Assembly (NCBI GenBank): GCA_963623095.1
Contig: CAVFKD010000001.1
Coordinates: forward strand, 19,204 to 83,203
Direction: 5' to 3'
DNA: 64,000 nt
Origin: a bacterium
GTDB lineage: Bacteria > Bacillota_I > Bacilli_A > RFN20 > CAG-449
Translations under genes and position numbers: made by a program
Shown here: in pieces, positions 1-64,000 of the stretch
Layout of the letters: every line of letters starts with the position of its first letter
How positions within the stretch are numbered: position 1 is the first letter of the stretch
The notes under the pieces: generated by a model
The model's input: the letters and a program-made list of their open reading frames with translations, nothing else
What the model was told of the DNA's origin: nothing
The model's database searches: none

Positions 1-312
1 AGTTCCTGAATACATTGTATCTAATGACATATTAAAACCATCATTACAACCGGATATAACCATATCTATTTTAACTCCAAGACCAAATAATCCTACAATA
101 ACGCAGTTGACGGGTGTGGCATCTAATTTAAAATGATGATCATCTATTTTTTCAATATTAATCTCTCTTCCATAAACTAATGAAGATGATTTGCCGCTTT
201 GATGTTCTTTAGGCGCGACTACATATACATCACCATATTTTTTTAATTTTTCTTCAAGTAAAGTTATTCCTTCACTTCCATATCCATCATCATTAACTAA
301 TAAAAAGTTCAT
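1..312 (-). CDS. surE: 5'/3'-nucleotidase SurE, C-terminally truncated by window edge (N-terminal ~104 aa present)
   Basis: Minus-strand translation starts MNFLLVNDDGYGSEGI..., the SurE signature N-terminus (NDDG motif). Start codon at ~310-312 preceded by a GGAGG-like RBS. The ORF runs off the window start. Confidence 0.7.
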   Translation of the reverse strand, partial: MNFLLVNDDGYGSEGITLLEEKLKKYGDVYVVAPKEHQSGKSSSLVYGREINIEKIDDHHFKLDATPVNCVIVGLFGLGVKIDMVISGCNDGFNMSLDTMYSGT

Positions 313-344
313 AAATACCTCCAAAAAAAAGATTGTGTGAAACA

Positions 345-1106
345 CTAATCTTTAGCGTTCATACAATCTATAAAGTCATTTAAGAAATCATCCGCGGTAG
401 TATGTTCCAAACGAGACTTATACGCAAGAGAAATACGACCTGTTTCTTCAGATACTACAACAGTAACTGAATCAGATACTTCTGCGATACCTACTGCAGC
501 ACGGTGACGAGAACCATATTTACCTGCAAGAGCTCTTGTTGTTGGAGTATAGAAAACACTCGCGGCAATAATTTCTGTTCCAGAGATAACAACTGCACCA
601 TCGTGAAGTCTTGTTCCTGGATAGAAAATAGTAACTAATAATTCTTGTGATACTGGTGCGTTAATCTTAACACCATTTTTGATATCGATTTCTTCAGTTT
701 TTTCAAATGTCATTAAAGCACCTGTTTTTGTTCTAGAAAGTGTTTTAACTGTTTCTGCGATAATCTTATAGCAATCATCAACTGATTGTTTATCTTTAGA
801 AGATTCTTTTTTCTTATTTCTTAAGTTAGGATCTTTTTGAATGAAATAACGATATTCACTTGCATTGACGAATAAAGAAATAACACTTCCTATTACGAAT
901 ATTGCAAGTCCTGCATATGTTAATAAATTGAGTTGAAAGATAAATCCTAAAATAATTACTGCATACACTGTAGGGTAGAAAATCCAAGCAAAAATTTTGT
1001 TAACTTTTCTAACAGAAAATACTAAAACAATCGCGAATAAAATAATCGCAAATATTAAATCCAATATGGTATTTACTTGACTAAAGTCGACAACTAAAAA
1101 ATTCAT
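345..1106 (-). CDS. cdaA: Diadenylate cyclase CdaA (c-di-AMP synthase), N-terminal 3 TM helices + DAC domain
   Basis: DAC-domain motifs DGAVVI and RHRAAVGI. Three N-terminal hydrophobic helices. RBS GGGGAGTAGG upstream of ATG. Confidence 0.85.
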   Translation of the reverse strand: MNFLVVDFSQVNTILDLIFAIILFAIVLVFSVRKVNKIFAWIFYPTVYAVIILGFIFQLNLLTYAGLAIFVIGSVISLFVNASEYRYFIQKDPNLRNKKKESSKDKQSVDDCYKIIAETVKTLSRTKTGALMTFEKTEEIDIKNGVKINAPVSQELLVTIFYPGTRLHDGAVVISGTEIIAASVFYTPTTRALAGKYGSRHRAAVGIAEVSDSVTVVVSEETGRISLAYKSRLEHTTADDFLNDFIDCMNAKD

Positions 1107-1192
1107 TTTTTCCTACTCCCCACAAAAAAATGTTTAACTACGTTAATATAATATCATAGAAAATTATTGACTTAAAGTTAAAATCTATGATT

Positions 1193-1786
1193 TTATTGCA
1201 TTTTTGATAAAAAATCGATTAATTGGCGAGTTGCAATGCCTCTATGAGAGATTTCATTTTTCTCTTCATCAGTCATAACACTGAAAGAGACGTCTTTTCC
1301 GTTAGGTTTAAACATTGGATCATATCCAAATCCAAACTTGCCATATTGAGGCTCAATAATAGTTCCATCGCATCTTCCAACAAATAATTGTTTTTCGTTA
1401 TTTGGAAGATTGACAATAGATATTGCACATACATAATAAGCAGATTTATCTTCTTTGTCTTTAAGCATTTCTAAAATAGCTTTATGTTTTTCTTCATATG
1501 GACATCCTTCCATAAATCTTGCCGATTTAATGCCAGGGAAATCATTTAAAGCGCTGACGCATAAACCTGAATCATCTGCGATAACAATTTTAGAAGTATG
1601 AGATGCAACTGCCATAGCTTTAATCATTGAATTTTCTTGGAAAGTTGTACCATTTTCATCAATTTCGATGTTGATACCTTCATCTTTCATTGATGTAACT
1701 TCAATGTCAAAGTCTTTAAAAAGTTCTTTGTATTCACGGACTTTATCTTTATTGCCTGTTGCAATAACAATATTTAATTTTGCCAT
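1193..1786 (-). CDS. rdgB: Non-canonical purine NTP pyrophosphatase (RdgB/HAM1 family, dITP/XTPase)
   Basis: N-terminus IVIATGNKDKVREY and overall Ham1 family pattern. Length 197 aa is typical. Confidence 0.8.
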   Translation of the reverse strand: MAKLNIVIATGNKDKVREYKELFKDFDIEVTSMKDEGINIEIDENGTTFQENSMIKAMAVASHTSKIVIADDSGLCVSALNDFPGIKSARFMEGCPYEEKHKAILEMLKDKEDKSAYYVCAISIVNLPNNEKQLFVGRCDGTIIEPQYGKFGFGYDPMFKPNGKDVSFSVMTDEEKNEISHRGIATRQLIDFLSKMQ

Positions 1787-1794
1787 ATAACTCC

Positions 1795-2541
1795 TTAGAT
1801 TTCTTGAACGAAATCAACATATTCAAGTTTTGATATTTCTTGAATAAATTCTTTTCTATCTTTGTATTTAGAATTCTTATTCATAACTAGAACAATAGTA
1901 TAAACAGATAATCCAGAATTTGCATAAGCTGGATTATGTTCAACTGAAATAATATCAAGATTATCTTCTCTTGCTAAATGAATAAATGATTTTAAATTAG
2001 CTCTTGTTTCAAATTCGATATGGATTTCAAAGCATCCTTGTTTAGAAACACTGAATCTTTCAAATTTAGGTAAGAATGCAAGAACTAAGCAAATGACAAT
2101 GAACGCCAAAATAGATATAGTATAGAATCCACATCCAATACAAATTCCTAAGCAAGCTGCAACCCATAAACCAGCCGCAGTAGTAAGGCCTTTAATTTGT
2201 CCTCTTGATGTGAATAAAATTGTACCAGCACCTAAAAATCCAATTCCAGAAAGAACCGCTGCACCAAGTCTTGCCGCATCACCAGTACCAAATTGTTCAA
2301 TTAAGTATTGGTCTGCCATCATAACCATTGTTGCACCTAAACATACTAAAATGTAAGTTCTTAATCCTGCGGCATGTTTCTTTTTAGCTCTTTCCATACC
2401 AATGCAACCAGCCATTATAATAGCGAGCAATATTCTAACTATAACTGATAAAAAATCAATATTAGTTAATAATGCTCCACCAGTTCCATTAGTTATTTTA
2501 TCAAGCCATACACATATTGGATCAATTACTTTTGGTGTCAT
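1795..2541 (-). CDS. MgtC/SapB family membrane protein with C-terminal ACT-like domain
   Basis: Multi-TM N-terminal half with MgtC-like composition and a soluble C-terminal domain. Start re-assigned to the internal Met (MTPKV...), which is preceded by RBS AGGAGG and avoids overlap with the upstream gene. Confidence 0.6.
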   Translation of the reverse strand: MTPKVIDPICVWLDKITNGTGGALLTNIDFLSVIVRILLAIIMAGCIGMERAKKKHAAGLRTYILVCLGATMVMMADQYLIEQFGTGDAARLGAAVLSGIGFLGAGTILFTSRGQIKGLTTAAGLWVAACLGICIGCGFYTISILAFIVICLVLAFLPKFERFSVSKQGCFEIHIEFETRANLKSFIHLAREDNLDIISVEHNPAYANSGLSVYTIVLVMNKNSKYKDRKEFIQEISKLEYVDFVQEI

Positions 2542-2557
2542 AAAATACCTCCTGATA

Positions 2558-3316
2558 TTACTTAACAAATAAGCTTATAAGTTTTGAAGTAAGACTATTT
2601 GTATAAATAAATTTCGATAAAGAGAAGACACTTTCATCGTTTAAATATAAAGTTTTTGTCATCCATCCTGATACACCATCTAACCATTGGATATTTAACA
2701 TAAATAAGCTAGAAATACCAAATAATAATGCATCGATGATTAAGTACGCTAATGCGACCATTAAAACCAAACCACAAATTCTATTAATAGGACCTAAAAC
2801 AGGAACTTTATTAAACTTTTTAGCGATTCTCTTTAGTAGCATAAATATTATACCAAAAATAACCAAAAGTGCAATATAGCAAATTGCTATGAAACAGTAG
2901 TTAGTTAAGCCACATGAGAAGACATAACCTAAATTATGTGCATTATCAATATATGGATTCATCAATGTAATTAAGAAACTTGATAAGAAAGAAGGAAGAC
3001 TAAATGCATCTAAACCTTGCGCAACTAACGTTTCTTTGTTTGAATCTGTAACTATTACGCTAAACAAAAGACTATTCTTTTCAAATAATTTGCTAGAAAT
3101 GCCACTTTGCATCGCATCTCCCCATCCCCAGGATATAACTAAATTAGATAATGGACGGCATAAAGCAGTCGCTACAATAAATGTTAATAAACCAGTTGAC
3201 AAACTTAATAAAGAAGCTAAAAAGCCTTTTTTTAAGCCAACTATTGCGCTAATAATAAATAAAACAATAATAACTAATGAAATAATATCAAAATAAACAT
3301 TTCCTATATTAAACAT
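2558..3316 (-). CDS. CvpA-family (colicin V production-like) membrane protein
   Basis: Four or five TM helices with a CvpA-like N-terminus. ORF-track start is TTG. Chose internal ATG (MFNIGNVYF...) preceded by GGAGGT RBS. Confidence 0.5.
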   Translation of the reverse strand: MFNIGNVYFDIISLVIIVLFIISAIVGLKKGFLASLLSLSTGLLTFIVATALCRPLSNLVISWGWGDAMQSGISSKLFEKNSLLFSVIVTDSNKETLVAQGLDAFSLPSFLSSFLITLMNPYIDNAHNLGYVFSCGLTNYCFIAICYIALLVIFGIIFMLLKRIAKKFNKVPVLGPINRICGLVLMVALAYLIIDALLFGISSLFMLNIQWLDGVSGWMTKTLYLNDESVFSLSKFIYTNSLTSKLISLFVK

Positions 3317-3335
3317 ATTAATTTTACCTCCTATA

Positions 3336-6300
3336 TTAAAAGTCAAATAAAGACATTCTATTTGATTCAGGCAAGTCTTTTAACACGCCTAGTTTCTTTA
3401 AATTTTCAATGTTTTGCATTGAAAGTTTTGTTCTTCTAGATAAATCTTCGATTGACATAAATTCTTTCTTTTCTCTTTCATCTACAACGCTTTGTGCCGC
3501 AGGTGTACCTAAGTTATCCAAAGTATCAAATGGAGGAATAATACAATTATTCTCATGATCTACTCTAAATTTACCTGCAAGAGATTTATTTAAATCGATA
3601 TTAGATATCTTATATCCTCTTTCAACCATCTCAAGAGCGATATTTAATGTCTTTTCAATTTCTTCATCTTTTGGAGAAAGTTTACCTCCGCTAGTCTTAA
3701 TATTTTTATATTCTTCAAGACGAGTTGTAATTGCTTTTTCTCCTGATGACATTACTTTAATATCATATTGTTTACTACGAGTTGTAAAATAAACAGCATA
3801 ATATTCTAATGGATAATAAACCTTATACCAAGCAACTCTGCCCGCCATCATAACATAAGCAACCGCATGAGCTTTAGGGAATAAGTATTTAATCTTATTA
3901 CATGATGTAATATACCATTCAGGAACTTTATGTTCTCTTAATAAATCTTCATCTTCTGGTTTAAGCTTTTTACCTTTTCTTACTTGTTCCATCAATGTAA
4001 ATGATTTAACAGGTTCAACACCATAGTTTTGTAAACCAATCATAATATCATCACGGCAACCAATAACTTGTTGAATAGTACAAGTTCCATCATTAATTAA
4101 ATCTTGAGCGTTGCCATTCCAAACATCAGTACCATGGGATAGACCAGAAATAATAAGTAAATCCGCGAATGTTGAAGGGTTAGTGTCTTCAAGCATTTTT
4201 CTAACAAACGGAGTACCAAATTCTGGTAAACCTAATGCACCTGTTTTTTCTTGTAAATAGTTTGCATGACATTTTAATGCATCTCTTGAACTATATAATG
4301 AAATAACTTTTGTATCTGTATTAGGGACAGTCTTTGGATCAATACCAGTTAAGTCACCAAGCATTTTTAATGCAGTTGGGTCAACGTGTCCTAATAAGTC
4401 AAGTTTTAAGACATTATCATGAATTTTATGGAAGTCGAAGTGGGTTGTTTTCCATGCCGCGGATAAATCATCCGCAGGATATTGGATCGGTGTAAAATCA
4501 TAAACATCCATATCGGAAGGAATAACAATAATACCACCTGGATGTTGACCAGTTGTTCTTTTTACATCCATACAACCTAAAGATAATCTTGTTACTTCAG
4601 CATTTTTAACTTTTCGAGGATCCATTCCTAATGCTTCAAAATATCCTAATGCATATCCATAAGCGGTCTTTTCTGCGACCGTTTCAATAGTACCTGCACG
4701 ATAAACATTAGAAACACCTAATAAGGTTTTTGTTAAATCATGGGCTCTTGCTTGATATTCACCTGAGAAGTTTAAGTCAATATCAGGAACTTTTTCTGCG
4801 TGGAATCCTAAGAATGTTGCAAAAGGAATATTTTGTCCATCACGAACCATATCTTCTCCACAAATTGGGCAATTTTTTTGAGGTAAATCAAAACCTGAAC
4901 GATATTTTTTAGTATCGACATCCCATTCTTGATGGAAACATTTTGGGCAACGATAATGAGGTGGAAGAGGATTAACTTCTGTAATATCCGACATAGTCGC
5001 AACTAAAGAAGAACCAACACTACCTCTAGATCCAACCATGAATCCATCTTTGTTAGTTTGACGAACAATTTCACTCGCGATGTAATATTGAACAGTAAAT
5101 TTATATTTTAAAATACCATCTAATTCCGCGTTAAGTCGATCTTTAACTTGTTGAGGAACTGGATCTCCATACATTCTTTTTGCGTTATACCAAACTCTTT
5201 CAACTAACAATTTTGCATCATCTTTAATATGAGGTGGATATAATCTATCTTTAACCGGTAAAACTTCTTCGAATTGATCTGCTATTAAATTTGAATTAGT
5301 GACAACGATTTCTTTTGCGATATCTTTGCCTAAGAATTCAAATTGTCTTAACATTTCACCAGTTGTTCTAAATTGTTGATCAGGGTTTTCTACATCTATA
5401 CCATTTCTCATTAATTTTTCTCTTTTTCTAGAGAAATATAATGGGTGACGAGATCCTCCAACCGCTTTCGCGAGAATATAAACATCACGATAAATCTTAT
5501 CTTCTTGAGAAATATAATGGCAATCACCTGTTGCTACACAGATTTTACCAACCTTTTTAGAAGCATCATAAATATCTTTAATAATTCTTTGAACTACTTC
5601 CATTGATTCAATTTCTTGTAATTGAACATGTAATTTAAAATTTCCTGGAGGTTGAACTTCAATGAAATCATAAAATTCCATCTTCTTCATTAAATCAACT
5701 TCTGATTTATTTCTTGCAGTTTCAAATACTTCGCCATTTAAACAAGCAGAGCCAACAAGTAAGTTTTCACGGTATTCTTGAATTAACTTTCTAGGAATAC
5801 GTGGTGAACCTGCGAAATATTCAGTATTTGATAAAGAAACAAGTTTAAATAAAGCTTTTAAACCTGCCATATTTTTCGCGTATACAGTAACATGCATTGG
5901 TCTTAAATGCTTAAATAATTGATCATTGGTTAAGTTTTCTAATTCACTATGTTTCATAGATAAATTATTTTTAGTTAAACTTGCAAGCATTCCAGCCCAA
6001 GATTCTGCGAGAACCTTAGCATCGTAGTCCGCTCTATGGGCACCATGATCATCGCCTTCTGCTTCATCTCCACCATGATATTCAACTTCGTATTGACGAC
6101 ATAAACTACCTAAGTTATGAGATCTTAGTTCAGGGTATAAATATCTAAATAAAGGTAAGGTATCGATAACAGGATTTTTAATTTCTTCTTCATTATTTCT
6201 AATGCACATTTCATTTAAGAAGCCATAGTCAAATTGACCATTGTGCGCGACTAATATAGTATCTTTATCACCGATGAAATCTTTAATAATCTTTAAAGCT

Positions 6301-7700
6301 TCTTTCATCTTTAATTGACCTTTTAACATATCATCAGTAATATGTGTTAATTCTGAAATAGTTTTTGATAAAGGTCTTTCTGGGTCAATTAAAATATCGA
6401 TGGAATCAGTAATTAAACCATCTTTATATTTAACCGCACCAAATTCAATAACTGTATCATAACGCGCGGATAAACCAGTTGTTTCAAAGTCGAATACAAC
6501 ATATGTTGCGCTATTTAAGGAAATATCTGAAGGATTGAAAATATAAGTTAATTTATCATCAACCATATTCATTTCACAGCCGTATAATGCTTTAACGCCT
6601 GTTTTCTTACTTGCGGCTTGAGCATCAGGGAAAGCTTGAACATTTGTGTGGTCAGTAATCGCAACTGCCTTCATGCCCCATTTTTTTGCTTGAGCGAAAT
6701 ACTCATCAACTTTAGCTACTGAGTCCATTGTTGACATTTTAGTATGCGCGTGTAATTCAACTCTTTTTTCTTCTTCATCATCTATTCGTTCTGTATAGAA
6801 TTGACCTTCCATTTCGTTGATATAATCTGCGACTAAATGGATTTCTGGTTTTTGATTTTCTTTTCCTTTAGGTAAGAATTTATTTTGAACTGTACCTCTT
6901 ATTTTCAAATAAGCACCGTTCTTTTTATAAGTTTCCAATATTTCAGGAGTAAAGTTTCTTCTATTGCCAAAGATTGTAACTTCAATTGAATCAGAATGAT
7001 CATATACGTATAAAGTAACAATTTGTTTTCCTTTACGAGTAATAGTTTCATCCGCTTTAAAAACAATAGCTTCAATTTCTACATTCCCAGAATTTTCATC
7101 AAAATCTGCGATTTTTCCAGGAATATAATTTCCTTTAACTCTCTTAGTTGCATATGCATCATTAGGATTAAAAGAAGAAGCTTTTACTTGATAGGAAGAA
7201 GCAATCTTTTTTAATGCTTCTTCTTGAATTTTTTTCTTATCTACATCTTCTTTATAAACAATATCAGTTGTAATATCGTAATTAATATTTAAATCTGCGA
7301 GTAATTCTTCCCAAACTTCTAAAACATGTTTAAATGAATTAAATTGTAATGCACTGGAGAAAATGAATTTGATTTCATTTTTTAAAAATGTGCATTTAGG
7401 CATTTGGTTAACATCTGTGTTTGGAGTCGCTAAAAACTCCGCGAGGAGTAAGTTATAAACATCCTGCGCGGATACCATTTTATTATATTTAAAAGTAACA
7501 TTATTTCTAAATTTTGCATTGTTGACGCCATCTAATAATCTTTTTGCGTCTTCATACTTAAAAAGATAATCTTTAGTTATTTCAACATAACATATTTGAT
7601 TTTCTTTATCATTCTTTGTAACGCGAAAAGAACAATTGTTATATGGAGTAGGATCTACAATTCCTATCGAAGATAAAAATCTTTTAAATAAATCATCCAT
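3336..7700 (-). CDS. polC: DNA polymerase III alpha subunit, PolC type (Gram-positive), with 3'-5' exonuclease and PHP domains
   Basis: 1454 aa. Exonuclease motif VVFDFETTGL, PHP N-terminal motif ELHAHTKMS, and the Zn-finger pair CPKC...CPIC. RBS AGGAGGG 10 nt upstream. Confidence 0.95.
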   Translation of the reverse strand: MDDLFKRFLSSIGIVDPTPYNNCSFRVTKNDKENQICYVEITKDYLFKYEDAKRLLDGVNNAKFRNNVTFKYNKMVSAQDVYNLLLAEFLATPNTDVNQMPKCTFLKNEIKFIFSSALQFNSFKHVLEVWEELLADLNINYDITTDIVYKEDVDKKKIQEEALKKIASSYQVKASSFNPNDAYATKRVKGNYIPGKIADFDENSGNVEIEAIVFKADETITRKGKQIVTLYVYDHSDSIEVTIFGNRRNFTPEILETYKKNGAYLKIRGTVQNKFLPKGKENQKPEIHLVADYINEMEGQFYTERIDDEEEKRVELHAHTKMSTMDSVAKVDEYFAQAKKWGMKAVAITDHTNVQAFPDAQAASKKTGVKALYGCEMNMVDDKLTYIFNPSDISLNSATYVVFDFETTGLSARYDTVIEFGAVKYKDGLITDSIDILIDPERPLSKTISELTHITDDMLKGQLKMKEALKIIKDFIGDKDTILVAHNGQFDYGFLNEMCIRNNEEEIKNPVIDTLPLFRYLYPELRSHNLGSLCRQYEVEYHGGDEAEGDDHGAHRADYDAKVLAESWAGMLASLTKNNLSMKHSELENLTNDQLFKHLRPMHVTVYAKNMAGLKALFKLVSLSNTEYFAGSPRIPRKLIQEYRENLLVGSACLNGEVFETARNKSEVDLMKKMEFYDFIEVQPPGNFKLHVQLQEIESMEVVQRIIKDIYDASKKVGKICVATGDCHYISQEDKIYRDVYILAKAVGGSRHPLYFSRKREKLMRNGIDVENPDQQFRTTGEMLRQFEFLGKDIAKEIVVTNSNLIADQFEEVLPVKDRLYPPHIKDDAKLLVERVWYNAKRMYGDPVPQQVKDRLNAELDGILKYKFTVQYYIASEIVRQTNKDGFMVGSRGSVGSSLVATMSDITEVNPLPPHYRCPKCFHQEWDVDTKKYRSGFDLPQKNCPICGEDMVRDGQNIPFATFLGFHAEKVPDIDLNFSGEYQARAHDLTKTLLGVSNVYRAGTIETVAEKTAYGYALGYFEALGMDPRKVKNAEVTRLSLGCMDVKRTTGQHPGGIIVIPSDMDVYDFTPIQYPADDLSAAWKTTHFDFHKIHDNVLKLDLLGHVDPTALKMLGDLTGIDPKTVPNTDTKVISLYSSRDALKCHANYLQEKTGALGLPEFGTPFVRKMLEDTNPSTFADLLIISGLSHGTDVWNGNAQDLINDGTCTIQQVIGCRDDIMIGLQNYGVEPVKSFTLMEQVRKGKKLKPEDEDLLREHKVPEWYITSCNKIKYLFPKAHAVAYVMMAGRVAWYKVYYPLEYYAVYFTTRSKQYDIKVMSSGEKAITTRLEEYKNIKTSGGKLSPKDEEIEKTLNIALEMVERGYKISNIDLNKSLAGKFRVDHENNCIIPPFDTLDNLGTPAAQSVVDEREKKEFMSIEDLSRRTKLSMQNIENLKKLGVLKDLPESNRMSLFDF

Positions 7701-7722
7701 AAATTTTGTTCCCTCCTAAAAT

Positions 7723-8997
7723 TTAAATAAGAATAAAGAATAATTTTAATATGTCTTTACACGTAATTGCGATCATTAATCCGAATAATAAAACCATACC
7801 AATAAATGACATAATAGATTTAACTTTTGGATTAATGTCTCTTTTTGTAATGCCTTCAATAATACAAACAAGTAAATGCCATCCATCAAGTCCTGGGAAT
7901 GGTAATAGATTAACAACACCAAGGTTAATGCTAATTAAGCCCCAGAATAATAAGAAATAACCAAATCCCATTTGAGTCATTTGCATTTGTTGTTGTACAA
8001 TCGCAACTGGACCACCTAAGTTATTAAAACCAGTTCCAACAAATAATGAGCCAATTGCTTTAAAAATTGCGATAGAATATTCACCAAATGTAGTAAATGT
8101 ATTTTTTACTCTTTCACCAAAAGTAAAGCTTCTAGTTGGAGCAGAAATACCTAATTTATGCCAAGCATAAGTAGTAATAGTTGAACCATTTTCTTCTGTC
8201 TTGCTTTCTTCATAAGCTTTTACAGTAATTGTTTTTTCACTGCCATCTTCTAAAGTGAAGATATAAGTTTTTGTATCATCAAGTGATAAAGGTAAATATG
8301 TATTACCTGTCGCAGATAAATAATCTGCAGTGCCTCCTTTTGTATCTAAGCTACCTGGAGTAATTGTATATTCATATTCTGAAGGTAATGCTTTTCCATC
8401 TGCATCAATACTTCCACCTTCTAATGAAGTTTTAATTGTACCATCGTAAATAACTTTAATTTTTGAGAAAGTTGAATCACTTGTTAAACCTGATGCAAGG
8501 AAAGGTGAATCATCTGTATGAGATACTCCATCCGCATCAGTATAAGTAATTTGTGATGTAACTACGAAATTAGTTTTTGAATAATCCGCGGTTTTTGTAA
8601 AGCAATAACCAACGAATAATAATATTAAACCTAAGATGAAGTTTAATGTAACACCTGCGACCATAATGATCGCTCTTTTCCATTTTGCGACACCTTGTAA
8701 GAATCTATTCGCTGGAATGTTTTTTAATTCTTCAACATCTTCCATGCCTTCACCAGCCATGGCAACATATCCACCTAAAGGTAAACATCTAATTGAGATT
8801 TTTGTTTCTTTTGGTCTATTATGTTTTTTATTCATTCCCTTTGGTTTATGTTGATAAATCGCAGGACCAAATCCAATTGAGAATTCATCGCAATAAACAT
8901 CAAATAATTTTGCCATAGATAAATGGCCAAGTTCATGAATGCATACCAATACTGATAATGCGATTAGAAAGTAAATAATATTTAAAAATATTTGCAT
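7723..8997 (-). CDS. rseP: RIP site-2 metalloprotease RseP/RasP (peptidase M50)
   Basis: HELGH zinc motif in TM1 and a C-terminal LDGG-like motif (PGLDGWHL). Conserved position downstream of dxr (TAATG stop/start overlap). Confidence 0.85.
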   Translation of the reverse strand: MQIFLNIIYFLIALSVLVCIHELGHLSMAKLFDVYCDEFSIGFGPAIYQHKPKGMNKKHNRPKETKISIRCLPLGGYVAMAGEGMEDVEELKNIPANRFLQGVAKWKRAIIMVAGVTLNFILGLILLFVGYCFTKTADYSKTNFVVTSQITYTDADGVSHTDDSPFLASGLTSDSTFSKIKVIYDGTIKTSLEGGSIDADGKALPSEYEYTITPGSLDTKGGTADYLSATGNTYLPLSLDDTKTYIFTLEDGSEKTITVKAYEESKTEENGSTITTYAWHKLGISAPTRSFTFGERVKNTFTTFGEYSIAIFKAIGSLFVGTGFNNLGGPVAIVQQQMQMTQMGFGYFLLFWGLISINLGVVNLLPFPGLDGWHLLVCIIEGITKRDINPKVKSIMSFIGMVLLFGLMIAITCKDILKLFFILI

Positions 8998-10154
8998 TAT
9001 TTCTTTCTCCTTTCTATTTCTTCATTAACTAGTTTTCTAGTTATGTTATTAACTGAAATTAAATCTTCGATTGTTGGATTATTAATAACTTCATGTTTAT
9101 CCATCATAAGTCTAATCAATTCTTCAATTTCTATAAATGATATCTTTTCATCTAAGAAAGCATATACTGCTTCTTCATTCGCTGCATTAACAACACATGG
9201 CATAGTTCCACCAACTTTAATTGCTTCAAGCGCGTAATTTAAGCAAGGATATCTATTTGGATCTAGTTTTCTAAAGTGAATACTAGAAAAATCTTCTAAG
9301 TTTAAAGATTTTGTTTTAATTTGTTTACGATCCATTTCATATAAAGCATATGCAATAGGTACTTTCATATCGGCAGGTCCAAAATCTGCGAGATATGAAT
9401 TATCACAAAATTCAACAAGTGAATGAATGATTGATTCATCGTGTAATAAAACACTTATCTTTTCAATAGGTAAATGGAATAAATGATATGCTTCAATTAC
9501 TTCAAATCCCTTATTCATCATTGTCGCAGAATCTATGGTAATTTTTTGTCCCATAGACCATGATGGATGTTTTAATGCATCTTTTACAGTAACATTTTTT
9601 AATTCATCATGTTTCTTATCTCTAAAACTTCCTCCAGAAGCAGTAATGACTAATCTTTTAACTTCTTCTTTAGGCATATCTTTTAAACATTTCGCTAAAG
9701 CGACATGTTCAGAATCAATTGGATATAAATTAACGTGATATTCATCTAATAATTTGTTGATGATATCTCCTCCAACAACTAATGATTCTTTATTCGCTAA
9801 AGCTAAATCAATTTTGTTTTTAATTGTTTCAACACTTGGAATAAAACCAACAAATCCAACTAAAGCATTAACTACCATATCATAACGATACGCTTTAATT
9901 AAATCTAATAAGCCTTCATCACCATAAAAGAATTTAATGTGAGGAAACTTTTTTTCTAATTCATTTAAATGTTCATTTGAACCAATACAAGCGTATTTAA
10001 CACTTTCAAATTCATTTAACACTTCTATTAAGACATTAACTCTTTTACCAACGCTTATACCGATTAATTTAAAATCTGCAGGATTTTCTTTGATAAGTTC
10101 AAGAGTTTGACTTCCAATGGATCCACTTCCACCTAATAAACAAAGTTCTTTCAT
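8997..10154 (-). CDS. dxr: 1-deoxy-D-xylulose 5-phosphate reductoisomerase
   Basis: N-terminal NADPH motif LLGGSGSIGSQTL. Length 385 aa. Context cdsA-dxr-rseP. Confidence 0.9.
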   Translation of the reverse strand: MKELCLLGGSGSIGSQTLELIKENPADFKLIGISVGKRVNVLIEVLNEFESVKYACIGSNEHLNELEKKFPHIKFFYGDEGLLDLIKAYRYDMVVNALVGFVGFIPSVETIKNKIDLALANKESLVVGGDIINKLLDEYHVNLYPIDSEHVALAKCLKDMPKEEVKRLVITASGGSFRDKKHDELKNVTVKDALKHPSWSMGQKITIDSATMMNKGFEVIEAYHLFHLPIEKISVLLHDESIIHSLVEFCDNSYLADFGPADMKVPIAYALYEMDRKQIKTKSLNLEDFSSIHFRKLDPNRYPCLNYALEAIKVGGTMPCVVNAANEEAVYAFLDEKISFIEIEELIRLMMDKHEVINNPTIEDLISVNNITRKLVNEEIERRKK

Positions 10155-10155
10155 A

Positions 10156-11166
10156 TTAAGCTCCTATAAAAGGGAAATAAGCAATGATAATAATAATCAT
10201 TGTAACACTGAAACTTGTAACCATTAATGAATCAATACGATCTAGTATACCTCCATGTCCAGGAAGTAAATTAGAATAATCTTTAATTCCAAAATAACGT
10301 TTAATCGCAGAGAAGATAAAATCTCCTAATACTGCGACAATAGGCATAATAAGTGATACTAATAAAATCCACCACCAATGTGTATGATCTAATATTCCAC
10401 TTAAAAGAGGTATACCACATAAGCTTAAAATTAATCCAAATAAGAAACTACCAATAAATGAGAAAATAATTCCTCCGAAGAATCCTTCCCATGTTTTATT
10501 TGGAGAGATACGAGGATTCATCTTATGTTTACCAAATAAGACACCAAAGCAATAAGCACCAATATCATTAAAGAATGCGCCAATTACTACATAGATGAAT
10601 AAGAAAGAAGATAAGATTTGATTACCGCCGTAATTAAAAGCATTTTCTAATCCTCCAAGAGAAATTCCTGACATTGGAACATATCTTAAAAATAATAAAG
10701 ATTGTATACCGATGCCAATAAAAATAGACATAGTAGAATAATAACAAGCATCAGAGACAGAGAAATTTTCATGTATCATACTCGCGAAGAATAATACTAA
10801 GAACTCAAAAGCAATACCTAATGTAGAAACTCCGATATTAGAAATAATAATATTGCCATCATGAATTACTTCTCCATTATTCCAGTTTTTAAAGAAAACC
10901 CAGAAGATAAAAGATAAACTCATAATAAAAGTAAATATCTTAATCCATAATGGAACATTCTTTTGCTTTAATACATGTATAAATTCGTATATTGCACCAA
11001 GTGAAACTAAAACAATTAAAGCAAGATATGCGTAATTACCAAATAATAAGCAAGGTACGCAAACAGCAAATAAAACTAAACCTGTAATAGTTCTAGTTTT
11101 AAATGACTTTTTTGTATTTTCTGAAATCTCATTAACATGGAGACCGTTATTTTGTTTATTTTCCAT
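10156..11166 (-). CDS. cdsA: Phosphatidate cytidylyltransferase (CDP-diglyceride synthase)
   Basis: Polytopic membrane protein with a CTP_transf_1-like C-terminal signature (GHGGILDRIDS). Immediately upstream of dxr. Start set to ATG after the TTG reported in the track. Confidence 0.75.
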   Translation of the reverse strand: MENKQNNGLHVNEISENTKKSFKTRTITGLVLFAVCVPCLLFGNYAYLALIVLVSLGAIYEFIHVLKQKNVPLWIKIFTFIMSLSFIFWVFFKNWNNGEVIHDGNIIISNIGVSTLGIAFEFLVLFFASMIHENFSVSDACYYSTMSIFIGIGIQSLLFLRYVPMSGISLGGLENAFNYGGNQILSSFLFIYVVIGAFFNDIGAYCFGVLFGKHKMNPRISPNKTWEGFFGGIIFSFIGSFLFGLILSLCGIPLLSGILDHTHWWWILLVSLIMPIVAVLGDFIFSAIKRYFGIKDYSNLLPGHGGILDRIDSLMVTSFSVTMIIIIIAYFPFIGA

Positions 11167-11384
11167 CAAATCACCTGTCCTTGTAATTGTTTTTAATTAT
11201 ACTATATAATTAAATCTTATAAAATAAAATCATTAAAAAACGCCGTTACTTTTTTTTAAATCTTAATAATTATTTATTCAAAAATATTAACTATCCAAAT
11301 TAAAATAAAACTTAACATTATTTAATTTTTTTAAAATATGTGGATTTTAGCATAAAAACAAGCATTATAAAATAAATTTATCAT

Positions 11385-11409
11385 CAAAAAAGGCTGCCAT
11401 AAGCAGCCC
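11385..11409 (-). terminator. Intrinsic terminator downstream of frr (GGCTGC-cataa-GCAGCC + U-tract on minus strand)
   Basis: Perfect 6-bp GC-rich stem directly followed by a T6 run on the minus strand (A-run on plus). Confidence 0.7.
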
Positions 11410-11415
11410 TATAAA

Positions 11416-11958
11416 TTAAATTGTCATGATTTCTTTTTCTTTAGAAGCGTATTCGTCATCGATCTTCTTGCAATATTCATCAGTTAATTTTTGAACATCA
11501 GCTTGAAGTTTCTTTTCCATATCTTCTGGATATTCTGCATTTTTGATCATGTCTAAGCAATCTCTTCTTGCATTACGAATAACAACTTTACCTTCTTCAG
11601 AATATTTCTTTGCAGTTTTAGCGATATCTCTTCTTCTTTCTTCAGTTAATGCTGGAATATTTAATCTAATAACATTTCCATCATTAATAGGAGTAATGCC
11701 TAAATTTGAAGCATTTAAAGCTGCGACAATTGCTTTTGCATCATTCTTATCATAAGGTTTAATTAATAATTGTCTTGCTTCAGGAATTGTAACTGAAGCA
11801 ATTTGGTTTAAAGCAATCATATCACCATAATATTCAACTTGGATATTATCAAGCATTGATACGCTTGCTCTACCTGTTCTTAAAGTAGATAAATTATTTC
11901 TTAAAGAAGCAATACCTTTTTCCATTTCTTCTTTAGCTAATTCAATTTCTTCTTCCAT
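11416..11958 (-). CDS. frr: Ribosome recycling factor
   Basis: Motif RTGRASVSMLDNIQVEYYG. Start assigned to the internal Met (MEEEIELAK...), which has RBS AAAGGAG 7 nt upstream and abuts the pyrH stop. Confidence 0.9.
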   Translation of the reverse strand: MEEEIELAKEEMEKGIASLRNNLSTLRTGRASVSMLDNIQVEYYGDMIALNQIASVTIPEARQLLIKPYDKNDAKAIVAALNASNLGITPINDGNVIRLNIPALTEERRRDIAKTAKKYSEEGKVVIRNARRDCLDMIKNAEYPEDMEKKLQADVQKLTDEYCKKIDDEYASKEKEIMTI

Positions 11959-11959
11959 C

Positions 11960-12682
11960 TTATTCTCCTTTAATTGTTGTACCAACTTTTTCTCCATCGA
12001 GGATTTTTGTTAGGTTAGAAGTGTCATTCATATTGAAGACACGAATTTCAATGCCAGAATTTTTACATAATGAAACTGCAGTTGCATCCATAACTTGTAA
12101 ATCTCTTTCAAGCATTCCTTGATATGTGATTTCAGAAATAAATTCTGCATTTTTATCAGTTTTAGGGTCTGCGGTAAAGACGCCGTCAACACCATTTTTA
12201 CCCATGAAAATTGCATCACATCCAACTTCACTTGCTCTTAAAGCTGCACATGTATCAGTTGTGAAATATGGGTTACCTGTGCCGCCGCCAAAGATAACAA
12301 CTCTACCTTTTTCAAGGTGTCTAATTGCTCTTCTTTGTACATATGGTTCAGCGACTTGTCTAATTTCAAGACTTGTCATAACTCTTGTACATACACCAAC
12401 TTGTTCTAATGCAGATTGTAACGCTAAAGCATTAATGATTGTTCCAAGCATTCCCATGTAGTCTGCAGTAGATCTTTCAACACCAATTGAAGAAGCTAAT
12501 TTTCCTCTCCAGATGTTTCCTCCACCGACAACGATACAAATTTGAACGCCTCTATCATGTAATACTTTGATAGCTTCTGCCATATATTTTAAATTTGATG
12601 CGTCAAAGATTTCACCATTTACTTTATCTGCAAGAGATTCTCCAGAGACTTTAAGTAAAATTCTATTATATTTGTTTGCCAT
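11960..12682 (-). CDS. pyrH: UMP kinase
   Basis: Motifs KVSGESL and GGGN. Start at MANKYNRILLK with RBS GAGGAG. Confidence 0.9.
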   Translation of the reverse strand: MANKYNRILLKVSGESLADKVNGEIFDASNLKYMAEAIKVLHDRGVQICIVVGGGNIWRGKLASSIGVERSTADYMGMLGTIINALALQSALEQVGVCTRVMTSLEIRQVAEPYVQRRAIRHLEKGRVVIFGGGTGNPYFTTDTCAALRASEVGCDAIFMGKNGVDGVFTADPKTDKNAEFISEITYQGMLERDLQVMDATAVSLCKNSGIEIRVFNMNDTSNLTKILDGEKVGTTIKGE

Positions 12683-12703
12683 AATAATACTCCTCAAATT
12701 CTT

Positions 12704-12733
12704 GAAAAAAGCACTCGAAAAAGAGTGCTTTTA
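12704..12733 (-). terminator. Intrinsic terminator/attenuator between tsf and pyrH (AGCACTC-gaaaaa-GAGTGCT + T6)
   Basis: 7-bp stem followed by TTTTTT on the minus strand, in the 38-bp tsf-pyrH gap. Confidence 0.55.
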
Positions 12734-12735
12734 AA

Positions 12736-13602
12736 TTACATTTGTTTTGCAACTTCTTCAGCAAAGTTTTCTTCCTTCTTTTGCATACCTTCACCGACTT
12801 GATAACGGATGAATTTAACAACAGAAGCATTGCCATTCTTTAAAATAGCTTCGACTTTTTGTGATGGATCTAAAATGTATTCTTGTGAAAGTAATACAGA
12901 TTCACCTAAGTATTTATTAACTTTACCTTCGATAATCTTAATAAGAGCTTGTTCTGGTTTGCCTGCTAATTTTGGATCGTTCTTAGAAGCTTCTAATTGA
13001 ACTTTCTTTTCGTTTTCAATAACGTCTGCAGGGATATCACTTGCTTGAACATATGTTGGGTTATTAGCAGCAATAGTCATAGAAATGCCTTTAGCCATTT
13101 CATCTGTGCCACCTTCAACTAATGTTAAAACTGAAATCTTACCACCCATGTGTTTGTACATACCAAATCTTTGAGTAGCTGTTTTTGTAACAATTTCAAA
13201 TCTTCTTAAATCTAATTTTTCACCAATCTTAACTGTAGCGTTTGTGAATAATTCATTTGTTAATTCTTTTGCGCAGTTAATGCAAGCTGGTTTTTCTTTT
13301 AAGATAACTTCAGCAACATCGCTTACTAATTGTTTGAAAGGATCTGAATTTGCAACGAAGTCTGTTTCAGAGTTAATTTCTAAAATAACTGCTGTATCGC
13401 CTTCTGCGATAACATGTGTTAAACCTTCAGCAGCAATTCTTGAAGCTTTCTTAACAGCTTTAGCAATACCTTTTTCTCTTAACCATTCGCATGATTTTTC
13501 AATATCTGAATCGCAAGCAAGTAAAGCTGCTTTACAATCCATCATACCAGCACCGGTACGTTCTCTTAATACTTTAATTAATTCGATTAAACTTGAAGCC
13601 AT
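12736..13602 (-). CDS. tsf: Elongation factor Ts
   Basis: N-terminal UBA-like motif LRERTGAGMMDCKAAL. Confidence 0.9.
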   Translation of the reverse strand: MASSLIELIKVLRERTGAGMMDCKAALLACDSDIEKSCEWLREKGIAKAVKKASRIAAEGLTHVIAEGDTAVILEINSETDFVANSDPFKQLVSDVAEVILKEKPACINCAKELTNELFTNATVKIGEKLDLRRFEIVTKTATQRFGMYKHMGGKISVLTLVEGGTDEMAKGISMTIAANNPTYVQASDIPADVIENEKKVQLEASKNDPKLAGKPEQALIKIIEGKVNKYLGESVLLSQEYILDPSQKVEAILKNGNASVVKFIRYQVGEGMQKKEENFAEEVAKQM

Positions 13603-13634
13603 AATTTTCCCCTTTTTAGTTTTGAATAAATAAA

Positions 13635-14630
13635 TTATTCAGCTTTTGGTTCTTCAGCAACTGGAGCTGCTGGAGTTTCAGTTTTTTCAGCTGGTTTAGC
13701 TGCTTTTGGAGAGTACTTTTTAACTGTTACTCTTTTGCCAGAAGCTTTTTTAGCTGCTAATGCATCTTCAATCTTCTTAGCTTTGATTAATTTTAATTCT
13801 TCTTGTTTGTCAAATGAATTTAATGCATCGACCATTGAAACTTCTTCATCTGGTTGTACATTGTAAGCAACTGTTGTTTGGCCACCTTTAGCTTCAACAA
13901 CTGCATCAGCCATTAAACCAACAATTAATTTGATAGCCTTATTTGCGTCATCATTTGATGGAATTGCATAGTCTACTTCATCTGGATCAGCATTTGTATC
14001 GATGATACCGAATACTGGGATACCTAATTTCTTAGCTTCTGCAACTGCGTTGTGTTCTAATTTTGGATCAACTACGAAGATAGCATTTGGAGTTCTTCTC
14101 ATAGCTTTGATACCATCTAAGTTAGCTAATAATTTTTCTTTTTCTTTCTTTAATAAAACAACTTCTTTCTTTGGTAATGATTCGAATGTACCATCAATTT
14201 CCATTGTTTCTAATGAATTTAAATATTTAATTCTCTTTTGGATTGTTTTGAAGTTAGTTAATGTACCGCCTAACCATCTATTTGAAACATAGAATGATCC
14301 TGAACGTAATGCTTCTTCAACAACGATTTCTTTTGCTTGTGGTTTTGTACCAACGAATAATACTTTACCGCCTTCAGCAACGATTTTCTTTAAAGCATGA
14401 TATGCTTCTTGAACTTTTTGAGCAGTTTTTACTAAGTCAATGATATAAATACCATTTCTTGAGCCGTAAATGTATTTGCTCATTTTTGGATTCCATCTTC
14501 TTGTTTGATGTCCGAAGTGGCATCCTGCTTCTAATAATCTTTTTGTAGATACAACTGGTTCGTTTTCATCATGGATAACATTAGCCATAACGCTTTCTTC
14601 AGTTACTACAGTTTCTAATTCTTCACTCAT
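13635..14630 (-). CDS. rpsB: 30S ribosomal protein S2 with short N-terminal and ~60-aa Lys/Ala/Pro-rich C-terminal extensions
   Basis: Core motif [19 protein letters not shown]. 331 aa versus the usual ~250. Strong RBS GGAGG before the first ATG. Confidence 0.9.
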
Positions 14631-14755
14631 AGTGAACCTCCATTTGTTTATTCCTCCTTTGCTTCTAACATCAGCCCTAATTTTCTTGCCCCTTGGCTAA
14701 TTAGACGTGGCGATGAATCCACAAAGTGTGTAGTCTCTATTTCTAGAGCCAATTT

Positions 14756-14784
14756 ATTCTATCATATTAAAAAGTCTCTATCAA
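14756..14784 (-). promoter_or_regulatory. Putative sigma-A promoter of rpsB (TTGATA-N17-TAGAAT on minus strand) giving a ~118-nt leader
   Basis: Read directly on the reverse complement: TTGATAgagactttttaatatgaTAGAAT. Confidence 0.5.
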
Positions 14785-14796
14785 CAAAAATATTTC

Positions 14797-15714
14797 CTAT
14801 TTGTCACCCTTTTTAGCTCTCGGAAAATAGTTTTGATATGATTCAATCATTTTGCTAGTTGAAATATGAGTATAGACTTGGGTTGTTTCTAAAGATTCAT
14901 GACCTAATATTTCTTGTATAACTCTTAAATCAACTCCAGAATCTAATAAATGAGTCGCGAAAGAATGACGCATCTTATGAGGATGTAAATCAAGTTCCAT
15001 ACCAATTTTCTTTTCGACACTTTTTAAAATATATTCAACTCCACGAGTAGTAAGTGGATCACCTCTAGAATTTAAAAATAAAGCATTGGTTGGTTTTTCA
15101 ATCTTATTTTTTTCAATTATTTCATTTCGGCATTCACTTATATATTTGTCTAATGCTTTTTTGCATTCAATTGAATAAGGAACAATTCTTTCTTTGTTTC
15201 CTTTACCAACTACCCTAATAATTCTTTGATTTGGATTTAAACTATCTAAAGTTAAACTTACAAGTTCACTGACTCGAAGTCCCGAAGCATATAAAAGTTC
15301 TAATATAGCATGATCTCTTAATGCGAGGAAATCTTCTCTTTTACTATCTTCTTCAAATAATTTATCTAGTTCCTCTTGATGGAGAAAATCAGGTAAAGTT
15401 TTATCTAACTTTGGCGAAGAAATAATTGAAAAAGGATTAAATTTTACATCTCCTTGTTTTAACATCCATTCATAGAATCTTCTTAAAGCAACAAGTCTTC
15501 TTTGGGATGATCTTTTAGAAATACCATTAAGTGTTTCTTCAAGCAAAAAATTTCTAATTAAATTAGATTCGACATCTTGAAAACTTGCATTTTCTTTTTC
15601 CATGAATTCCAAAAACTTATATATATCTCTTCGATATGAATCAATTGTATTTTTGGAATATCCTTTTTGAAAAGACAAATATTCTAAATACTTTTCTACT
15701 TCATCATTAATCAT
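14797..15714 (-). CDS. xerC: Tyrosine site-specific recombinase XerC/XerD (CodV-like)
   Basis: C-terminal catalytic motifs HxxRHSFATHLL, LGH..L.TTQ.YTH. Conserved topA-trmFO-xerC context argues for the chromosomal dimer-resolution enzyme, not a phage integrase. Confidence 0.8.
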   Translation of the reverse strand: MINDEVEKYLEYLSFQKGYSKNTIDSYRRDIYKFLEFMEKENASFQDVESNLIRNFLLEETLNGISKRSSQRRLVALRRFYEWMLKQGDVKFNPFSIISSPKLDKTLPDFLHQEELDKLFEEDSKREDFLALRDHAILELLYASGLRVSELVSLTLDSLNPNQRIIRVVGKGNKERIVPYSIECKKALDKYISECRNEIIEKNKIEKPTNALFLNSRGDPLTTRGVEYILKSVEKKIGMELDLHPHKMRHSFATHLLDSGVDLRVIQEILGHESLETTQVYTHISTSKMIESYQNYFPRAKKGDK

Positions 15715-16987
15715 TGTTTTGTTTTATCCATTCTTTTAAAGATGCAATACTTCTAAGTGCAACTTCATTTTTATCTTTAGTGATATTTAGCATGATGCCA
15801 AAATTTGCGTTCATAGGCGCAAAGTTTTTAACACTTGCATGAGTGATATAATTAACAATTGATCCCATCATAGTAGTATCTGGGATTTTATTAAATTCTT
15901 TTCCTTTAAGTTTTCTATCTAAATATACTGCGCATAATAAACCAGAAGCCGCGGATTCAACATATCCTTCTACACCAGATAATTGACCAACAATGTAGAT
16001 ATTTTCATGTCCTTTAATAGAAAAATCGCTATTTAAAAATTTTGGTGCGCATATATATGAGTTTCTATGCATTAAACCATAACGAACATATTTTGCGTTC
16101 TTTAATCCAGGAATCAAGCTAAATACTCTTTTTTGTTCTCCATAAGTTAGATTTGTTTGGAATCCAACCATGTTATATAAACTCGCGGATACATTATCTT
16201 GTCTAAGTTGTAATACTGCATAAGGTTTATTTCCATTATATTCTAGTCCCTTAGGTTTTAATGGTCCAAAACGCAATGTCTTTTCTCCTCTTAATGCCAT
16301 TACTTCAATAGGCATACATCCTTCAAAGACTTTATCAAAATCATGTAAAGTCGCTCTTTGGGCATTTATTAATTCATTATAGAAAATATCATATTCTTCT
16401 TTTGTAAAAGGACAGTTGATATAAGAATCATCACCTTGATCATATCTAGATTTACGATAAGCAATATTCATATCGATTGAACTTGCTTCAATAATTGGCG
16501 CGGCAGCATCATAAAAATAGAAATGTTCTTCACCTAGCATTGTTGCGATTTCTTTTGATAAGTCTTCATCAGTTAAAGGTCCAGTCGCAATAATATTAAT
16601 TCCATCTTTAAAAGTAGTTACTACTTCAGGAATAACTTCAATATTTGGATTATCATTAATTGCTTTTGTAATATATGAAGAAAAGATATCTCTATCAACA
16701 CTTAATGCATTTCCTGCAGGTACTTCTGAATTAGAAGCTGCTTCCATCATGATAGAGCCAAAGTATTTCATTTCTTCTTTTAAAAGTCCGCAGGCATTAT
16801 CTAAGTTTTTATTTTTTAATGAATTACTACATACTAATTCTCCAAAGCCATCTAAATGATGTGCAGGAGATTTTTTAATAGTTTTTTGTTCATATAATCT
16901 TACTTTATAGCCTTTATTTGCTAAATACAAACTTGCTTCACTACCTGCAAGTCCTCCTCCAATAACATTGATAATAATTTCTTCCAT
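15707..16987 (-). CDS. trmFO: Methylenetetrahydrofolate--tRNA-(uracil54-C5)-methyltransferase TrmFO (Gid)
   Basis: FAD-binding N-terminus VIGGGLAGSEA. 426 aa. Position after topA as in Bacillus. Confidence 0.9.
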   Translation of the reverse strand: MEEIIINVIGGGLAGSEASLYLANKGYKVRLYEQKTIKKSPAHHLDGFGELVCSNSLKNKNLDNACGLLKEEMKYFGSIMMEAASNSEVPAGNALSVDRDIFSSYITKAINDNPNIEVIPEVVTTFKDGINIIATGPLTDEDLSKEIATMLGEEHFYFYDAAAPIIEASSIDMNIAYRKSRYDQGDDSYINCPFTKEEYDIFYNELINAQRATLHDFDKVFEGCMPIEVMALRGEKTLRFGPLKPKGLEYNGNKPYAVLQLRQDNVSASLYNMVGFQTNLTYGEQKRVFSLIPGLKNAKYVRYGLMHRNSYICAPKFLNSDFSIKGHENIYIVGQLSGVEGYVESAASGLLCAVYLDRKLKGKEFNKIPDTTMMGSIVNYITHASVKNFAPMNANFGIMLNITKDKNEVALRSIASLKEWIKQNND

Positions 16988-17052
16988 AGTATAACCTCAC
17001 CATCTAGTATATATTAACAAAACAGGCATAAAAAAAGAAGACATAAAGTCTT

Positions 17053-19149
17053 CTAATTTTTCTTAATTGATTCTATATATCTACATTTAGGGAATGAAGA
17101 ACAAGCATAGAAATCTGACTTACCATTTTTACCTTTTTTAATAAGTAAAGGTGAATTACATTTTGGACATAATTTATCAGAAACTACTGGTTCTTCTTTC
17201 TTTGGTGCTTCACTATTTTCATTTTCTAAGATGAAACGACATTTAGGGAAACCTGCACATCCATAGAAGTCACCTTTTTTAGAATGTCTTTTTACTAAAG
17301 GCTTACCGCATTCTGGGCAAACTCTACCTTCTAAAATTTCAACTTCCTTCTTTTCGTTTTGTTTAATATAGTCACAATCTGGATAATTACTACATCCTAC
17401 AAACTCACCAAATTTACTTTTTCTTATAACAAGTGGAGAACCACATTTTGGGCATAATTCACCTGTTTGTTTTGGTTCTGTTTTCTTCATCGCAGTAATC
17501 GCGTTTTCATATAATGGTTCAAATTCATTATAGAACTTGTTTAATAAAGTTAATTTTTCAGAAGTACCTTCCGCGATTGTATCAAGATCTTTTTCCATTG
17601 ATGCAGTATAAGTTGTATCCATAAATGGAGGGAAGAATTCTCCAAGCTTATCGCTTGTTTCCATACCTTGAGAAGTAGGAATAATTGTTCCTTTTTCTTG
17701 TTTGATATAATCTCTATCATACAATGTAGAAATAGTTGAAGCATAAGTAGAAGGTCTACCAATGCCTAATTCTTCCATTGTTTTAACAATCTTTGCTTCA
17801 GTAAATCTACTTGGTCCTTGAGTGAAATGTTGAAGCTTATTAAATTCTTTAACATCAATTTCTTGACCAACTTCTAATTTAGGTAATTTATTTTCTTCTT
17901 CATTATCTAAATCATAAATCTTAGAATAACCATCAAAGATAGTTCTAACTCCTCCGCTGGAGAATAAGAATTCATCTTTTTCAAATTTAATAGAAGTAAG
18001 TTCATCAATTCTTGGAGACATTAATGAAGCTAAAGCTCTATTGTAAATTAATTTATAAAGGTTATATTGTTCAGTTGTTAAATGAGATTTAATACTCTTT
18101 GGAGTTAAATCAAGTCTAGTAGGTCTAATAGCTTCATGTGCATCTTGGGCTAGAGCATTATTCTTTTTAGTTGATACTCCACCTAAATAATTACTACCAT
18201 AATTTGATTCAATATAATCATTCGCATCTTTAATAAATTCTGGTGATAGTCTTATAGAGTCAGTTCTCATATATGTAATTAAACCAACTGTTTCACTACC
18301 AATATCAATACCTTCATATAACTTTTGAGCGATACTACTTGTCTTCTTAGTTGAATATTTATGTTTATTAAATGCTTCAATTTGTAAAGTAGAAGTAGTA
18401 AATGGAGGTTTTGGATTTACTTTTCTTTGTTTAGTTTGAATATCTTTAACGCTGATGGATTTTGGTAATTTGTTTAATACTTTAGTCGCATCATCTTCTG
18501 TTTTAAGTAATACATCTTCATTATTAATTAAATCGAGTTTAACTTTAATATCATTTGAAAGTAATCCTTCGATAGTCCAATATTCTTCAGGAACGAAAGC
18601 GAGTACTTTCTTTTCTCTTTCAACAATTAATTTTAAAGTGACAGATTGAACTCTACCCGCGGATAAAGAACCAATCTTTCTTTTTAATAAAGTAGATAAT
18701 TTAAATCCCATGATACGATCAATAATACGTCTAGTTTCTTGGGAATTAACTAAATCCATATCTAATATACGAGGATTATTTAATGCTTTAGTAACCGCAG
18801 GTTTAGTAATTTCATGGAATTCTAATCTTTTAGTATTCTTATAATCTAATTTTAATACTTCACTTAAATGCCAAGAAATAGCTTCTCCTTCTCTATCAGG
18901 GTCGGTTGCAAGAATTACTTCATCGCATTTCTTTGCTTCTTTTTTTAAATCTGCGATAACTTTCTTTTTATCCGCAGAATCGACATAAGTAGGTTTGAAG
19001 TCATTTTCAATATCGACTCCAAGTCCTCCTTTTCCTCTAGTTGATAAGTCTCTAATATGACCATAACTAGCCATTACCTTATATTCGTTTCCTAAATAAG
19101 ATTGAATAGTATGACATTTAGTTGGAGATTCGACAATAACAAGTTTCAT
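17053..19149 (-). CDS. topA: DNA topoisomerase I with three C-terminal C4 zinc ribbons
   Basis: Toprim N-terminus MKLVIVESPTK, the active-site region, and CPKCG/CPECG/CPKCN repeats. RBS AGGAGG. Confidence 0.95.
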   Translation of the reverse strand: MKLVIVESPTKCHTIQSYLGNEYKVMASYGHIRDLSTRGKGGLGVDIENDFKPTYVDSADKKKVIADLKKEAKKCDEVILATDPDREGEAISWHLSEVLKLDYKNTKRLEFHEITKPAVTKALNNPRILDMDLVNSQETRRIIDRIMGFKLSTLLKRKIGSLSAGRVQSVTLKLIVEREKKVLAFVPEEYWTIEGLLSNDIKVKLDLINNEDVLLKTEDDATKVLNKLPKSISVKDIQTKQRKVNPKPPFTTSTLQIEAFNKHKYSTKKTSSIAQKLYEGIDIGSETVGLITYMRTDSIRLSPEFIKDANDYIESNYGSNYLGGVSTKKNNALAQDAHEAIRPTRLDLTPKSIKSHLTTEQYNLYKLIYNRALASLMSPRIDELTSIKFEKDEFLFSSGGVRTIFDGYSKIYDLDNEEENKLPKLEVGQEIDVKEFNKLQHFTQGPSRFTEAKIVKTMEELGIGRPSTYASTISTLYDRDYIKQEKGTIIPTSQGMETSDKLGEFFPPFMDTTYTASMEKDLDTIAEGTSEKLTLLNKFYNEFEPLYENAITAMKKTEPKQTGELCPKCGSPLVIRKSKFGEFVGCSNYPDCDYIKQNEKKEVEILEGRVCPECGKPLVKRHSKKGDFYGCAGFPKCRFILENENSEAPKKEEPVVSDKLCPKCNSPLLIKKGKNGKSDFYACSSFPKCRYIESIKKN

Positions 19150-19276
19150 ATATAGCGTTCCTCCTCAATTGCTTAATTATTATGCTTTCGTTTAGTAGCA
19201 ATGTCAAACATTTTTTAAGGGAAAATTTGTCCCATTTTCCTCTTATTATTAATAAGATAATAATAAGGAATTTTTT

Positions 19277-20041
19277 CTAAAATTCTTCAATGATGTCTTT
19301 TGAACTAGAAACAAGTTTAGCCCCTTCTTGAATTAGGGTATTTCCAAAATCATTATCAAAAATAGAATGAGGAACAACAAATATATCCTTACCATCATTT
19401 AAAGCAAACCTAACACTTATCAATGTTCCTGAATTTTGTTTAACTTCTGGGATTAGTATTTTATCTGATAATCCAACTATGATTCTATTTCTATTTGCAA
19501 AGGTATTTCTTGATACTGTTTCTTTAAATGGGTATTCAGAAATAACAAGTCCTTTTTCTTTTATCTCTTCATAAAGACGATAATTTTCTTTAGGATAGCA
19601 ATAATCAATTCCTGTTCCTAATACTGCGATAGTTTTAAAATTATTTTCTAAAGCGCATTTATGGGCAATAGTATCTATCCCATAAGCAAGGCCAGAAACA
19701 ATTACTGGATTTAAGTTTTTAAGTCCACTTAATAGACTTAGAGTTGATTTTTCTCCATAGGAAGAATAATCCCTAGATCCTACCACTCCTAAATAATGAC
19801 GATGTTTTAATAAACTAATATCTCCATAATAAAATAGAATAAACGGAGGCTTATAGATGTTTTTTAAACATTTTGGGTAATCTTCATCAATCAGTGTTAC
19901 ATAATTACACTTCAGTTCTTGGACCTTTTTTAGAATATTTTCATCATCTAATTTCTCAGTTTTATTAAAGGCTTCTTTAATGTTATCCCAATCGCCTTTA
20001 TACTTAATCGCGAAATAACATACAATCTCTCTTACGTTCAT
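19277..20041 (-). CDS. dprA: DNA processing protein DprA (Smf), Rossmann-like domain only
   Basis: Motif GLAYGIDTIAHKCALE. Conserved dprA-topA adjacency. Confidence 0.8.
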   Translation of the reverse strand: MNVREIVCYFAIKYKGDWDNIKEAFNKTEKLDDENILKKVQELKCNYVTLIDEDYPKCLKNIYKPPFILFYYGDISLLKHRHYLGVVGSRDYSSYGEKSTLSLLSGLKNLNPVIVSGLAYGIDTIAHKCALENNFKTIAVLGTGIDYCYPKENYRLYEEIKEKGLVISEYPFKETVSRNTFANRNRIIVGLSDKILIPEVKQNSGTLISVRFALNDGKDIFVVPHSIFDNDFGNTLIQEGAKLVSSSKDIIEEF

Positions 20042-20097
20042 AAAAAAATATCTCCTTCATTAATAAATAATGTGGAGATATTTCAAATAATCCTAAA

Positions 20098-20721
20098 TTA
20101 AAATAAAGAAATTTTATTTTGAGCCACTTTTTGGACTGGTTTATACGAATAACGATAAAGTCCTTTTATTGGTCCATATTTTGAAAGAAGTTCCAGATGT
20201 TCTTTAGTTGGATAGCCTTTATGCTTCTTTAAATTGTATTGGGGATATTGCTTATCGAGTTCTTCCATAATGTTATCTCTAGTAACTTTGGCAAGAATGG
20301 AAGCTCCAGCGATACATAATGCTTTTGCATCACCTTTAATCAAATCTTCTTGAGGTATTCCATCAAAGCCAAATAATGGCATACAATCGGTCAATATATA
20401 ATCAGGCTTAATTCCTAAATTATTAATCGCATCAGTCATTCCTTTTCTGCTGGCTTCATAAATATTTATGCGGTCAATTGTTTCAGGATCAATGACAATA
20501 ATTTGATAATATAATGCATCTTTTATTATCTGAGGGAATAATTCTCTTCTTTTTTTATCTGTTAACTTCTTTGAATCATTGATTGCTTCATTGACATAAT
20601 CTTTTGGAAAAATAACTGCCGCGCAGACAACTGGTCCACATAAAGGTCCTCTTCCTGCTTCATCTGTACCAACAATCAAAGAATAGCCTTGTTCAAATAA
20701 ATGTTTTTCGTAATCTAACAT
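20098..20721 (-). CDS. rnhB: Ribonuclease HII
   Basis: Active-site motif VGTDEAGRGPLCGPVV. Conserved rbgA-rnhB pair. Confidence 0.9.
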   Translation of the reverse strand: MLDYEKHLFEQGYSLIVGTDEAGRGPLCGPVVCAAVIFPKDYVNEAINDSKKLTDKKRRELFPQIIKDALYYQIIVIDPETIDRINIYEASRKGMTDAINNLGIKPDYILTDCMPLFGFDGIPQEDLIKGDAKALCIAGASILAKVTRDNIMEELDKQYPQYNLKKHKGYPTKEHLELLSKYGPIKGLYRYSYKPVQKVAQNKISLF

Positions 20722-21569
20722 AATTCATCTACAATTGTTTTAACAATTAATCCTTCCTTAAATTCTTTTAAAAGTAATTGTTCCGCTTTTTCAAGGTCAT
20801 AATTTTGTCCTTGTAATAATAAGCCTCTTCTAATTGCAATTCCCTTAAAAATAGTTTCTTCATTTTCTAAATCTTCATCTTTAAGATTATATCTTTCTTT
20901 TAATGCATCTTTATGATTCTTCAATAAGAAATTAATCAATGCAGTTGATAAATCACTAACGGAGATTGTTTCTAATTTCATCGATCCAATTAATGCAAGA
21001 TTAATCGCAGCTTGGTTATTATCATAATGTGGAGGTAAAATACCTGGAGTATCTAATAATTCAAACTTATCAACTCTAATCCATTGTTGGCTTCTAGTAT
21101 GTCCTGGAGTATTCGCAGAACTTGCGGATCCTCTTTTTGATAAACGATTGATCAATGTTGATTTACCAACGTTAGGAATACCAATAACCATAATTCTTAA
21201 AGGTTGAGGTTTCATTCCTCTTCTTATATCGCGGTCTATTTTATCTTGACCAACAACATAGATATCTTTAATTAATTTGTTAATATCATTATTTTGATTT
21301 AAATCACACGCGACAGGATAATATCCATCATTTTTGAATTTCTCTTCAAAAGCTTTTAATTTATTCATGTCGCATAAATCTTTTTTAGACATTACAATAA
21401 TTCTTTTTTTAGATTTAGTAAGATTCTCTAAATATTTGTTTTTACTAGAAATAGGAGCTCTTGCATCAACTATTTCTAATACAATATCGATTAATTTTAT
21501 TTTTTGTTCGATTTCCCTCATTGCTTTTTGCATATGTCCAGGAAACCAATGAACTCCTTTTTGTTGCAT
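20715..21569 (-). CDS. rbgA: Ribosome biogenesis GTPase A (YlqF/RbgA), circularly permuted GTPase
   Basis: Motifs WFPGHM, DARAP, and G-motifs GIPNVGKST and DTPG. Confidence 0.9.
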   Translation of the reverse strand: MQQKGVHWFPGHMQKAMREIEQKIKLIDIVLEIVDARAPISSKNKYLENLTKSKKRIIVMSKKDLCDMNKLKAFEEKFKNDGYYPVACDLNQNNDINKLIKDIYVVGQDKIDRDIRRGMKPQPLRIMVIGIPNVGKSTLINRLSKRGSASSANTPGHTRSQQWIRVDKFELLDTPGILPPHYDNNQAAINLALIGSMKLETISVSDLSTALINFLLKNHKDALKERYNLKDEDLENEETIFKGIAIRRGLLLQGQNYDLEKAEQLLLKEFKEGLIVKTIVDELC

Positions 21570-21578
21570 AAAAACCTC

Positions 21579-22169
21579 CTAAAAAAATTTCCAAGGGATA
21601 AAAGTTGTTTGATAACTACTTTGACCATTGCACGATTTATCATCCCCACATGAAGCATATTTATAAATAAGTTTTACTTTACCTTTAATTTCGCTTTTAT
21701 TGATTGGTCCATAATATCTTGCATCAATAGAATTACCACGATTATCACCTAAAGTAAAATATTGATTCTCACCTAAAGTTATATCAATGTAACTGCCAGA
21801 ATAAGTATATTTTGAATAAGATGTTCCTAAATAACTACTTTCATCTAATAATTCATCATTAATATAAATTTGTCCAGTTTTATCAATAACTAAATGTTCA
21901 TTTGGTAATCCAATAACTCTTTTAATTACTTCATAATCATCAGAATTATTACTTTTTCTTGTGTATATAACAATATCATTACGGTTAATAGATGCATATT
22001 GTATCTTACATGCATATCCAACATAACCTTCAACTAATGTAGGTTCCATAGAAGAACCAACAACTATAAATTGGTAATAGAAGATTTCTGAAACAATAAA
22101 TAAAACACATATTGCCACTAAAACGACAATAGAGATACATGCGCAAATTTTTAATATCTTATTCTTCAT
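21579..22169 (-). CDS. lepB: Signal peptidase I with Cys-rich C-terminal tail
   Basis: Catalytic Ser box GSSMEPTL, GDNR box, N-terminal TM anchor. Confidence 0.85.
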   Translation of the reverse strand: MKNKILKICACISIVVLVAICVLFIVSEIFYYQFIVVGSSMEPTLVEGYVGYACKIQYASINRNDIVIYTRKSNNSDDYEVIKRVIGLPNEHLVIDKTGQIYINDELLDESSYLGTSYSKYTYSGSYIDITLGENQYFTLGDNRGNSIDARYYGPINKSEIKGKVKLIYKYASCGDDKSCNGQSSYQTTFIPWKFF

Positions 22170-22242
22170 AAAACATTCTCACCCATAAAGATTATATCTT
22201 TATATTAGTGTTTAAGCAACTCATTTTTTAAAGTAAAATCGC

Positions 22243-22270
22243 ACAAAAAAACTAGATTTAATCTAGTCTT
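22243..22270 (-). terminator. Bidirectional intrinsic terminator (ACTAGAT-tta-ATCTAGT flanked by A-run/T-run)
   Basis: Perfect 7-bp stem. A6 on the plus 5' side (= U-tract for the minus-strand gene ending at 22280) and T5 on the 3' side. Confidence 0.55.
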
Positions 22271-22279
22271 TTTATAGTA

Positions 22280-23047
22280 TTAATTAATTCCTAAAATCTT
22301 CTTAGCTTTTAAGTTAATTTCGTTGCAATCAGTATTTAAATCTAATACCATTTTCGCGTATTTATCAGCCTTTTGTTTATCATTTCTTAAATAAAAATAA
22401 GTCATTAAATAACTAATGTTATTAATAGAATCAATCTTTCTATTCTTAATATTAGTTTTAATAATATATTCAATATCATCTTCTATATAAGAAATATCTT
22501 TTACATTAATCGCAATAGTATATCTATCTAACACAGGGTTTTTAGATTTATTTTCACTTACTTTTTTTCTTGCTTCTTCTAATAAATCTAATGAAATTAA
22601 ATAATCAATTTCTAATCTTTGATAAACACCATAATAATATTTATGTGTTGGTTTTTTTAATTTTAAAAATAGTTCTTGTGCTTTAGAAACATCATATAAG
22701 AAATAGACATTTACTCTAAGCATTTCAATATAATTTAATGTCTCATCATTAATCTTATTAGACATTGATTTTAATTTATCTAATCCCTCGATAAATTCTT
22801 TACAATTACCACTTTTCTTATATTTAGAAATAAGTCTAAATCCAGGACTTATAAAATATCCTCCGATCAAGATAACAATAAAAGATATTAATACAAAGCC
22901 AAAAGCTTCAAAAACTAAGCAATTACGTTTAGAAATATATGCGCTTATGATATAAGGAATAAAGCCTAAATACAAAAGATGCATCAAAATCATTGTCGTA
23001 TTTTGCTTTTTAGAATATATACCATCTAAATATTTTTTATCTTTCAT
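22280..23047 (-). CDS. Hypothetical membrane protein (2 N-terminal TM helices + helical cytoplasmic domain)
   Basis: ORF with RBS GGAG. No recognisable catalytic motifs. Confidence 0.4.
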   Translation of the reverse strand: MKDKKYLDGIYSKKQNTTMILMHLLYLGFIPYIISAYISKRNCLVFEAFGFVLISFIVILIGGYFISPGFRLISKYKKSGNCKEFIEGLDKLKSMSNKINDETLNYIEMLRVNVYFLYDVSKAQELFLKLKKPTHKYYYGVYQRLEIDYLISLDLLEEARKKVSENKSKNPVLDRYTIAINVKDISYIEDDIEYIIKTNIKNRKIDSINNISYLMTYFYLRNDKQKADKYAKMVLDLNTDCNEINLKAKKILGIN

Positions 23048-23180
23048 AATCTATCTCCATCGCCATTATATTATAACAAATAATTTACACTTGTAAATAT
23101 TCTTTACTTTACCATTTTTATTCGATATTTACTTATTTTTTACTATGTGTTATTATAATGTTTAGAAAAAGAGGTTATTT

Positions 23181-24011
23181 ATGTTTTCTTACCAACATTT
23201 TATATGGCTTGGAATATGTATTTTACTCCAACCAGTCTATTATTTTTTATTTAAAAAAGTTTTAAAAAAATTAACTTTTAAACAATTTTTATATTTAAGT
23301 TCTGCGATAGTTTTATTATTAGAAGTAATCTTAAATTTCGGTATGATGTATTATGTACCTTATGCTGAAAATAATAAAATGTATGGCTATTATGCACCAT
23401 ATTTTGAACCAAGAGATTTTCCTTTACATCTTTGTTCAATTCAATTTATTACCCTATTTATTACTGCGCATACAAAAAATGAAAAACTCAGAAAAACATT
23501 ATTGTCTTTCTTATATCCAACCACGATATTTGGAGGAGCAATTGCAATAATAATTCCAGATATATTTACTTATAAAACACCGATTGATTGGTGGATGAGT
23601 CAAAGTTTTATCTCACCTGTTTATTATTCATTCTTTATTGTTCATTCATTCTTAATTTATGTAGGAATCAGAATTGGCACAAGTAAAGAAATAGATTTCC
23701 ATTTCAAAGATACATTTAAAGGTAGTTTAGTTCTTCTTGGATTAGGTCTATTATCATTATTTGTCAATTCAATGTTCACTGTTGTAGAAAGAGATCCTGA
23801 AACTGGAGTAGTAACAAAAATAATTTCAAACGCTAATCTATTCTTCACCTATGATTTACCAATAAGTGGTATAGTATTAACTGAAAAGTGGCAATGGATT
23901 ATCTACTTCTTTATTCTAGTATTATTAGTAATTAGCATCTTTATGTTATTCTATCTTCCATTCTATATTAGAGATCGAAAGTTAAAGAAAAAAGAAAACC
24001 AACAAATCTAA
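23181..24011 (+). CDS. Hypothetical polytopic membrane protein (~7 TM)
   Basis: RBS AAAGAGGT. Highly hydrophobic with Trp/Tyr-rich loops. Family not recognised from sequence. Confidence 0.4.
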   Translation: MFSYQHFIWLGICILLQPVYYFLFKKVLKKLTFKQFLYLSSAIVLLLEVILNFGMMYYVPYAENNKMYGYYAPYFEPRDFPLHLCSIQFITLFITAHTKNEKLRKTLLSFLYPTTIFGGAIAIIIPDIFTYKTPIDWWMSQSFISPVYYSFFIVHSFLIYVGIRIGTSKEIDFHFKDTFKGSLVLLGLGLLSLFVNSMFTVVERDPETGVVTKIISNANLFFTYDLPISGIVLTEKWQWIIYFFILVLLVISIFMLFYLPFYIRDRKLKKKENQQI

Positions 24012-24037
24012 GGCCACCTAAAAGGAGGCCTTTTATT
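24011..24037 (+). terminator. Hairpin AGGCC-a-CCT-aaa-AGG-a-GGCCT + TTTTATT whose 3' arm contains the RBS (AGGAGG) of the next gene
   Basis: Read directly. The stem overlaps the Shine-Dalgarno of the ORF starting at 24038. Confidence 0.45.
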
Positions 24038-24820
24038 ATGAAAAAATTTAAAAAAATAAAATTAACTAAATTCTCCATTGCGATATTAATCTTTTGTATA
24101 TGTATTTTAATTGGAACTACTATCTCATTTTTCTTTTTTAATGGAAGTGCCCATGTATCAAGACTTATTTTAATCTTATTACAAACATTAATGATGATTG
24201 CTCTAATATTACTTCCTCCATTATTAGATAAAGTAGTAAATATCAAAATACCTCCATTAATGGAAATAATATTTGTATTATTTTGTTTCGCAGGAGTTAT
24301 TTTAGGTGACGTATTTAATTTCTATGGCATTATAGGTTGGTGGGATTCTCTTCTCCATACTATTTCCGGCGTATTATTTGGTATTGTTGGTTATGCAATC
24401 ATTAACACATTTAACTATGTCGAGAATGATAAAATAAGATTCTCCCCATTATTTGTTTCAATTTGGGTTGTTTGCTTTTCTTTAGCGATGGGTGCTTTTT
24501 GGGAATTAATTGAATATGCGATGGATGGACTTTTTGGTCTCAATAGCCAACAATTTATGGACAATCGAGGAACAATCGCAGATGGTACTCCATTAGTTGG
24601 TCATGCCGCATTAACAGATACAATGAAAGATTTATTTTTAGATTTAGTCGGATCTTTATTTATTTCTATTATTGGTTTTATTGATTTAAGAAAACAAAAA
24701 AATGGATTTACCACTTTAAAACTTGAAGTAAGTGGAAAAACTAAAGAAAAGTTAGATAAAGATTTACATCTCACTCAAGAAATAAGTAAAGATGAAATCG
24801 ATAATGAACTTAAAAAGTGA
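24038..24820 (+). CDS. Hypothetical polytopic membrane protein with conserved His/Glu/Asp-containing loops (possible membrane metal-dependent hydrolase)
   Basis: Strong RBS. 6-7 TM. Motifs WDSLLHTISG, FWELIEYAMDG. Confidence 0.4.
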   Translation: MKKFKKIKLTKFSIAILIFCICILIGTTISFFFFNGSAHVSRLILILLQTLMMIALILLPPLLDKVVNIKIPPLMEIIFVLFCFAGVILGDVFNFYGIIGWWDSLLHTISGVLFGIVGYAIINTFNYVENDKIRFSPLFVSIWVVCFSLAMGAFWELIEYAMDGLFGLNSQQFMDNRGTIADGTPLVGHAALTDTMKDLFLDLVGSLFISIIGFIDLRKQKNGFTTLKLEVSGKTKEKLDKDLHLTQEISKDEIDNELKK

Positions 24821-24840
24821 TGCGTCGCATCACTTTTTTT
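24817..24840 (+). terminator. Intrinsic terminator (GTGATGCG-t-CGCATCAC + T7) overlapping the stop codon
   Basis: Perfect palindrome followed by TTTTTTT. Confidence 0.8.
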
Positions 24841-24924
24841 CTTATTTTTATTATTTATTCTTACTAGCTCTTTTACGAATTGAAATTTTTAAATCTTGTA
24901 TAATACATCCATAGACATTAAAAC

Positions 24925-24957
24925 AAAAATAAAAAACCTTCCCGAAGGAAGGCTTTT
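24925..24957 (-). terminator. Bidirectional intrinsic terminator after rplS (CCTTCC-cgaa-GGAAGG flanked by A/T runs)
   Basis: GC-rich 6-bp stem with tetraloop. Long A-run on plus (U-tract on minus). Confidence 0.75.
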
Positions 24958-24979
24958 ACTCACTAAATTAAATATTAGA

Positions 24980-25327
24980 TTAGAGAACTTCTTTAAGACG
25001 TGCGCTCTTACCTTTTCTGTCACGTAAGAAGTAGATTTTGTTTCTTCTTACTTTACCATGTTTAATGACTTCGACAGAAGCAATATTTGGGGAGTTTACT
25101 GGGAATGTTCTTTCAACACCGATACCAGATGACATTTTTCTTACGATAAATGTTTCGCCAACTCCTGAGCCGCGACGTGAAATGACAACACCTTGGAATA
25201 CTTGGATTCTTGATTTGCCACCTTCAATAATTCTAACGTTAACTTTAATTGTATCACCAGCGACAAATTTTGGTAAATCTGTTCTAATTTGTGATTTAGT
25301 GATTTTTTCAACTAATTGGTTATTCAT
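24980..25327 (-). CDS. rplS: 50S ribosomal protein L19
   Basis: 115 aa. Motifs FVAGDTIKV and VVISRRG. RBS AAAGGAG. Confidence 0.95.
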
Positions 25328-25580
25328 ACTGAATTACACGCTCCTTTCACAGATCGTTAACTAGTTTCCTAGCTGCATGATATTTTCACATGCCCAATTA
25401 ATATACCACTATAAGAGTATCAGTTCAACACTTTTTTATTAGATTTTAATTTTTCTATTCCTCGTACTTAGGTTAAAAATTTAATAATCGATTTATGTTT
25501 TCTTGAGTTCTTATATATCTTATTTAATTTACTACATTATAATTATTCAAAAAATATTTATAAATGTTAAGTAAAAATAC

Positions 25581-25609
25581 TTGACAGTTATTTCAAATAC
25601 CTTTATTAT
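25581..25609 (+). promoter_or_regulatory. Putative sigma-A promoter of rpsP operon (TTGACA-N17-TATTAT)
   Basis: Consensus -35 with a near-consensus -10 at 17-bp spacing, ~30 nt upstream of rpsP RBS. Confidence 0.6.
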
Positions 25610-25638
25610 TATTCCCGTAGCCTTAAGGAGGTATATTT

Positions 25639-25917
25639 ATGGCAGTTAAAATTAGATTAACAAGAACTGGTCGTCATGATGACCCATCTTATAGAATTGT
25701 AGTCGCAGATTCACGTTTCTCACGTGATGGCCGTTACATCGAACAAGTTGGTTATTTCGATCCAAAAGCTCAAGGACAAACACCTACAATCAAATTAGAA
25801 AATGAAAAAATCTTAGCTTGGTTAGAAAAAGGTGCTAAACCATCAGACACAGTTAGATCTTTACTTTCAGATGCTGGCATCATGAAAGAATTCGCTTCAA
25901 AAAAAGCTTCTAAGTAA
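25639..25917 (+). CDS. rpsP: 30S ribosomal protein S16
   Basis: MAVKIRLTRTGRHDDPSYRIVVADSR. RBS AAGGAGG. Confidence 0.95.
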   Translation: MAVKIRLTRTGRHDDPSYRIVVADSRFSRDGRYIEQVGYFDPKAQGQTPTIKLENEKILAWLEKGAKPSDTVRSLLSDAGIMKEFASKKASK

Positions 25918-25935
25918 TTGGAGATAGTAATTATT

Positions 25936-26205
25936 ATGGATTACATAGTAGCTATCCACAAGATCATTGATCCAATCGTTTCTCATCCAGAAGCTCTTGA
26001 AATCACTGAACTTGAAAATGAAAACAAAAAAGATCGTACATTCGTTATTAAATGCGAAAAAGACGATGCTGGTAGATTAATTGGTAAACGTGGTTCTACC
26101 GCGGATGCATTAAGAGAAGTCTTAAGTATTGCAGGTAAAACTAACTCAGAAAGAATTCATATTAAATTCGTTTCTGAACCAGTCGAAGAAACTGAAGCAA
26201 AATAA
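25936..26205 (+). CDS. KH-domain RNA-binding protein (YlqC family)
   Basis: KH GxxG motif LIGKRGSTADAL. Start set to ATG (MDYIV...). The track start is TTG. Confidence 0.75.
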   Translation: MDYIVAIHKIIDPIVSHPEALEITELENENKKDRTFVIKCEKDDAGRLIGKRGSTADALREVLSIAGKTNSERIHIKFVSEPVEETEAK

Positions 26206-26210
26206 ATATT

Positions 26211-26232
26211 AAGTCCTTCGGGACTTTTTATT
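26211..26232 (+). terminator. Intrinsic terminator/attenuator between KH gene and rimM (AAGTCC-ttcg-GGACTT + TTTTTA)
   Basis: GC-containing 6-bp stem with UUCG tetraloop and U-tract. Confidence 0.6.
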
Positions 26233-26274
26233 TTCTCTATTTTTATATATAATTAAGAAAACGTGGAGGTAATT

Positions 26275-26787
26275 ATGACTAAATTAATTATTGGTACTAT
26301 TTTAAAAACACAAGGTTTAAAAGGAACTGTTAAAGTATTCTCTCAAACAGACTTCGCACCTACTAGATATAAAAAAGGCAATAATGTTTATATTGAAACT
26401 AAGACTGGAGAAGAAATAAAAGTCACTGTCAGCGATTATTATTTTTACCAAGGTTTTGATTATGTCACATTTGAAGAATATCCTACAATTGAATCAATTA
26501 CTCCTTTATTAGGTAGTAAAATATTCGCGAATAAAGAAGAACTTCCACCTCTTGAAGAAGGTAGTTATTATTTCTGTGATTTAATCGGTTTAGATGTTAT
26601 TGATGAGTCTAGAGGTAACGTTGGTAAAGTTATTGAAATTAATGACTATGTTGGTAGACGTTCATTAAGAGTATTATTAAAAAACAAAAAAGAAATTTTA
26701 ATTCCATATATCGGAGCTTTTGTTAAAAAAGTTGATTTAGTAAATAAAAAGATTGAAGTTACTTTAATTGATGGGATGGTAGAATAA
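26275..26787 (+). CDS. rimM: Ribosome maturation factor RimM
   Basis: N-terminus IIGTILKTQGLKGTVKV. ATG start chosen after GGAGGT RBS (the track start is GTG). Confidence 0.9.
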   Translation: MTKLIIGTILKTQGLKGTVKVFSQTDFAPTRYKKGNNVYIETKTGEEIKVTVSDYYFYQGFDYVTFEEYPTIESITPLLGSKIFANKEELPPLEEGSYYFCDLIGLDVIDESRGNVGKVIEINDYVGRRSLRVLLKNKKEILIPYIGAFVKKVDLVNKKIEVTLIDGMVE

Positions 26788-27566
26788 TGAAGATCACTAT
26801 TCTTACATTATTTCCTGATATGTTTACTTCTTTTTTAAGTAACTCAATTATTAAAAGAGGTATCGCAAAAGGATTAATTGAATTTGAAATTGTCAATATC
26901 CGTGATTTTACTTTAGATAAAAATCACCGTGTTGATGATTATCCTACTGGAGGAGGCGCAGGTTTAATTATGAAAGTTCAACCTGTATTAGATGCTTTAA
27001 AATCAGTCAAAAAAGATAATTCATATACTTTGATGACTTCTCCTCGTGGTAAAACATTTAATCAAGAAAAAGCGATTGAATTATCTAAAAAAGATCATCT
27101 TATCTTCGTATGTGGTCATTATGAAGGAATCGATGAAAGATTTAATAAATATGTCGATGAATTAGTCTCTATTGGTGATTATATCCTCACTGGAGGAGAA
27201 GTTCCAGTTATGGCAATGAGTGATTCAATTATCCGTTTAATTAAAGGCGTAATTTCTGAAGATTCAACTTCTGAAGAATCATTTAACAATGGCTTATTAG
27301 AATATCGTCAATACACTTTCCCATATGATTATGAAGGAGATAAAATTCCTGATATTCTCTTTTCTGGCAATCATGAAGCGATTAGAAAATATCGTCAAAG
27401 AGAATCTTTGTATTTAACTAGATTATATCGCCCTGATTTATTTTCTAAATATCAAATGACTAAAGAAGATTTAAAGTTACTTGATGAATTAGATAAAAAC
27501 ATTACTCCTAAATGGGAGTTAGAAGCGTTAACTAAAGGCGCAAAATTCATAAAAAAGGATAAATAG
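26787..27566 (+). CDS. trmD: tRNA (guanine37-N1)-methyltransferase
   Basis: MKITILTLFPDMF. The sequence (F)SGNHEAI matches the TrmD C-terminal region. TAATG overlap with rimM. Confidence 0.95.
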   Translation: MKITILTLFPDMFTSFLSNSIIKRGIAKGLIEFEIVNIRDFTLDKNHRVDDYPTGGGAGLIMKVQPVLDALKSVKKDNSYTLMTSPRGKTFNQEKAIELSKKDHLIFVCGHYEGIDERFNKYVDELVSIGDYILTGGEVPVMAMSDSIIRLIKGVISEDSTSEESFNNGLLEYRQYTFPYDYEGDKIPDILFSGNHEAIRKYRQRESLYLTRLYRPDLFSKYQMTKEDLKLLDELDKNITPKWELEALTKGAKFIKKDK

Positions 27567-27600
27567 ACATTACTAAAACCAAGATGTAATGTCTTTTATT
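27565..27600 (+). terminator. Intrinsic terminator after trmD (AGACATTAC...GTAATGTCT + TTTTATTTT)
   Basis: 9-bp perfect stem + U-tract. Confidence 0.75.
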
Positions 27601-27640
27601 TTGCACTTGAATTTAATATTTCACATTTTCAGGTGCAAAA

Positions 27641-27871
27641 ATGAGTATTAAATCAAATTATTTTAAATTAAGCAAAGAAGAATTTAAACTTTATTTGGAA
27701 AATATAAAATCTCAAGATGATACTTTGTTTCTATTAGATAATAAGTATTTCTTTTATTATGATTCAAATATATCTTCTAAAATTCTTGATTTAAAAAATA
27801 AAGTTATAGAATTTGATATGCTTGAAACTAAAATCGGCAAATTTATATATCGCAAATTCAATTTAAAATAA
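27641..27871 (+). CDS. Hypothetical small protein (76 aa)
   Basis: ATG with AGGTG 8 nt upstream, sitting between two terminators. No similarity recognised. Confidence 0.3.
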   Translation: MSIKSNYFKLSKEEFKLYLENIKSQDDTLFLLDNKYFFYYDSNISSKILDLKNKVIEFDMLETKIGKFIYRKFNLK

Positions 27872-27872
27872 A

Positions 27873-27909
27873 AGATTCTATCTTACTAAATGTAAAATAG
27901 AATCTTTTT
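27873..27909. terminator. Bidirectional terminator (AGATTCTAT...ATAGAATCT with flanking A/T runs)
   Basis: 9-bp perfect stem. Serves convergent genes on both strands. Confidence 0.65.
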
Positions 27910-27911
27910 AC

Positions 27912-29519
27912 TTATATAGTTGGGAAAGGATTGGATGGTAAAGTAGGAGTATAATTATTAATGTTAAATCCTACATCTTTTTTACTCTTTAAATCAAGAA
28001 CCATTAAATCTCTTCCACACATTGAATTATCAACTTTTACTTCAATCGTGTTTTTAAATCCATTTTTGAAATATGTTCCATAATAGACATAATCAATTGT
28101 GATCATATTGTAATATTTATCATCTTCAATCGAAGATATATTTTTATCTATATAATATGAACTACCTTGAGAAGAAATAAATGAACTAAGTTCAGATCCT
28201 TTTACTTTCACATAGCATAATGAATTATCAAATGGATAAACTTTATATAAATCTTCAATGGTTAAATTTCCAGCGTTTAATGTCGATCTAATTCCACCTG
28301 TATTAATCATAGATACATCCGCGGAAGCATAATAACGCATTATTTTTGCCATATAATTACCGATATCTACTTTAGAAGCATAAGATGAAGAAGTAACATA
28401 TACTTCAGAAATTTGATCTTTGATTTTCGCATATTCACTATCTAAAACAGTTTGTACTTTTTGATCTTTATCATTTTCTTTTACTTTGTCAGTAATATAA
28501 TATGATCCTTCAGTGACACTTGTAACTTTCTTAGATACTTTATCATATTGAAGTTTAATTTCTCCAAGCCCATTACAATTCGCAGAAGCTTGAACAACTG
28601 GAAGAGGATTACCTCCAGTTCTTTTAATTTCACCATATTGTTTTGTATGAGTATGGCCATTAATAACCGCATCAATTAAATAAGAACCATCGCTAGATTT
28701 TAATTTCGCGAATTCTTGATTGTAATTTAATTTATCTATTCCATCAGTATTTCCATCATGAATATTTAAAATAATTACTTCCGCGCCTAACTCTTTTACT
28801 TTTAAAGCATCTTCTTTTACTGTTTTAACAAATGAAGAATCATAATTACCATGGCAATCAATATAATATGATCCAAACTTATTCGCACAGATATCATTAG
28901 TTTGATCACCAATATATGATAATAAACCAATCTTAACATCATCTTTTGTTATAACCTTATAAGGAACAATATTATCGTTTAAATTAAATTCACCGATTCT
29001 TTGATTATCATTTGATGAATCTCTGACATTTCCATTAATTAAAGGAAAGTTAGCTTCTCCATTAGATTCATCTCCATCAAAATAATTTAATATCTTATCT
29101 AGTGTCCAATCGAATTCATGATTACCAATTCCCATCATATCAAAGCCAACTTCATTAAGCGCCTTAACCGCGGATAATCCGTATGATAAATTAGAAAATG
29201 CTGTACCTTGGAACATATCGCCATTCGCGATAGTTACAACTAAATTATCATTAACACTTCTTTGCTTATTAACATAATAAGAAAATGAAGCTAAATTATA
29301 ATTTTTATTGTATGCTGATTGATATTCATAACCATGAGTATCATTTAAAGAAATAATATCAATATTTACAAGTTCTTTTTGCTGTGAAGAAGAAGTAGTT
29401 TCATTTGTAGAAGAACTATTAAAGCTAGATGAAGTTTCTTCATCCGAAGAAGAAATTACTGCGCATGAAGAAGTAATAAGCGTTAATAATAAAGTTCCTA
29501 TTAATATTCGTTTTTTCAT
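27912..29519 (-). CDS. Lipoprotein, bifunctional metallophosphatase/5'-nucleotidase family
   Basis: Lipobox LITSSC. Ser/Thr-rich linker. Metallophosphoesterase motifs DTHG and GNHEFD, then a 5'-nucleotidase C-terminal-like domain. Confidence 0.75.
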   Translation of the reverse strand: MKKRILIGTLLLTLITSSCAVISSSDEETSSSFNSSSTNETTSSSQQKELVNIDIISLNDTHGYEYQSAYNKNYNLASFSYYVNKQRSVNDNLVVTIANGDMFQGTAFSNLSYGLSAVKALNEVGFDMMGIGNHEFDWTLDKILNYFDGDESNGEANFPLINGNVRDSSNDNQRIGEFNLNDNIVPYKVITKDDVKIGLLSYIGDQTNDICANKFGSYYIDCHGNYDSSFVKTVKEDALKVKELGAEVIILNIHDGNTDGIDKLNYNQEFAKLKSSDGSYLIDAVINGHTHTKQYGEIKRTGGNPLPVVQASANCNGLGEIKLQYDKVSKKVTSVTEGSYYITDKVKENDKDQKVQTVLDSEYAKIKDQISEVYVTSSSYASKVDIGNYMAKIMRYYASADVSMINTGGIRSTLNAGNLTIEDLYKVYPFDNSLCYVKVKGSELSSFISSQGSSYYIDKNISSIEDDKYYNMITIDYVYYGTYFKNGFKNTIEVKVDNSMCGRDLMVLDLKSKKDVGFNINNYTPTLPSNPFPTI

Positions 29520-29534
29520 AAAAATCCCTTTCTT

Positions 29535-29563
29535 TTGAAAAAGGTCGATATTTCTATCGACCT
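29535..29563 (-). terminator. Intrinsic terminator after DJ-1 gene (AGGTCGATA-tttct-ATCGACCT)
   Basis: 9-bp stem (the first and last 8 bp are an exact inverted repeat) preceded by an A-run on plus (U-tract on minus). Confidence 0.65.
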
Positions 29564-29567
29564 AAAA

Positions 29568-30119
29568 TTATTCACCTTGACAAGATAATCTTAATTTGTT
29601 TGCTTCTTCTTCACCATGGAAATAAGAATATATCGCGATACCAAATTCAAATGAATAAGCCATCGATTTTGCGCTTATAAAATTACCATCAACTACAACA
29701 CCATTATTTCTTAAATAAGTGCCTTTGATAATTTTATCTTCAAATCCTGGATGAACAACATAATTTCTATTTTGGAAATAACCCATTCTTCCAACTAGCA
29801 TTGGCGCGGCGCATATAGAAGCGACTAATTTATTATTAGAAGCAAAATATTTAATGATGTCATTAACATAATCAATAAATGCCATAATCTTAAATGAGCC
29901 TGGTCCTCCAGGAATAATAAGGCCATCAAAAGAAGAAAAGTCTTTAATATCTTCGATTAAATTTTCGACTATTAGATGATTGCCACATTTAGTGACAATC
30001 TCTTTTCTTCCCATTAAACTTGCCTTAATAACTTCTTCTTTACCTCTTAATAAAACATCTAATGGAGTCAATGCTTCAACATCTTCTACTCCATCGACTA
30101 ATAACATTAAATACTTCAT
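29568..30119 (-). CDS. DJ-1/PfpI family protein (ThiJ/YajL-like)
   Basis: Nucleophile-elbow Cys in AICAAP context. Length 183 aa. Confidence 0.8.
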   Translation of the reverse strand: MKYLMLLVDGVEDVEALTPLDVLLRGKEEVIKASLMGRKEIVTKCGNHLIVENLIEDIKDFSSFDGLIIPGGPGSFKIMAFIDYVNDIIKYFASNNKLVASICAAPMLVGRMGYFQNRNYVVHPGFEDKIIKGTYLRNNGVVVDGNFISAKSMAYSFEFGIAIYSYFHGEEEANKLRLSCQGE

Positions 30120-30120
30120 A

Positions 30121-31551
30121 TTATTTGCTCTTTAAGATTTCTAATACTAATTTAGAAGTAATTTGAGGGTTTACTTTACCTTTAGTTTTCTTCATTACTT
30201 GTCCAACTAAGAAGCCAACTGCACGGTCTTTACCATTCTTAAAATCAACAACTGATTGAGGGAATTCATTAATTGTTTCTTCAACAATTGCTTTAATCGC
30301 ACCTTCATCAGAATTTTGTTTTAAGCCTAATTCATCCGCGATAGCTTCTGCGTTTTTATTATCAATAACCATCTTTTCAAAGACGTTTCTTGCTTGATTG
30401 AATGATAAGCTACCCTTATCTAACATAGTAATTAATGATAATAAATTATCTGGAGTAACTTTTAAATCTTTAATAGTTAAAGAATTCTTATTTAAATAAG
30501 CTAAAATGTCACCATTTAACCAGTTCCAGAATGCTTTTGCTTTTGAAGGTTCTATTTTAACGCACTTATCAAAATATTCACTAGAATCTTTATCTTGTAA
30601 CATTTGATTTGCTTCATCTTCACTTAAGCCTAAAGAAACATATCTTACAAATTTTTCACTCGCTAATTCGTTGCTTGTTTTAATCGCGTTATCAACGAAT
30701 TCATCGCTTAATTTAATTGGAACAATATTTGGTTCTGTGAAATATTTATAATCAACTGCATCAGTCTTTTTTCTCATTAAGACAGTTTCTTTTTTCATTT
30801 CATCAAAACGTCTTGTTTCTTGTTCTACTGGAATACCGCTTAAAAGTAATTTAGTTTGTCTTTTTACTTCAAAATCAATCGCTCTTTGAACATTCGCAGT
30901 TGAATTTAAGTTCTTAACTTCAACTTTTGTTCCGAATTTATCACTGCCATAAGGTCTAATAGATACGTTAACATCGCATCTTAAAGAACCTTCTTCCATC
31001 TTACCATCAGAAACATCTAAGTAAGTAACAATGGACTTAATCATTTCAACATATTTCATCGCTTCTTCACCACTTCTAATATTAGGGCGAGAAACAATTT
31101 CAACTAATGGAGTACCTGCACGGTTATAATCAAGTAATGTATAATCCGCCATATGGTGTTGCATACATGTATCTTCTTCCATATGTAAACGTTCGATTTC
31201 AATACGTTTAGTTCTACCATCGCTTAATTTAATATCTAAATAACCATTAGATCCGATAGGACGAGCTTGTTGAGTAATTTGATATCCCTTAGGAAGGTCG
31301 CTATAGAAATAGTTTTTTCTATCAAACCATAATTCATGATCAATGCTCATATTTAAAGCATGAGAAACTCTAATCGCATTAATAACCGCTTGTTTATTAA
31401 CAATAGGCATAGTTCCAGGGAAAGCGATATCTAATGGACGAACACATGAGTTAGGTTCTTCACCAAAGGAAATTTTACCAGTTGAAAACATTTTTGATTT
31501 GGTCTTCATTTCAACGTGGATTTCAATACCAATAACTGCTTCGAAATTCAT
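30121..31551 (-). CDS. gatB: Asp/Glu-tRNA(Asn/Gln) amidotransferase subunit B
   Basis: MNFEAVIGIEIHVE... N-terminus. 476 aa. gatC-A-B order. Confidence 0.95.
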   Translation of the reverse strand: MNFEAVIGIEIHVEMKTKSKMFSTGKISFGEEPNSCVRPLDIAFPGTMPIVNKQAVINAIRVSHALNMSIDHELWFDRKNYFYSDLPKGYQITQQARPIGSNGYLDIKLSDGRTKRIEIERLHMEEDTCMQHHMADYTLLDYNRAGTPLVEIVSRPNIRSGEEAMKYVEMIKSIVTYLDVSDGKMEEGSLRCDVNVSIRPYGSDKFGTKVEVKNLNSTANVQRAIDFEVKRQTKLLLSGIPVEQETRRFDEMKKETVLMRKKTDAVDYKYFTEPNIVPIKLSDEFVDNAIKTSNELASEKFVRYVSLGLSEDEANQMLQDKDSSEYFDKCVKIEPSKAKAFWNWLNGDILAYLNKNSLTIKDLKVTPDNLLSLITMLDKGSLSFNQARNVFEKMVIDNKNAEAIADELGLKQNSDEGAIKAIVEETINEFPQSVVDFKNGKDRAVGFLVGQVMKKTKGKVNPQITSKLVLEILKSK

Positions 31552-33026
31552 TAGTCAATCACCTTCTTTGCATATATATTTTTTAAGCCTAATTTGCTTT
31601 CTAACGCACTTGCGATACTAAAGCAAGTAACTTCATCAAATGCTTTAGTCATAATATTGCATCCATAAGGGAATTTATTATCAAGTCCCATTGGAATACT
31701 AATAGAAGGAAGTCCTCCAAAATTACCTAAAGCTAAATGGTTTTCAATAATCATAGTATGAGGATCTAATCTACTTGCAACATCATCATTAGAGATATAT
31801 GGGTTTCTAATAATGCCACCACATGGAGTAATAATTGCATCGTAATTTTGATATATTTCATTTAATTTATTAACGATTAAATGTCTAATCTTTTGAGCTC
31901 TTATAAAGAGTTCTTCTTGGTTATCTTTGAATAATGAATAAGAACCAATGACGAATCTTCTTCTAATAAGTTCGCAGAATCCTTCAGTTCTTGCTTTCAT
32001 CATAACTTCTTGATATGTTTGTTCTCCTCCAATACGAGGTCCAAATTTAATACCATCGAGGTTCGCGTTATTAGAAGTAGCTTCTGCGCAAGAAATAATC
32101 ATATAGCAAGGATAAATAGCTTCAAGTAACTTTGCATCAAAACTGATTTCATCAACACTTGCACCTGCATCTATTAAAATATTTTTAACTTTATCCATAC
32201 CTTCTTTAATAGGTGCATCTTTGATTGATTCATTAATTTCTTTAATATACGCAATCTTTTTACCCTTCATATCTTCATTAATCATTGAAGCATAATGTAA
32301 AACTTCTTTAGGTGAAGAAGTTGCATCGTGTTCAATATCATAACCTGCAAGAACTTCTAAAGCTAAAGCTGAATCTTTAACTGAACGAGTAAAATAAGCA
32401 ACGTGGTCTAAAGAAGGAGCGAATGGGAATAAACCAAAACGTGAGATTCTTCCCCATGTTGGTTTCATACCAACTAATCCTGCATAAGAAGCAGGTTTTC
32501 TAACTGAGTCACCAGTATCAGAACCTAAAGCAAAAGGAATTATACCTTGTGCGACTAAAGAAGCACTACCGCAGCTAGAACCACCAATTTTATAAGTATG
32601 AGTTGGATCATATGGGTTATAAGTAATTCCTTTATGACCTGTAGTACCAGTTCCACCCATCGCTAATTCATCGAGAGTTGATTTACCAATTAAAACAGCT
32701 TTTGCATCTTTTAATTTTCTAATAACTGTCGCATCAAATACAGGAACATAATCTTTTAAGATTTCACTAGAACCTGTAGTTAAAATATCTTTTGTAGAAA
32801 AATTATCTTTTGCGATATAAGGAATACCCCAAAACATATTATCTACTTCTGGTTCTTTTAACAAAGAGGCAAATTCTAAAGCTTCTTTTTCACAAATAGT
32901 TTCTAAAGCATTAGTATCTTCTTTCTTTAACGCTTCAATAGCTTCAGAAGTTAATTCTAAAGGAGTAACTTCTTTTTTGACTAATAAGTCATGTAATTCT
33001 TCAATTGTTTTACCTAAATACTTCAT
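31551..33026 (-). CDS. gatA: Asp/Glu-tRNA(Asn/Gln) amidotransferase subunit A (amidase)
   Basis: Amidase signature GGSSCGSAS, with the catalytic Lys in DNFSTKDILTTGSS. Confidence 0.95.
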   Translation of the reverse strand: MKYLGKTIEELHDLLVKKEVTPLELTSEAIEALKKEDTNALETICEKEALEFASLLKEPEVDNMFWGIPYIAKDNFSTKDILTTGSSEILKDYVPVFDATVIRKLKDAKAVLIGKSTLDELAMGGTGTTGHKGITYNPYDPTHTYKIGGSSCGSASLVAQGIIPFALGSDTGDSVRKPASYAGLVGMKPTWGRISRFGLFPFAPSLDHVAYFTRSVKDSALALEVLAGYDIEHDATSSPKEVLHYASMINEDMKGKKIAYIKEINESIKDAPIKEGMDKVKNILIDAGASVDEISFDAKLLEAIYPCYMIISCAEATSNNANLDGIKFGPRIGGEQTYQEVMMKARTEGFCELIRRRFVIGSYSLFKDNQEELFIRAQKIRHLIVNKLNEIYQNYDAIITPCGGIIRNPYISNDDVASRLDPHTMIIENHLALGNFGGLPSISIPMGLDNKFPYGCNIMTKAFDEVTCFSIASALESKLGLKNIYAKKVID

Positions 33027-33027
33027 A

Positions 33028-33324
33028 TTAGCCTACCACCTTTGGAAGTTTAATTTGTCCTTCCACAACATCTTTTGCGTTTCTTAATACTTCTTTTTTA
33101 TCTAAACCTTCTTCTGGAATATCTTCTCTTAAATAAGAAGTTGTTACATCAAATGGGAAAGTCATTGGACTTACGTTTTCAAGTCCATCGATTTCACCAA
33201 GAACTTCCATTTGTTTAGTAATGACATCGAATTCTTTTAAAAGTAATTCATATTGTTCATTAGACATATCAAACATTAAGTTATTCGCACAATTTTTTAA
33301 TAATTCAATATCGTATTTAACCAT
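33028..33324 (-). CDS. gatC: Asp/Glu-tRNA(Asn/Gln) amidotransferase subunit C
   Basis: 98 aa immediately upstream of gatA. Confidence 0.8.
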   Translation of the reverse strand: MVKYDIELLKNCANNLMFDMSNEQYELLLKEFDVITKQMEVLGEIDGLENVSPMTFPFDVTTSYLREDIPEEGLDKKEVLRNAKDVVEGQIKLPKVVG

Positions 33325-33333
33325 ACTTACCTC

Positions 33334-35562
33334 CTATAACTTTTTTATTAATGGATGACTACCAATAAGAGTTTTTGTTCCTATTTCGTCAGTTTCAAAT
33401 TTAACTCTAATAAGTTTTGCGATTACTTCAACTACTTCACCTTTACCGAATGTTGCATGTTCAACTTTATCTCCAATATTCCAAGATGTAACACCATTTG
33501 TTCCACTTATAACTGGAGTGGTTTTACTTGGAGTGGATGCAGGTTTTAAGCCTTGAGGCTTATATTTAGCCTGATAGGAATATCCATTAGATGAACTTCC
33601 TAATTGTCTTCCAATATTTTCTTTATAAATACCTGCTTCTTTAACAAATCTACTTGGCGACATTGTTGATTGCACGCTATAAGAATAATCTTGATTGCTT
33701 GAAACCATCAGTTGTTTCTTCGCTCTAGTAAAAGCAACATAAGCAAGTCTTCTTTCTTCCTCAATACCTAATTTAGATTCAGCAATTGAACGCATTGATG
33801 GGAATATACCTTCTGCCATGTTGATGACAAAGACATAATCAAATTCTAGACCTTTCGCAGTATGAACGCTCATCAATGAAACATAATCACCTTCTTCAAT
33901 ATCATCTTGAGAAGCTTGTAAAATTGCGTTATTAACAAAATCTTCAAAAGTTGAATTAGGTTCAGTATCTAAGAAAATATCCGCTTGATTTAATAATTGC
34001 TTAATATTATCAATTCGATCTTCTTCATCATCTTTATAAGTTTCTTTAATGTAATCAAAATATCCAATATTAGTTAAGAAATCTTCTAATACAGTATATA
34101 GATGTCTATTTCCTGAATTAACTTCAACAGATAATTTATCTAATTCGGATAATAAAGTTACCATACTCGCTTTTGATTTAGTTTTTAATGAACATTCATT
34201 AATGTTTTCTTTAACATATAAGAATAATGTTTGTCCTGCATTAATAGCTTCTTTAGTAAGATTTTCTAATGCAGTAGGACCAATATTTCTTTTTGGAACA
34301 TTTATAACTCTGATAAATGCAGTGTCATCATAAGGATTAACAACTAATTTAAAATAAGAAACAATATCTTTAATTTCTGCACGTTGATAGAATTTTAATC
34401 CACCGAATATTTTATATGGAATTCGATAATTCGCTAAAACCGGTTCAACAATTCCTGAACTTGCATTATTACGATATAAGATCGCAATATTTTTATACGC
34501 TATATTGTTTTTATGTAGTTCAATAATTTTTTCAACAACACTTGTTCCTTCATCTTTGGAAGATCTTGCATTAAAGAAACTAACCTTTTCTCCATTATCA
34601 CCATTAGTGAATAAATCTTTTTTAAGTCTTTCTTTATTTTTATCAATAAGTGCATTCGCTGCGTCCAAGATATTTTTAGTAGAACGATAATTTTGATTTA
34701 AATATATAGAATGCAATTTTGCGTTATTGTTAACACTTTTAATATAATCTTCTAGATCAAGAATTAATCGATGATTTGCCCCTCTCCAAGTATAAATAGT
34801 TTGGTCTGGATCACCTACTACATATAAAGAAGTTTCTTGTTTCATTAATAATTCAATTAATTTAAATTGAACATCATTGATATCTTGGAATTCATCAACA
34901 AGGATATGCTTTGTATAACGAGTATATCTTTCTCTAACACCATTATTTTCATCTTGTAAAACATCAATTGCTTTTAATAATAAATCATCAAAATCTAATG
35001 AATGTCTTTCATTTAATACTTCAGTATACTCTTTAAAGAATTCTTTGTATTGTTGAATTTCTCTATTTGGATAATTGATGTCTTTAATATCTTCATATTC
35101 TAGACCATGCATTTTCTTATCGGAAATCCAATTTAAACATTTTGTAATATTAGGATCATTCTTAGGTAAATTATATCTATCATGGAATATTTCTTTCATG
35201 ATGTTTTTAGTATCATCTTCATCAAGAATTGTAAAGTTCTTAGGAAAACCAATATGGTTTGCTTCATTTCTTAAGAATCTTGCACACCATGAATGAATTG
35301 TTCCAAGGAACATTCTATTAGCTTCTTGACTTCCAACAATATCAGTAACTCTTTGTTTAATTTCTTTCGCAGCTTTATTAGTGAATGTAACTGCCATTAT
35401 AGTTGAAGGGAAAACATTTTCATGAGCGATTAAATAAGCGATTCTACTAGTTAGAACGCTTGTTTTACCACTTCCTGCGCCGGCAATAATTCTAATATAT
35501 TGCTCTTTAGAAGTAGCGCCTTCATATTGTTGTTTGTTTAATCTTTCTAAATAGTATTCCAT
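33334..35562 (-). CDS. pcrA: ATP-dependent DNA helicase PcrA (UvrD/Rep superfamily 1)
   Basis: Walker A AGAGSGKTSVLT, motif VDEFQDIN. 742 aa. Confidence 0.9.
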   Translation of the reverse strand: MEYYLERLNKQQYEGATSKEQYIRIIAGAGSGKTSVLTSRIAYLIAHENVFPSTIMAVTFTNKAAKEIKQRVTDIVGSQEANRMFLGTIHSWCARFLRNEANHIGFPKNFTILDEDDTKNIMKEIFHDRYNLPKNDPNITKCLNWISDKKMHGLEYEDIKDINYPNREIQQYKEFFKEYTEVLNERHSLDFDDLLLKAIDVLQDENNGVRERYTRYTKHILVDEFQDINDVQFKLIELLMKQETSLYVVGDPDQTIYTWRGANHRLILDLEDYIKSVNNNAKLHSIYLNQNYRSTKNILDAANALIDKNKERLKKDLFTNGDNGEKVSFFNARSSKDEGTSVVEKIIELHKNNIAYKNIAILYRNNASSGIVEPVLANYRIPYKIFGGLKFYQRAEIKDIVSYFKLVVNPYDDTAFIRVINVPKRNIGPTALENLTKEAINAGQTLFLYVKENINECSLKTKSKASMVTLLSELDKLSVEVNSGNRHLYTVLEDFLTNIGYFDYIKETYKDDEEDRIDNIKQLLNQADIFLDTEPNSTFEDFVNNAILQASQDDIEEGDYVSLMSVHTAKGLEFDYVFVINMAEGIFPSMRSIAESKLGIEEERRLAYVAFTRAKKQLMVSSNQDYSYSVQSTMSPSRFVKEAGIYKENIGRQLGSSSNGYSYQAKYKPQGLKPASTPSKTTPVISGTNGVTSWNIGDKVEHATFGKGEVVEVIAKLIRVKFETDEIGTKTLIGSHPLIKKL

Positions 35563-35659
35563 AACGCCTCACAAGTATTATTAACTTTAAACATTATATA
35601 CTAAACCTATAATCTTTTTAATAATAAATTATTAAAATTACTGACATTTTATATTATTA

Positions 35660-35698
35660 AAAGAAAAGTTGTGAAACCCAATTTATGAGTTCCACAAC
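35660..35698 (-). terminator. Intrinsic terminator after GGDEF gene (GTTGTGGAAC...GTTTCACAAC + U-tract)
   Basis: 10-bp stem (one G-U) followed by TTTTCTTTT on minus. Confidence 0.65.
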
Positions 35699-35702
35699 AA
35701 TG

Positions 35703-36989
35703 TTAACGATATTTTTCTATATTATTTTCTTTATAATATCTTTCTTTATCTTCATACATTAAATCATCGCTTAGTTTAACAAGTTCATCAAAGCTTATAC
35801 CTTTATGATCTTTATATTCAACATAACCGACTGCGAGAGATAATCTAATATTATAATTATTGTTATCTTTTTCTATTTCTTTACGAAGATCTTTAAGAAT
35901 TTCTTCATTCTTTACAGTTGTATATAAAATCGCGACAAATTCATCTCCACCGGTTCTATAAACAGATCCATAATTGTGAAGTGTTCTAAATAAGCAATTC
36001 GCTGCACGTTTGATTAATAAATCGCCATCTTGATGTCCTTTAACATCATTAACTTGCTTTAATCCATTAATATCAATTGTATATACAGATATATCTCTTT
36101 GATATCTAATTCTTGCTTTATCTTCTTCATAGCAATAACGGTTATACAAGTTAGTTAAAGTATCTCTAGATGAAATAAGGGTTAATTTTTCAATTTCTCT
36201 TTTTTCTTTATCTATGTGTTGTAATACGAATAATACTTTAGTTAAACGATTATTAAAATTATATTCAAGTGGTAAGAAAATAAGTCTTACCCAACCAAAG
36301 TTATTACCGATTGCATCATAAGAAATATATTTATGATCTAACATTCTTTCTTCAATAGTATCAATATTGACAAATTCTAAAACTTTATCAATATATTGTG
36401 TTGTAAATAAATGTGGCATCATTAAAGCAAAGTCTTCATTTGCTTTATGAGTTTTATAAAACATTCTAATAAACTCATTATCTTTATAAGCAACATAAGA
36501 ATTGTGCTCAATATCAATAACGTGCATATTAATGTATAATTCAGAAATATGGGTAACAACACTTTCTGCGATTGGATTATTTTTAAATGCAAGTCTTTGA
36601 GGTACATTACAATCTTCTAAATAGATATAAGCTTCTAAATTATCTTTAGTATATCTAGGAGTTCTTACAATTCTAATTTTAAACCAGATTAGTTGTTGAT
36701 TAAAAACTCTTCTAAACCAGATATCATAATCACCAGTTTCATCTAACTTCTTAGTTAAAGTTTCATATTTAAAGTTTTCTTTAAATTGAGTTAAATCTTC
36801 CGCGAAAATTCTACCAAAGTTCAAATAAGCATAAAATAAGTCCTTTAATGTAGGAGCTTTTTCATAGACAGATGAATCATTATCAACATCTTTTATGACT
36901 TTATAAGAATTAGTCGTAAAATTAACTTCGTATAATTTAAAAATATGTTTAGAAAGTAATTCATTTATTTCTTTTTCCATAGCCATCAC
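35703..36989 (-). CDS. Diguanylate cyclase (GGDEF domain) with ~260-aa uncharacterised N-terminal cytoplasmic domain
   Basis: Intact GGDEF active site (RTGGDEFVAIL) and upstream LTNLYNR motif. No TM segments. No RxxD I-site. Confidence 0.85.
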   Translation of the reverse strand: MMAMEKEINELLSKHIFKLYEVNFTTNSYKVIKDVDNDSSVYEKAPTLKDLFYAYLNFGRIFAEDLTQFKENFKYETLTKKLDETGDYDIWFRRVFNQQLIWFKIRIVRTPRYTKDNLEAYIYLEDCNVPQRLAFKNNPIAESVVTHISELYINMHVIDIEHNSYVAYKDNEFIRMFYKTHKANEDFALMMPHLFTTQYIDKVLEFVNIDTIEERMLDHKYISYDAIGNNFGWVRLIFLPLEYNFNNRLTKVLFVLQHIDKEKREIEKLTLISSRDTLTNLYNRYCYEEDKARIRYQRDISVYTIDINGLKQVNDVKGHQDGDLLIKRAANCLFRTLHNYGSVYRTGGDEFVAILYTTVKNEEILKDLRKEIEKDNNNYNIRLSLAVGYVEYKDHKGISFDELVKLSDDLMYEDKERYYKENNIEKYR

Positions 36990-37120
36990 TCACCTTTAAT
37001 TTATTATATACCATTTTTATAATAAAAAGTGAAAAATTATAAATATTAAATTCTACGTGATTAATTTTTTTAGATTAAACAAGAAAAATGGTTTTGTAAC
37101 TTATTTATTTCCTAGTTTAA

Positions 37121-37153
37121 CGAAAAAGTGAACCCAACTAAAAGGTTCACTTT
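37121..37153 (-). terminator. Intrinsic terminator after PHP phosphatase gene (AAAGTGAACC...GGTTCACTTT)
   Basis: 10-bp perfect stem + U-tract on minus. Confidence 0.65.
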
Positions 37154-37158
37154 GCAAT

Positions 37159-37950
37159 TTATTTATCAATAATTATTTTATCTATTACTTCTAGACCTAA
37201 TTCCTTAACTAATTTATAGCCTGAATCATTATTAGGATTATCTAAATCAAAAGGTGCGTGCGCATCAAGTCCTAAAATAATCTTTGCCCCATACTTTTTC
37301 GCAAGTTTCCAGAATTCTTCATGAGGATAAGGATAACGATAATCATCACCTAATATTCTTTTTCCTCCACGGATAGAAGCAAAATTAAATTCAAGAGGTA
37401 TATCTAAATCAATACTTGCTTTAATAATTCTTTTAGAGCAAGAAATAGTTGTATGATCCCATTTTAAATAACTAGCCATAAAATAATCAGGATGACATAC
37501 ATATTTAAATAAGCCTGTTTCCATACCTTTAATTAAAGTATCTGTATATTTTTTAATATCTTCTTTAGTCGTTGCATGAGAGAAAAATGGTTTTAATGTA
37601 GGTCCATCTACTTCACAATGGTTACCTAAGATTAAATATTGAATTTTTCCTGATTCAAGCAAGTGTCGATAATAAGGGAAATAATATTCCATTGCTTCAG
37701 CTTCAAAGCCTAAATAAATTTTAATTCTATCTTTATATTTTTCTTTTAAAGCATTAATAGAATCACAATAATCATCTAATAATGAATAATCTCCTCTTAC
37801 ACCTGGTTGAATATGATCAGGAAGCATAATATGATCAGAAAAGCCTAGTTCTTGAAGCCCCATCGCAATTGCTTCAATTACATATTCTTCATCTTCACCA
37901 ATCGCATGTCCACATCTAGAAGTGTGAGTATGATAGTTATTTTTAATCAT
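37159..37950 (-). CDS. PHP-domain phosphoesterase, histidinol-phosphatase HisJ/YtvP family
   Basis: N-terminal HTHTxRCGHA motif typical of HisJ-family PHP proteins. 263 aa. Confidence 0.75.
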   Translation of the reverse strand: MIKNNYHTHTSRCGHAIGEDEEYVIEAIAMGLQELGFSDHIMLPDHIQPGVRGDYSLLDDYCDSINALKEKYKDRIKIYLGFEAEAMEYYFPYYRHLLESGKIQYLILGNHCEVDGPTLKPFFSHATTKEDIKKYTDTLIKGMETGLFKYVCHPDYFMASYLKWDHTTISCSKRIIKASIDLDIPLEFNFASIRGGKRILGDDYRYPYPHEEFWKLAKKYGAKIILGLDAHAPFDLDNPNNDSGYKLVKELGLEVIDKIIIDK

Positions 37951-38702
37951 TAATAATTCACCTCCACAAGATATAATCCTTCGCTTGGAGCTTTATATCT
38001 AACTCGATGGATAGTTTCTCCATCCAATAATTTTTTAATATCTTCTAAAGATATATTTTTAAGGCCTAATTCAATTAAAGTACCAATAATCATTCTTACC
38101 ATATATCTTCTAAATCCATTTCCATAGATATCAAAAGTAAATACACCATCTTCTTCTTTCAAACTAAAATCATATATTTCTCTTTCAAATGGTCCTTCAT
38201 CATTAGTGCAAAAATTAATAAAATTATGTTTACCTTTAAATAATTCTATTCCTTTTTTGATTAAATCTATATCTAATTTACGGCACAAATTAAAATATAA
38301 ATCCTTATGAATAGGATCTTTTATACCCGTATTAACAATGTAGCGATAATGCTTAGATTTTGCCGAAAATCTTGCATGAAAATCTTCATTGACTACTTCT
38401 AAAGATTTAAAACAAATATCATCAGGAAGAAGTCTATTAATCGCATAAAGCATTTTATAGACGTCTAAAGAATCTCTATTTAAGTCAAAATGAATTACTT
38501 GTCCTAAAGCATGAACTCCTTTGTCCGTCCTACCTGAACCTACAATTTCAATTGGTTCATTAAATAAAGAACTCAATATCTTTTCTAAGACATCTTCAAT
38601 AGTTAAAGTAGATTCATCTCTTTGGGTTTGAAAGCCAAAATATCTTGTTCCATTATAGGAAATAACTGCCTTAACTCTCATATTAAAATAGTCCTTGAAC
38701 AA
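37950..38702 (-). CDS. truA: tRNA pseudouridine(38-40) synthase
   Basis: Catalytic motif GSGRTDKGVHA. Downstream of ecfT as in many Firmicutes. Confidence 0.9.
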   Translation of the reverse strand: MFKDYFNMRVKAVISYNGTRYFGFQTQRDESTLTIEDVLEKILSSLFNEPIEIVGSGRTDKGVHALGQVIHFDLNRDSLDVYKMLYAINRLLPDDICFKSLEVVNEDFHARFSAKSKHYRYIVNTGIKDPIHKDLYFNLCRKLDIDLIKKGIELFKGKHNFINFCTNDEGPFEREIYDFSLKEEDGVFTFDIYGNGFRRYMVRMIIGTLIELGLKNISLEDIKKLLDGETIHRVRYKAPSEGLYLVEVNY

Positions 38703-39540
38703 ATGATATTAAATCGAAGTTTGTAACCATTAAGGTTATTAATCCCCCGAGAATTAATAAAATAACAATCGATGAAATACTATCTCTTAATGCCCATTTA
38801 TTAATGCGGTATTTAGTTCTTTTTGCACTTGGATTATATCCGCGAGCTTCCATCGCGTTAGCGAGTTCTTCACTTCTTTGTAACGCGGAAATAAATAAAG
38901 GAATAATCAAAGCTATAATCGCTTTTACTTTTTCTTTAAAATGACCGTTTTGAAAATCAACACCACGGGATGCTTGGGCTTTCATAATTCGATCAGTTTC
39001 TTCTAGTAAAGTAGGAATAAATCTTAATGCTAGAGAAATAGTCATTGCGATTTCATGAACTGGGAATTTAATAACTTTTAAAGGTTTCATTAACCATTCT
39101 AATGCATTAGTTAATTCTAATGGTTTAGTAGTCGCGGTTAATACTAGCGATAAAGAAAGCATAATAATAAGTCTAAATAAAATATAAACAGTATTATATA
39201 TCGCAGAATAATATATCTTCCAACTAGTGTTAAAGAAATTAAAATATCCTAAAGATTCATCACCTGGAACAATGATATTAACAATAAATAAAACTAGCAT
39301 CATAATCCAAATAGCTTTTAATTGAGAAAATAGCATACTCAATTTAATATGAGAAATTCTCATAATAACGTAAATGAAAACAAATAAGATTCCATAAATA
39401 ATAAAATTCATCCAAATACTAGTAAATGAAAAGAAAATGCACACCATCAAAACAATCATCGCAAGAATCTTAAAACGAGGATCTAAACGATGAATTAATG
39501 AATTATAAGGAACATATTTACCAATGGTGATATTTTGCAT
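38683..39540 (-). CDS. ecfT: Energy-coupling factor transporter transmembrane component
   Basis: Polytopic membrane protein in canonical ecfA1-ecfA2-ecfT-truA order. Confidence 0.85.
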   Translation of the reverse strand: MQNITIGKYVPYNSLIHRLDPRFKILAMIVLMVCIFFSFTSIWMNFIIYGILFVFIYVIMRISHIKLSMLFSQLKAIWIMMLVLFIVNIIVPGDESLGYFNFFNTSWKIYYSAIYNTVYILFRLIIMLSLSLVLTATTKPLELTNALEWLMKPLKVIKFPVHEIAMTISLALRFIPTLLEETDRIMKAQASRGVDFQNGHFKEKVKAIIALIIPLFISALQRSEELANAMEARGYNPSAKRTKYRINKWALRDSISSIVILLILGGLITLMVTNFDLISFVQGLF

Positions 39541-39544
39541 TTTA

Positions 39545-40450
39545 CTATTCTCTTTCCTTCAAAATTTCTTGTGCTAAAGTTTTTTCATCAACAACATTTT
39601 TCAAATCAATATGATAACCATTCTTATTTAATTCTTTTGCGAATTTAATACATTTAGGTTCTTCAATTGATAAATTATCTACTAGAGTATCATCTAAGAA
39701 TAATTCATAAGGTTTACATTCTTTAATGATTTCTCCTTTGCTTAATACAGTTACATCTGTCGCATATTTAATAACATTATCCATATCATGAGAGACCATG
39801 ATTAAAGTTGTACCTTGTTTATACAATTTTAAAAATAGGTCCATCATTTCTTTTGAACCGGTAGGATCTAATCCTGCGGTAGGTTCATCAAGAATTAAAA
39901 TATCAGGTTTTAAAGCAATAATACCTGCGATTGCGACTCTTCTTTTTTGTCCTCCAGACAATTCAAAAGGACTTCTTTGATATAAAGCTTCATCAATACC
40001 AACTAAAGTTAATGCTTCAGAAGCTAATTTTAAAGCTTCTTGTTCAGAACAGCCAAAATTCTTTGGTCCAAAAGTTACATCTTTTATAACTGTTTCTTCA
40101 AATAATTGATATTCTGGGAATTGAAAGACTAATCCAACACTCTTTCTTAATGTTTTATAATCTTTGTTTTTCTTATATTCTTCAATATTTTCTTTCTTTA
40201 ACTTTTTTAAAGAAGCTTTCTTATCTTTTTTATTCGCGACAATAAAGCCATTTACATCAACACTTCCTGATGAAGGAATAAGCAATGCGTTAATTTGTTG
40301 AACTAAAGTAGATTTACCACTTCCTGTATGGCCAACTAAAGCCATAAAAGAATGATCTTTTATTTCTAAATTAATATCTTTTAACGCGGTTGTTTCTAAA
40401 GGCATATTAGGTGAATAAACATAATTTACGTGCTTAAAAACTATTGGCAT
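39545..40450 (-). CDS. ecfA2: ECF transporter ATPase EcfA2 (with Lys-rich insertion after Walker A)
   Basis: Walker A GHTGSGKST, signature LSGGQKRR, Walker B ILILDEP. Confidence 0.85.
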   Translation of the reverse strand: MPIVFKHVNYVYSPNMPLETTALKDINLEIKDHSFMALVGHTGSGKSTLVQQINALLIPSSGSVDVNGFIVANKKDKKASLKKLKKENIEEYKKNKDYKTLRKSVGLVFQFPEYQLFEETVIKDVTFGPKNFGCSEQEALKLASEALTLVGIDEALYQRSPFELSGGQKRRVAIAGIIALKPDILILDEPTAGLDPTGSKEMMDLFLKLYKQGTTLIMVSHDMDNVIKYATDVTVLSKGEIIKECKPYELFLDDTLVDNLSIEEPKCIKFAKELNKNGYHIDLKNVVDEKTLAQEILKERE

Positions 40451-41253
40451 AATTCTTTCACCATACTTTCTTCATCATTACTTGATAAAGTAATGCCTAA
40501 TTTTTCTAGTTCATCATATAATTTAAATGAAAAAGGAATATCTAATTTAATTTCTAATAATTTATCTTTATTTTTAAATACTTCATTAGGTGCCCCATTA
40601 AAGATAATTTCACCATCATCAATAACAATAACCCTATCAGAAGAAAATGCTTCTTCAATATCGTGAGTAATAGAAAGAATGGTTAAATCACTTCTTTCTT
40701 TTTTAATCTTCTTAATGACTTGTTTAATTTCACTTTTACCTTTTGGATCAAGCATTGCAGTAGCTTCATCAAAGATAATTAAATCAGGATGCATCGCAAG
40801 AACTCCCGCGATCGCGACACGTTGTTTTTGTCCACCAGATAAAGAAGTAGGTTCTTTATTTAAGAATTCTTCCATTCCGACAATCTTAGAATATTTATTG
40901 ATAATTTCATCCATTTGTTCATGAGGAACTTGATGATTTTCTAATCCAAAAGCAATATCATCCGCGACAGTAGAACCAGTAAATTGGTTATCAGGATTTT
41001 GGAAAACAATTCCTACTTTATTTCTAATAGAATATAAATTTTCTTCATTTAATACTTCATCAAAAACTTTAATGGTTCCTTTTTGTGCTTCAAGTAAACC
41101 GATAATAAGTTTTGCAAGAGTAGATTTTCCTGAACCATTATGGCCAATAATAGCCACATATTCTCCTTTATCAACGTCAAAAGAAAGGTCGTTAAAGACC
41201 TTTGTTTCTTTGTCATATCTAAATTTTAAATGTTCTACTTCTAAAGCTTTCAT
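40441..41253 (-). CDS. ecfA1: ECF transporter ATPase EcfA1
   Basis: Walker A GHNGSGKST, LSGGQKQR, IIFDEAT. Confidence 0.85.
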   Translation of the reverse strand: MKALEVEHLKFRYDKETKVFNDLSFDVDKGEYVAIIGHNGSGKSTLAKLIIGLLEAQKGTIKVFDEVLNEENLYSIRNKVGIVFQNPDNQFTGSTVADDIAFGLENHQVPHEQMDEIINKYSKIVGMEEFLNKEPTSLSGGQKQRVAIAGVLAMHPDLIIFDEATAMLDPKGKSEIKQVIKKIKKERSDLTILSITHDIEEAFSSDRVIVIDDGEIIFNGAPNEVFKNKDKLLEIKLDIPFSFKLYDELEKLGITLSSNDEESMVKELCQ

Positions 41254-41499
41254 CTATTTATTTTCATTCCTTTGTTTGTCTCTTCTAAAAACAATATAGA
41301 AGAATAACCAATAACAAATTGTAAATACAAGTAATACTACTCCAGCGATAATATATCCTGAAGAATTGTCTCCGAATATCTTACCTCCGTAAGTAACACC
41401 TGCGAGTATAGATAATAACATAAAATAAATAACAATAGTAATAACTATTCTATTTCTTCTAATTCTTTTTCTTTTTGCTTTTTCTAATCCGTTATCCAT
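41254..41499 (-). CDS. Hypothetical small membrane protein (81 aa, 2 TM)
   Basis: ORF directly upstream of ecfA1, basic N-terminus then two hydrophobic helices. Weak. Confidence 0.3.
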   Translation of the reverse strand: MDNGLEKAKRKRIRRNRIVITIVIYFMLLSILAGVTYGGKIFGDNSSGYIIAGVVLLVFTICYWLFFYIVFRRDKQRNENK

Positions 41500-41502
41500 A
41501 AT

Positions 41503-41982
41503 CTATTTAAACTCTATAAATGGAGTTTTCCCTTCATATTTTCTATATTTAACACCTGTCATATCAAACATCTTCTTACTTGCGATGATTGATGGAGTAT
41601 TCGCGTATTTATCATCCATGTAAATGACTTCTTTAATTCCTGATTGAATAATTGCTTTCGCACATTCATTACATGGGAATAAAGTAACATAGATTCGACC
41701 ATTTTCTAATGATCCTGTCGCGTTTAATATCGCATTGAATTCTGCATGACATACGTATAAATATTTAGTTTCTAAAGCATCGCCTTCACGATCCCAAGGC
41801 ATATCATCATCCTTACAACCAATTGGCATACCATTATATCCCATAGTTAAAACCTTATTTTTATCTGATGCGACTAACGCACCTACTTGAGTGGAAGGAT
41901 CTTTACTTCTTAAACCAGTAAGTTTCGCAACACCCATAAAATATTCATCCCAACTAATATAATCTTTTCTTTGTCCTGCCAT
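41503..41982 (-). CDS. dCMP deaminase (ComEB-like cytidine/deoxycytidylate deaminase)
   Basis: Zinc-binding motifs HAEFNAI and PCNECAKAI. Confidence 0.85.
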   Translation of the reverse strand: MAGQRKDYISWDEYFMGVAKLTGLRSKDPSTQVGALVASDKNKVLTMGYNGMPIGCKDDDMPWDREGDALETKYLYVCHAEFNAILNATGSLENGRIYVTLFPCNECAKAIIQSGIKEVIYMDDKYANTPSIIASKKMFDMTGVKYRKYEGKTPFIEFK

Positions 41983-42100
41983 AGAATCACCACCTATTAA
42001 TTAAATTATATATAATTTAAACATATTTTTTAAATAAAAGAATATATTTATTTTAAAATAAATAAATATAAAATATAATTTCACTAAGGAGATATCTATT

Positions 42101-42811
42101 ATGGGTGAAAACATAATTACAATACGTAATCTTACTAAAATTTATTCCGGTAATTCCTTTCCTAGTTTATTAAATATTGATTTAGATTTATCAACAGGAC
42201 AAATAGTTGGCTTACTTGGTCCAAATGGTTCAGGAAAAACTACCCTAATTAAAATTTTAAATGGATTATTAAGATCATATACTGGTGAAGTATATATTGA
42301 TGGTCATGAACCATCCGCGTATACTAAATCAATCGTTTCTTATTTACCAGATTCAACTTATTTAGATCAAAATCACACTGTCGAACAAGTAATAAAAATG
42401 TTTAAAGATTTGTACGCAGATTTCAAAGAAGAAAAGATGATGGAACTACTCACCAAATTTAGAATTGAGCCAAAAGCTAAAATTAAAACTCTATCTAAAG
42501 GTAATAAAGAAAAAGTCCAATTAGGTCTTGTATTATCACGTGAGGCAAAAATATATATTCTTGATGAACCAATCGGAGGAGTTGATCCTGCGACTAGAGA
42601 TTACATCATCAATGTTATTATTAATAGTTACAATAAAGATGCATTAGTTATAATCGCAACTCACTTAATTGAAGAAATTGAATCTATTTGTAAAACAGTT
42701 ATCTTCTTAAAAGAAGGTCGTATTATTCGAGTTGGAGATAAAGATCAATTAATCAAGCAACACGATAAATCCATCAATGAATTATTCAAGGAGGATTTTA
42801 AATGTTTCTAA
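42101..42811 (+). CDS. ABC transporter ATP-binding protein
   Basis: Walker A GPNGSGKTT, signature LSKGNKEKV, Walker B ILDEP. Confidence 0.85.
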   Translation: MGENIITIRNLTKIYSGNSFPSLLNIDLDLSTGQIVGLLGPNGSGKTTLIKILNGLLRSYTGEVYIDGHEPSAYTKSIVSYLPDSTYLDQNHTVEQVIKMFKDLYADFKEEKMMELLTKFRIEPKAKIKTLSKGNKEKVQLGLVLSREAKIYILDEPIGGVDPATRDYIINVIINSYNKDALVIIATHLIEEIESICKTVIFLKEGRIIRVGDKDQLIKQHDKSINELFKEDFKCF

Positions 42812-43620
42812 AATTATTAAAACACGATTTAATCTCCTTAAAAAACTCTTTCTTTATTTTATTTATTATTACTGTCTGTGTCGCAGTAATTGCCCCATTT
42901 CTAGTTTATAGTCTTTATAAATATTCTATAACAGGAGAAGAAGGATTAGGAATAGCTTATTTATTAATATTTGGTATTTATTCATTAGTATTATTATTTG
43001 TTGGTATTGTCGTAATATTATTCTTGATCAATGCCGTAAGATTCTTTAAAAATAGTTTCTTTTCTTCTCAAGGATATTTAACTTTAACTCTTCCTATTTC
43101 AACCACAAAAAATGTTTTATCTAAATTACTCGCGATTGTTATTTGGGCTTTAGCCTTTTTGTTAGTCGCATGTATAAGTTTCTTTATATCAATGATTATA
43201 TTAAATGTCTTACTTGTGAATGATTCTTCTTCAGATATTAGTGTATGGGAATCTATTCAACAAATGTTCATAGATATGTTTGATAATTCATATTTTGAAG
43301 GCGCTACTGCCTCAAGTATTATTGCATTTATTTTAAGAATATTTAATCTAATTATCTCACCTATATTAACATTATCATTGATGTTATTTATTATCACTTT
43401 AGGTAATATAAAGCCATTTAAAAAGCATTCAGTATTAGCGAGTATACTATTCGCGATAGTCATATATTTCGCAATATCTATAGGTTCTACCAATATCGCA
43501 ACATATATAGAAGATGGCATTGTTGAAAACGTTGTTATCTTATTATTAGAAACAGCATTAACAATTCTAAGCGTATTTGGTATTGTTAAATTAATCGATC
43601 ACAAAGTTGAAATTTCTTAA
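42802..43620 (+). CDS. ABC-2 type transporter permease (6 TM, function unknown)
   Basis: Translationally coupled to ATPase. Hydrophobic profile. Confidence 0.55.
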   Translation: MFLKLLKHDLISLKNSFFILFIITVCVAVIAPFLVYSLYKYSITGEEGLGIAYLLIFGIYSLVLLFVGIVVILFLINAVRFFKNSFFSSQGYLTLTLPISTTKNVLSKLLAIVIWALAFLLVACISFFISMIILNVLLVNDSSSDISVWESIQQMFIDMFDNSYFEGATASSIIAFILRIFNLIISPILTLSLMLFIITLGNIKPFKKHSVLASILFAIVIYFAISIGSTNIATYIEDGIVENVVILLLETALTILSVFGIVKLIDHKVEIS

Positions 43621-43625
43621 GCAAA

Positions 43626-43660
43626 CAAAAAGATTATCGGAGACCGATAATCTTTTTTTG
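43626..43660. terminator. Bidirectional terminator (AGATTATCGG-agac-CGATAATCT with A5/T6 runs)
   Basis: 9-10 bp stem between convergent genes. Confidence 0.7.
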
Positions 43661-43670
43661 CTTGATTTAA

Positions 43671-44156
43671 TTATTTTGAATATGAAACTTTTATTTCGAC
43701 AGATTCTTCAGCAAGAATTGCATTTAAATATGTTAATAAACCATTTTCATTCCAAGTATAATGACCTGTTGCAATTTCGCTTGAATTTGAAGGATTTGTT
43801 GCAGTTTCTTTGATTTCAAAACCACTACCTGCGTAATATTCATCGCCATCAATTTCACTTACACAGAAGTAATTTAATTTAAATTCATTAATCATTTCTG
43901 AATAAAGACTATCAGTAACGCTTTTTGTCGTTAAAGTTCTATCACTCTTTACAGTTGCTTCACAATCAACACTTAATGTTGTTCCACCGATTTTTGCGTT
44001 ACCAGTGATTTTTGCTGTTTTGTATTCAACAGTTGTTTTTAAAGCTTCTTCAGCTTTTGTTTTGAATGTAGCGAAATCAACTTTTGAGTTACCACATCCT
44101 ACGAATGTTACTGCACATAATGATAATAATGCAGCATTTCTAAATAATTTTTTCAT
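43671..44156 (-). CDS. Hypothetical lipoprotein (161 aa)
   Basis: Signal peptide + lipobox FVGC. Confidence 0.45.
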   Translation of the reverse strand: MKKLFRNAALLSLCAVTFVGCGNSKVDFATFKTKAEEALKTTVEYKTAKITGNAKIGGTTLSVDCEATVKSDRTLTTKSVTDSLYSEMINEFKLNYFCVSEIDGDEYYAGSGFEIKETATNPSNSSEIATGHYTWNENGLLTYLNAILAEESVEIKVSYSK

Positions 44157-44242
44157 TTATATAATTCCCTTCCATTATATGACATTACGTCTATATAACT
44201 TGTATACATTATACTATATTTGATACAGGTGTAAACATTTTT

Positions 44243-44286
44243 AAAATTAAAAATCTCTAGATAAACTTAAAATTTACCTAGAGATA
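44243..44286 (-). terminator. Intrinsic terminator after GT28-like gene (ATCTCTAG...CTAGAGAT + U-tract on minus)
   Basis: 8-bp stem with a 17-nt loop. A-run on plus 5' side. Confidence 0.5.
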
Positions 44287-44295
44287 TTAAATATC

Positions 44296-45732
44296 TTATT
44301 TTTTAGTCGCAAGTTTTACGCATTCATAAGCTCCATTATATAAGCCCATTTTATTTAAACGTAAAATTTGTTCATTCATATTTTTTAATAATGCCTTATC
44401 GTAGATGAAATCATCTAACATTGCATTCATCTTCTTAGTTGTATCGCATTCATAAGTTGCATCACCAATTTCTTTTCCATAATATGCAGAGAATACTTCA
44501 TGTCCTCCAATATGTCTCATAAAGATTTTAGGAATTGGATAGAATACTAATTCACTTGGTTTAGTAATTAATAAATCACATTTTCTCATTAATAAGTTTG
44601 TAGAATAAACCGCAGGGAAGATGTCTTTATGGAAGATGTTATATACACCTTTAATTTCATTTTCATTCATCGAAGAAACAAAGGTTTTAAATTCATCATA
44701 TTTATCAAAATAAGTTGGATAATCTTTATAATCCTTAATTTCTTTACAAAGATATTCATAAACTTTTAAATGATCACCAAAGTTAATAAATAAAGCAACT
44801 TTATTTTCTTTAACATATGGAAGAAGATGTTTTAATATCTCCATAAATTGTTTTTGACCTGCGCCAGCACCACCAACTGTTAAAAGGATTCTAATAGGTT
44901 TATTATTTTCTAAACGTTTAATTCTTTGTTCAGTATCACTTTCTAAGTTAGAAACAATTTCATGATCAACATAATGACCTACGTATTTAATTTGATCATC
45001 AGGGATATGTTTTAAATTTCTCTTTTTATCAAATCCATCAAGTCTCTTATAACCATAATATCCAAATGATGTTTGAACAGTATGAATTGCTCCTTCTGAT
45101 AGATGTAAAGCCATAGGCCAGTTATCAGGAATTGCGTTAACTACGTGAGTCATACCAGCATGAATCGCCCCTTGTGAAGGCCAAGCATGCGTTGCGATAT
45201 AAGGAGTATCTTTTGGAATATTTCTAAATATTGGAGTTAATAATTCAGCGTTTCTTTGATCTCCTGGATTATAAACGAGTTGTTTAAATACATCTCTATT
45301 AAATACTTCCCAAACAAAATGATTAAATAATTTAGATTTTTGGGAAATTCTTGAACCTAATGAATATAAATCATTTTGGGCTCTAATGACTTTAGAACCT
45401 GTCGCATCAAAAGAAGCTAAATCAAGCCATAAAGGTTCATATCCCATTGCTTTAGCGCAGCTTGCCATTGCGATAGATATTCTATAATGACCAAAGCCCA
45501 TTCTGATATTTCCAACAATTAAACCATTTTTTGGAAATTCTTCATTTTTATCTTTAACGACAATATTTTGTGCATTAATAAAATCTAATGATTCAATCTT
45601 TTCAAATCCTAATTTGTAATCAACGGAAGAATCATCACCAAATTTCTTAATATATTTTTTCTTATTTTTATTAGCTTTTTTTACTGTTTTCTTAGGTATT
45701 TGATTACCGAAAACAACACTAGACTTATCCAT
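44296..45732 (-). CDS. GT-B glycosyltransferase of the MGDG-synthase/UgtP (GT28) type with Lys-rich N-terminal extension
   Basis: N-domain G-loop GNIRMGFGHYRISIAMA. C-domain ILLTVGGAGAGQ and LLITKP motifs resembling UgtP/MurG. Start moved to the internal Met (MDKSS...) after RBS AAAGGAG. Confidence 0.5.
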   Translation of the reverse strand: MDKSSVVFGNQIPKKTVKKANKNKKKYIKKFGDDSSVDYKLGFEKIESLDFINAQNIVVKDKNEEFPKNGLIVGNIRMGFGHYRISIAMASCAKAMGYEPLWLDLASFDATGSKVIRAQNDLYSLGSRISQKSKLFNHFVWEVFNRDVFKQLVYNPGDQRNAELLTPIFRNIPKDTPYIATHAWPSQGAIHAGMTHVVNAIPDNWPMALHLSEGAIHTVQTSFGYYGYKRLDGFDKKRNLKHIPDDQIKYVGHYVDHEIVSNLESDTEQRIKRLENNKPIRILLTVGGAGAGQKQFMEILKHLLPYVKENKVALFINFGDHLKVYEYLCKEIKDYKDYPTYFDKYDEFKTFVSSMNENEIKGVYNIFHKDIFPAVYSTNLLMRKCDLLITKPSELVFYPIPKIFMRHIGGHEVFSAYYGKEIGDATYECDTTKKMNAMLDDFIYDKALLKNMNEQILRLNKMGLYNGAYECVKLATKK

Positions 45733-47347
45733 TAATAAGTTCTCCTTTCTTAGGGTCATAAACTAGCTTATTTTCCACCCCATCAAGTTTATAAACAATA
45801 GTTACATTATCATTTGAAGTTATAATATTAGTTATAACTGCATTTGATAATTTTTGTGCTTCTAGTAATAATTGTTTTTTATTTGTATCATAGTTAGAAA
45901 CATTATCACTAGTTAAATATAAAGCACCGCATAAATGATTAATCTTAATTAATGCTTCTTTTTGTTTATCATTTAAATAGATATTATCATCTCTTAATAA
46001 ATAAACATCTGGATCATTTCTAAAGACATATCTATCCATTGGATAACGATAAATAGTATCTAGTAATGTATGCTTAGTTGAATTTCTTTCACGATGGGCA
46101 AGTACCATATAAAATTCATCATCAAATTTTAAAGATACATCGCATCCTACTCGGCAATAATCAACTTTATTAAATGCATTTTCTAAAGGAACACCACATC
46201 CTAAAATTAATTTATCTTTAAGTATATCTCTTAAAAATGTCATCATTTCACTCATTACTTGGCATCTAGTTTTATTTGGAACTTTAACTAAATTAACCGC
46301 GTATAAGAAGTCTAGTTTAAAAAAATCAAATCCTAAATCAATATAGTAATTCAAACATTCTTTAATATAATCAAGTACTTCTTTTTTTCTAATATCTAAA
46401 GATAATTGATGTGACCAGTTACCTCCAGCATATACAGGTTTATTATTTTCATCATGATAAACCCAATCTGGATGTTCTTTATATATATTTGAATCTTGTT
46501 CAACTACAAAAGGTGCGAGCCATATACCAGAAAGAAGTTGTTTATTATGGATTTCATCAACAAGAGGTTTTAATCCATGTGGGAATTTATTTTGGTCAAT
46601 ATTAAGCCAATCACCAACTTTGAATTCAAATCCATCATCAATTTGAAATAAATCATAATTAGAAGAATCAATACCTTCTAAAGCTTTATAAATCTTTTCT
46701 TCATTAATATCTTGATAATGATTATACCAAGAAGTATATCCTTTTAATTTTGGTTTAGAACTTGTTCCAAGTGAACTAAAATATAATTTTTGTGTTTCTA
46801 AGATGTTACCTTCTAAATAAGCATAATCAAGCAAGACAAATTCATTCTTATCAACAAGTTTTCTTTCACAATCACTTTCTAGAATAATTTGATTTCTTTT
46901 AACATCGTAATTTATCACTAAATACGCATTCTTTTCATTATATGATCCATATAAATAAATATTATCTTTTCTTCTTAAATAAGCATATGTATAGCCATGA
47001 AGAACATGTTTTTTAGTTTTTCTAAAAGTATAATCACCATATGCATCAAATTTATATTTGTTAGTCATATAATGACCAAATCTAATTTTATGAAGAGATT
47101 CATTAATATTAAATTCACGGCTGTCTGTCCAAGATTGGTATCCATTAACAAATACTTTATCATCTTTTAAATAATGAAATTCTTGATATAATTTAAAACT
47201 CTTTAATGTAATTGCTTCTTTAGAAGTAATTTTATAAGTAAAACGTTTACCTTGTTTTAAACAAGTTATTTGATAATCACTATTTTTAAATTCATGAGAT
47301 TTAATAAGTTTTCCATTCTTATAATAACTAATTTCCATTAGTTTCAT
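45725..47347 (-). CDS. Glycoside hydrolase family 36-like (alpha-galactosidase/melibiase-type), short form
   Basis: GH36 catalytic-domain motif FQIDDGF...GDW...KFPHGLKPLVDEIH...GIWLAPF and KLDF nucleophile region. Confidence 0.6.
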   Translation of the reverse strand: MKLMEISYYKNGKLIKSHEFKNSDYQITCLKQGKRFTYKITSKEAITLKSFKLYQEFHYLKDDKVFVNGYQSWTDSREFNINESLHKIRFGHYMTNKYKFDAYGDYTFRKTKKHVLHGYTYAYLRRKDNIYLYGSYNEKNAYLVINYDVKRNQIILESDCERKLVDKNEFVLLDYAYLEGNILETQKLYFSSLGTSSKPKLKGYTSWYNHYQDINEEKIYKALEGIDSSNYDLFQIDDGFEFKVGDWLNIDQNKFPHGLKPLVDEIHNKQLLSGIWLAPFVVEQDSNIYKEHPDWVYHDENNKPVYAGGNWSHQLSLDIRKKEVLDYIKECLNYYIDLGFDFFKLDFLYAVNLVKVPNKTRCQVMSEMMTFLRDILKDKLILGCGVPLENAFNKVDYCRVGCDVSLKFDDEFYMVLAHRERNSTKHTLLDTIYRYPMDRYVFRNDPDVYLLRDDNIYLNDKQKEALIKINHLCGALYLTSDNVSNYDTNKKQLLLEAQKLSNAVITNIITSNDNVTIVYKLDGVENKLVYDPKKGELING

Positions 47348-47358
47348 ATAATCACCTA

Positions 47359-48774
47359 TTAATCATTATTTGCTTCAGTTGAAGCATCAGTTTTATTTTC
47401 TTCGATTGTTTTCATGACACCTTTTTCATCATAGAAGAATAAGATGACCGCGCCTAAAGTGCAACAGATAATCGCGACAATCGCGACAATTCTTAAACCT
47501 AATTCTGATGCAGTTAAATCGTTAGATGTTAAATCTTGGCTTGAGCCAATAATCGCAAGAGATGTGAAAGCAAGCATCGCAACAGATTGACCAAGTTTCA
47601 TCGCGAAAGTTCTCGCTGCAAAAAACATACCTTCTCTTTTTTCACCAGTTTTAATTGAATCTTCTTCTGCGACATCCGCGACAATTGCTTGAGGAATAAT
47701 ACCAAGTAATGACATTGGGAAAGCTGCGATAATAACAATTAATACACCAAATACCATGCCAGGAAGAGGTATAACACCAATTAATGCAGTAACAACATAC
47801 GCTAAAGCAAGACCTAAGAAACCTGCACATACTAATTTACGTTTACCAAATTTAACAACTAATTTACTAACAACTGGATAGAAGCAAGCGCTTAATACAG
47901 TCATCGCACCTAAGAATACTGTTGTATAGAATTCATCTAATCCCATTGATACTTTAACAAAGAATGGTAAACCTGTTTGGAATAAAGTTAAACCAATCCA
48001 ATAAGCGATATCAGAACCAACAAAGATTCTAAATTGTTTATTTTTAAAAGTTGCGACTAATGATTTAGTTGTTGATACTTCTGATGGTTTTGCATCAACG
48101 AATTCTTTTTCATTTAATTTTAATGCTGGAATTAACATCATAATACAAGCAATAATTGCTAAAACGATGAAACAAATACGATAAGACCAATCAAATGTAA
48201 CAACATTTCTTAATACACCTGCGAATACGAAAGGCATATAAGCTAACATTGTACCTGCGAAATATGTTAAAGAAATCGCAGTTGAAATATACATTCTATC
48301 ATCTTGAGTTTTACCAAATTCAGAAATTAAAGCATTGTAAGGTGTACAATAAATTGTCATAAATAAATAATATAAGACAAGGAATACACTAATCCAAGCT
48401 ACGTTCCATCCAGAAATCATTGATACAGGTGCACAGAATACTAATACTGTAATGATTGATAAAGGAATCGCTGCGAACTTCATAAATGGAATTCTTCTAC
48501 CTTTTGGATTTTTAGATTTATCTGATAAAGTTGCAATAATAGGATCTGTAACTGCATCAAAGATTCTACATCCGAATGTAATTAATCCTAAAATTGTTAA
48601 TACACCAAATATAACTAAACCTGGAGTAATATATTGAACTGCTCCACTTGCAATATCACTTTGTGTAGGTAAATAGAAAGTGACAAGCCATGCGTTAATA
48701 ACGCCACTTAGAATTGACCAACCTAATTGGCCAAGAGCAAATATCCACATTTGCTTTTTTGTTAATCTTTTCAT
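47359..48774 (-). CDS. Glycoside-pentoside-hexuronide (GPH):cation symporter family MFS transporter
   Basis: 12 TM, N-terminal GPH signature (LGQLGWSILSG...TFYL). RBS AGGAGG. Confidence 0.8.
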   Translation of the reverse strand: MKRLTKKQMWIFALGQLGWSILSGVINAWLVTFYLPTQSDIASGAVQYITPGLVIFGVLTILGLITFGCRIFDAVTDPIIATLSDKSKNPKGRRIPFMKFAAIPLSIITVLVFCAPVSMISGWNVAWISVFLVLYYLFMTIYCTPYNALISEFGKTQDDRMYISTAISLTYFAGTMLAYMPFVFAGVLRNVVTFDWSYRICFIVLAIIACIMMLIPALKLNEKEFVDAKPSEVSTTKSLVATFKNKQFRIFVGSDIAYWIGLTLFQTGLPFFVKVSMGLDEFYTTVFLGAMTVLSACFYPVVSKLVVKFGKRKLVCAGFLGLALAYVVTALIGVIPLPGMVFGVLIVIIAAFPMSLLGIIPQAIVADVAEEDSIKTGEKREGMFFAARTFAMKLGQSVAMLAFTSLAIIGSSQDLTSNDLTASELGLRIVAIVAIICCTLGAVILFFYDEKGVMKTIEENKTDASTEANND

Positions 48775-48799
48775 AACGTCCTCCTTTTTTATATGAAAA

Positions 48800-49408
48800 T
48801 TATTTTTTTATTCTAAATAGAAATAACTCAATTAAGGTTTCAATTTCTCCTTCTTTAGAAGATAATGAATCTTCTTGAAGAATATTCTCTACCGCGAGTT
48901 TTTTACAAAATGATAATAAGGCAATTGATGTTGTTCGATAATATATATCCATTGATATATCTTCTTTAATTGAATTATCATTTATACCCTTTTTAAAATA
49001 CTTATAAAATACTTCTTTAAACAAATTAACATTATCATTATAAGTTTCTAAGTTAATACCTATTTCATTATGAATATAAGCATCTAATGAATAAACGAAT
49101 GAATAATAATCTTTATCTTCTTTAAATACTTTTAAGTAAGCTAAATAGAATTCTTTAATATTTTCAAATCCAGTCTTTGATTCATCAAATGTAAAATACT
49201 TCTCTAAGATATTTTTTGATAAAGCTTCTGCCACTTTAATAACTAAATTTTGTTTCTTACCAAAATATCGATATAAAGTAGCTTCACCAATACCAATATA
49301 TGAAGCGATATCACTCATAGTTACATTTGATATTGATTTTTCTAAAAATAATTTAGTTGCTTCATTTAAAATAAAACTTTGTTGCGCTTCTTTTAATTTA
49401 CTAGTCAT
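48800..49408 (-). CDS. TetR/AcrR family transcriptional regulator
   Basis: HTH MSDIASYIGIGEATLYRYF. The track start is TTG. Real start is likely the internal ATG (MTSKL...) preceded by AAAGGAGGG. Confidence 0.8.
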   Translation of the reverse strand: MTSKLKEAQQSFILNEATKLFLEKSISNVTMSDIASYIGIGEATLYRYFGKKQNLVIKVAEALSKNILEKYFTFDESKTGFENIKEFYLAYLKVFKEDKDYYSFVYSLDAYIHNEIGINLETYNDNVNLFKEVFYKYFKKGINDNSIKEDISMDIYYRTTSIALLSFCKKLAVENILQEDSLSSKEGEIETLIELFLFRIKK

Positions 49409-49426
49409 ATGCCCTCCTTTCATTTT

Positions 49427-49460
49427 TGATAGACAGCCTATCAATTTGATATTCTATCTA
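49427..49460. promoter_or_regulatory. Tandem palindromic operator candidates (TGATAG-acagc-CTATCA and TTGATAttctATCtA) upstream of TetR gene
   Basis: Perfect 6-bp inverted repeat with 5-bp spacer. An imperfect second copy lies directly 5' of the TetR RBS. Confidence 0.45.
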
Positions 49461-49578
49461 TTAAAAGTTTAACACATCGTTATTTTTAATCAATGTTAAC
49501 GCTTACATTTTAATTTTAAATAAAAAAAGAACTTAGATTTTTATTTCTAAGTCCTTTATATAATCGATTTTATAGTAA

Positions 49579-50895
49579 TTATTTACCAGATACTGCTAAA
49601 GATTTAACAATAACTGGAACGCTATAACCTGTGAAAGTAAGTTTGCTATCTTTACCTACTTCAACAATGTCATTGAATAATTTAAATAAGTTACCTGCGA
49701 CAGTAATTAAGCAAACTGGAGTTGAACGTTTACCATTTTCAATTAAATATCCTTTTGCTTGTAAGGAGAAATTACCGCTTGAAGCATTCATACCAGCATG
49801 TAATCCTTCAACTTCAGTAATATAAATACCATTACCGACTTTTTCAAATAATTGATCTAGAGTCTTATTACCTGGTTTAATGAATATACCTACTTCACTT
49901 ACTCCAACTTTACCTCCGCCTCTATATCCATTGCCGGTGCTTTCAACACCATCTTTTTTCGCAGTTGCTAAATTGTATAAATAAGTATTTAATACGCCTT
50001 TATCAATGATTTTCTTGTTGTAAGTTGCAACACCTTCATCATCAAAATAACGGTAGAATACACCCTTATCTAAAGGTCTTTCTTCAATTGTTAATTTGCT
50101 AGAAGCTACTTTTTGATGTAATTTATCTTTTAATAAAGAAGTATTCTTTTGAACTTCTTCACTTGAACAGCTACGAAGGAAGAATGAAGTTAAATTCATC
50201 ATAACTCCCGCGGATAAAACTGTCTTATATTTCTTTGAATCACAAGGTGCACCACCTAATTGATCTAATGCATCAGAAGTTACATCATCAACATATTTAT
50301 CAACATCAAATCCATGGATATCTTGTCCAACAATGAAATCTCCACCAGTTTTTGTTTCATCTCCAACAGAAGCAATAACAGTTGCATAGATTAAGAAATA
50401 ATTAGAATGAGACTTTAAATCTAAACCATAAGAATTTTTTAAAACAGATTCATTATCTATTTCTTGATAAGATAATTCAACATCGACAATACGATTATCT
50501 TTTGCTTTAATTTTTGCTTCAATTTCTTTTAATAAAGCAATTTTATCTTCAACTGGTGTATCTTTTAATACTTTAGAATAGACATTCTTTTTAGTGTATT
50601 TTTCACTTCCTTGGAAGATAATACATTCTTCTTTAGATTCATTAATTGATGCATTTTCTTTTAATTGATTAATAACGCTATCAACATTCTTTTTATCAAA
50701 GTTTTCGGAATTGACATATCCTACTTTAGAACCTAATTTACCTCTTGCTTGTAAAGCTTTAGTTGTAGATGATGAGAAAGATTCAATTTCACCTCTAAAT
50801 ATAGCAATATTTAATTTAGAATCAGTATTAACTAAAATTTCTAATTCGTTAATACCTTGATCTTTTGCTTTTTCAAAATAAACATCGTATTTCAT
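49579..50895 (-). CDS. pmbA: Metalloprotease PmbA/TldE
   Basis: TldD/PmbA fold, paired with tldD. Start at the internal Met (MKYDVYF...) after GAGGGGAG RBS. Confidence 0.8.
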   Translation of the reverse strand: MKYDVYFEKAKDQGINELEILVNTDSKLNIAIFRGEIESFSSSTTKALQARGKLGSKVGYVNSENFDKKNVDSVINQLKENASINESKEECIIFQGSEKYTKKNVYSKVLKDTPVEDKIALLKEIEAKIKAKDNRIVDVELSYQEIDNESVLKNSYGLDLKSHSNYFLIYATVIASVGDETKTGGDFIVGQDIHGFDVDKYVDDVTSDALDQLGGAPCDSKKYKTVLSAGVMMNLTSFFLRSCSSEEVQKNTSLLKDKLHQKVASSKLTIEERPLDKGVFYRYFDDEGVATYNKKIIDKGVLNTYLYNLATAKKDGVESTGNGYRGGGKVGVSEVGIFIKPGNKTLDQLFEKVGNGIYITEVEGLHAGMNASSGNFSLQAKGYLIENGKRSTPVCLITVAGNLFKLFNDIVEVGKDSKLTFTGYSVPVIVKSLAVSGK

Positions 50896-50896
50896 A

Positions 50897-52294
50897 TTAG
50901 TTAATCTTCTCCCCTCTACCACCGACAGTGATTTCTGAAACTCTAATAGTTGGTTGACCTACATCAGTAGGAATGGATCCAGAAGCTGCCCCACACATAC
51001 CTTCTGCGCGTAATAAGTCATTACCGACCATATCAATTTTTAATAATATTTCTTTACCTTGTCCAATTAATGTTGCGCCTTTAACTGGATAAGCAATCTT
51101 TCCATCTTCAATAATATATGCTTCATTAACTGCGAAATTGAATTCACCAGTTGCAGGGTTGACGCTACCTCCACCCATTGATTTTGCATATAGTCCAAAT
51201 TTAGTAGCTTTAATAATTTCTTCTGGAGTTGATTTACCAGGAAGAATAAAGGTATTTGACATTCTAGATGTTGGTTCGAATTTATAAGATTGTCTTCTAG
51301 AAGCACCATTTTCATGTGTATCCATTCTTCTTCCGTTAAATGGATCAACTAAATATGAAGTTAAAATACCATCTTTAATTAAGACATTACGATGTGTCTT
51401 ATGTCCTTCATCATCAACATTTTCTGATCCCCAACCTCCAGGAATAGTTCCATCATCAACCGCGGAAACAATCTTAGAAGCAATTTGAGTACCTAGTTTA
51501 CCAGACATAACTGAAAGGTTTTTACTAACCGCGCTAGCTTCAAGAGAATGGCCACATGCTTCATGGAAGATAACTCCTCCAAAGCCATTACCAATAATAA
51601 CTGGCATTTTACCACTTGGGCATTCTTTTGCGTCTAATAATTGAACTGCTACTCTTGCAGCGTCTTTCGCTGATTCTTCAATATTTACTTCATCATTAAA
51701 GAATTCAAATCCTTTAGAAGCACCAGGTCCTACTCCACTTGATTCAATTGCTTCACCATTTGAAGCAACACAAGTAATATAAACTCTACCTCTAATTCTA
51801 TTATCTTTAATAAATTTACCTTCTGAATTAAAGATATAAACCTTTTGATTTGTTGAAGAAAAACTTTCCATTACTCTAACGATTTTAGAATCGTATTCCT
51901 TCGCAGCTTTATATCCTTTCATTAAATAAGCAATCTTGTCTTCTTTTGAAACAGTTTCATAAGGGATTTTAGGTCCATGTTTATGACCTACTTTTACTGA
52001 AGTAATATCGTTAACTTCCTTTTGTCTTGTTCCAGAAAATGATTTAGATAAAGAAGTAGCTAAATCAAGTAATGATTTTTTGCTTAAATCATTGCTATAA
52101 CCATATACGCTTTGTAATCCTTTTAAAATTCTTATACCCGCGCCATAAGTATAAGTAGTAGTTGCTTGTTCACAAACTCCATTATCGAGTGATATGCCTT
52201 CTACAATAGTATCTTCTAAGAAGATTTCAGCAAAATCACCGCCGGTTTCTAAACATGCATTTAAAACATCTTTCGCTAAAGTTTTAGATATCAT
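50897..52294 (-). CDS. tldD: Metalloprotease TldD
   Basis: HExxxH zinc motif HEACGHSLEA. Start at MISKTL after AGGTGA. Confidence 0.9.
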   Translation of the reverse strand: MISKTLAKDVLNACLETGGDFAEIFLEDTIVEGISLDNGVCEQATTTYTYGAGIRILKGLQSVYGYSNDLSKKSLLDLATSLSKSFSGTRQKEVNDITSVKVGHKHGPKIPYETVSKEDKIAYLMKGYKAAKEYDSKIVRVMESFSSTNQKVYIFNSEGKFIKDNRIRGRVYITCVASNGEAIESSGVGPGASKGFEFFNDEVNIEESAKDAARVAVQLLDAKECPSGKMPVIIGNGFGGVIFHEACGHSLEASAVSKNLSVMSGKLGTQIASKIVSAVDDGTIPGGWGSENVDDEGHKTHRNVLIKDGILTSYLVDPFNGRRMDTHENGASRRQSYKFEPTSRMSNTFILPGKSTPEEIIKATKFGLYAKSMGGGSVNPATGEFNFAVNEAYIIEDGKIAYPVKGATLIGQGKEILLKIDMVGNDLLRAEGMCGAASGSIPTDVGQPTIRVSEITVGGRGEKIN

Positions 52295-52437
52295 ATGTTC
52301 ACCTAGTATCATAAAAATTCTTTATTATAATTATTTTTATGATATTCCTTTCTTTAACAAAGAATTATACTATATAAAAATAAAACAAGTTAGTGAAAAT
52401 TAACTATTTTATTAAATATTTGCTACTTAAATATTTC

Positions 52438-52454
52438 TTTAAGTTTAATTTATG
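52438..52454 (+). promoter_or_regulatory. Direct repeat TTTAAG-N5-TTTATG, 17 bp upstream of a TATAAG -10, in the response-regulator promoter
   Basis: Same half-site, spacing and distance to -10 as the boxes preceding sRNA units 1 and 2. Confidence 0.45.
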
Positions 52455-52506
52455 TTATTTTTTGTTTAATATATAAGTAATTATTAATGAAAGACGAGGT
52501 GAAATT

Positions 52507-53187
52507 ATGCGTATATTACTCGCTGAAGATGAAAAATCACTTTCTAATGCTCTAGTTACTATTTTAAAACATAACAATTATTCTGTGGACGCTGTTTATA
52601 ATGGAGAAGATGCATTAGATTATGTTTTAAGTGATAACATTTACGATTTAATTATTTTAGATATCATGATGCCTAAATTAGATGGTATTTCAGTATTAAA
52701 AGAAATTAGAAAACGTAAAATATCAACACCAATTATTATGTTAACCGCGAAATCTGATATTCAAGATAAAATACTTGGTCTAGATGGAGGCGCAGATGAT
52801 TATTTAACTAAACCATTTAATGTTGAAGAATTACTCGCTCGTATTAGATCAGTTACAAGAAGAAAAGGGGAAATCAATAATAACAATTTAAGTTATGATG
52901 ATTTAATTCTCAATCGTTCTACTTTTGAATTAGAATGCAACGGTAATAAAGTTTTATTAACAAATAAAGAATATCAAATTATTGAACTTTTAATGTTACA
53001 TAAAGATCAAATGGTTCAAATGGATCGAATCATGGATAAAATATGGGGTTTTGATTCAAACGCAGATACTAATGTCATATGGACTTATATCTCTTATTTA
53101 AGAAAAAAACTTTCTTCTATTGGTTCAAGAGTTGGAATTAAAGCCAATAGAAACATTGGTTATTCATTGGAGGTAAAAAATGATTAA
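52507..53187 (+). CDS. OmpR-family response regulator (CiaR-like)
   Basis: Receiver D-box ILDIMMP, T/K residues, winged-helix C-terminus (WGFDS...YLRKKL). RBS GAGGTGA. Confidence 0.9.
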   Translation: MRILLAEDEKSLSNALVTILKHNNYSVDAVYNGEDALDYVLSDNIYDLIILDIMMPKLDGISVLKEIRKRKISTPIIMLTAKSDIQDKILGLDGGADDYLTKPFNVEELLARIRSVTRRKGEINNNNLSYDDLILNRSTFELECNGNKVLLTNKEYQIIELLMLHKDQMVQMDRIMDKIWGFDSNADTNVIWTYISYLRKKLSSIGSRVGIKANRNIGYSLEVKND

Positions 53188-54403
53188 GTCTTTAAAAAGA
53201 AAATTCATTTTTATCTCGATGTTATCAATGAGTTTAGTTATTATTATCATTGTCTTTGTTTTAAATATTTCTAATTATTATTCAATCTCAAGAGAATCAG
53301 ATAAAACATTAGATATGTTAATTTATACCAATTGTACATTCCCTAATGAAGAAGAATCTTCTTCTCCTGATCCTGATGAATTCTATAATGATGTCCCTTT
53401 TGAAACAAGATTCTTCTATGTTAAATTTGACCAAGATGACAATGTTATTAAAGTTGATTTAACAAGAACTAGTTATATCAAAGAAAACACTGCAATTGAA
53501 TATGCAAAAGAAGTAAAAGATTATACTTCCAATCGAGGATATTATTCTATTTATCGTTATGCAATCCATGAATACGACAATAATCATACAATGGTACTTT
53601 TTCTTGATTGTCAAAGATTATTATCAGGTTCAAGAACATTACTTATATCTAGTATTATCTACTCTGTAGTTGGACTTATAAGCGTATTTATCTTAATTGT
53701 TTTATTCTCCACTATTGTATTTAAACCTGTTCAAGATTCTTATACAAAGCAAAAACAATTTATCACTAACGCAAACCACGAATTAAAAACACCTTTAACA
53801 ATTATTTCAACAACAACTGATGTTATTGAAATGACATCTGGTAAAAGCGAATGGACACAAGATATTAAACATCAAGTTAGTAAATTAACTGATTTGACCA
53901 ATGAGCTTGTCTTCTTATCAAGAATGGATGAAGAAGGATCTAGTATAAAACGCTTAGATTTCTCTATAAGCGAAGTTTTATTAGATACTATAAAAGAATA
54001 TGAAGTTTCTTTAAAAAAGCGTAATATCGAAGTAAAAGCCTCAATTAATGGCAATGTCACTTATAATGGTGATATGGCTAAAATCAAATCACTATTTGAA
54101 ATATTATTAGATAATATTAATAAATATGCGATTGATAATTCTATTGTAGAAGTATCATTAATAGACAATGATAAAAACAAATTGTATATATCATTCACTA
54201 ATCAAACTGAATCTGTTCCTCAAGGTAATTTAAATGTATTATTTGAAAGATTCTATCGTTTAGATTCAAGTAGAAACTCCTCTTTAGGTGGCCATGGTAT
54301 TGGTTTGAGTATCGCTCAAGCTATTGTCACATTACACAAAGGAACAATCACTTGTAATTCCAAAGATGGAAAAGAAATAAAATTTGAAATAAATTTAAAA
54401 TAA
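53180..54403 (+). CDS. Sensor histidine kinase, 2 TM with ~125-aa extracytoplasmic loop, no HAMP (CiaH-like architecture)
   Basis: H-box HELKTPLT, N/G boxes (LLDNINKYA, GGHGIGLSIA). Overlaps RR stop. Confidence 0.9.
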   Translation: MIKSLKRKFIFISMLSMSLVIIIIVFVLNISNYYSISRESDKTLDMLIYTNCTFPNEEESSSPDPDEFYNDVPFETRFFYVKFDQDDNVIKVDLTRTSYIKENTAIEYAKEVKDYTSNRGYYSIYRYAIHEYDNNHTMVLFLDCQRLLSGSRTLLISSIIYSVVGLISVFILIVLFSTIVFKPVQDSYTKQKQFITNANHELKTPLTIISTTTDVIEMTSGKSEWTQDIKHQVSKLTDLTNELVFLSRMDEEGSSIKRLDFSISEVLLDTIKEYEVSLKKRNIEVKASINGNVTYNGDMAKIKSLFEILLDNINKYAIDNSIVEVSLIDNDKNKLYISFTNQTESVPQGNLNVLFERFYRLDSSRNSSLGGHGIGLSIAQAIVTLHKGTITCNSKDGKEIKFEINLK

Positions 54404-54411
54404 TTTAATAT

Positions 54412-54449
54412 TTTAAGTTACGCTTAAGTTTAATTAAATAATATATACT
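54412..54449 (+). promoter_or_regulatory. Promoter of sRNA unit 1: TTTAAG-ttacg-CTTAAG direct repeat, 15 bp, TATACT -10
   Basis: Read directly. Begins 8 nt after the HK stop codon. Confidence 0.5.
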
Positions 54450-54454
54450 CGTAA

Positions 54455-54575
54455 AAGATGTGATATCTTTTAGAACTTAATATATCTCAAAATAACCTTT
54501 ATGCATGCTTTCATAAGTTCTAAACAATCCCTTAGGTATTACATCTTCACACCCCATCGAAAGATGGGTTTTTAT
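54455..54575 (+). ncRNA. Candidate small RNA, tandem copy 1 (~118 nt): 5'/3' closing helix, internal stem-loop with 33-nt conserved loop, conserved ACAAUCCCUUAGG, intrinsic terminator CCCATC-gaaa-GATGGG+T5
   Basis: No ORF or RBS. Helices AAGAUGU/ACAUCUU and AGAACUUA/UAAGUUCU. Own promoter and terminator. Confidence 0.6.
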
Positions 54576-54607
54576 TTTCAAAAAATATTTTTAAAATTAT
54601 TTTTTTC

Positions 54608-54646
54608 TTTAAGTTTTATTTAAGTAAAACCATTTATAGTTATAAT
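54608..54646 (+). promoter_or_regulatory. Promoter of sRNA unit 2: perfect TTTAAG-tttta-TTTAAG direct repeat, 16 bp, TATAAT -10
   Basis: Read directly. Confidence 0.55.
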
Positions 54647-54651
54647 CGTAA

Positions 54652-54770
54652 AAGATGTGATATCTTTCAAACCTCAATATATCTCAAAATAACCTTTATG
54701 CATGCTTTCATGAGGTTTGAACAATCCCTTAGGTATTACATCTTCTCGCCCATCTCTGATGGGTTTTTTC
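54652..54770 (+). ncRNA. Candidate small RNA, tandem copy 2 (~118 nt). Internal stem is AAACCUCA/UGAGGUUU (fully compensatory relative to copy 1). Terminator is CCCATC-tctg-GATGGG+T6
   Basis: Core identical to copy 1 except both strands of the internal helix changed coordinately. Confidence 0.6.
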
Positions 54771-54831
54771 TTGTTTTTATTTAATTTTTCTACCATATTA
54801 TTCTTAAATATATTATTATAACTAGGCAATA

Positions 54832-54940
54832 GAGATTTCTTTTAGAACTCGATATATCTCAAAATAACCTTTATGCATGCTTAAAGAGTTCTACAATCCC
54901 TTATTGAAATCCTATTGTGCCACCTTCGGGTGGCTTTTTT
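54832..54940 (+). ncRNA. Candidate small RNA, tandem copy 3 (divergent 5' end): closing helix GAUUUC/GAAAUC, internal helix AGAACUC/GAGUUCU, terminator GCCACC-ttcg-GGTGGC+T6
   Basis: Conserved loop (AUAUAUCUCAAAAUAACCUUUAUGCAUGCUU) and ACAAUCCCUUA retained. Both helices altered by compensatory changes. Preceded by a TATAAC -10 but no clear direct repeat. Confidence 0.5.
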
Positions 54941-54973
54941 CATTTAAAAAGGTTCGACTTTCATCGAACCTTA
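54941..54973 (-). terminator. Intrinsic terminator after secreted-protein gene (AAGGTTCGA-ctttca-TCGAACCTT + U-tract on minus)
   Basis: 9-bp perfect stem. TTTTTAAAT follows on minus strand. Confidence 0.7.
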
Positions 54974-54977
54974 GTTT

Positions 54978-56613
54978 TTACCAACAATCATGAACTACAT
55001 AGCTATTATCGACTACTAAAGGATTACCATAATCTTTATAGAATAGATTTCTACTGATAATATTAGTTAATCTATCATAGCATTCCCATTCATAATCACC
55101 ATTTAAATGGATTTGATCCGCTTTTAAGAAGCAAAGATAATAATCAAAGTTCTTATATTGTAAATCGTAATGATCAACTCCTCCATACCATGTATGGTAG
55201 CAATCTACTTTATAAATAGGAGTTCTTGTATAATCACCATTTTGATTATAATAAGTTGCAGTTACTTCTGTATCGTGGTTAAGATATCCCATACCATCCG
55301 CGTATAAGTTACCATTGAATAAACCTGCCGCATTATCGAATAATTCTTGATCTACTGCATAGAATCCAGCTTCTTTTAAATATTTGTTGATTGTATAATC
55401 TTCATCTCCATATGTTGTAATATAATCTTTATAGTCATTCGCGACATATTTAAGAATATTTTGTTCTGGATGATATGCCATACCATAATCTTTATAATCA
55501 CCATTGTATTTTAACGCCGCTCTTAATAAGCCTTGTCTACTATCATCACCAACTCTATCATTAGGATTATATGTTAAAGTTGCCATTCTTGTAGAATATT
55601 GAGTATTAGTTGGAAGATAAGTTGTAATATGATCTTCTTGCATTAATTTTTCTTGTTCATCTAATACTATAAGTTCTTCTTGGAATTTTTTACCAACTGC
55701 ATTGACATATTCAGCCATTGTTTTTAATTGTTGATCATATGTTCCTCTTGCTGCAGGTTTTTCAATATAACGATAATGCATATCGAATTGAGCAAGATTT
55801 ACAGTCGCTAATAACATATTTGTACAATAAGCAATGTAATCTCTTCTATTTTTAATCTTTTGACCTGTCCATTTATCATTTAGACCAATAGTATAATCAT
55901 AATAATAGAAGATATCTTTACTCTTATCTGCTTGGTTAGGATGTAAGATTGTATCCGCAAGTTGAGTTGCATATGTAACTAAAGTTGTTTCAATACCTAA
56001 TCCATTAGCGTTATTTGCTAAAGTATAATCTTTACAAATAGCTTCATATACTGCATATCTTCTTGCTTCTACTTCTTCTTCAGGAATAGTTTCATCAAGT
56101 TCTAACATTGCAAGATCCCATAAGCTTCCGTTTACTTTATCTTTAATATTAAATTGAACATTACTGAACATTTTATAAAGATTTTCATTTAATACTTCTT
56201 CTGCATGATAGATATCTTGTTTCTTTTCAATAATACTTAATTTTTCTTTAATTTCACTTAAAGCATTTTCAATTCTTTCTAGATACTTAATACTTGCATC
56301 TCTAATATCAATACCAAAGCTCTTTAATAAGTTAATAACTAATGTTTTTTCATAGCCTGTAACAATACCATCGACTAATTTACTTCCATCAGTAACTAAT
56401 TTATTAATAATATATTTAGTTGCATCTTCAATTTCACCATCATTAACTTTATTTGTGTTATTTAATAAAGATACTTCGTTAGTTTCTTTTAATGTAACTT
56501 CTTCTGCTTTTACTTGAGTAGCTACATTATTCATCTTATTAGCGTTCATACTAACTCCAACAGTAGCAAGTATCGCTAATAAACCAGTTGTTAATATTTT
56601 TGTCTTTACCATA
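54978..56613 (-). CDS. Hypothetical secreted protein (545 aa): signal peptide, helical/coiled-coil N-half, Tyr/Asp/Asn-rich C-terminal domain
   Basis: Start re-assigned to MVKTKIL... (AAGGAGG 9 nt upstream). Signal peptide LLAILATVGVSMNA. The minus-strand promoter TTGACA-N17-TATTAT is upstream at ~56650-56690. Confidence 0.5.
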
Positions 56614-56769
56614 TTAGTAGCCTCCTTAAGAGTAACATTTATTTGTCTTTTGTAACTCTTACACTCATATAATAACACTTTCACATCCATTGTCAACACT
56701 TTTTAGAAACATTTTTATTATTTTTGTAACTTTTTAAAAAATTCATTATACAAATAAAGACAAAATGCA

Positions 56770-56804
56770 ACAAAAAACCAAGTATCTATCATTAGACACC
56801 TGGT
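56770..56804 (-). terminator. Intrinsic terminator after nifJ (CCAGGUGUCUA-auga-UAGAUACUUGG with two G-U, + U6)
   Basis: 11-bp stem on minus-strand RNA followed by TTTTTTGTT. Confidence 0.65.
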
Positions 56805-56829
56805 TTTATTAGTTTACAAATTTAAATTA

Positions 56830-59800
56830 TTATTTTTTTAAGAACATTTGTAATTTGTTCCATCTATCTTTAGCGCATTTTTCAGATTTTGTTAATAATT
56901 CTTCACAATGTTCTGGGTTAACCTTTGGAAGTTGTGAATATCTTGTTTCACACATAACGAAATCTCTGAATTTGCTGAAGTCTGGTTCTGGGCAATCAAT
57001 TTGTAATGCATCATCGCCTTTACGTGGATCATATCTGAAGATTGGGAAGTAACCACATTCGACAGCTTTCTTTTCTGTCATTTGTGCATTTCCTAAACCA
57101 CCTTTAATACCATGGTTAGCACAAGGAGCATAACAGATAATGATTGAAGGACCATCATATGATTCAGCTTCTTTCATAGCTTTAATTGCTTGCATCTTAT
57201 TAGCGCCCATTGCAATTTGTGCAACATAGACATTTCCATAAGTCATCATCATTAACGCTAAGAACTTCTTTGCAGTCTTCTTACCTGAAGCTGTGAATTT
57301 AGCAATAGAACCTGTTTGAGAAGATTTAGATGATTGACCACCTGTATTTGAATAAACTTCTGTATCAAGAACTAATACGTTAACGTCTTCTTCATTTGCG
57401 AGAACATGATCAAGTCCGCCGTAACCAATATCGTAAGACCAACCATCACCACCGACAATCCATACTGATTTATCTAATAAGTCTCTTTCAAGACGTTTTA
57501 ATTCAGTTAAATTGTGTTTAGCAATAATTTCTTTTAATTGAGGTAAGATTCCTCTTACGTGTTCTCTATCTTTAATATGTTCAATGTAATCTTCGAATAA
57601 TGCTTTTTCATCACCTGTTACAGTGCCTTCTTCAATAGCTTTATTCATTAAACGGATGATTTCGCCAAGTTTGTAGTCTGTTGCAACTCTCATACCGAAA
57701 CCATATTCAGCATTATCTTCGAATAATGAGTTACCCCAAGCAATACCTTCTCCGTTCTTATCTGTACAGAATGGTGTTAATGGAGTTGAACCTGAATAAA
57801 TTGAAGAACAACCTGTTGCGTTTGCGATTAACATATCTTTACCAAATAATTGAGAAGCTAATCTATAATATGGAGTTTCTCCACATCCTGCACAAGCACC
57901 AGATACTTCCATATATGGATATAATAATGAAGCGCCTTTAACTGTTGTTACAGGGAACTTATCTGCTTTATATTCAACGTGTTTGTATAAGTAATTTGCA
58001 GCATCTTCTTGAGCGTATTGAGTTTTTGCATCAACCATCTTTAATGCTTTAACTTGGACAAATTCACCAGTTGCTTCATCTTTAACACGTTTACCTGGAC
58101 ATTCGTTAACACAAATTGAACAGCCAACGCAGTTTCTTGGTGAAACTTGGATACGATATTTTAATCCTTTTACGCTTGGTCCAATTGCATCAATTAAATC
58201 ACCTTTAGCAATTTCTGGTAAACCTTCAACTTCTTTATCATCAAGTAAGAAAGGTCTAATTGTTGCGTGTGGGCAAACGAATGCACATTGTCCACATTGG
58301 ATACATGCATCTTTATTCCATACTGGTACTCTATCAGCGATTGAACGTTTTTCATTGAATGTAACGTCATTTCTCATTGTACCTGTTAATAATTCATATT
58401 CTGTGAATTTGCTTGTTGGTAAATCATAACCATCGAGTTGACCAATTACATTGACATAGTTATCCATGTAATCATCACCTGATTGTTCATATACTTTGTT
58501 ATATGGTAATTCAATCCATTTTGGATCAACTGCGACTTCTTCTAAGCCTTCTGCACCAGCATCAATTGCATCCCAGTTCATCTTAACGATATCATCACCT
58601 TTTTTAGCGTATGATTTCTTTGCGAACTTCTTCATCCAATCTTGTGCTTCAGCATATGGCATGATTTGTTGATTTAAATAGAAGAATGCAGATTGTAAAA
58701 TAGTATTTGTTCTTCTACCTAAGCCAATTTTACTTGCGAGTGAAACTGCATCGATGATATAGAATTTTGCTTTCTTTTCAGCGAGTTGATGTTTCATTCT
58801 ATTTGGCATTGATTTGATTAATGTTTCTTTATCTAAAGTAGTATTTAATAAGAAAGTACCGCCTTCTTTTAAGCACTTAATCATATCAAATTTATAAATA
58901 TATGAATCTAATGAACATGATAAGAAGTCTGCATGTTCAACATAATATGTAGATCTAATTGGTTCTTTACCGAATCTTAAGTGAGATCTAGTAACACCAC
59001 CAGCTTTTCTTGAGTCATATGCGAAATAAGCTTGAGCATATTGATGAGTTGCATCACCAATAATCTTAATAGATGACTTATTCGCAGAAACTGTACCATC
59101 ACTACCTAAACCATAGAATAAGCATGATGTATATGAGTTATGTGTATGGAATTTTTCATCGACTGGTAATGATAAGTGTGTTAAATCATCAACAATACCA
59201 ATTGTGAAGCCATTCCATGTTTTCTTAGCATTTAAGAAATCATAAACTGCTTTAACGTGTTTTGGTTGAGTATCTTTACTTGATAGACCATATCTACCAC
59301 CTAATACTAAGTCGAAGTGTCTACCCATTTGTTCAAATGAAGCAACAACATCTAAGTATAATGGTTCGCCTGATGCGCCCATTTCTTTTGTTCTATCTAA
59401 TACTGCAACTTTCTTAACAGTTGTTGGGATAACATCAACTAAATGTTTTGCAGAGAATGGTCTATATAAGTGAACTTTAACTAAACCAACTTTTTCTCCG
59501 TTTGCGTTTAATGTATCAACAACTTCTTTTGTACATTCTGTAATAGAGCCCATTGCGATAATAACTCTATCAGCGTCTTTTGCACCATAATATGTAAATG
59601 GAGCATATTCTCTACCTGTAAGTTTTGTTGCTTCTGCAAAATATTTGCAAGCAATGTCAACTACTTTATTGAAATGGATATTTTGAGCTTCTCTAGTTTG
59701 GAAGTAAATATCATCATTTTCTGCACCACCTCTTGTAACTGGGTGAGTATGTGGGTTTAATGCACCTTTCTTAAATTCTTCAAGTGCTTCCCAATTGATT

Positions 59801-60390
59801 AATTTATTCCAGTGTTCTGCATCAACAAATTCGACATTTTGAATTTCATGTGAAGTTCTGAAACCATCGAAGAAATGGACAACTGGTACTCTTGATTCAA
59901 TTGCGACTAAGTGAGCAACGTTAGCTAAGTCAGCACATTCTTGAACTGAATGAGCACAAATCATTGTTGCGCCTGTTTGTCTAACTGCATAAATATCTTG
60001 GTGGTCACCAAAGATAGAAAGTGATCTAGTCGCTAAGCTTCTCGCGGAAACATGTAAAACTGCTGGTAAGCATTCACCAACCCATTTATAAATGTTTGGA
60101 ATCATTAATAATAAGCCTTGTGATGCTGTATAAGTAGAAGCTAAAGCTCCGCCTTGTAATGCACCATGGACTGTACCAGAAGCACCTGCTTCAGATTGCA
60201 TTTCAACAACTTTAACAGTTGAGCCGAAAGCATTTAATTTGCCTTCAGAAGCATATTGTTCAACAAGTTCTGCCATTGTTGATGATGGAGTAATTGGATA
60301 GATACTTGCAACTTCAGTAAAGTTATAGCTCGCTAAAGCTGTCGCAGTATTACCATCTACTGATAAAAAACTCTTTTTAATATCTGCCAT
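56830..60390 (-). CDS. nifJ: Pyruvate:ferredoxin (flavodoxin) oxidoreductase, single-polypeptide NifJ/PFOR
   Basis: 1186 aa. Two 4Fe-4S ferredoxin motifs CIQCGQCAFVCP / CVGCSICVNECP. TPP-binding C-terminal domain GGDGW. Confidence 0.95.
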   Translation of the reverse strand: MADIKKSFLSVDGNTATALASYNFTEVASIYPITPSSTMAELVEQYASEGKLNAFGSTVKVVEMQSEAGASGTVHGALQGGALASTYTASQGLLLMIPNIYKWVGECLPAVLHVSARSLATRSLSIFGDHQDIYAVRQTGATMICAHSVQECADLANVAHLVAIESRVPVVHFFDGFRTSHEIQNVEFVDAEHWNKLINWEALEEFKKGALNPHTHPVTRGGAENDDIYFQTREAQNIHFNKVVDIACKYFAEATKLTGREYAPFTYYGAKDADRVIIAMGSITECTKEVVDTLNANGEKVGLVKVHLYRPFSAKHLVDVIPTTVKKVAVLDRTKEMGASGEPLYLDVVASFEQMGRHFDLVLGGRYGLSSKDTQPKHVKAVYDFLNAKKTWNGFTIGIVDDLTHLSLPVDEKFHTHNSYTSCLFYGLGSDGTVSANKSSIKIIGDATHQYAQAYFAYDSRKAGGVTRSHLRFGKEPIRSTYYVEHADFLSCSLDSYIYKFDMIKCLKEGGTFLLNTTLDKETLIKSMPNRMKHQLAEKKAKFYIIDAVSLASKIGLGRRTNTILQSAFFYLNQQIMPYAEAQDWMKKFAKKSYAKKGDDIVKMNWDAIDAGAEGLEEVAVDPKWIELPYNKVYEQSGDDYMDNYVNVIGQLDGYDLPTSKFTEYELLTGTMRNDVTFNEKRSIADRVPVWNKDACIQCGQCAFVCPHATIRPFLLDDKEVEGLPEIAKGDLIDAIGPSVKGLKYRIQVSPRNCVGCSICVNECPGKRVKDEATGEFVQVKALKMVDAKTQYAQEDAANYLYKHVEYKADKFPVTTVKGASLLYPYMEVSGACAGCGETPYYRLASQLFGKDMLIANATGCSSIYSGSTPLTPFCTDKNGEGIAWGNSLFEDNAEYGFGMRVATDYKLGEIIRLMNKAIEEGTVTGDEKALFEDYIEHIKDREHVRGILPQLKEIIAKHNLTELKRLERDLLDKSVWIVGGDGWSYDIGYGGLDHVLANEEDVNVLVLDTEVYSNTGGQSSKSSQTGSIAKFTASGKKTAKKFLALMMMTYGNVYVAQIAMGANKMQAIKAMKEAESYDGPSIIICYAPCANHGIKGGLGNAQMTEKKAVECGYFPIFRYDPRKGDDALQIDCPEPDFSKFRDFVMCETRYSQLPKVNPEHCEELLTKSEKCAKDRWNKLQMFLKK

Positions 60391-60612
60391 AAATACCTCT
60401 CTTTGATATATAAAAATTAATTTTAAATTAACCTATTACATCATTAATATTTTACTACAATTATATTTAAATATAAATATTGAATTCTTAAGCGATTTTT
60501 TCAATTTTTAAAAAGAATTGACTTTTCGCGTAAAAACTCGATATAGGTAAATTTTTACTTTATTCTACTAGTACAAAATGTATCTTGTAAATAAACGATA
60601 TTGTAGTAATTA

Positions 60613-60653
60613 AAGAAAAACTGTTGAACCGTCAAAAAAGATTCAACAGTTTC
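60613..60653 (-). terminator. Intrinsic terminator after sugar-phosphate isomerase gene (AACTGTTGAA...TTCAACAGTT + U-tract)
   Basis: 10-bp perfect stem, 14-nt loop, TTTTTCTTT on minus. Confidence 0.55.
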
Positions 60654-60655
60654 CA

Positions 60656-61489
60656 TTATTTATTTAATTTTTTAATTAATTCTAAACTAGGAACAATATC
60701 TTCACCAGTTACACCTTCAAAAATTAAAGTTGCATTAGGTGCATATTTTTTGATATTAGAAATAATAAATTCAAAATCAATTATTCCTTTACCAAGTCCA
60801 CATTGAACTAATTTATCTCCTTCAACATAGAAATCTTTTAAATGGAAGATTTTAATATCTTCTTTAAATGTTTCAAGAGCATGAAGGAATATTTCTTTAT
60901 AACTTTGATAATTACCGATATAAATTAAATTATAAATATCGATAGTTACTTTTACATAATCAGAATTAAGTTCATCAATCGCTCTTTTAAGTTGATCAAC
61001 TGAATAAATTACATGTCCCCAAGCAGGTTCCATTAATACAGTTGTATGATACTTTTCTGCGTTATCTTTTAATTCATGGAAGATGGTCATTGTATCTAAA
61101 TAACCTTCTTCAGTTTGATTCTTAGGATTATATGTCCATTTATCATCATTGTATGAACCAGTTTCTGTTCCAACGTATTTAGCGTCAATTTTTGAAGCTA
61201 AACGTAAATGATCAATAAAATAATCTTTATTTTTCTTTACTAATTCTTTATTGGAATGAACTGGATTAAAATAAGCACCAAGCATCGCAACATTAATATT
61301 GCGTTTAACTAATTCTTCATGTACTGGTTTTAATGTTTCTTCATTAAAGATAATAGGATTACCATTTTCATCTACAAAAGCCTTTTTAAAGACTAATTGT
61401 ACATTGTCAAATCCTAGATTTTTACATCTATCTAAGACATCAGGAACTAATCCTTTACCTACATCGTGAAGACGAATACCAATTTTCAT
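60656..61489 (-). CDS. Sugar phosphate isomerase/epimerase (xylose-isomerase-like TIM barrel)
   Basis: 277 aa. AP-endonuclease-2/TIM-barrel pattern (VQLVF...HLKD). Adjacent to uxaA. Confidence 0.7.
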   Translation of the reverse strand: MKIGIRLHDVGKGLVPDVLDRCKNLGFDNVQLVFKKAFVDENGNPIIFNEETLKPVHEELVKRNINVAMLGAYFNPVHSNKELVKKNKDYFIDHLRLASKIDAKYVGTETGSYNDDKWTYNPKNQTEEGYLDTMTIFHELKDNAEKYHTTVLMEPAWGHVIYSVDQLKRAIDELNSDYVKVTIDIYNLIYIGNYQSYKEIFLHALETFKEDIKIFHLKDFYVEGDKLVQCGLGKGIIDFEFIISNIKKYAPNATLIFEGVTGEDIVPSLELIKKLNK

Positions 61490-61490
61490 A

Positions 61491-62969
61491 TTATAAAGTT
61501 ACTCCATCTTTGAAAATTGCAATTTCTTGGAATTCATTAATTTCATTCTTAGTTTTTGTTTCACCATTAATGACACTAATTAAATAATTCTTAAATTGTT
61601 CAAAGACTTCATCTTTTGATTTACCATCAACAATTTGTCCAGCATTGAAATCAATCCAGTTAGATTTCTTATTCGCTAATGCGGAATTAGTTGCAATCTT
61701 AACTGTTGGGACAAATGTTCCAAATGGTGTACCTCTACCAGTTGTGAATAAAATTAATTGTGCACCAGCAGAAGCAATATTTGTACAAGCAACCATATCG
61801 TTACCTGGACCATTTAATAAATTTAAGCCTACTTGAGATACAATTTGTCCTACGTATAAGACATCTTGAACTTTAGTTAAGCCAGATTTTTGAACACAAC
61901 CTAAAGATTTATCTTCTAAAGTTGTGATACCTCCAGCTTTGTTACCTGGAGATGGGTTTTCATAACATACTTGATTATGAGCGGTGTAATATGCTTTAAA
62001 GCCATTGATTAAATGAACAATCTTTTCAAATGTTTCTTCATCTTTAGCTCTCTTCATTAATACTTGTTCAGCACCAAACATTTCTGGTACTTCACTTAAA
62101 ATTGTAGATCCTCCGTTAACTACCATATAATCAGACATCATACCGACTAATGGGTTTGCAGTAATTCCAGAGAATCCATCAGATCCGCCGCATTTTAAAC
62201 CAATAGTAACTGCGCTTAAAGGCATTTCTACTCTTTGGTCTTTAATCATTTTTTCATATAATTCTAAACACATTTTTGTGCCAGTTTCGACTTCGTCTTC
62301 AACATCTTGGCTTCTTAAGAATACAACTCTATCTGGGTCATAATCTTTTAATGTGTCTTTGAATGATTGTAATTGGTTATTTTCACAACCTAATGCAAGA
62401 ACTAAAACGCCACCTGCATTTGGATGTAAACAAATTGAATGTAATAATTCAACAGTATTTTGATGATCATCACCAATTTGAGAACAACCATATGGATGTT
62501 TACAAACAATAACGCCATCAATTTTACTTGCATCAATTTGGCTTAAAACTTCTTTTTTAATTGATTCAGCTTGTGAATTAACACAACCTACTAAAGGAAC
62601 AATAAATAAAGAATTTCTAATACCATAACGATTGAATTTACGTTTAAATAGTTTTACCTTAACGTCTTCTTTTTTAGCTTCTGGAGTAGAAAATGAAGGT
62701 GTATAAGTATATTCGAGTTCACCACTTAAATTTGTTTCAATATTATGTGAATGAACGTGTTCACCTTTTTTAATATCTCTAGTTGCATGTCCAATAGGAT
62801 AACCATATTTAATAAGGTTTTCGCCTTTTTTAATATCAACTAAAGCAAATTTGTGAGCGCAAGTGATGTCATCTAATAATGTGACATCTCCTGCAACTTC
62901 ACCTTTTTTCAAATCTTTTAAAGCAACTGCGACATTATCGGTAGAATTAATCTTTAAAAAATTTGCCAT
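61491..62969 (-). CDS. uxaA: Altronate dehydratase (UxaA family; SAF + dehydratase domains)
   Basis: N-terminal SAF domain (NVAVAL...), C-terminal GCENNQ cysteine cluster region. 492 aa. Confidence 0.8.
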   Translation of the reverse strand: MANFLKINSTDNVAVALKDLKKGEVAGDVTLLDDITCAHKFALVDIKKGENLIKYGYPIGHATRDIKKGEHVHSHNIETNLSGELEYTYTPSFSTPEAKKEDVKVKLFKRKFNRYGIRNSLFIVPLVGCVNSQAESIKKEVLSQIDASKIDGVIVCKHPYGCSQIGDDHQNTVELLHSICLHPNAGGVLVLALGCENNQLQSFKDTLKDYDPDRVVFLRSQDVEDEVETGTKMCLELYEKMIKDQRVEMPLSAVTIGLKCGGSDGFSGITANPLVGMMSDYMVVNGGSTILSEVPEMFGAEQVLMKRAKDEETFEKIVHLINGFKAYYTAHNQVCYENPSPGNKAGGITTLEDKSLGCVQKSGLTKVQDVLYVGQIVSQVGLNLLNGPGNDMVACTNIASAGAQLILFTTGRGTPFGTFVPTVKIATNSALANKKSNWIDFNAGQIVDGKSKDEVFEQFKNYLISVINGETKTKNEINEFQEIAIFKDGVTL

Positions 62970-62970
62970 T

Positions 62971-64000
62971 TTATTCTCCTAAGAATTTAACTAATGCTTT
63001 CTTCATTCCTAATTCTTCAATATCTTTGTAGTAACCAGTTACAACTTTTGTCATATCTGCAACTTTATTTAAGTCTTCACCCCACATAGATACTTGGCTT
63101 AATACATCAGAAACTAATGCTTCAGCAGATAATCCTTTTTCAAATAATGCTTTGAAGTATTCTAAGTATGCTGGATCATCTTTTAATGCAATTGCATCAT
63201 CTCCACGTTTGCCAGCATAGAATTTAATTAATGCTGCAAGAGAGAACATTGCATGACTTGGAAGTTTTCCATTGATTCTTAAATAATCTTTAACTGTTGG
63301 AAGAACTCTTGCTTTATATTTAGAAATTGAGTTTAAAGCAATAGACATTAATTCGTGTCTTACGAATGGGTTTAAATATCTTTCAAATACTGAATTTGCA
63401 AAGCTAACCATTTGATCGTGTGGTAATTCAATTGTTGGAACTACTTCGTCAAATACGAATTCATTTGCGAATTTACCAACATATTTATCTTCGATTGATT
63501 CTCTAACTGTATCAATACCGTATAAATATGAAACTGGAACCATACATGTATGGCAACCATTTAAGATTTTAACTTTTCTTTGTTTGTATGGTTTGATTGA
63601 TTCAGCATAAATAACATTTAATCCTGCTTTATCGCATGGGAAGATCTTTTCAATATGTGGTTCTTTTGCTAAAACCCATAAGTGGAAGATTTCACCTTTA
63701 ACGATAGATGAATCAATATAACCTAATTCTTTTGTAATTTCTTCAATTTCATCTCTTGGATAACCTGGAACAATTCTATCAACTAATGTTGATGTGAAAT
63801 GACATGATTTTTCAACCCATGAAATGAATGCTTGGTCATAGCCTTTAACTTTTGCTAAAGCAAGAACACATCTTCTTAATTCATCACCATTGTTATCAAT
63901 TAATTCGCAGCAAATAAAGCTTAAACCTTTGTCAGCAGCGCCTTTGAAGTGGTCATATCTTGCTTTTAACATTGCAGTAACTTTACCTGGGAAAGTTCTT
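62971..64000 (-). CDS. uxaB: Mannitol-dehydrogenase-family oxidoreductase, likely altronate oxidoreductase (tagaturonate reductase), 5' end beyond window
   Basis: Mannitol_dh C-terminal domain pattern. ORF continues open to the window edge. Adjacent uxaA. Confidence 0.7.
   Translation of the reverse strand, partial: RTFPGKVTAMLKARYDHFKGAADKGLSFICCELIDNNGDELRRCVLALAKVKGYDQAFISWVEKSCHFTSTLVDRIVPGYPRDEIEEITKELGYIDSSIVKGEIFHLWVLAKEPHIEKIFPCDKAGLNVIYAESIKPYKQRKVKILNGCHTCMVPVSYLYGIDTVRESIEDKYVGKFANEFVFDEVVPTIELPHDQMVSFANSVFERYLNPFVRHELMSIALNSISKYKARVLPTVKDYLRINGKLPSHAMFSLAALIKFYAGKRGDDAIALKDDPAYLEYFKALFEKGLSAEALVSDVLSQVSMWGEDLNKVADMTKVVTGYYKDIEELGMKKALVKFLGE

Follow-up and report, generated by a model that had tools for sequence, protein, structure and literature searches.

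The window, a stretch of 64,000 nucleotides, contains a two-component system followed by an array of predicted small RNA genes. The features of the locus are as follows.

52438–52454, + strand: regulator-operon box, TTTAAG-tttaa-TTTATG, preceding the response-regulator gene
52465–52470, + strand: -10-like hexamer TTTAAT of the regulator promoter, 10 bp past the box and invariant in all relatives
52507–53187, + strand: OmpR/PhoB-family response regulator, 226 aa (Pfam Response_reg and Trans_reg_C)
53180–54403, + strand: sensor histidine kinase, 407 aa (Pfam HisKA, residues 191–252; HATPase_c, residues 298–405)
54412–54428, + strand: unit-1 box, TTTAAG-ttacg-CTTAAG, beginning 9 nt past the kinase stop codon
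54439–54444, + strand: -10-like hexamer TAATAT of unit 1 (TATTAT in relatives), 10 bp past the box
54451–54576, + strand: RNA unit 1 with predicted 5' end, a long hairpin and an intrinsic terminator (54553–54568) plus U run
54608–54624, + strand: unit-2 box, a perfect TTTAAG-tttta-TTTAAG, upstream of RNA unit 2
54635–54640, + strand: unit-2 -10 candidate TATAGT (TATAGT or TATATT across loci), 10 bp past the box
54641–54646, + strand: second unit-2 -10 candidate, a perfect TATAAT, 16 bp past the box
54648–54771, + strand: RNA unit 2, paralogous to unit 1; terminator at 54748–54764
54826–54942, + strand: RNA unit 3, with its own terminator 54919–54934 and a covariance-model score of 91.5 bits
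54949–54972, no strand assigned: hairpin between the RNA array and a convergent 573-aa ORF, a probable bidirectional terminator

Many OmpR/PhoB-family models and solved structures align to the response regulator from end to end. Its receiver and winged-helix domains are both complete, and the conserved phospho-acceptor residues can be recognised in the sequence. Its identity to regulators of a very large 225-aa group is 62–65%, with near-identical recognition helices; the few named members come from Clostridia. The regulator shares 39% identity (172 bits) with a CiaR-type database sequence, which in turn matches S. pneumoniae CiaR (query P0123) at 97%. The first-pass annotation had described the regulator as CiaR-like in its winged-helix region, a description that does not hold up, as identity is 47% in the receiver but only 30% in the winged-helix DNA-binding domain. 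The recognition helix reads VIWTYISYLRKKL here and VVEVYVSKVRKKL in CiaR, which agree at 7 of 13 positions, the RKKL tail accounting for four of these, and the CiaR helix pattern VVEVYVSK[V/I]RKKL is not matched by the regulator. Close homologues carry the JGI label ArlR. We rejected this identity, since the reported ArlR site is a 20-bp inverted repeat of other sequence, ATNGYANNTTAANNTRCNAT (PMC6868441), whereas the sites described here are direct repeats. The best receiver-only PDB match is the ArlR receiver domain (131 bits), a match that does not bear on DNA recognition.

The kinase comprises two transmembrane segments, an external loop of ~120 aa, and a HisKA domain straight after the second transmembrane segment (TM2), with no HAMP domain. 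In both this kinase and CiaH of S. sanguinis, Pfam detects only HisKA and HATPase_c, with HisKA located ~10–20 residues past TM2. By BLASTP, residues 155–406 alone align to CiaH, covering TM2 and the catalytic core at 28% identity, and the sensor domains give no alignment. The kinase is thus CiaH-like, as had been proposed, in having two transmembrane segments and no HAMP, but not in sequence beyond TM2 and the catalytic core.

Downstream of the kinase gene lie three tandem hairpin-plus-terminator units of ~120 nt. Five intrinsic terminators were found against 0.5 expected in shuffles, and each RNA unit has one. Fold z-scores span -5.4 (unit 1) to -6.4 (unit 2), and the covariance-model scores of these two units are 146.5 and 141.5 bits, respectively. 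In unit 1, both the 34-nt apical loop and the internal loop, ACAAUCCCUUA, are invariant; 31 nt of the apical loop are identical across all copies. Compensatory changes occur at eleven base pairs of the RNA units, with unit 2 displaying such changes in its inner stem, and at the level of sequence comparison this covariation establishes the RNA structure. Unit 3 retains the invariant loops of units 1 and 2, but has a different outer stem; it is present in related loci L001 and L008 and missing from L009 and L010. Small ORFs within the units (e.g. 54501–54623) were rejected as genes, as they have no ribosome-binding site and their frame is not kept between units; in unit 3 it would end after three codons.

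Rfam at gathering thresholds returned no match in the whole window. When the cutoff was relaxed to E ≤ 10 for positions 54300–55000, the best sub-threshold hits had E ≥ 0.5, among them RsaE, which scored 19 bits where 79 are required. Searched against 185,579 species genomes, the 20-nt RNA core matched four stretches, every one at the same locus. A covariance-model search of the window and 28 loci, distant homologous systems included, gave no copies beyond those known. With no Rfam match, the units appear to constitute an undescribed RNA family.

Between the kinase gene and unit 1, whose box follows the kinase stop codon after 9 nt, there is no terminator, which bears out the earlier suggestion that the small RNAs are fused to the operon. 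The same continuity would fit RNAs that do not base pair in trans, acting instead as protein-binding or sponge RNAs, or as 3'-UTR or terminator modules of the kinase operon. Such a role would also accommodate an invariant apical loop far longer than a typical seed, the restriction of the family to one locus, and a target search by duplex energy across all 40-nt windows and 52 ORF starts of the window, in which self-antisense was the sole outlier and no target was found. Units 1 and 2, however, each possess a conserved promoter and a terminator of their own, and compensatory changes around invariant loops are the usual signature of sibling regulatory RNAs. We give these other roles a small but tangible chance and favor trans base pairing, in which the two invariant unpaired segments would likely serve as target-interaction sites.

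Three boxes of the TTTAAG-N5-TTTAAG type had been proposed in the first-pass annotation, and on re-reading their sequences and coordinates are exact. All three are intergenic and on the + strand, 5' of the response-regulator gene, RNA unit 1, and RNA unit 2; unit 3 has no box upstream. The consensus at the locus is TTTAAG-N5-NTTA[A/T]G, an 11-bp-periodic direct repeat. Two further sites were treated as chance, namely a minus-strand near-box at 52426–52442, which is not conserved in relatives, and a site at 56246–56262, which lies within coding sequence.

The number of boxes in this AT-rich window barely exceeds chance and is too weak as proof on its own. With up to one mismatch, the raw motif has 6 matches in the window against 2.96 expected, a count reached in 5 of 100 shuffles; requiring a -10 as well gives 6 matches against 3.8 expected. 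The pattern TTT[AT]AG-N5-NTTA[AT]G recovers only the three boxes on both strands of the window, against 0.92 expected (P(≥3) = 0.06), with no further match in the 64-kb window or in related loci. Unlike the raw count, the placement of the boxes exceeds chance: when the three short promoter segments were shuffled with their composition preserved, one segment matched in 73 of 5000, and two or three in 0 of 5000. Chance-level frequency of the motif had been named beforehand as an argument against the regulon; checked within the window, this point cuts both ways, with marginal counts but a placement beyond that of the shuffles.

Promoters were compared in 18 instances at 8 loci, comprising seven related assemblies and the window. 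The relatives are metagenome genomes with 5–6 distinct sequences, in which the regulator is 92–94% and the kinase 81–86% identical; because they are this close and few, the conservation footprint is shallow. Columns fixed across relatives amount to 34/36 in the hexamers, 16/18 in the -10 at +10, 11/15 in the N5, and 12/30 in the 10-bp spacer. At the regulator box, both hexamers are invariant across 5 distinct related sequences, while 3/5 of the N5 and 6/10 of the spacer columns are fixed. The unit-1 box varies in the first position of its second hexamer (C/G/A-TTAAG) and in its N5 (ttacg, ttaca, ttata), and its promoter has 5/6 of the -10 columns and 3/10 of the spacer columns fixed. The unit-2 box is kept in L005, L010, and L001, and in L009 its first repeat reads TTTTAG. 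We judge the boxes to be real because the hexamers are conserved across relatives, and not because of their counts.

The distance from the box to the -10-like hexamer is exactly 10 bp in 18 of 18 promoter instances. A spacing of 15–17 bp had been suggested earlier, but the hexamers on which it relied, TATAAG and TATACT, are not conserved in relatives. At the regulator promoter, TATAAG lies at 17 bp, where L010 reads TATTAA, and the unit-1 TATAAT of L009 and L010 sits at 13 bp from the box. Both -10 candidates of unit 2 are conserved in relatives, and the sequence favors neither. Judged by sequence, the 10-bp geometry matches that of CiaR and PhoB promoters. In PhoB-type promoters, the repeats replace the -35 region and are bound by a head-to-tail dimer of the winged-helix regulator.

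These data also bear on whether the repeats might be chance AT-rich sequence, or weak -35-like elements of housekeeping promoters, with no response regulator involved. The marginal counts, the 76% A+T of the intergenic DNA, and the second unit-2 hexamer, which is placed 16 bp from the perfect TATAAT as a -35 would be, are compatible with this possibility. It is nevertheless very unlikely, given that the spacers change between relatives whereas the hexamers, down to their rare G, do not, that neither the 13 bp nor the 15 bp found at unit 1 would suit a -35, and that the two-hexamer, 11-bp architecture recurs at loci of homologous, but not of distant, regulators.

This recurrence emerges from a survey of related systems. 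Homologous regulators of 45–65% identity, with near-identical or related recognition helices, often have TTTNAG-N5-TTTNAG-N10-(-10) at their own loci. A strict box plus -10 within 200 nt upstream is found at 8 independent loci of the regulator group that is at least 44.7% identical, which corresponds to the helix type xV[W/E]xYISxxRKKL. Among more distant regulator loci it is found in 1 of ~55, with a per-locus shuffle expectation of 0–0.03, and 14 of 16 matches in whole-locus scans fall within the same group. The promoter type is thereby associated with homologous regulators in the sequences compared, yet the close homologues L012, L017, and L019–L023 share the helix and have no clear box upstream.

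The box itself is not diagnostic of CiaR, because other OmpR-family regulators use the same sequence: H. pylori HP1043 and A. baumannii PmrA use TTTAAG-N5-TTTAAG, and BAS0540 of B. anthracis binds NTTAAG-N5-TTTAAG at its own promoter (EMSA). As these family members are unrelated, the binder could be encoded elsewhere in the genome, for instance by a PmrA-, HP1043-, or true CiaR-like protein, and the low identity of the DNA-binding domain here to that of CiaR leaves room for such a regulator. Against this stands the arrangement of the locus, with one box at the regulator's own promoter and two straight after its operon, as well as the presence of the same promoter type at the loci of homologues with the same recognition helix. 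We consider binding by another regulator unlikely.

We postulate, with a probability of roughly 0.68, that the locus is a self-contained module in which the regulator activates its own operon and two small RNA genes through the box. The membrane kinase would phosphorylate the adjacent OmpR/PhoB-type regulator, which as a head-to-tail dimer would bind the 11-bp-periodic direct repeat. As the repeat would fill the -35 region, 10 bp before a weak -10, the regulator would therefore function as a class-II-type activator, turning on its own operon and the two sibling small RNA genes directly past the kinase gene. Unit 3, which is boxless, would be expressed by some other route. Regulator binding, activation by that binding, the start sites, and trans base pairing of the RNAs are what we infer from sequence.

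If this is correct, the sibling small RNAs are the strongest-looking targets of the system. With its three promoters close together, the locus would be a convenient system in which to study how winged-helix regulators that have diverged come to recognise one and the same TTTAAG repeat. The succession of box, 10 bp, -10, and terminator offers a search rule for regulator-controlled small RNAs in metagenome-assembled Firmicutes. Furthermore, the survey suggests a promoter code for a very abundant, uncharacterised clade of Clostridia-type regulators. Such a code could predict the regulons of the clade, which in the survey include VTC-domain, Cthe_2159, HlyD-type, and RelA/SpoT-domain genes, with DUF4956 genes also seen at homologous loci. 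We tentatively extend this to a broader proposal, to which we give somewhat less than even odds: TTTNAG-N5-TTTNAG-N10-(-10) may be the code of a large Firmicute OmpR-type clade, defined by the helix xV[W/E]xYISxxRKKL and perhaps including CiaR and BAS0540, with small RNA outputs acquired independently at least twice and the operon-fused RNAs as the main output here; sensor, regulator, and RNA effectors would then make up a single portable cassette.

Several known systems share parts of this organization. PmrA, HP1043/HsrA, and PhoB/Pho-box promoters likewise consist of a pair of hexamers spaced with 11-bp periodicity along the same face of the DNA, but their regulator subfamilies, hosts, and regulons differ from those of the present system. 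OmrA/OmrB under OmpR, the tandem PrrF1/PrrF2, and the Qrr RNAs are sets of neighbouring duplicate small RNAs that have conserved unpaired regions in common and answer to a single signal-responsive regulator; they belong to Proteobacteria, act with Hfq, and are not located at the 3' end of their regulator's operon. BAS0540-BAS0541, described as the closest CiaRH homologue in Bacillus anthracis, resembles the present system by description as a non-streptococcal OmpR-family pair with the box at its own promoter, and BAS0541 is also a kinase with two transmembrane segments, HisKA, and HATPase. In contrast to the system described here, it has no reported small RNA targets.

The most extensive comparison is with CiaRH of Streptococcus. 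TTTAAG-N5-TTTAAG is the published CiaR box, and CiaR drives csRNAs (Marx 2010, PMC3091779; PMC8186281), in agreement with what the first-pass annotation had stated. CiaR promoters keep 10 bp between box and -10, and the search for CiaR-dependent csRNA promoters relied on this spacing (Marx 2010, PMC3091779); the ciaRH promoter of S. sanguinis (L007), ATTCAG-tcctg-TTTAAG-N10-TATGAT, has the same distance. The present locus shares with CiaRH an NTTAAG-N5-TTTAAG-type box 10 bp before the -10, to which binding is predicted, a box in the promoter of the operon itself, a kinase that like S. sanguinis CiaH has two transmembrane segments and lacks HAMP, and several sibling, terminator-ended small RNAs as predicted regulator targets. 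The S. sanguinis csRNAs include a tandem pair, and the units here are likewise tandem. csRNAs are recognised by a CiaR-type promoter with an intrinsic terminator no more than 250 nt downstream, an arrangement found at units 1 and 2, while unit 3 has the terminator but not the box.

There are also differences. Identity to the CiaRH counterparts is 39% for the regulator and 28% for the kinase, the sensor domains are unrelated, and 6 of 13 recognition-helix positions differ. The RNA units have no sequence similarity to csRNAs and lack the nonamer [A/C]UCCUAAA[A/C], the closest sequence being the invariant AAUCCCUUA of the internal loop. For another csRNA trait, an unpaired anti-Shine-Dalgarno plus anti-start-codon segment, the picture is mixed: UCCCUU and ACCUUU are only partially complementary to local GGAGG-type ribosome-binding sites, and CAU is present but misordered or misspaced. 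Each unit is one long hairpin, whereas csRNAs have two stem-loops flanking an unpaired anti-SD/anti-AUG region, and the RNA genes are confined to the operon 3' end, whereas csRNA genes are dispersed. The host, too, is not a streptococcus but a Firmicute of the gut with a GC content of 30% that encodes PolC, PFOR, and TldD/PmbA; CiaRH and its csRNAs have been described as confined to streptococci (Marx 2010, PMC3091779).

A true CiaRH-csRNA orthologue, inherited vertically or transferred from streptococci, would explain the shared box, 10-bp geometry, kinase architecture, and predicted regulator-driven small RNAs. A rough neighbour-joining tree sets CiaR beside the clade holding the regulator, but it has no support values and its sampling is biased toward the regulator. 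CiaR proteins are 80–99% identical among streptococci (Marx 2010, PMC3091779), far above the identity observed here, and CiaR is no closer to the regulator than to unrelated regulators (38–42% to all). Together with the divergent DNA-binding domain, the unalignable sensor domains, and the absent nonamer, this led us to reject CiaR orthology, which we regard as extremely improbable. Of the earlier idea of a CiaRH-csRNA-like circuit outside streptococci, the design stands, while CiaR orthology does not; the RNAs lack the csRNA nonamer and fold differently, and unit 3 has no box. The design resembles the CiaRH-csRNA circuit because the system's own promoter and two of the three small RNA genes share the box. 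As a whole, the sequences point to a real, conserved two-component-small RNA module that follows CiaRH-csRNA logic without being orthologous to it, a design that would thus occur in an unrelated, uncultured gut Firmicute with a different sensor pair and a new small RNA family.

The regulator encoded at this locus is a canonical OmpR/PhoB-type protein, and its gene overlaps that of the 407-aa kinase by 8 nt, the two forming one predicted operon. The kinase has two transmembrane segments and a ~120-aa external loop; its HisKA domain follows TM2 directly, without HAMP. The locus is arranged in the order TetR, PmbA, TldD, then, divergently, regulator, kinase, RNA array, and PFOR. The three direct repeats claimed in the first-pass annotation match exactly in sequence and coordinates.

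Boxes, regulator gene, and RNA units in the window
52438-52454, plus strand: box of the regulator gene, TTTAAG-tttaa-TTTATG
52507-53187, plus strand: response-regulator gene, 226 aa
54412-54428, plus strand: box of RNA unit 1, TTTAAG-ttacg-CTTAAG
~54451-54576: RNA unit 1, own intrinsic terminator
54608-54624, plus strand: box of RNA unit 2, TTTAAG-tttta-TTTAAG
~54648-54771: RNA unit 2, own intrinsic terminator
~54826-54942: RNA unit 3, own intrinsic terminator, no box upstream

Amid otherwise variable DNA, ~32 bp 5' of the regulator box, AGTTAGTGAAAATTAACT (window 52388-52405; 5-bp inverted arms, 8-nt spacer) is kept in all related loci. It overlaps a promoter-like match on the minus strand, TTCACT-17-TATAGT, which faces the divergent tldD/pmbA genes, and may be an operator or the promoter of tldD. 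A convergent 573-aa ORF on the minus strand (window 54978-56699) carries a hydrophobic stretch at its N-terminus and matched nothing in Pfam or NCBIfam; the related locus L010 carries a 558-aa counterpart, and the ORF is seemingly absent from the L008 genome, where PFOR adjoins the RNA unit. Two adjoining large ORFs (487 and 540 aa; window 44296-47347, minus strand) gave no NCBIfam match at E <= 1e-10.

Counting by itself does not establish the boxes, since the motif is not unusual in a window of 30% GC. With at most one mismatch, the bare motif occurs six times in the window against 2.96 expected; a tighter pattern matches the three promoter sites only (0.92 expected, P ~0.06), and the box plus -10 pattern has six matches where 3.8 are expected. 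Placement is more telling: when the three short promoter segments were shuffled, one segment matched in 73 of 5000 trials, and more than one in 0 of 5000. On the concern that the motif is equally frequent at AT-rich positions, the counts lie only marginally above expectation in the window, and the placement in promoter segments goes beyond the shuffles. Two further one-mismatch matches lie on the minus strand, each followed at 9-10 bp by a -10-like hexamer: one is within the 573-aa ORF (56246-56262), while the other, at 52426-52442, overlaps the regulator box, faces tldD and is not kept in relatives. The related loci L004 (~3835-3876) and L005 (~1274-1315) have an additional TTTAAG 13 nt 5' of the regulator box, not in register with the 11-bp repeat; the window is without that copy.

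Syntenic loci were recovered from several metagenome assemblies (L001, L003-L006, L008-L011) by exact-protein look-ups and by scanning one genome per species for the RNA core. Their regulators are 92-94% identical to that of the window, and their kinases 81-86%. Eighteen promoter instances were aligned on the box, and invariant columns were counted per segment.

Invariant columns in 18 promoter instances (shallow set of close relatives; start sites inferred from sequence)
Hexamers: 34 of 36
N5: 11 of 15
10-bp spacer after the box: 12 of 30
Hexamer directly after the 10-bp spacer: 16 of 18

The hexamer 10 bp past the box reads TTTAAT at the regulator, TAATAT or TATTAT at unit 1, and TATAGT or TATATT at unit 2, and 10 bp is the sole box-to--10 distance constant across all 18 aligned instances. 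The -10 hexamers initially chosen at 15-17 bp fail in relatives. TATAAG was rejected as the regulator -10, as it reads TATTAA in L010, and so was the spacing at unit 1, where the best TATAAT is 15 bp away from the box in the lineage of the window but 13 bp in L009 and L010. Because unit 2 also retains a perfect TATAAT 16 bp from its box, a second initiation mode may operate there. The 10-bp arrangement is the classical Pho-box layout in the OmpR/PhoB family. The same distance was used to find CiaR-dependent csRNA promoters (Marx et al., PMC3091779), and it recurs upstream of S. sanguinis ciaRH (L007), which reads ATTCAG-tcctg-TTTAAG-N10-TATGAT. Given this constant spacing, as in CiaR and Pho-box promoters, the box would replace the -35 region, where it had been placed originally, but in class-II activator geometry instead of as a -35 hexamer.

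RNA units 1-3 share 81% column-wise identity, and five intrinsic terminators were found against 0.5 expected. Each unit folds into a single long hairpin (z = -5.4 to -6.4), comprising an outer stem, the invariant internal loop ACAAUCCCUUA, an inner stem, and a 34-nt apical loop with 31 nt identical across every copy. Compensatory changes are seen at 11 base pairs, mostly in the inner stem and terminator (nine copies, four genomes). The units match no Rfam family and contain no conserved ORF, and are best explained as a new small-RNA family. Unit 3 keeps both invariant loops on a different, self-compensated outer stem; neither a box nor a good -35/-10 pair was found upstream (window 54776-54942). 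It is present in the window, L001, and L008 (6968-7092); L009 and L010 have two units only. The unit-1 box begins 9 nt past the kinase stop codon, and since the terminator search found none between the two, unit-1 RNA could also derive from processing of the operon transcript. UCCCUU of the internal loop and ACCUUU of the apical loop show only partial complementarity to local GGAGG-type ribosome-binding sites, and no outlier emerged from RNA-target duplex searches of the window.

Across 185,579 species genomes, the RNA core was found at the syntenic locus only, and a covariance-model search of the window and distant homologous loci yielded no additional copies. Several assemblies (L002, L005, L006, L011, L008) end inside the RNA array; tandem repeats thus fragment metagenome assemblies, and copy number is probably under-reported in MAGs broken there. 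With PolC, PcrA, topoisomerase I, PFOR, and TldD/PmbA encoded in the window at 29.6% GC, the organism is a low-GC Bacillota member represented by metagenome assemblies only. The near-identical syntenic L008/L011, L009, and L010 were deposited under incompatible labels (Lachnospiraceae bacterium, Azospirillum sp. CAG:239, and Acutalibacteraceae bacterium); as PolC marks a Bacillota genome, the Azospirillum label, at a minimum, is mistaken.

Outside this clade, the closest homologues are very abundant 225-aa regulators, 62-65% identical, the named ones from Clostridia, with recognition helices near-identical to that of the window (e.g. NVVWTYISYLRKKL). We surveyed 80 loci encoding regulator relatives at 36-64% identity with a strict test, under which both sixth positions had to be G, up to three mismatches were tolerated, and a -10-like hexamer had to follow at 9-11 bp. 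In the DNA 5' of the regulator gene, eight independent loci were positive, all at least 44.7% identical and all of helix type xV[W/E]xYISxxRKKL, as was only 1 of ~55 more distant loci (shuffle expectation 0-0.03 per locus; clade-wide statistics are rough). Whole-locus scans allowing two mismatches placed 14 of 16 sites within this same group, several preceding neighbour genes for VTC-domain, Cthe_2159, HlyD-type, and RelA/SpoT-domain proteins. Box variants were TTTAAG, TTTCAG, TTCAAG, and TTTTAG, and some close homologues (L012, L017, L019-L023) lack an evident box. This association of box promoters with the regulator clade is the main argument for the adjacent regulator as the predicted binder. 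Box-N10-(-10) promoters stand before VTC-domain/Cthe_2159 genes at the distant two-component loci L014 (7032-8678; gene order VTC, DUF4956, Cthe_2159), L016 (~4397), L024 (~4526), L025 (~5215-5304), and L030 (~1109), which suggests a conserved regulon for this abundant Clostridia-type clade.

The box sequence alone cannot name its regulator, since several regulators use it. Experiments defined TTTAAG-N5-TTTAAG as the site of H. pylori HP1043, of A. baumannii PmrA, and of B. anthracis BAS0540. The last, described as that organism's closest CiaRH homologue, bound its own promoter in EMSA; a CiaR-type box outside streptococci thus has precedent. The ArlR label given by JGI to close homologues was rejected, as the reported ArlR site (PMC6868441) is a 20-bp inverted repeat of differing sequence, whereas the repeats here are direct. 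Judged from sequence, the boxes are genuine, conserved elements, for which a role as activator sites of the adjacent regulator is the best explanation. Through its predicted binding, the regulator would act as an activator, driving its own operon and two of the three sibling small RNAs.

The likeness to the streptococcal CiaRH-csRNA circuit proposed in the first-pass annotation holds for design and, with the spacing corrected to 10 bp, for promoter geometry, but not for family membership. The comparator was an S. pneumoniae CiaR sequence, confirmed by database proteins 97-99% identical and an S. sanguinis protein at 89%. The regulator is 39% identical to CiaR overall and 47% in the receiver domain; the supposed resemblance in the winged-helix region is not supported, with just 30% identity in the DNA-binding domain. 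In the recognition helix, 7 of 13 positions are equal, and four of these belong to the RKKL tail, which is widely shared. Identity between CiaR and the sampled regulators is 38-42% throughout, clearly different subfamilies included, and a rough neighbour-joining tree without support values places CiaR on a long branch beside this regulator's clade. The kinase is CiaH-like in its two transmembrane segments and missing HAMP, but the alignment is confined to TM2 plus the catalytic core, with 28% identity. The csRNA nonamer [A/C]UCCUAAA[A/C] is absent from the RNA units, and csRNAs have a two-stem-loop layout, whereas each unit here forms one long hairpin. Membership in CiaRH/csRNA was rejected on these grounds; the circuit architecture is nevertheless the same as that of CiaRH-csRNA.

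Follow-up and report, generated by a model that had tools for sequence, protein, structure and literature searches.

Tandem putative small RNA genes directly downstream of an ArlR/CovR/CiaR-like two-component system in uncultured Firmicutes

Three head-to-tail units, each predicted to encode a structured small RNA (sRNA) and each with its own terminator, occupy positions 54451-54944 of the plus strand in the 64,000-nt (64 kb) stretch of DNA that was analyzed (the window, whose positions are used as coordinates here). They lie next to the genes of a two-component system, a response regulator and a sensor histidine kinase (Table 1). We infer expression, binding by the regulator, pairing in trans and the existence of targets, and consider it reasonably probable that the units are sensor-activated, multicopy, trans-acting sRNAs, arranged as two to three tandem genes 3' of the two-component system. 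The kinase would sense a signal, probably an extracytoplasmic one, and the phosphorylated regulator would bind TTTAAG-N5-NTTAAG, 10 bp upstream of the -10 and in place of a -35 element, activating its own operon together with units 1 and 2; unit 3, which has no such box, would be expressed in some other way. Each RNA would form a long interrupted hairpin plus terminator, with freely covarying helices as a scaffold that displays two invariant unpaired elements, the 9-nt bulge CAAUCCCUU and an apical loop of ~33 nt that is rich in C, U and A (AUAUAUCUCAAAAUAACCUUUAUGCAUGCUU). Loop and bulge may then pair with purine-rich ribosome-binding regions (e.g. GGGA, AAAGG), repressing translation.

Table 1 Features of the sensor operon and the adjoining array, in window coordinates.
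Feature	Position	Strand	Details
Direct repeat, operon	52438..52454	+	TTTAAG-TTTAA-TTTATG; upstream of response regulator gene; recovered by the csRNA promoter rule from the literature
Response regulator, OmpR family, 226 aa	52507..53187	+	Pfam Response_reg + Trans_reg_C; recognition helix NVIWTYISYLRKKL
Sensor histidine kinase, 407 aa	53180..54403	+	HisKA + HATPase_c; overlaps response regulator gene
Direct repeat, unit 1	54412..54428	+	TTTAAG-TTACG-CTTAAG; 10 bp upstream of TAATAT (54439-54444)
sRNA unit 1	54451..54578	+	covariance-model score 150.5 bits; fold z-score -5.8; covariation
Unit 1 parts	helices 54455-54479 / 54514-54547; apical loop 54480-54513; bulge 54525-54533; terminator 54553-54568		bulge CAAUCCCUU
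Direct repeat, unit 2	54608..54624	+	TTTAAG-TTTTA-TTTAAG; 10 bp upstream of TATAGT (54635-54640), then TATAAT (54641-54646)
sRNA unit 2	54648..54773	+	unit-1 fold; covariance-model score 143.2 bits; fold z-score -6.6
Unit 2 parts	bulge 54722-54730; terminator 54748-54764		inner helix AAACCUCA/UGAGGUUU
sRNA unit 3	54825..54944	+	divergent copy; covariance-model score 92.8 bits; fold z-score -4.2
Unit 3 parts	-10-like TATTAT/TATAAC 54811-54822; bulge 54894-54902; terminator 54919-54934		no direct-repeat box
Array-end hairpin	54949..54972	.	abuts stop (54978) of convergent gene; outside any sRNA
Convergent ORF, 573 aa	54978-56699	-	

The array is delimited by its repeats and hairpins. The three occurrences of a 49-nt block are 92-94% identical and spaced by 197 and 175 nt, ACAATCCCTTA is an exact threefold repeat, and the 17-nt core has three matches in the whole 64 kb window, all of them in the three units. 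In region 54000-55400, four terminator-like hairpins with T-runs were found where 0.4 would be expected, and three of these four close the units, ~110-125 nt downstream of each unit's -10. Repeats and hairpins are thus far above chance, in agreement with an earlier sequence-only reading of this DNA, which had described three tandem units with their own terminators, placed directly 3' of the kinase stop with no co-oriented gene downstream; the stem sequences that it quoted are all found as written. The core that it regarded as shared is present in the three units but ends at ...GCAUGCUU, the next UCAU being limited to units 1 and 2, and the predicted transcript length is ~120-128 nt instead of its ~115 nt. 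A type III toxin-antitoxin-like array was also considered and was ruled out, since the units are ~190 nt long with their own promoter and terminator and no co-oriented gene follows.

All copies share a common fold, in which an outer helix of 13-14 bp is separated from an inner helix of 11 bp by a 9-nt bulge on the 3' side; an apical loop of ~33 nt caps the inner helix, and the terminator follows. Sixteen distinct copies were recovered from related assemblies, and the compensatory helix changes previously noted in the three units are borne out in this larger set, in which 98.9% of the helix cells are paired. Double changes occur at 21 of the 30 pairs, compared with 2-5 in slid-partner controls, in an alignment that was model-guided and fitted to the model (plain MAFFT misaligned the two divergent copies). 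The observed covariation values were reached by none of 500 shuffles, although such shuffle-based statistics are inflated by the small number and close relatedness of the homologues. Variation is concentrated in the helices (43/50 columns), with the apical loop almost invariant (6/34) and the bulge CAAUCCCUU entirely so (0/9). In unit 3, both helices differ from those of units 1 and 2, while the loop and bulge are the same. The ACAAUCCCUUA segment had been described as single-stranded; its CAAUCCCUU part does form the 9-nt bulge between the two helices, but the next AGG is paired. The plus strand was assigned because of conserved G-U pairs, T-runs and fold z-scores, which for the three units (Table 1) are to be compared with -2.0 for the minus strand of unit 1. 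Because its covariation is unusually clean and two of its unpaired elements are invariant, the family would be a convenient model of how the seeds of paralogous sRNAs are kept while their scaffolds drift.

Wherever the flank is assembled, two to three copies lie directly 3' of the same response regulator-kinase pair, and every array begins a few nt past the kinase stop. Assembly breaks are frequent inside the array, as at repeats. Related DNA assemblies derive from runs SRR6460874, SRR19415677, SRR13434513 and SRR19416397 and from the ENA assemblies ERZ27279212 and ERZ15610082, and species of the clade are represented by the MAGs GCA_963610315.1 and GCA_963644825.1 and by the CAVJGK and CAVJWU assemblies. 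A covariance-model search of the window returned no copy besides the three units. When one genome per species was scanned for the core, 14 loci were obtained, of which 8 are chance matches, and the real core was present in three related MAG species only, whose NCBI names disagree with each other; a core-pattern scan of JGI metagenomes gave 18 matches, all due to chance and in unrelated, mostly GC-rich DNA. The earlier statement that the units match no known family was supported by Rfam, which yielded no family at gathering thresholds across the whole window and only noise at E<=10 on 54300-55100, and a literature search with the core sequences found no paper. The host clade is narrow and comprises uncultured, PolC-bearing Firmicutes of ~30% GC. 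These comparisons suggest a lineage-specific, previously undescribed RNA family of ~120-128 nt, and the array, if confirmed, would provide a regulatory handle on an uncultured gut lineage.

Stand-alone structured sRNA genes are expected to combine a promoter-like element, a Rho-independent terminator, compensatory helices and a lack of coding potential, and all of these are found here. No ORF of at least 10 codons is common to all copies, and no Shine-Dalgarno sequence precedes the plus-strand ORFs of the units. AUGCAUGC does not hold the sole ATG, as had been supposed, since more ATGs lie in the 5' stem and terminator, and units 1 and 2 contain an ATG-initiated frame of 12-26 codons. This frame, together with the assembly breaks within the array, could be taken to mean that the units encode small peptides (signalling or bacteriocin-like) or are mobile miniature repeats. 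However, the frame from the loop ATG has no Shine-Dalgarno, varies in length, runs through the terminator and stops after 3-4 codons in third-copy types, which rules out the small-peptide reading, whereas the mobile-repeat reading is ruled out by the absence of copies elsewhere than at the locus in the window and in the genome and metagenome scans. Since the stem changes are also compensatory at the RNA level, we regard peptides or mobile repeats as extremely improbable. The covariation, the lack of a conserved ORF and the confinement of copies to one locus type thus uphold the view of the units as stand-alone, structured, non-coding sRNA genes.

The position of unit 1 has a further consequence. 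A terminator scan of the region found none from the kinase stop up to 54553, so unit 1 also forms part of the operon transcript at its 3' end, and this transcript must end in unit 1. This would be compatible with units that serve as operon 3'-end or insulator elements (stabilising hairpins, stacked terminators), duplicated locally and with no function in trans. Nevertheless, each unit bears a conserved promoter-like element as well as a terminator, and the combination of invariant unpaired sequences and compensating helices suggests a role that depends on sequence and goes further than termination, which makes 3'-end elements a very unlikely explanation.

By sequence, the adjacent two-component system is ArlR/CovR/CiaR-like and of the OmpR type. 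The closest solved DNA-binding domain to that of the response regulator is S. aureus ArlR, and close relatives of the regulator are annotated as ArlR by JGI; its identity to S. pneumoniae CiaR is about 38%. In relatives whose regulators are 61-65% identical, the recognition helix is unchanged.

The direct repeat TTTAAG-N5-NTTAAG is present at units 1 and 2 and (with TTTATG as the second half) at the response regulator-kinase operon, with a -10-like hexamer following after 10 bp; this box was overlooked in the sequence-only reading. The -10 hexamers named in that reading are present, but it is another -10-like hexamer, 3-6 nt further upstream, that lies exactly 10 bp from the direct repeat. The unit-1 box is kept in 6 of 7 aligned promoters (in the seventh the first half is ATTAAG), the operon box is conserved in all clade genomes, and the boxes persist across genomes while spacers and flanks diverge. 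At least units 1 and 2 appear, from their promoter sequences, to be switched on by the regulator of the adjacent sensor, and the repeat upstream of the response regulator gene is a candidate autoregulatory operator. As the regulator cannot be called an orthologue of CiaR with confidence, we infer its specificity from comparative footprinting alone. The reported ArlR operator was considered as well and was rejected, as it is an inverted repeat, unlike the direct-repeat box seen here.

It is also conceivable, although we think it rather improbable, that the units are genuine sRNAs that are not controlled by the adjacent sensor, the TTTAAG repeats being AT-rich upstream elements or the site of some other regulator and the position being accidental. 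Unit 3 and the third copies elsewhere have neither a box nor a convincing -35 element and still keep the conserved loops. With one mismatch allowed, the box pattern occurs at chance frequency in the AT-rich window, and a scan of the 64 kb with the published csRNA rule recovered units 1 and 2, the response regulator promoter and one other site, with ~1 match expected by chance. On the other hand, exact NTTAAG-N5-NTTAAG occurs twice in 64 kb, both times at sRNA promoters (units 1 and 2), the box before the regulator's own operon is found in every genome, and the array is known only beside this sensor system. In addition, distant relatives with the same recognition helix show the same architecture at neighbouring promoters, namely repeat-N5-repeat-N9-10 followed by the -10, before the gene downstream of the kinase or before their own operon.

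Control by the adjacent sensor would resemble that of the streptococcal csRNAs by CiaRH (Halfmann 2007; Marx 2010, PMC3091779), and the likeness is closer than first stated, since the promoters of units 1 and 2 are built as published for CiaR. In both cases, the sRNAs are multicopy and intergenic (~50-200 nt in Streptococcus) and have their own terminators, the promoters (here those of units 1 and 2) lack a -35 element and carry a TTTAAG-N5-TTTAAG repeat 10 bp before the -10, and the regulator is the OmpR-type response regulator of a two-component system. The csRNA search rule (Marx 2010, PMC3091779) tolerates no more than 1 mismatch in each half of the repeat, provided that both G residues are retained, and requires that a -10 differing from TATAAT at no more than 2 positions follows after 10 bp. 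csRNA genes are also expected to be intergenic and to have a transcriptional terminator no further than 250 nt from the -10. Units 1 and 2 and the response regulator operon promoter conform to the promoter rule, whereas unit 3 does not, and the location agrees as well, with terminators ~110-125 nt from the -10 and no conserved ORF. A conserved C/U-rich unpaired element lies right after the first stem in both, although AAUCCCUUA here and [A/C]UCCUAAA[A/C] in csRNAs share just AUCC.

Other features separate the units from the csRNAs. The Rfam csRNA model gave no match in sequence or structure at gathering thresholds, nor at E<=10 on 54300-55100. Among streptococci, CiaR proteins share 80-99% identity and the recognition helix VVEVYVSK[V/I]RKKL (PMC3091779), while the regulator here, at about 38% identity to CiaR, has the helix VIWTYISYLRKKL, which differs at 6 of 13 positions. 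CiaRH has been reported to be absent outside Streptococcus, and the host here is non-streptococcal; the genes are attached as one array to the sensor operon at its 3' end, and each RNA is predicted to fold into a single long hairpin that is interrupted and bears an invariant loop of 33 nt. If confirmed, the array would indicate that CiaR-type promoter architecture is not limited to streptococci.

Several of the LhrC genes of Listeria monocytogenes are arranged head to tail, and lhrC genes are not known to lie beside lisRK. LhrC1-5 are likewise multicopy sRNAs of ~110 nt controlled by an OmpR-type envelope-stress sensor system, LisRK (Sievers 2014, PMC4132741). They are G-poor RNAs whose unpaired UCCC pairs with G-rich Shine-Dalgarno regions (PMC4132741). 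In LhrC, UCCC is found at three places (loop A, linker, terminator loop), whereas each unit here has one UCCC bulge and a long loop without UCCC; the motif is in neither the apical nor the terminator loops (GAAA, UCU and UUCG), and there is no Rfam match. The LisR-responsive element also lies upstream of -53 with no consensus defined (PMC4132741), whereas the box here abuts the -10.

RsaE/RoxS (RF01820), like other Firmicute sRNAs with UCCC or C-rich seeds, resembles the units in having a UCCC-type motif that is unpaired and a Rho-independent terminator, but RsaE/RoxS is single-copy, has another fold and is not encoded beside its regulator. It was among the three top-ranked sub-threshold Rfam matches, with unit 3 only; the 19.2 bits of this match (E=1.5) compare with a gathering score of 79 and amount to noise. 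Vibrio Qrr1-5 are paralogous sRNAs under one phosphorelay regulator, LuxO, with a conserved seed and variable remainder, and one Qrr copy adjoins the regulator gene. They differ in their sigma-54/NtrC-type activation, Hfq dependence and Gram-negative host, and have no likeness to the units in sequence or structure. The best reading of these comparisons is that the units work like the csRNA/CiaRH and LhrC/LisRK circuits, yet lie outside those families. The circuit type is already known and no current idea is overturned; if confirmed, this would be a third independent case, beside CiaRH-csRNA and LisRK-LhrC, of ArlR/CiaR-like envelope sensors of Firmicutes acting via paralogous sRNAs.

The UCCC bulge is a plausible target-pairing seed by analogy, as unpaired UCCC is a documented anti-Shine-Dalgarno seed in low-GC Gram-positive sRNAs (PMC4132741), and multicopy sRNAs are driven by the Firmicute sensor systems CiaRH and LisRK (PMC3091779, PMC4132741). 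When loop and bulge were compared by RNAduplex with the 77 translation-initiation regions in the window, pairing was no better than for shuffled queries; exact complementary 8-11-mers occurred at chance frequency, with two exact seed matches at start sites in the window. The RNAs may instead bind a protein or other ligand rather than mRNAs, with loop and bulge as the recognition surface, possibly to titrate an RNA-binding protein or to exert feedback on the sensor system. The lack of a target signal in the window is in keeping with this, as is the near-complete invariance of loop and bulge while the helices vary, which exceeds usual seed needs; at 33 nt, the loop far exceeds the ordinary length of a seed, and a protein-binding or other sequence-specific role would account for it no less well. 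Such a possibility was also put forward by the authors of the LhrC study with regard to their own multicopy sRNAs (PMC4132741). However, no known protein-binding motif (e.g. repeated GGA) is present, none of the genes linked to the array is a candidate partner, and the C/U-rich loop and UCCC bulge are as in base-pairing Firmicute sRNAs. We therefore consider a protein-binding role unlikely and favor sRNAs that pair with mRNAs.

No sRNA homologues were found beside more distant sensor systems, where a similar repeat sits before protein-coding genes. A more speculative proposal, to which we assign a low probability, is that the units are a new structured RNA class whose loop and UCCC bulge bind a protein or other macromolecule and that replaced the relatives' protein-coding operon as the sensor output. 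If true, an RNA effector would have taken the place of a protein operon as the output of a two-component system in the course of evolution. The convergent 573-aa protein showed no homology to the Cthe_2159 protein encoded beside related sensor systems, and the fourth hairpin, which follows the array, is probably the terminator of this convergent gene.

Three head-to-tail plus-strand units lie 3' of the histidine-kinase stop (54403). The array holds three copies of a 49-nt block (92-94% identity), spaced 197 and 175 nt apart; ACAATCCCTTA is present in three exact copies, and the 17-mer AACCTTTATGCATGCTT, searched with up to 3 mismatches, has no match elsewhere in the whole window. The array region contains four terminator-like hairpins with T-runs versus 0.4 expected; three close units and the fourth adjoins the stop of a convergent 573-aa gene. 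The repeat and the hairpin count thus bear out the sequence-only reading of three tandem units with their own terminators; the stem sequences it quoted were all correct when checked against the sequence, with small corrections only elsewhere. No terminator was found between the kinase stop and unit 1, so the operon transcript must run into unit 1.

Every copy exhibits an identical minimum-free-energy shape, consisting of a 13-14 bp outer helix, an 11 bp inner helix, a ~33-nt apical loop, a short linker and the terminator, with a 9-nt bulge, CAAUCCCUU, on the 3' side between the two helices. Fold z-scores are -5.8, -6.6 and -4.2 for units 1, 2 and 3, and -2.0 for the reverse strand of unit 1. 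Pairs were counted in a model-guided alignment of 16 distinct copies, where standard pairs occupy 98.9% of helix cells. Of 30 pairs, 21 show the proposed kind of helix change, with both sides altered, whereas sliding the partners by 1-3 columns leaves 2-5, in an alignment that is fitted to the model and whose sequences are few, related, and include paralogues with a common history. None of 500 shuffles reached the observed pair values, and the effect is large and can be seen by eye among both paralogues and orthologues. Read from the opposite strand, the conserved G-U pairs at columns 12/92 and 18/88 would turn into A-C mismatches, which assigns transcription to the plus strand. In five copies, column 13 and its distant partner change jointly, A-U becoming U-A; since a competing local 5' hairpin would place column 13 in its loop, the long-range outer helix is favoured over that hairpin. 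A copy at a contig end in the related locus L002 (5272-5358) joins a unit-1 type inner-helix 5' arm (AGAACUUA) to a third-copy 3' arm (UGAGUCUU), and its inner helix would be broken; this hybrid is most likely an assembly collapse over the shared core, not a real non-compensated variant.

Variable columns make up 43 of 50 in the helices, 6 of 34 in the apical loop (one 5'-edge column, three 3'-edge columns and a 2-nt deletion) and 0 of 9 in the bulge. Kinase proteins of the clade diverge by as much as ~20%, and the DNA that separates the units is largely scrambled. The helices vary, the loop hardly and the bulge not at all; selection thus bears on the geometry of the helices and, in the two unpaired elements, on the exact sequence. 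The claim that the units are non-coding also held. The loop ATG of units 1 and 2 opens frames of 12-26 codons that are unequal in length, lack a Shine-Dalgarno and run into the terminator; in unit 3 and third copies elsewhere, a stop follows after 3-4 codons. No reading frame is common to all copies on either strand, and no conserved small ORF preceded by a ribosome-binding site was found in the homologues. The units are very probably true genes for structured non-coding RNAs.

Close kinase homologues (79-99% identity) occur in a small number of MAGs and metagenome assemblies, and the next relatives are at 46%. RNA units were observed directly 3' of the kinase in each close relative with the flank assembled and read: two units in L001, L010, L044 and L045, and three in the window, L007 and L042. 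In L041, unit 1 is present and the contig ends a few nt beyond; contigs are broken within the array in L002, L006, L013/L009 and L040, as expected for repeats. Searching 185,579 species, one genome each, for the core pattern returned true matches in three MAG species only, and the same search of JGI metagenomes returned chance matches only. Searching with a covariance model of the copies revealed no further copy in the window and none adjoining the 45-46% identical kinase relatives. These results indicate that the family is real, limited to a narrow clade and strictly tied to the sensor system.

Related MAG loci L009, L010 and L012 are syntenic with the window locus. Beyond the convergent 573-aa gene lies a pyruvate:ferredoxin oxidoreductase gene, and the stretch from the array to this gene is a variable island: it holds a 536-573-aa secreted protein without family match in the window, L001 and L044, an extra RelB/Fic pair in L045, DUF4417 and small ORFs in L042, and nothing in L009.

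Features of the sRNA locus, its putative operators and candidate targets (window numbering unless a related locus, L-number, is named)
Feature	Position	Strand	Remarks
Response regulator, OmpR-family	52507-53187		upstream of array
Kinase, HisKA/HATPase	53180-54403		upstream of array
Regulator-operon box	52438		TTTAAG-TTTAA-TTTATG, 53 nt upstream of regulator start codon
Unit 1 box		+	TTTAAG-TTACG-CTTAAG, exactly 10 bp upstream of TAATAT
Unit 2 box		+	TTTAAG-TTTTA-TTTAAG, exactly 10 bp upstream of TATAGT
Convergent secreted 573-aa protein	54978-56699	-	downstream of array; no family match
Variable island	54978-56829; L042 9561-13120; L045 9561-12784; L009 6892-6966
Distant direct repeats	L004 5257-5400; L047 4260-4398; L049 2265-2335 and 4188-4239		9-10 bp upstream of -10
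AAGGGAUU, exact bulge complement (8-9 nt)	29519	-	before secreted 5'-nucleotidase-like gene, over ribosome-binding site
AGGUUAUUU, exact loop complement (8-9 nt)	23181	+	before TMEM164-like membrane protein gene, over ribosome-binding site

The main addition to the first account is a direct-repeat box at the sRNA promoters, set in each case before a -10-like hexamer. Exact NTTAAG-N5-NTTAAG occurs in the 64 kb only at units 1 and 2. The rule of Marx et al. predicting streptococcal csRNA genes (PMC3091779) specifies TTTAAG-N5-TTTAAG with at most one mismatch allowed in each half and the G retained in both, 10 bp to the -10 (at most 2 mismatches) and a terminator within 250 nt. Applied to the window, it yields four sites versus about one expected by chance: both sRNA promoters, the site upstream of the regulator, and one within the 573-aa ORF. 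The suggested likeness to CiaRH-csRNAs is therefore seen at the promoter level, as units 1 and 2 pass this rule. Every clade genome keeps the boxes at the two sRNA promoters and the regulator promoter, with no more than one substitution per half-site; spacers and flanks differ. Neither a box nor conserved promoter sequence was found at unit 3 or at the L009 and L042 third copies. Judging from these sequences, units 1 and 2 are probably driven by the adjacent regulator. The site within the ORF (56262, minus strand, TTTAAG-TGAAA-TTAAAG-N10-TATTAT) has the gene's own orientation and is at chance level for this window.

Over its full length, the regulator shares 38% identity with an S. pneumoniae CiaR sequence that contains the published helix. 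The streptococcal recognition helix is near-invariant, VVEVYVSK[V/I]RKKL (PMC3091779), and that of the regulator, VIWTYISYLRKKL, differs from it at 6 of 13 positions. The nearest solved DNA-binding domain is that of S. aureus ArlR, followed by CovR, and close relatives of the regulator are ArlR in JGI annotation. ArlR has a published operator in the form of an inverted repeat (PMC6868441), unlike the direct-repeat box here. Identity, helix and domain matches place the system in an ArlR/CovR/CiaR-like corner of the OmpR family; CiaR orthology is not supported by these comparisons, despite the CiaR-like look of the operator.

Regulators at 61-65% identity keep the recognition helix N[VI][VI]WTY[IV]SYLRKKL. 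In two such distant sensor-system loci, L047 and L004, TTTTTG-TTTCG-TTTTAG-N10-TATAAT (GATAAT in L004) precedes a Cthe_2159-family gene downstream of the kinase, and in a third, L049, TTAAAG-TTCGT-TTTAAG-N9-TATAAT precedes the regulator operon. We read the conservation of the box across relatives as the phylogenetic footprint of an operator that the regulator would bind. In relatives, the sensor system would thus drive a neighbouring protein operon, whose position the sRNA genes would occupy in the window's clade. The distant repeats may delineate the regulon of a sensor family widespread among Clostridia. Sensor systems of the 45-46% identical kinases adjoin Cthe_2159-family, VTC and DUF4956 genes.

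The Rfam search returned zero family matches for the sRNAs, as the sequence-only reading had anticipated, and no paper containing their sequences was found in the searched literature. Likeness to csRNAs and LhrC RNAs lies in the way of working (sensor-controlled, multicopy); membership failed for both, with no Rfam model match and with conserved motifs, regulator and host all different. The Firmicute sensor systems CiaRH (PMC3091779) and LisRK (PMC4132741) exert output via multicopy sRNAs, and we classify these sRNAs among the sensor-controlled multicopy sRNAs of Firmicutes, already known as a kind. The array fused to the sensor operon 3' end, the CiaR-type promoter outside streptococci and the long invariant apical loop are distinctive.

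The unpaired parts of the sRNAs are G-poor. The bulge contains UCCC, which when unpaired is a documented anti-Shine-Dalgarno seed of RNAIII, RsaE, SprD, FsrA and LhrC (PMC4132741), and the apical loop also holds CCUUU and CUC motifs. The sRNAs would act in trans by base pairing with mRNA; this is the most likely function, and we lean towards it. Action through protein binding is a serious rival, mainly because of the length of the invariant apical loop. For mRNA pairing, 77 start regions of the window were scored by duplex energy, with results no better than those of shuffled queries, and exact matches over ribosome-binding sites number two in the window, as chance predicts. Those at 29519 and 23181 are candidate targets, as leads only. 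The full chain, from sensor system to mRNA pairing, appears reasonably likely.

The window is chromosomal DNA (~30% GC) with genes including PolC, RseP, Dxr, EF-Ts, S2, TopA, PcrA and GatAB, a gene set that marks the host as a Firmicute. An inverted repeat, AGTTAGTGAAAATTAACTA (52388-52406; arms TAGTTA/TAACTA), sits in the intergenic DNA that separates the divergent tldD and regulator genes. All clade genomes retain it amid varying surroundings, and another regulator, perhaps the TetR-family protein encoded nearby, probably binds there. At 331 aa, the product of the ribosomal protein S2 gene (13635-14630, minus strand) is longer than typical bacterial S2, and it has a sub-threshold match to the NCBIfam 'sunset domain variant' model.
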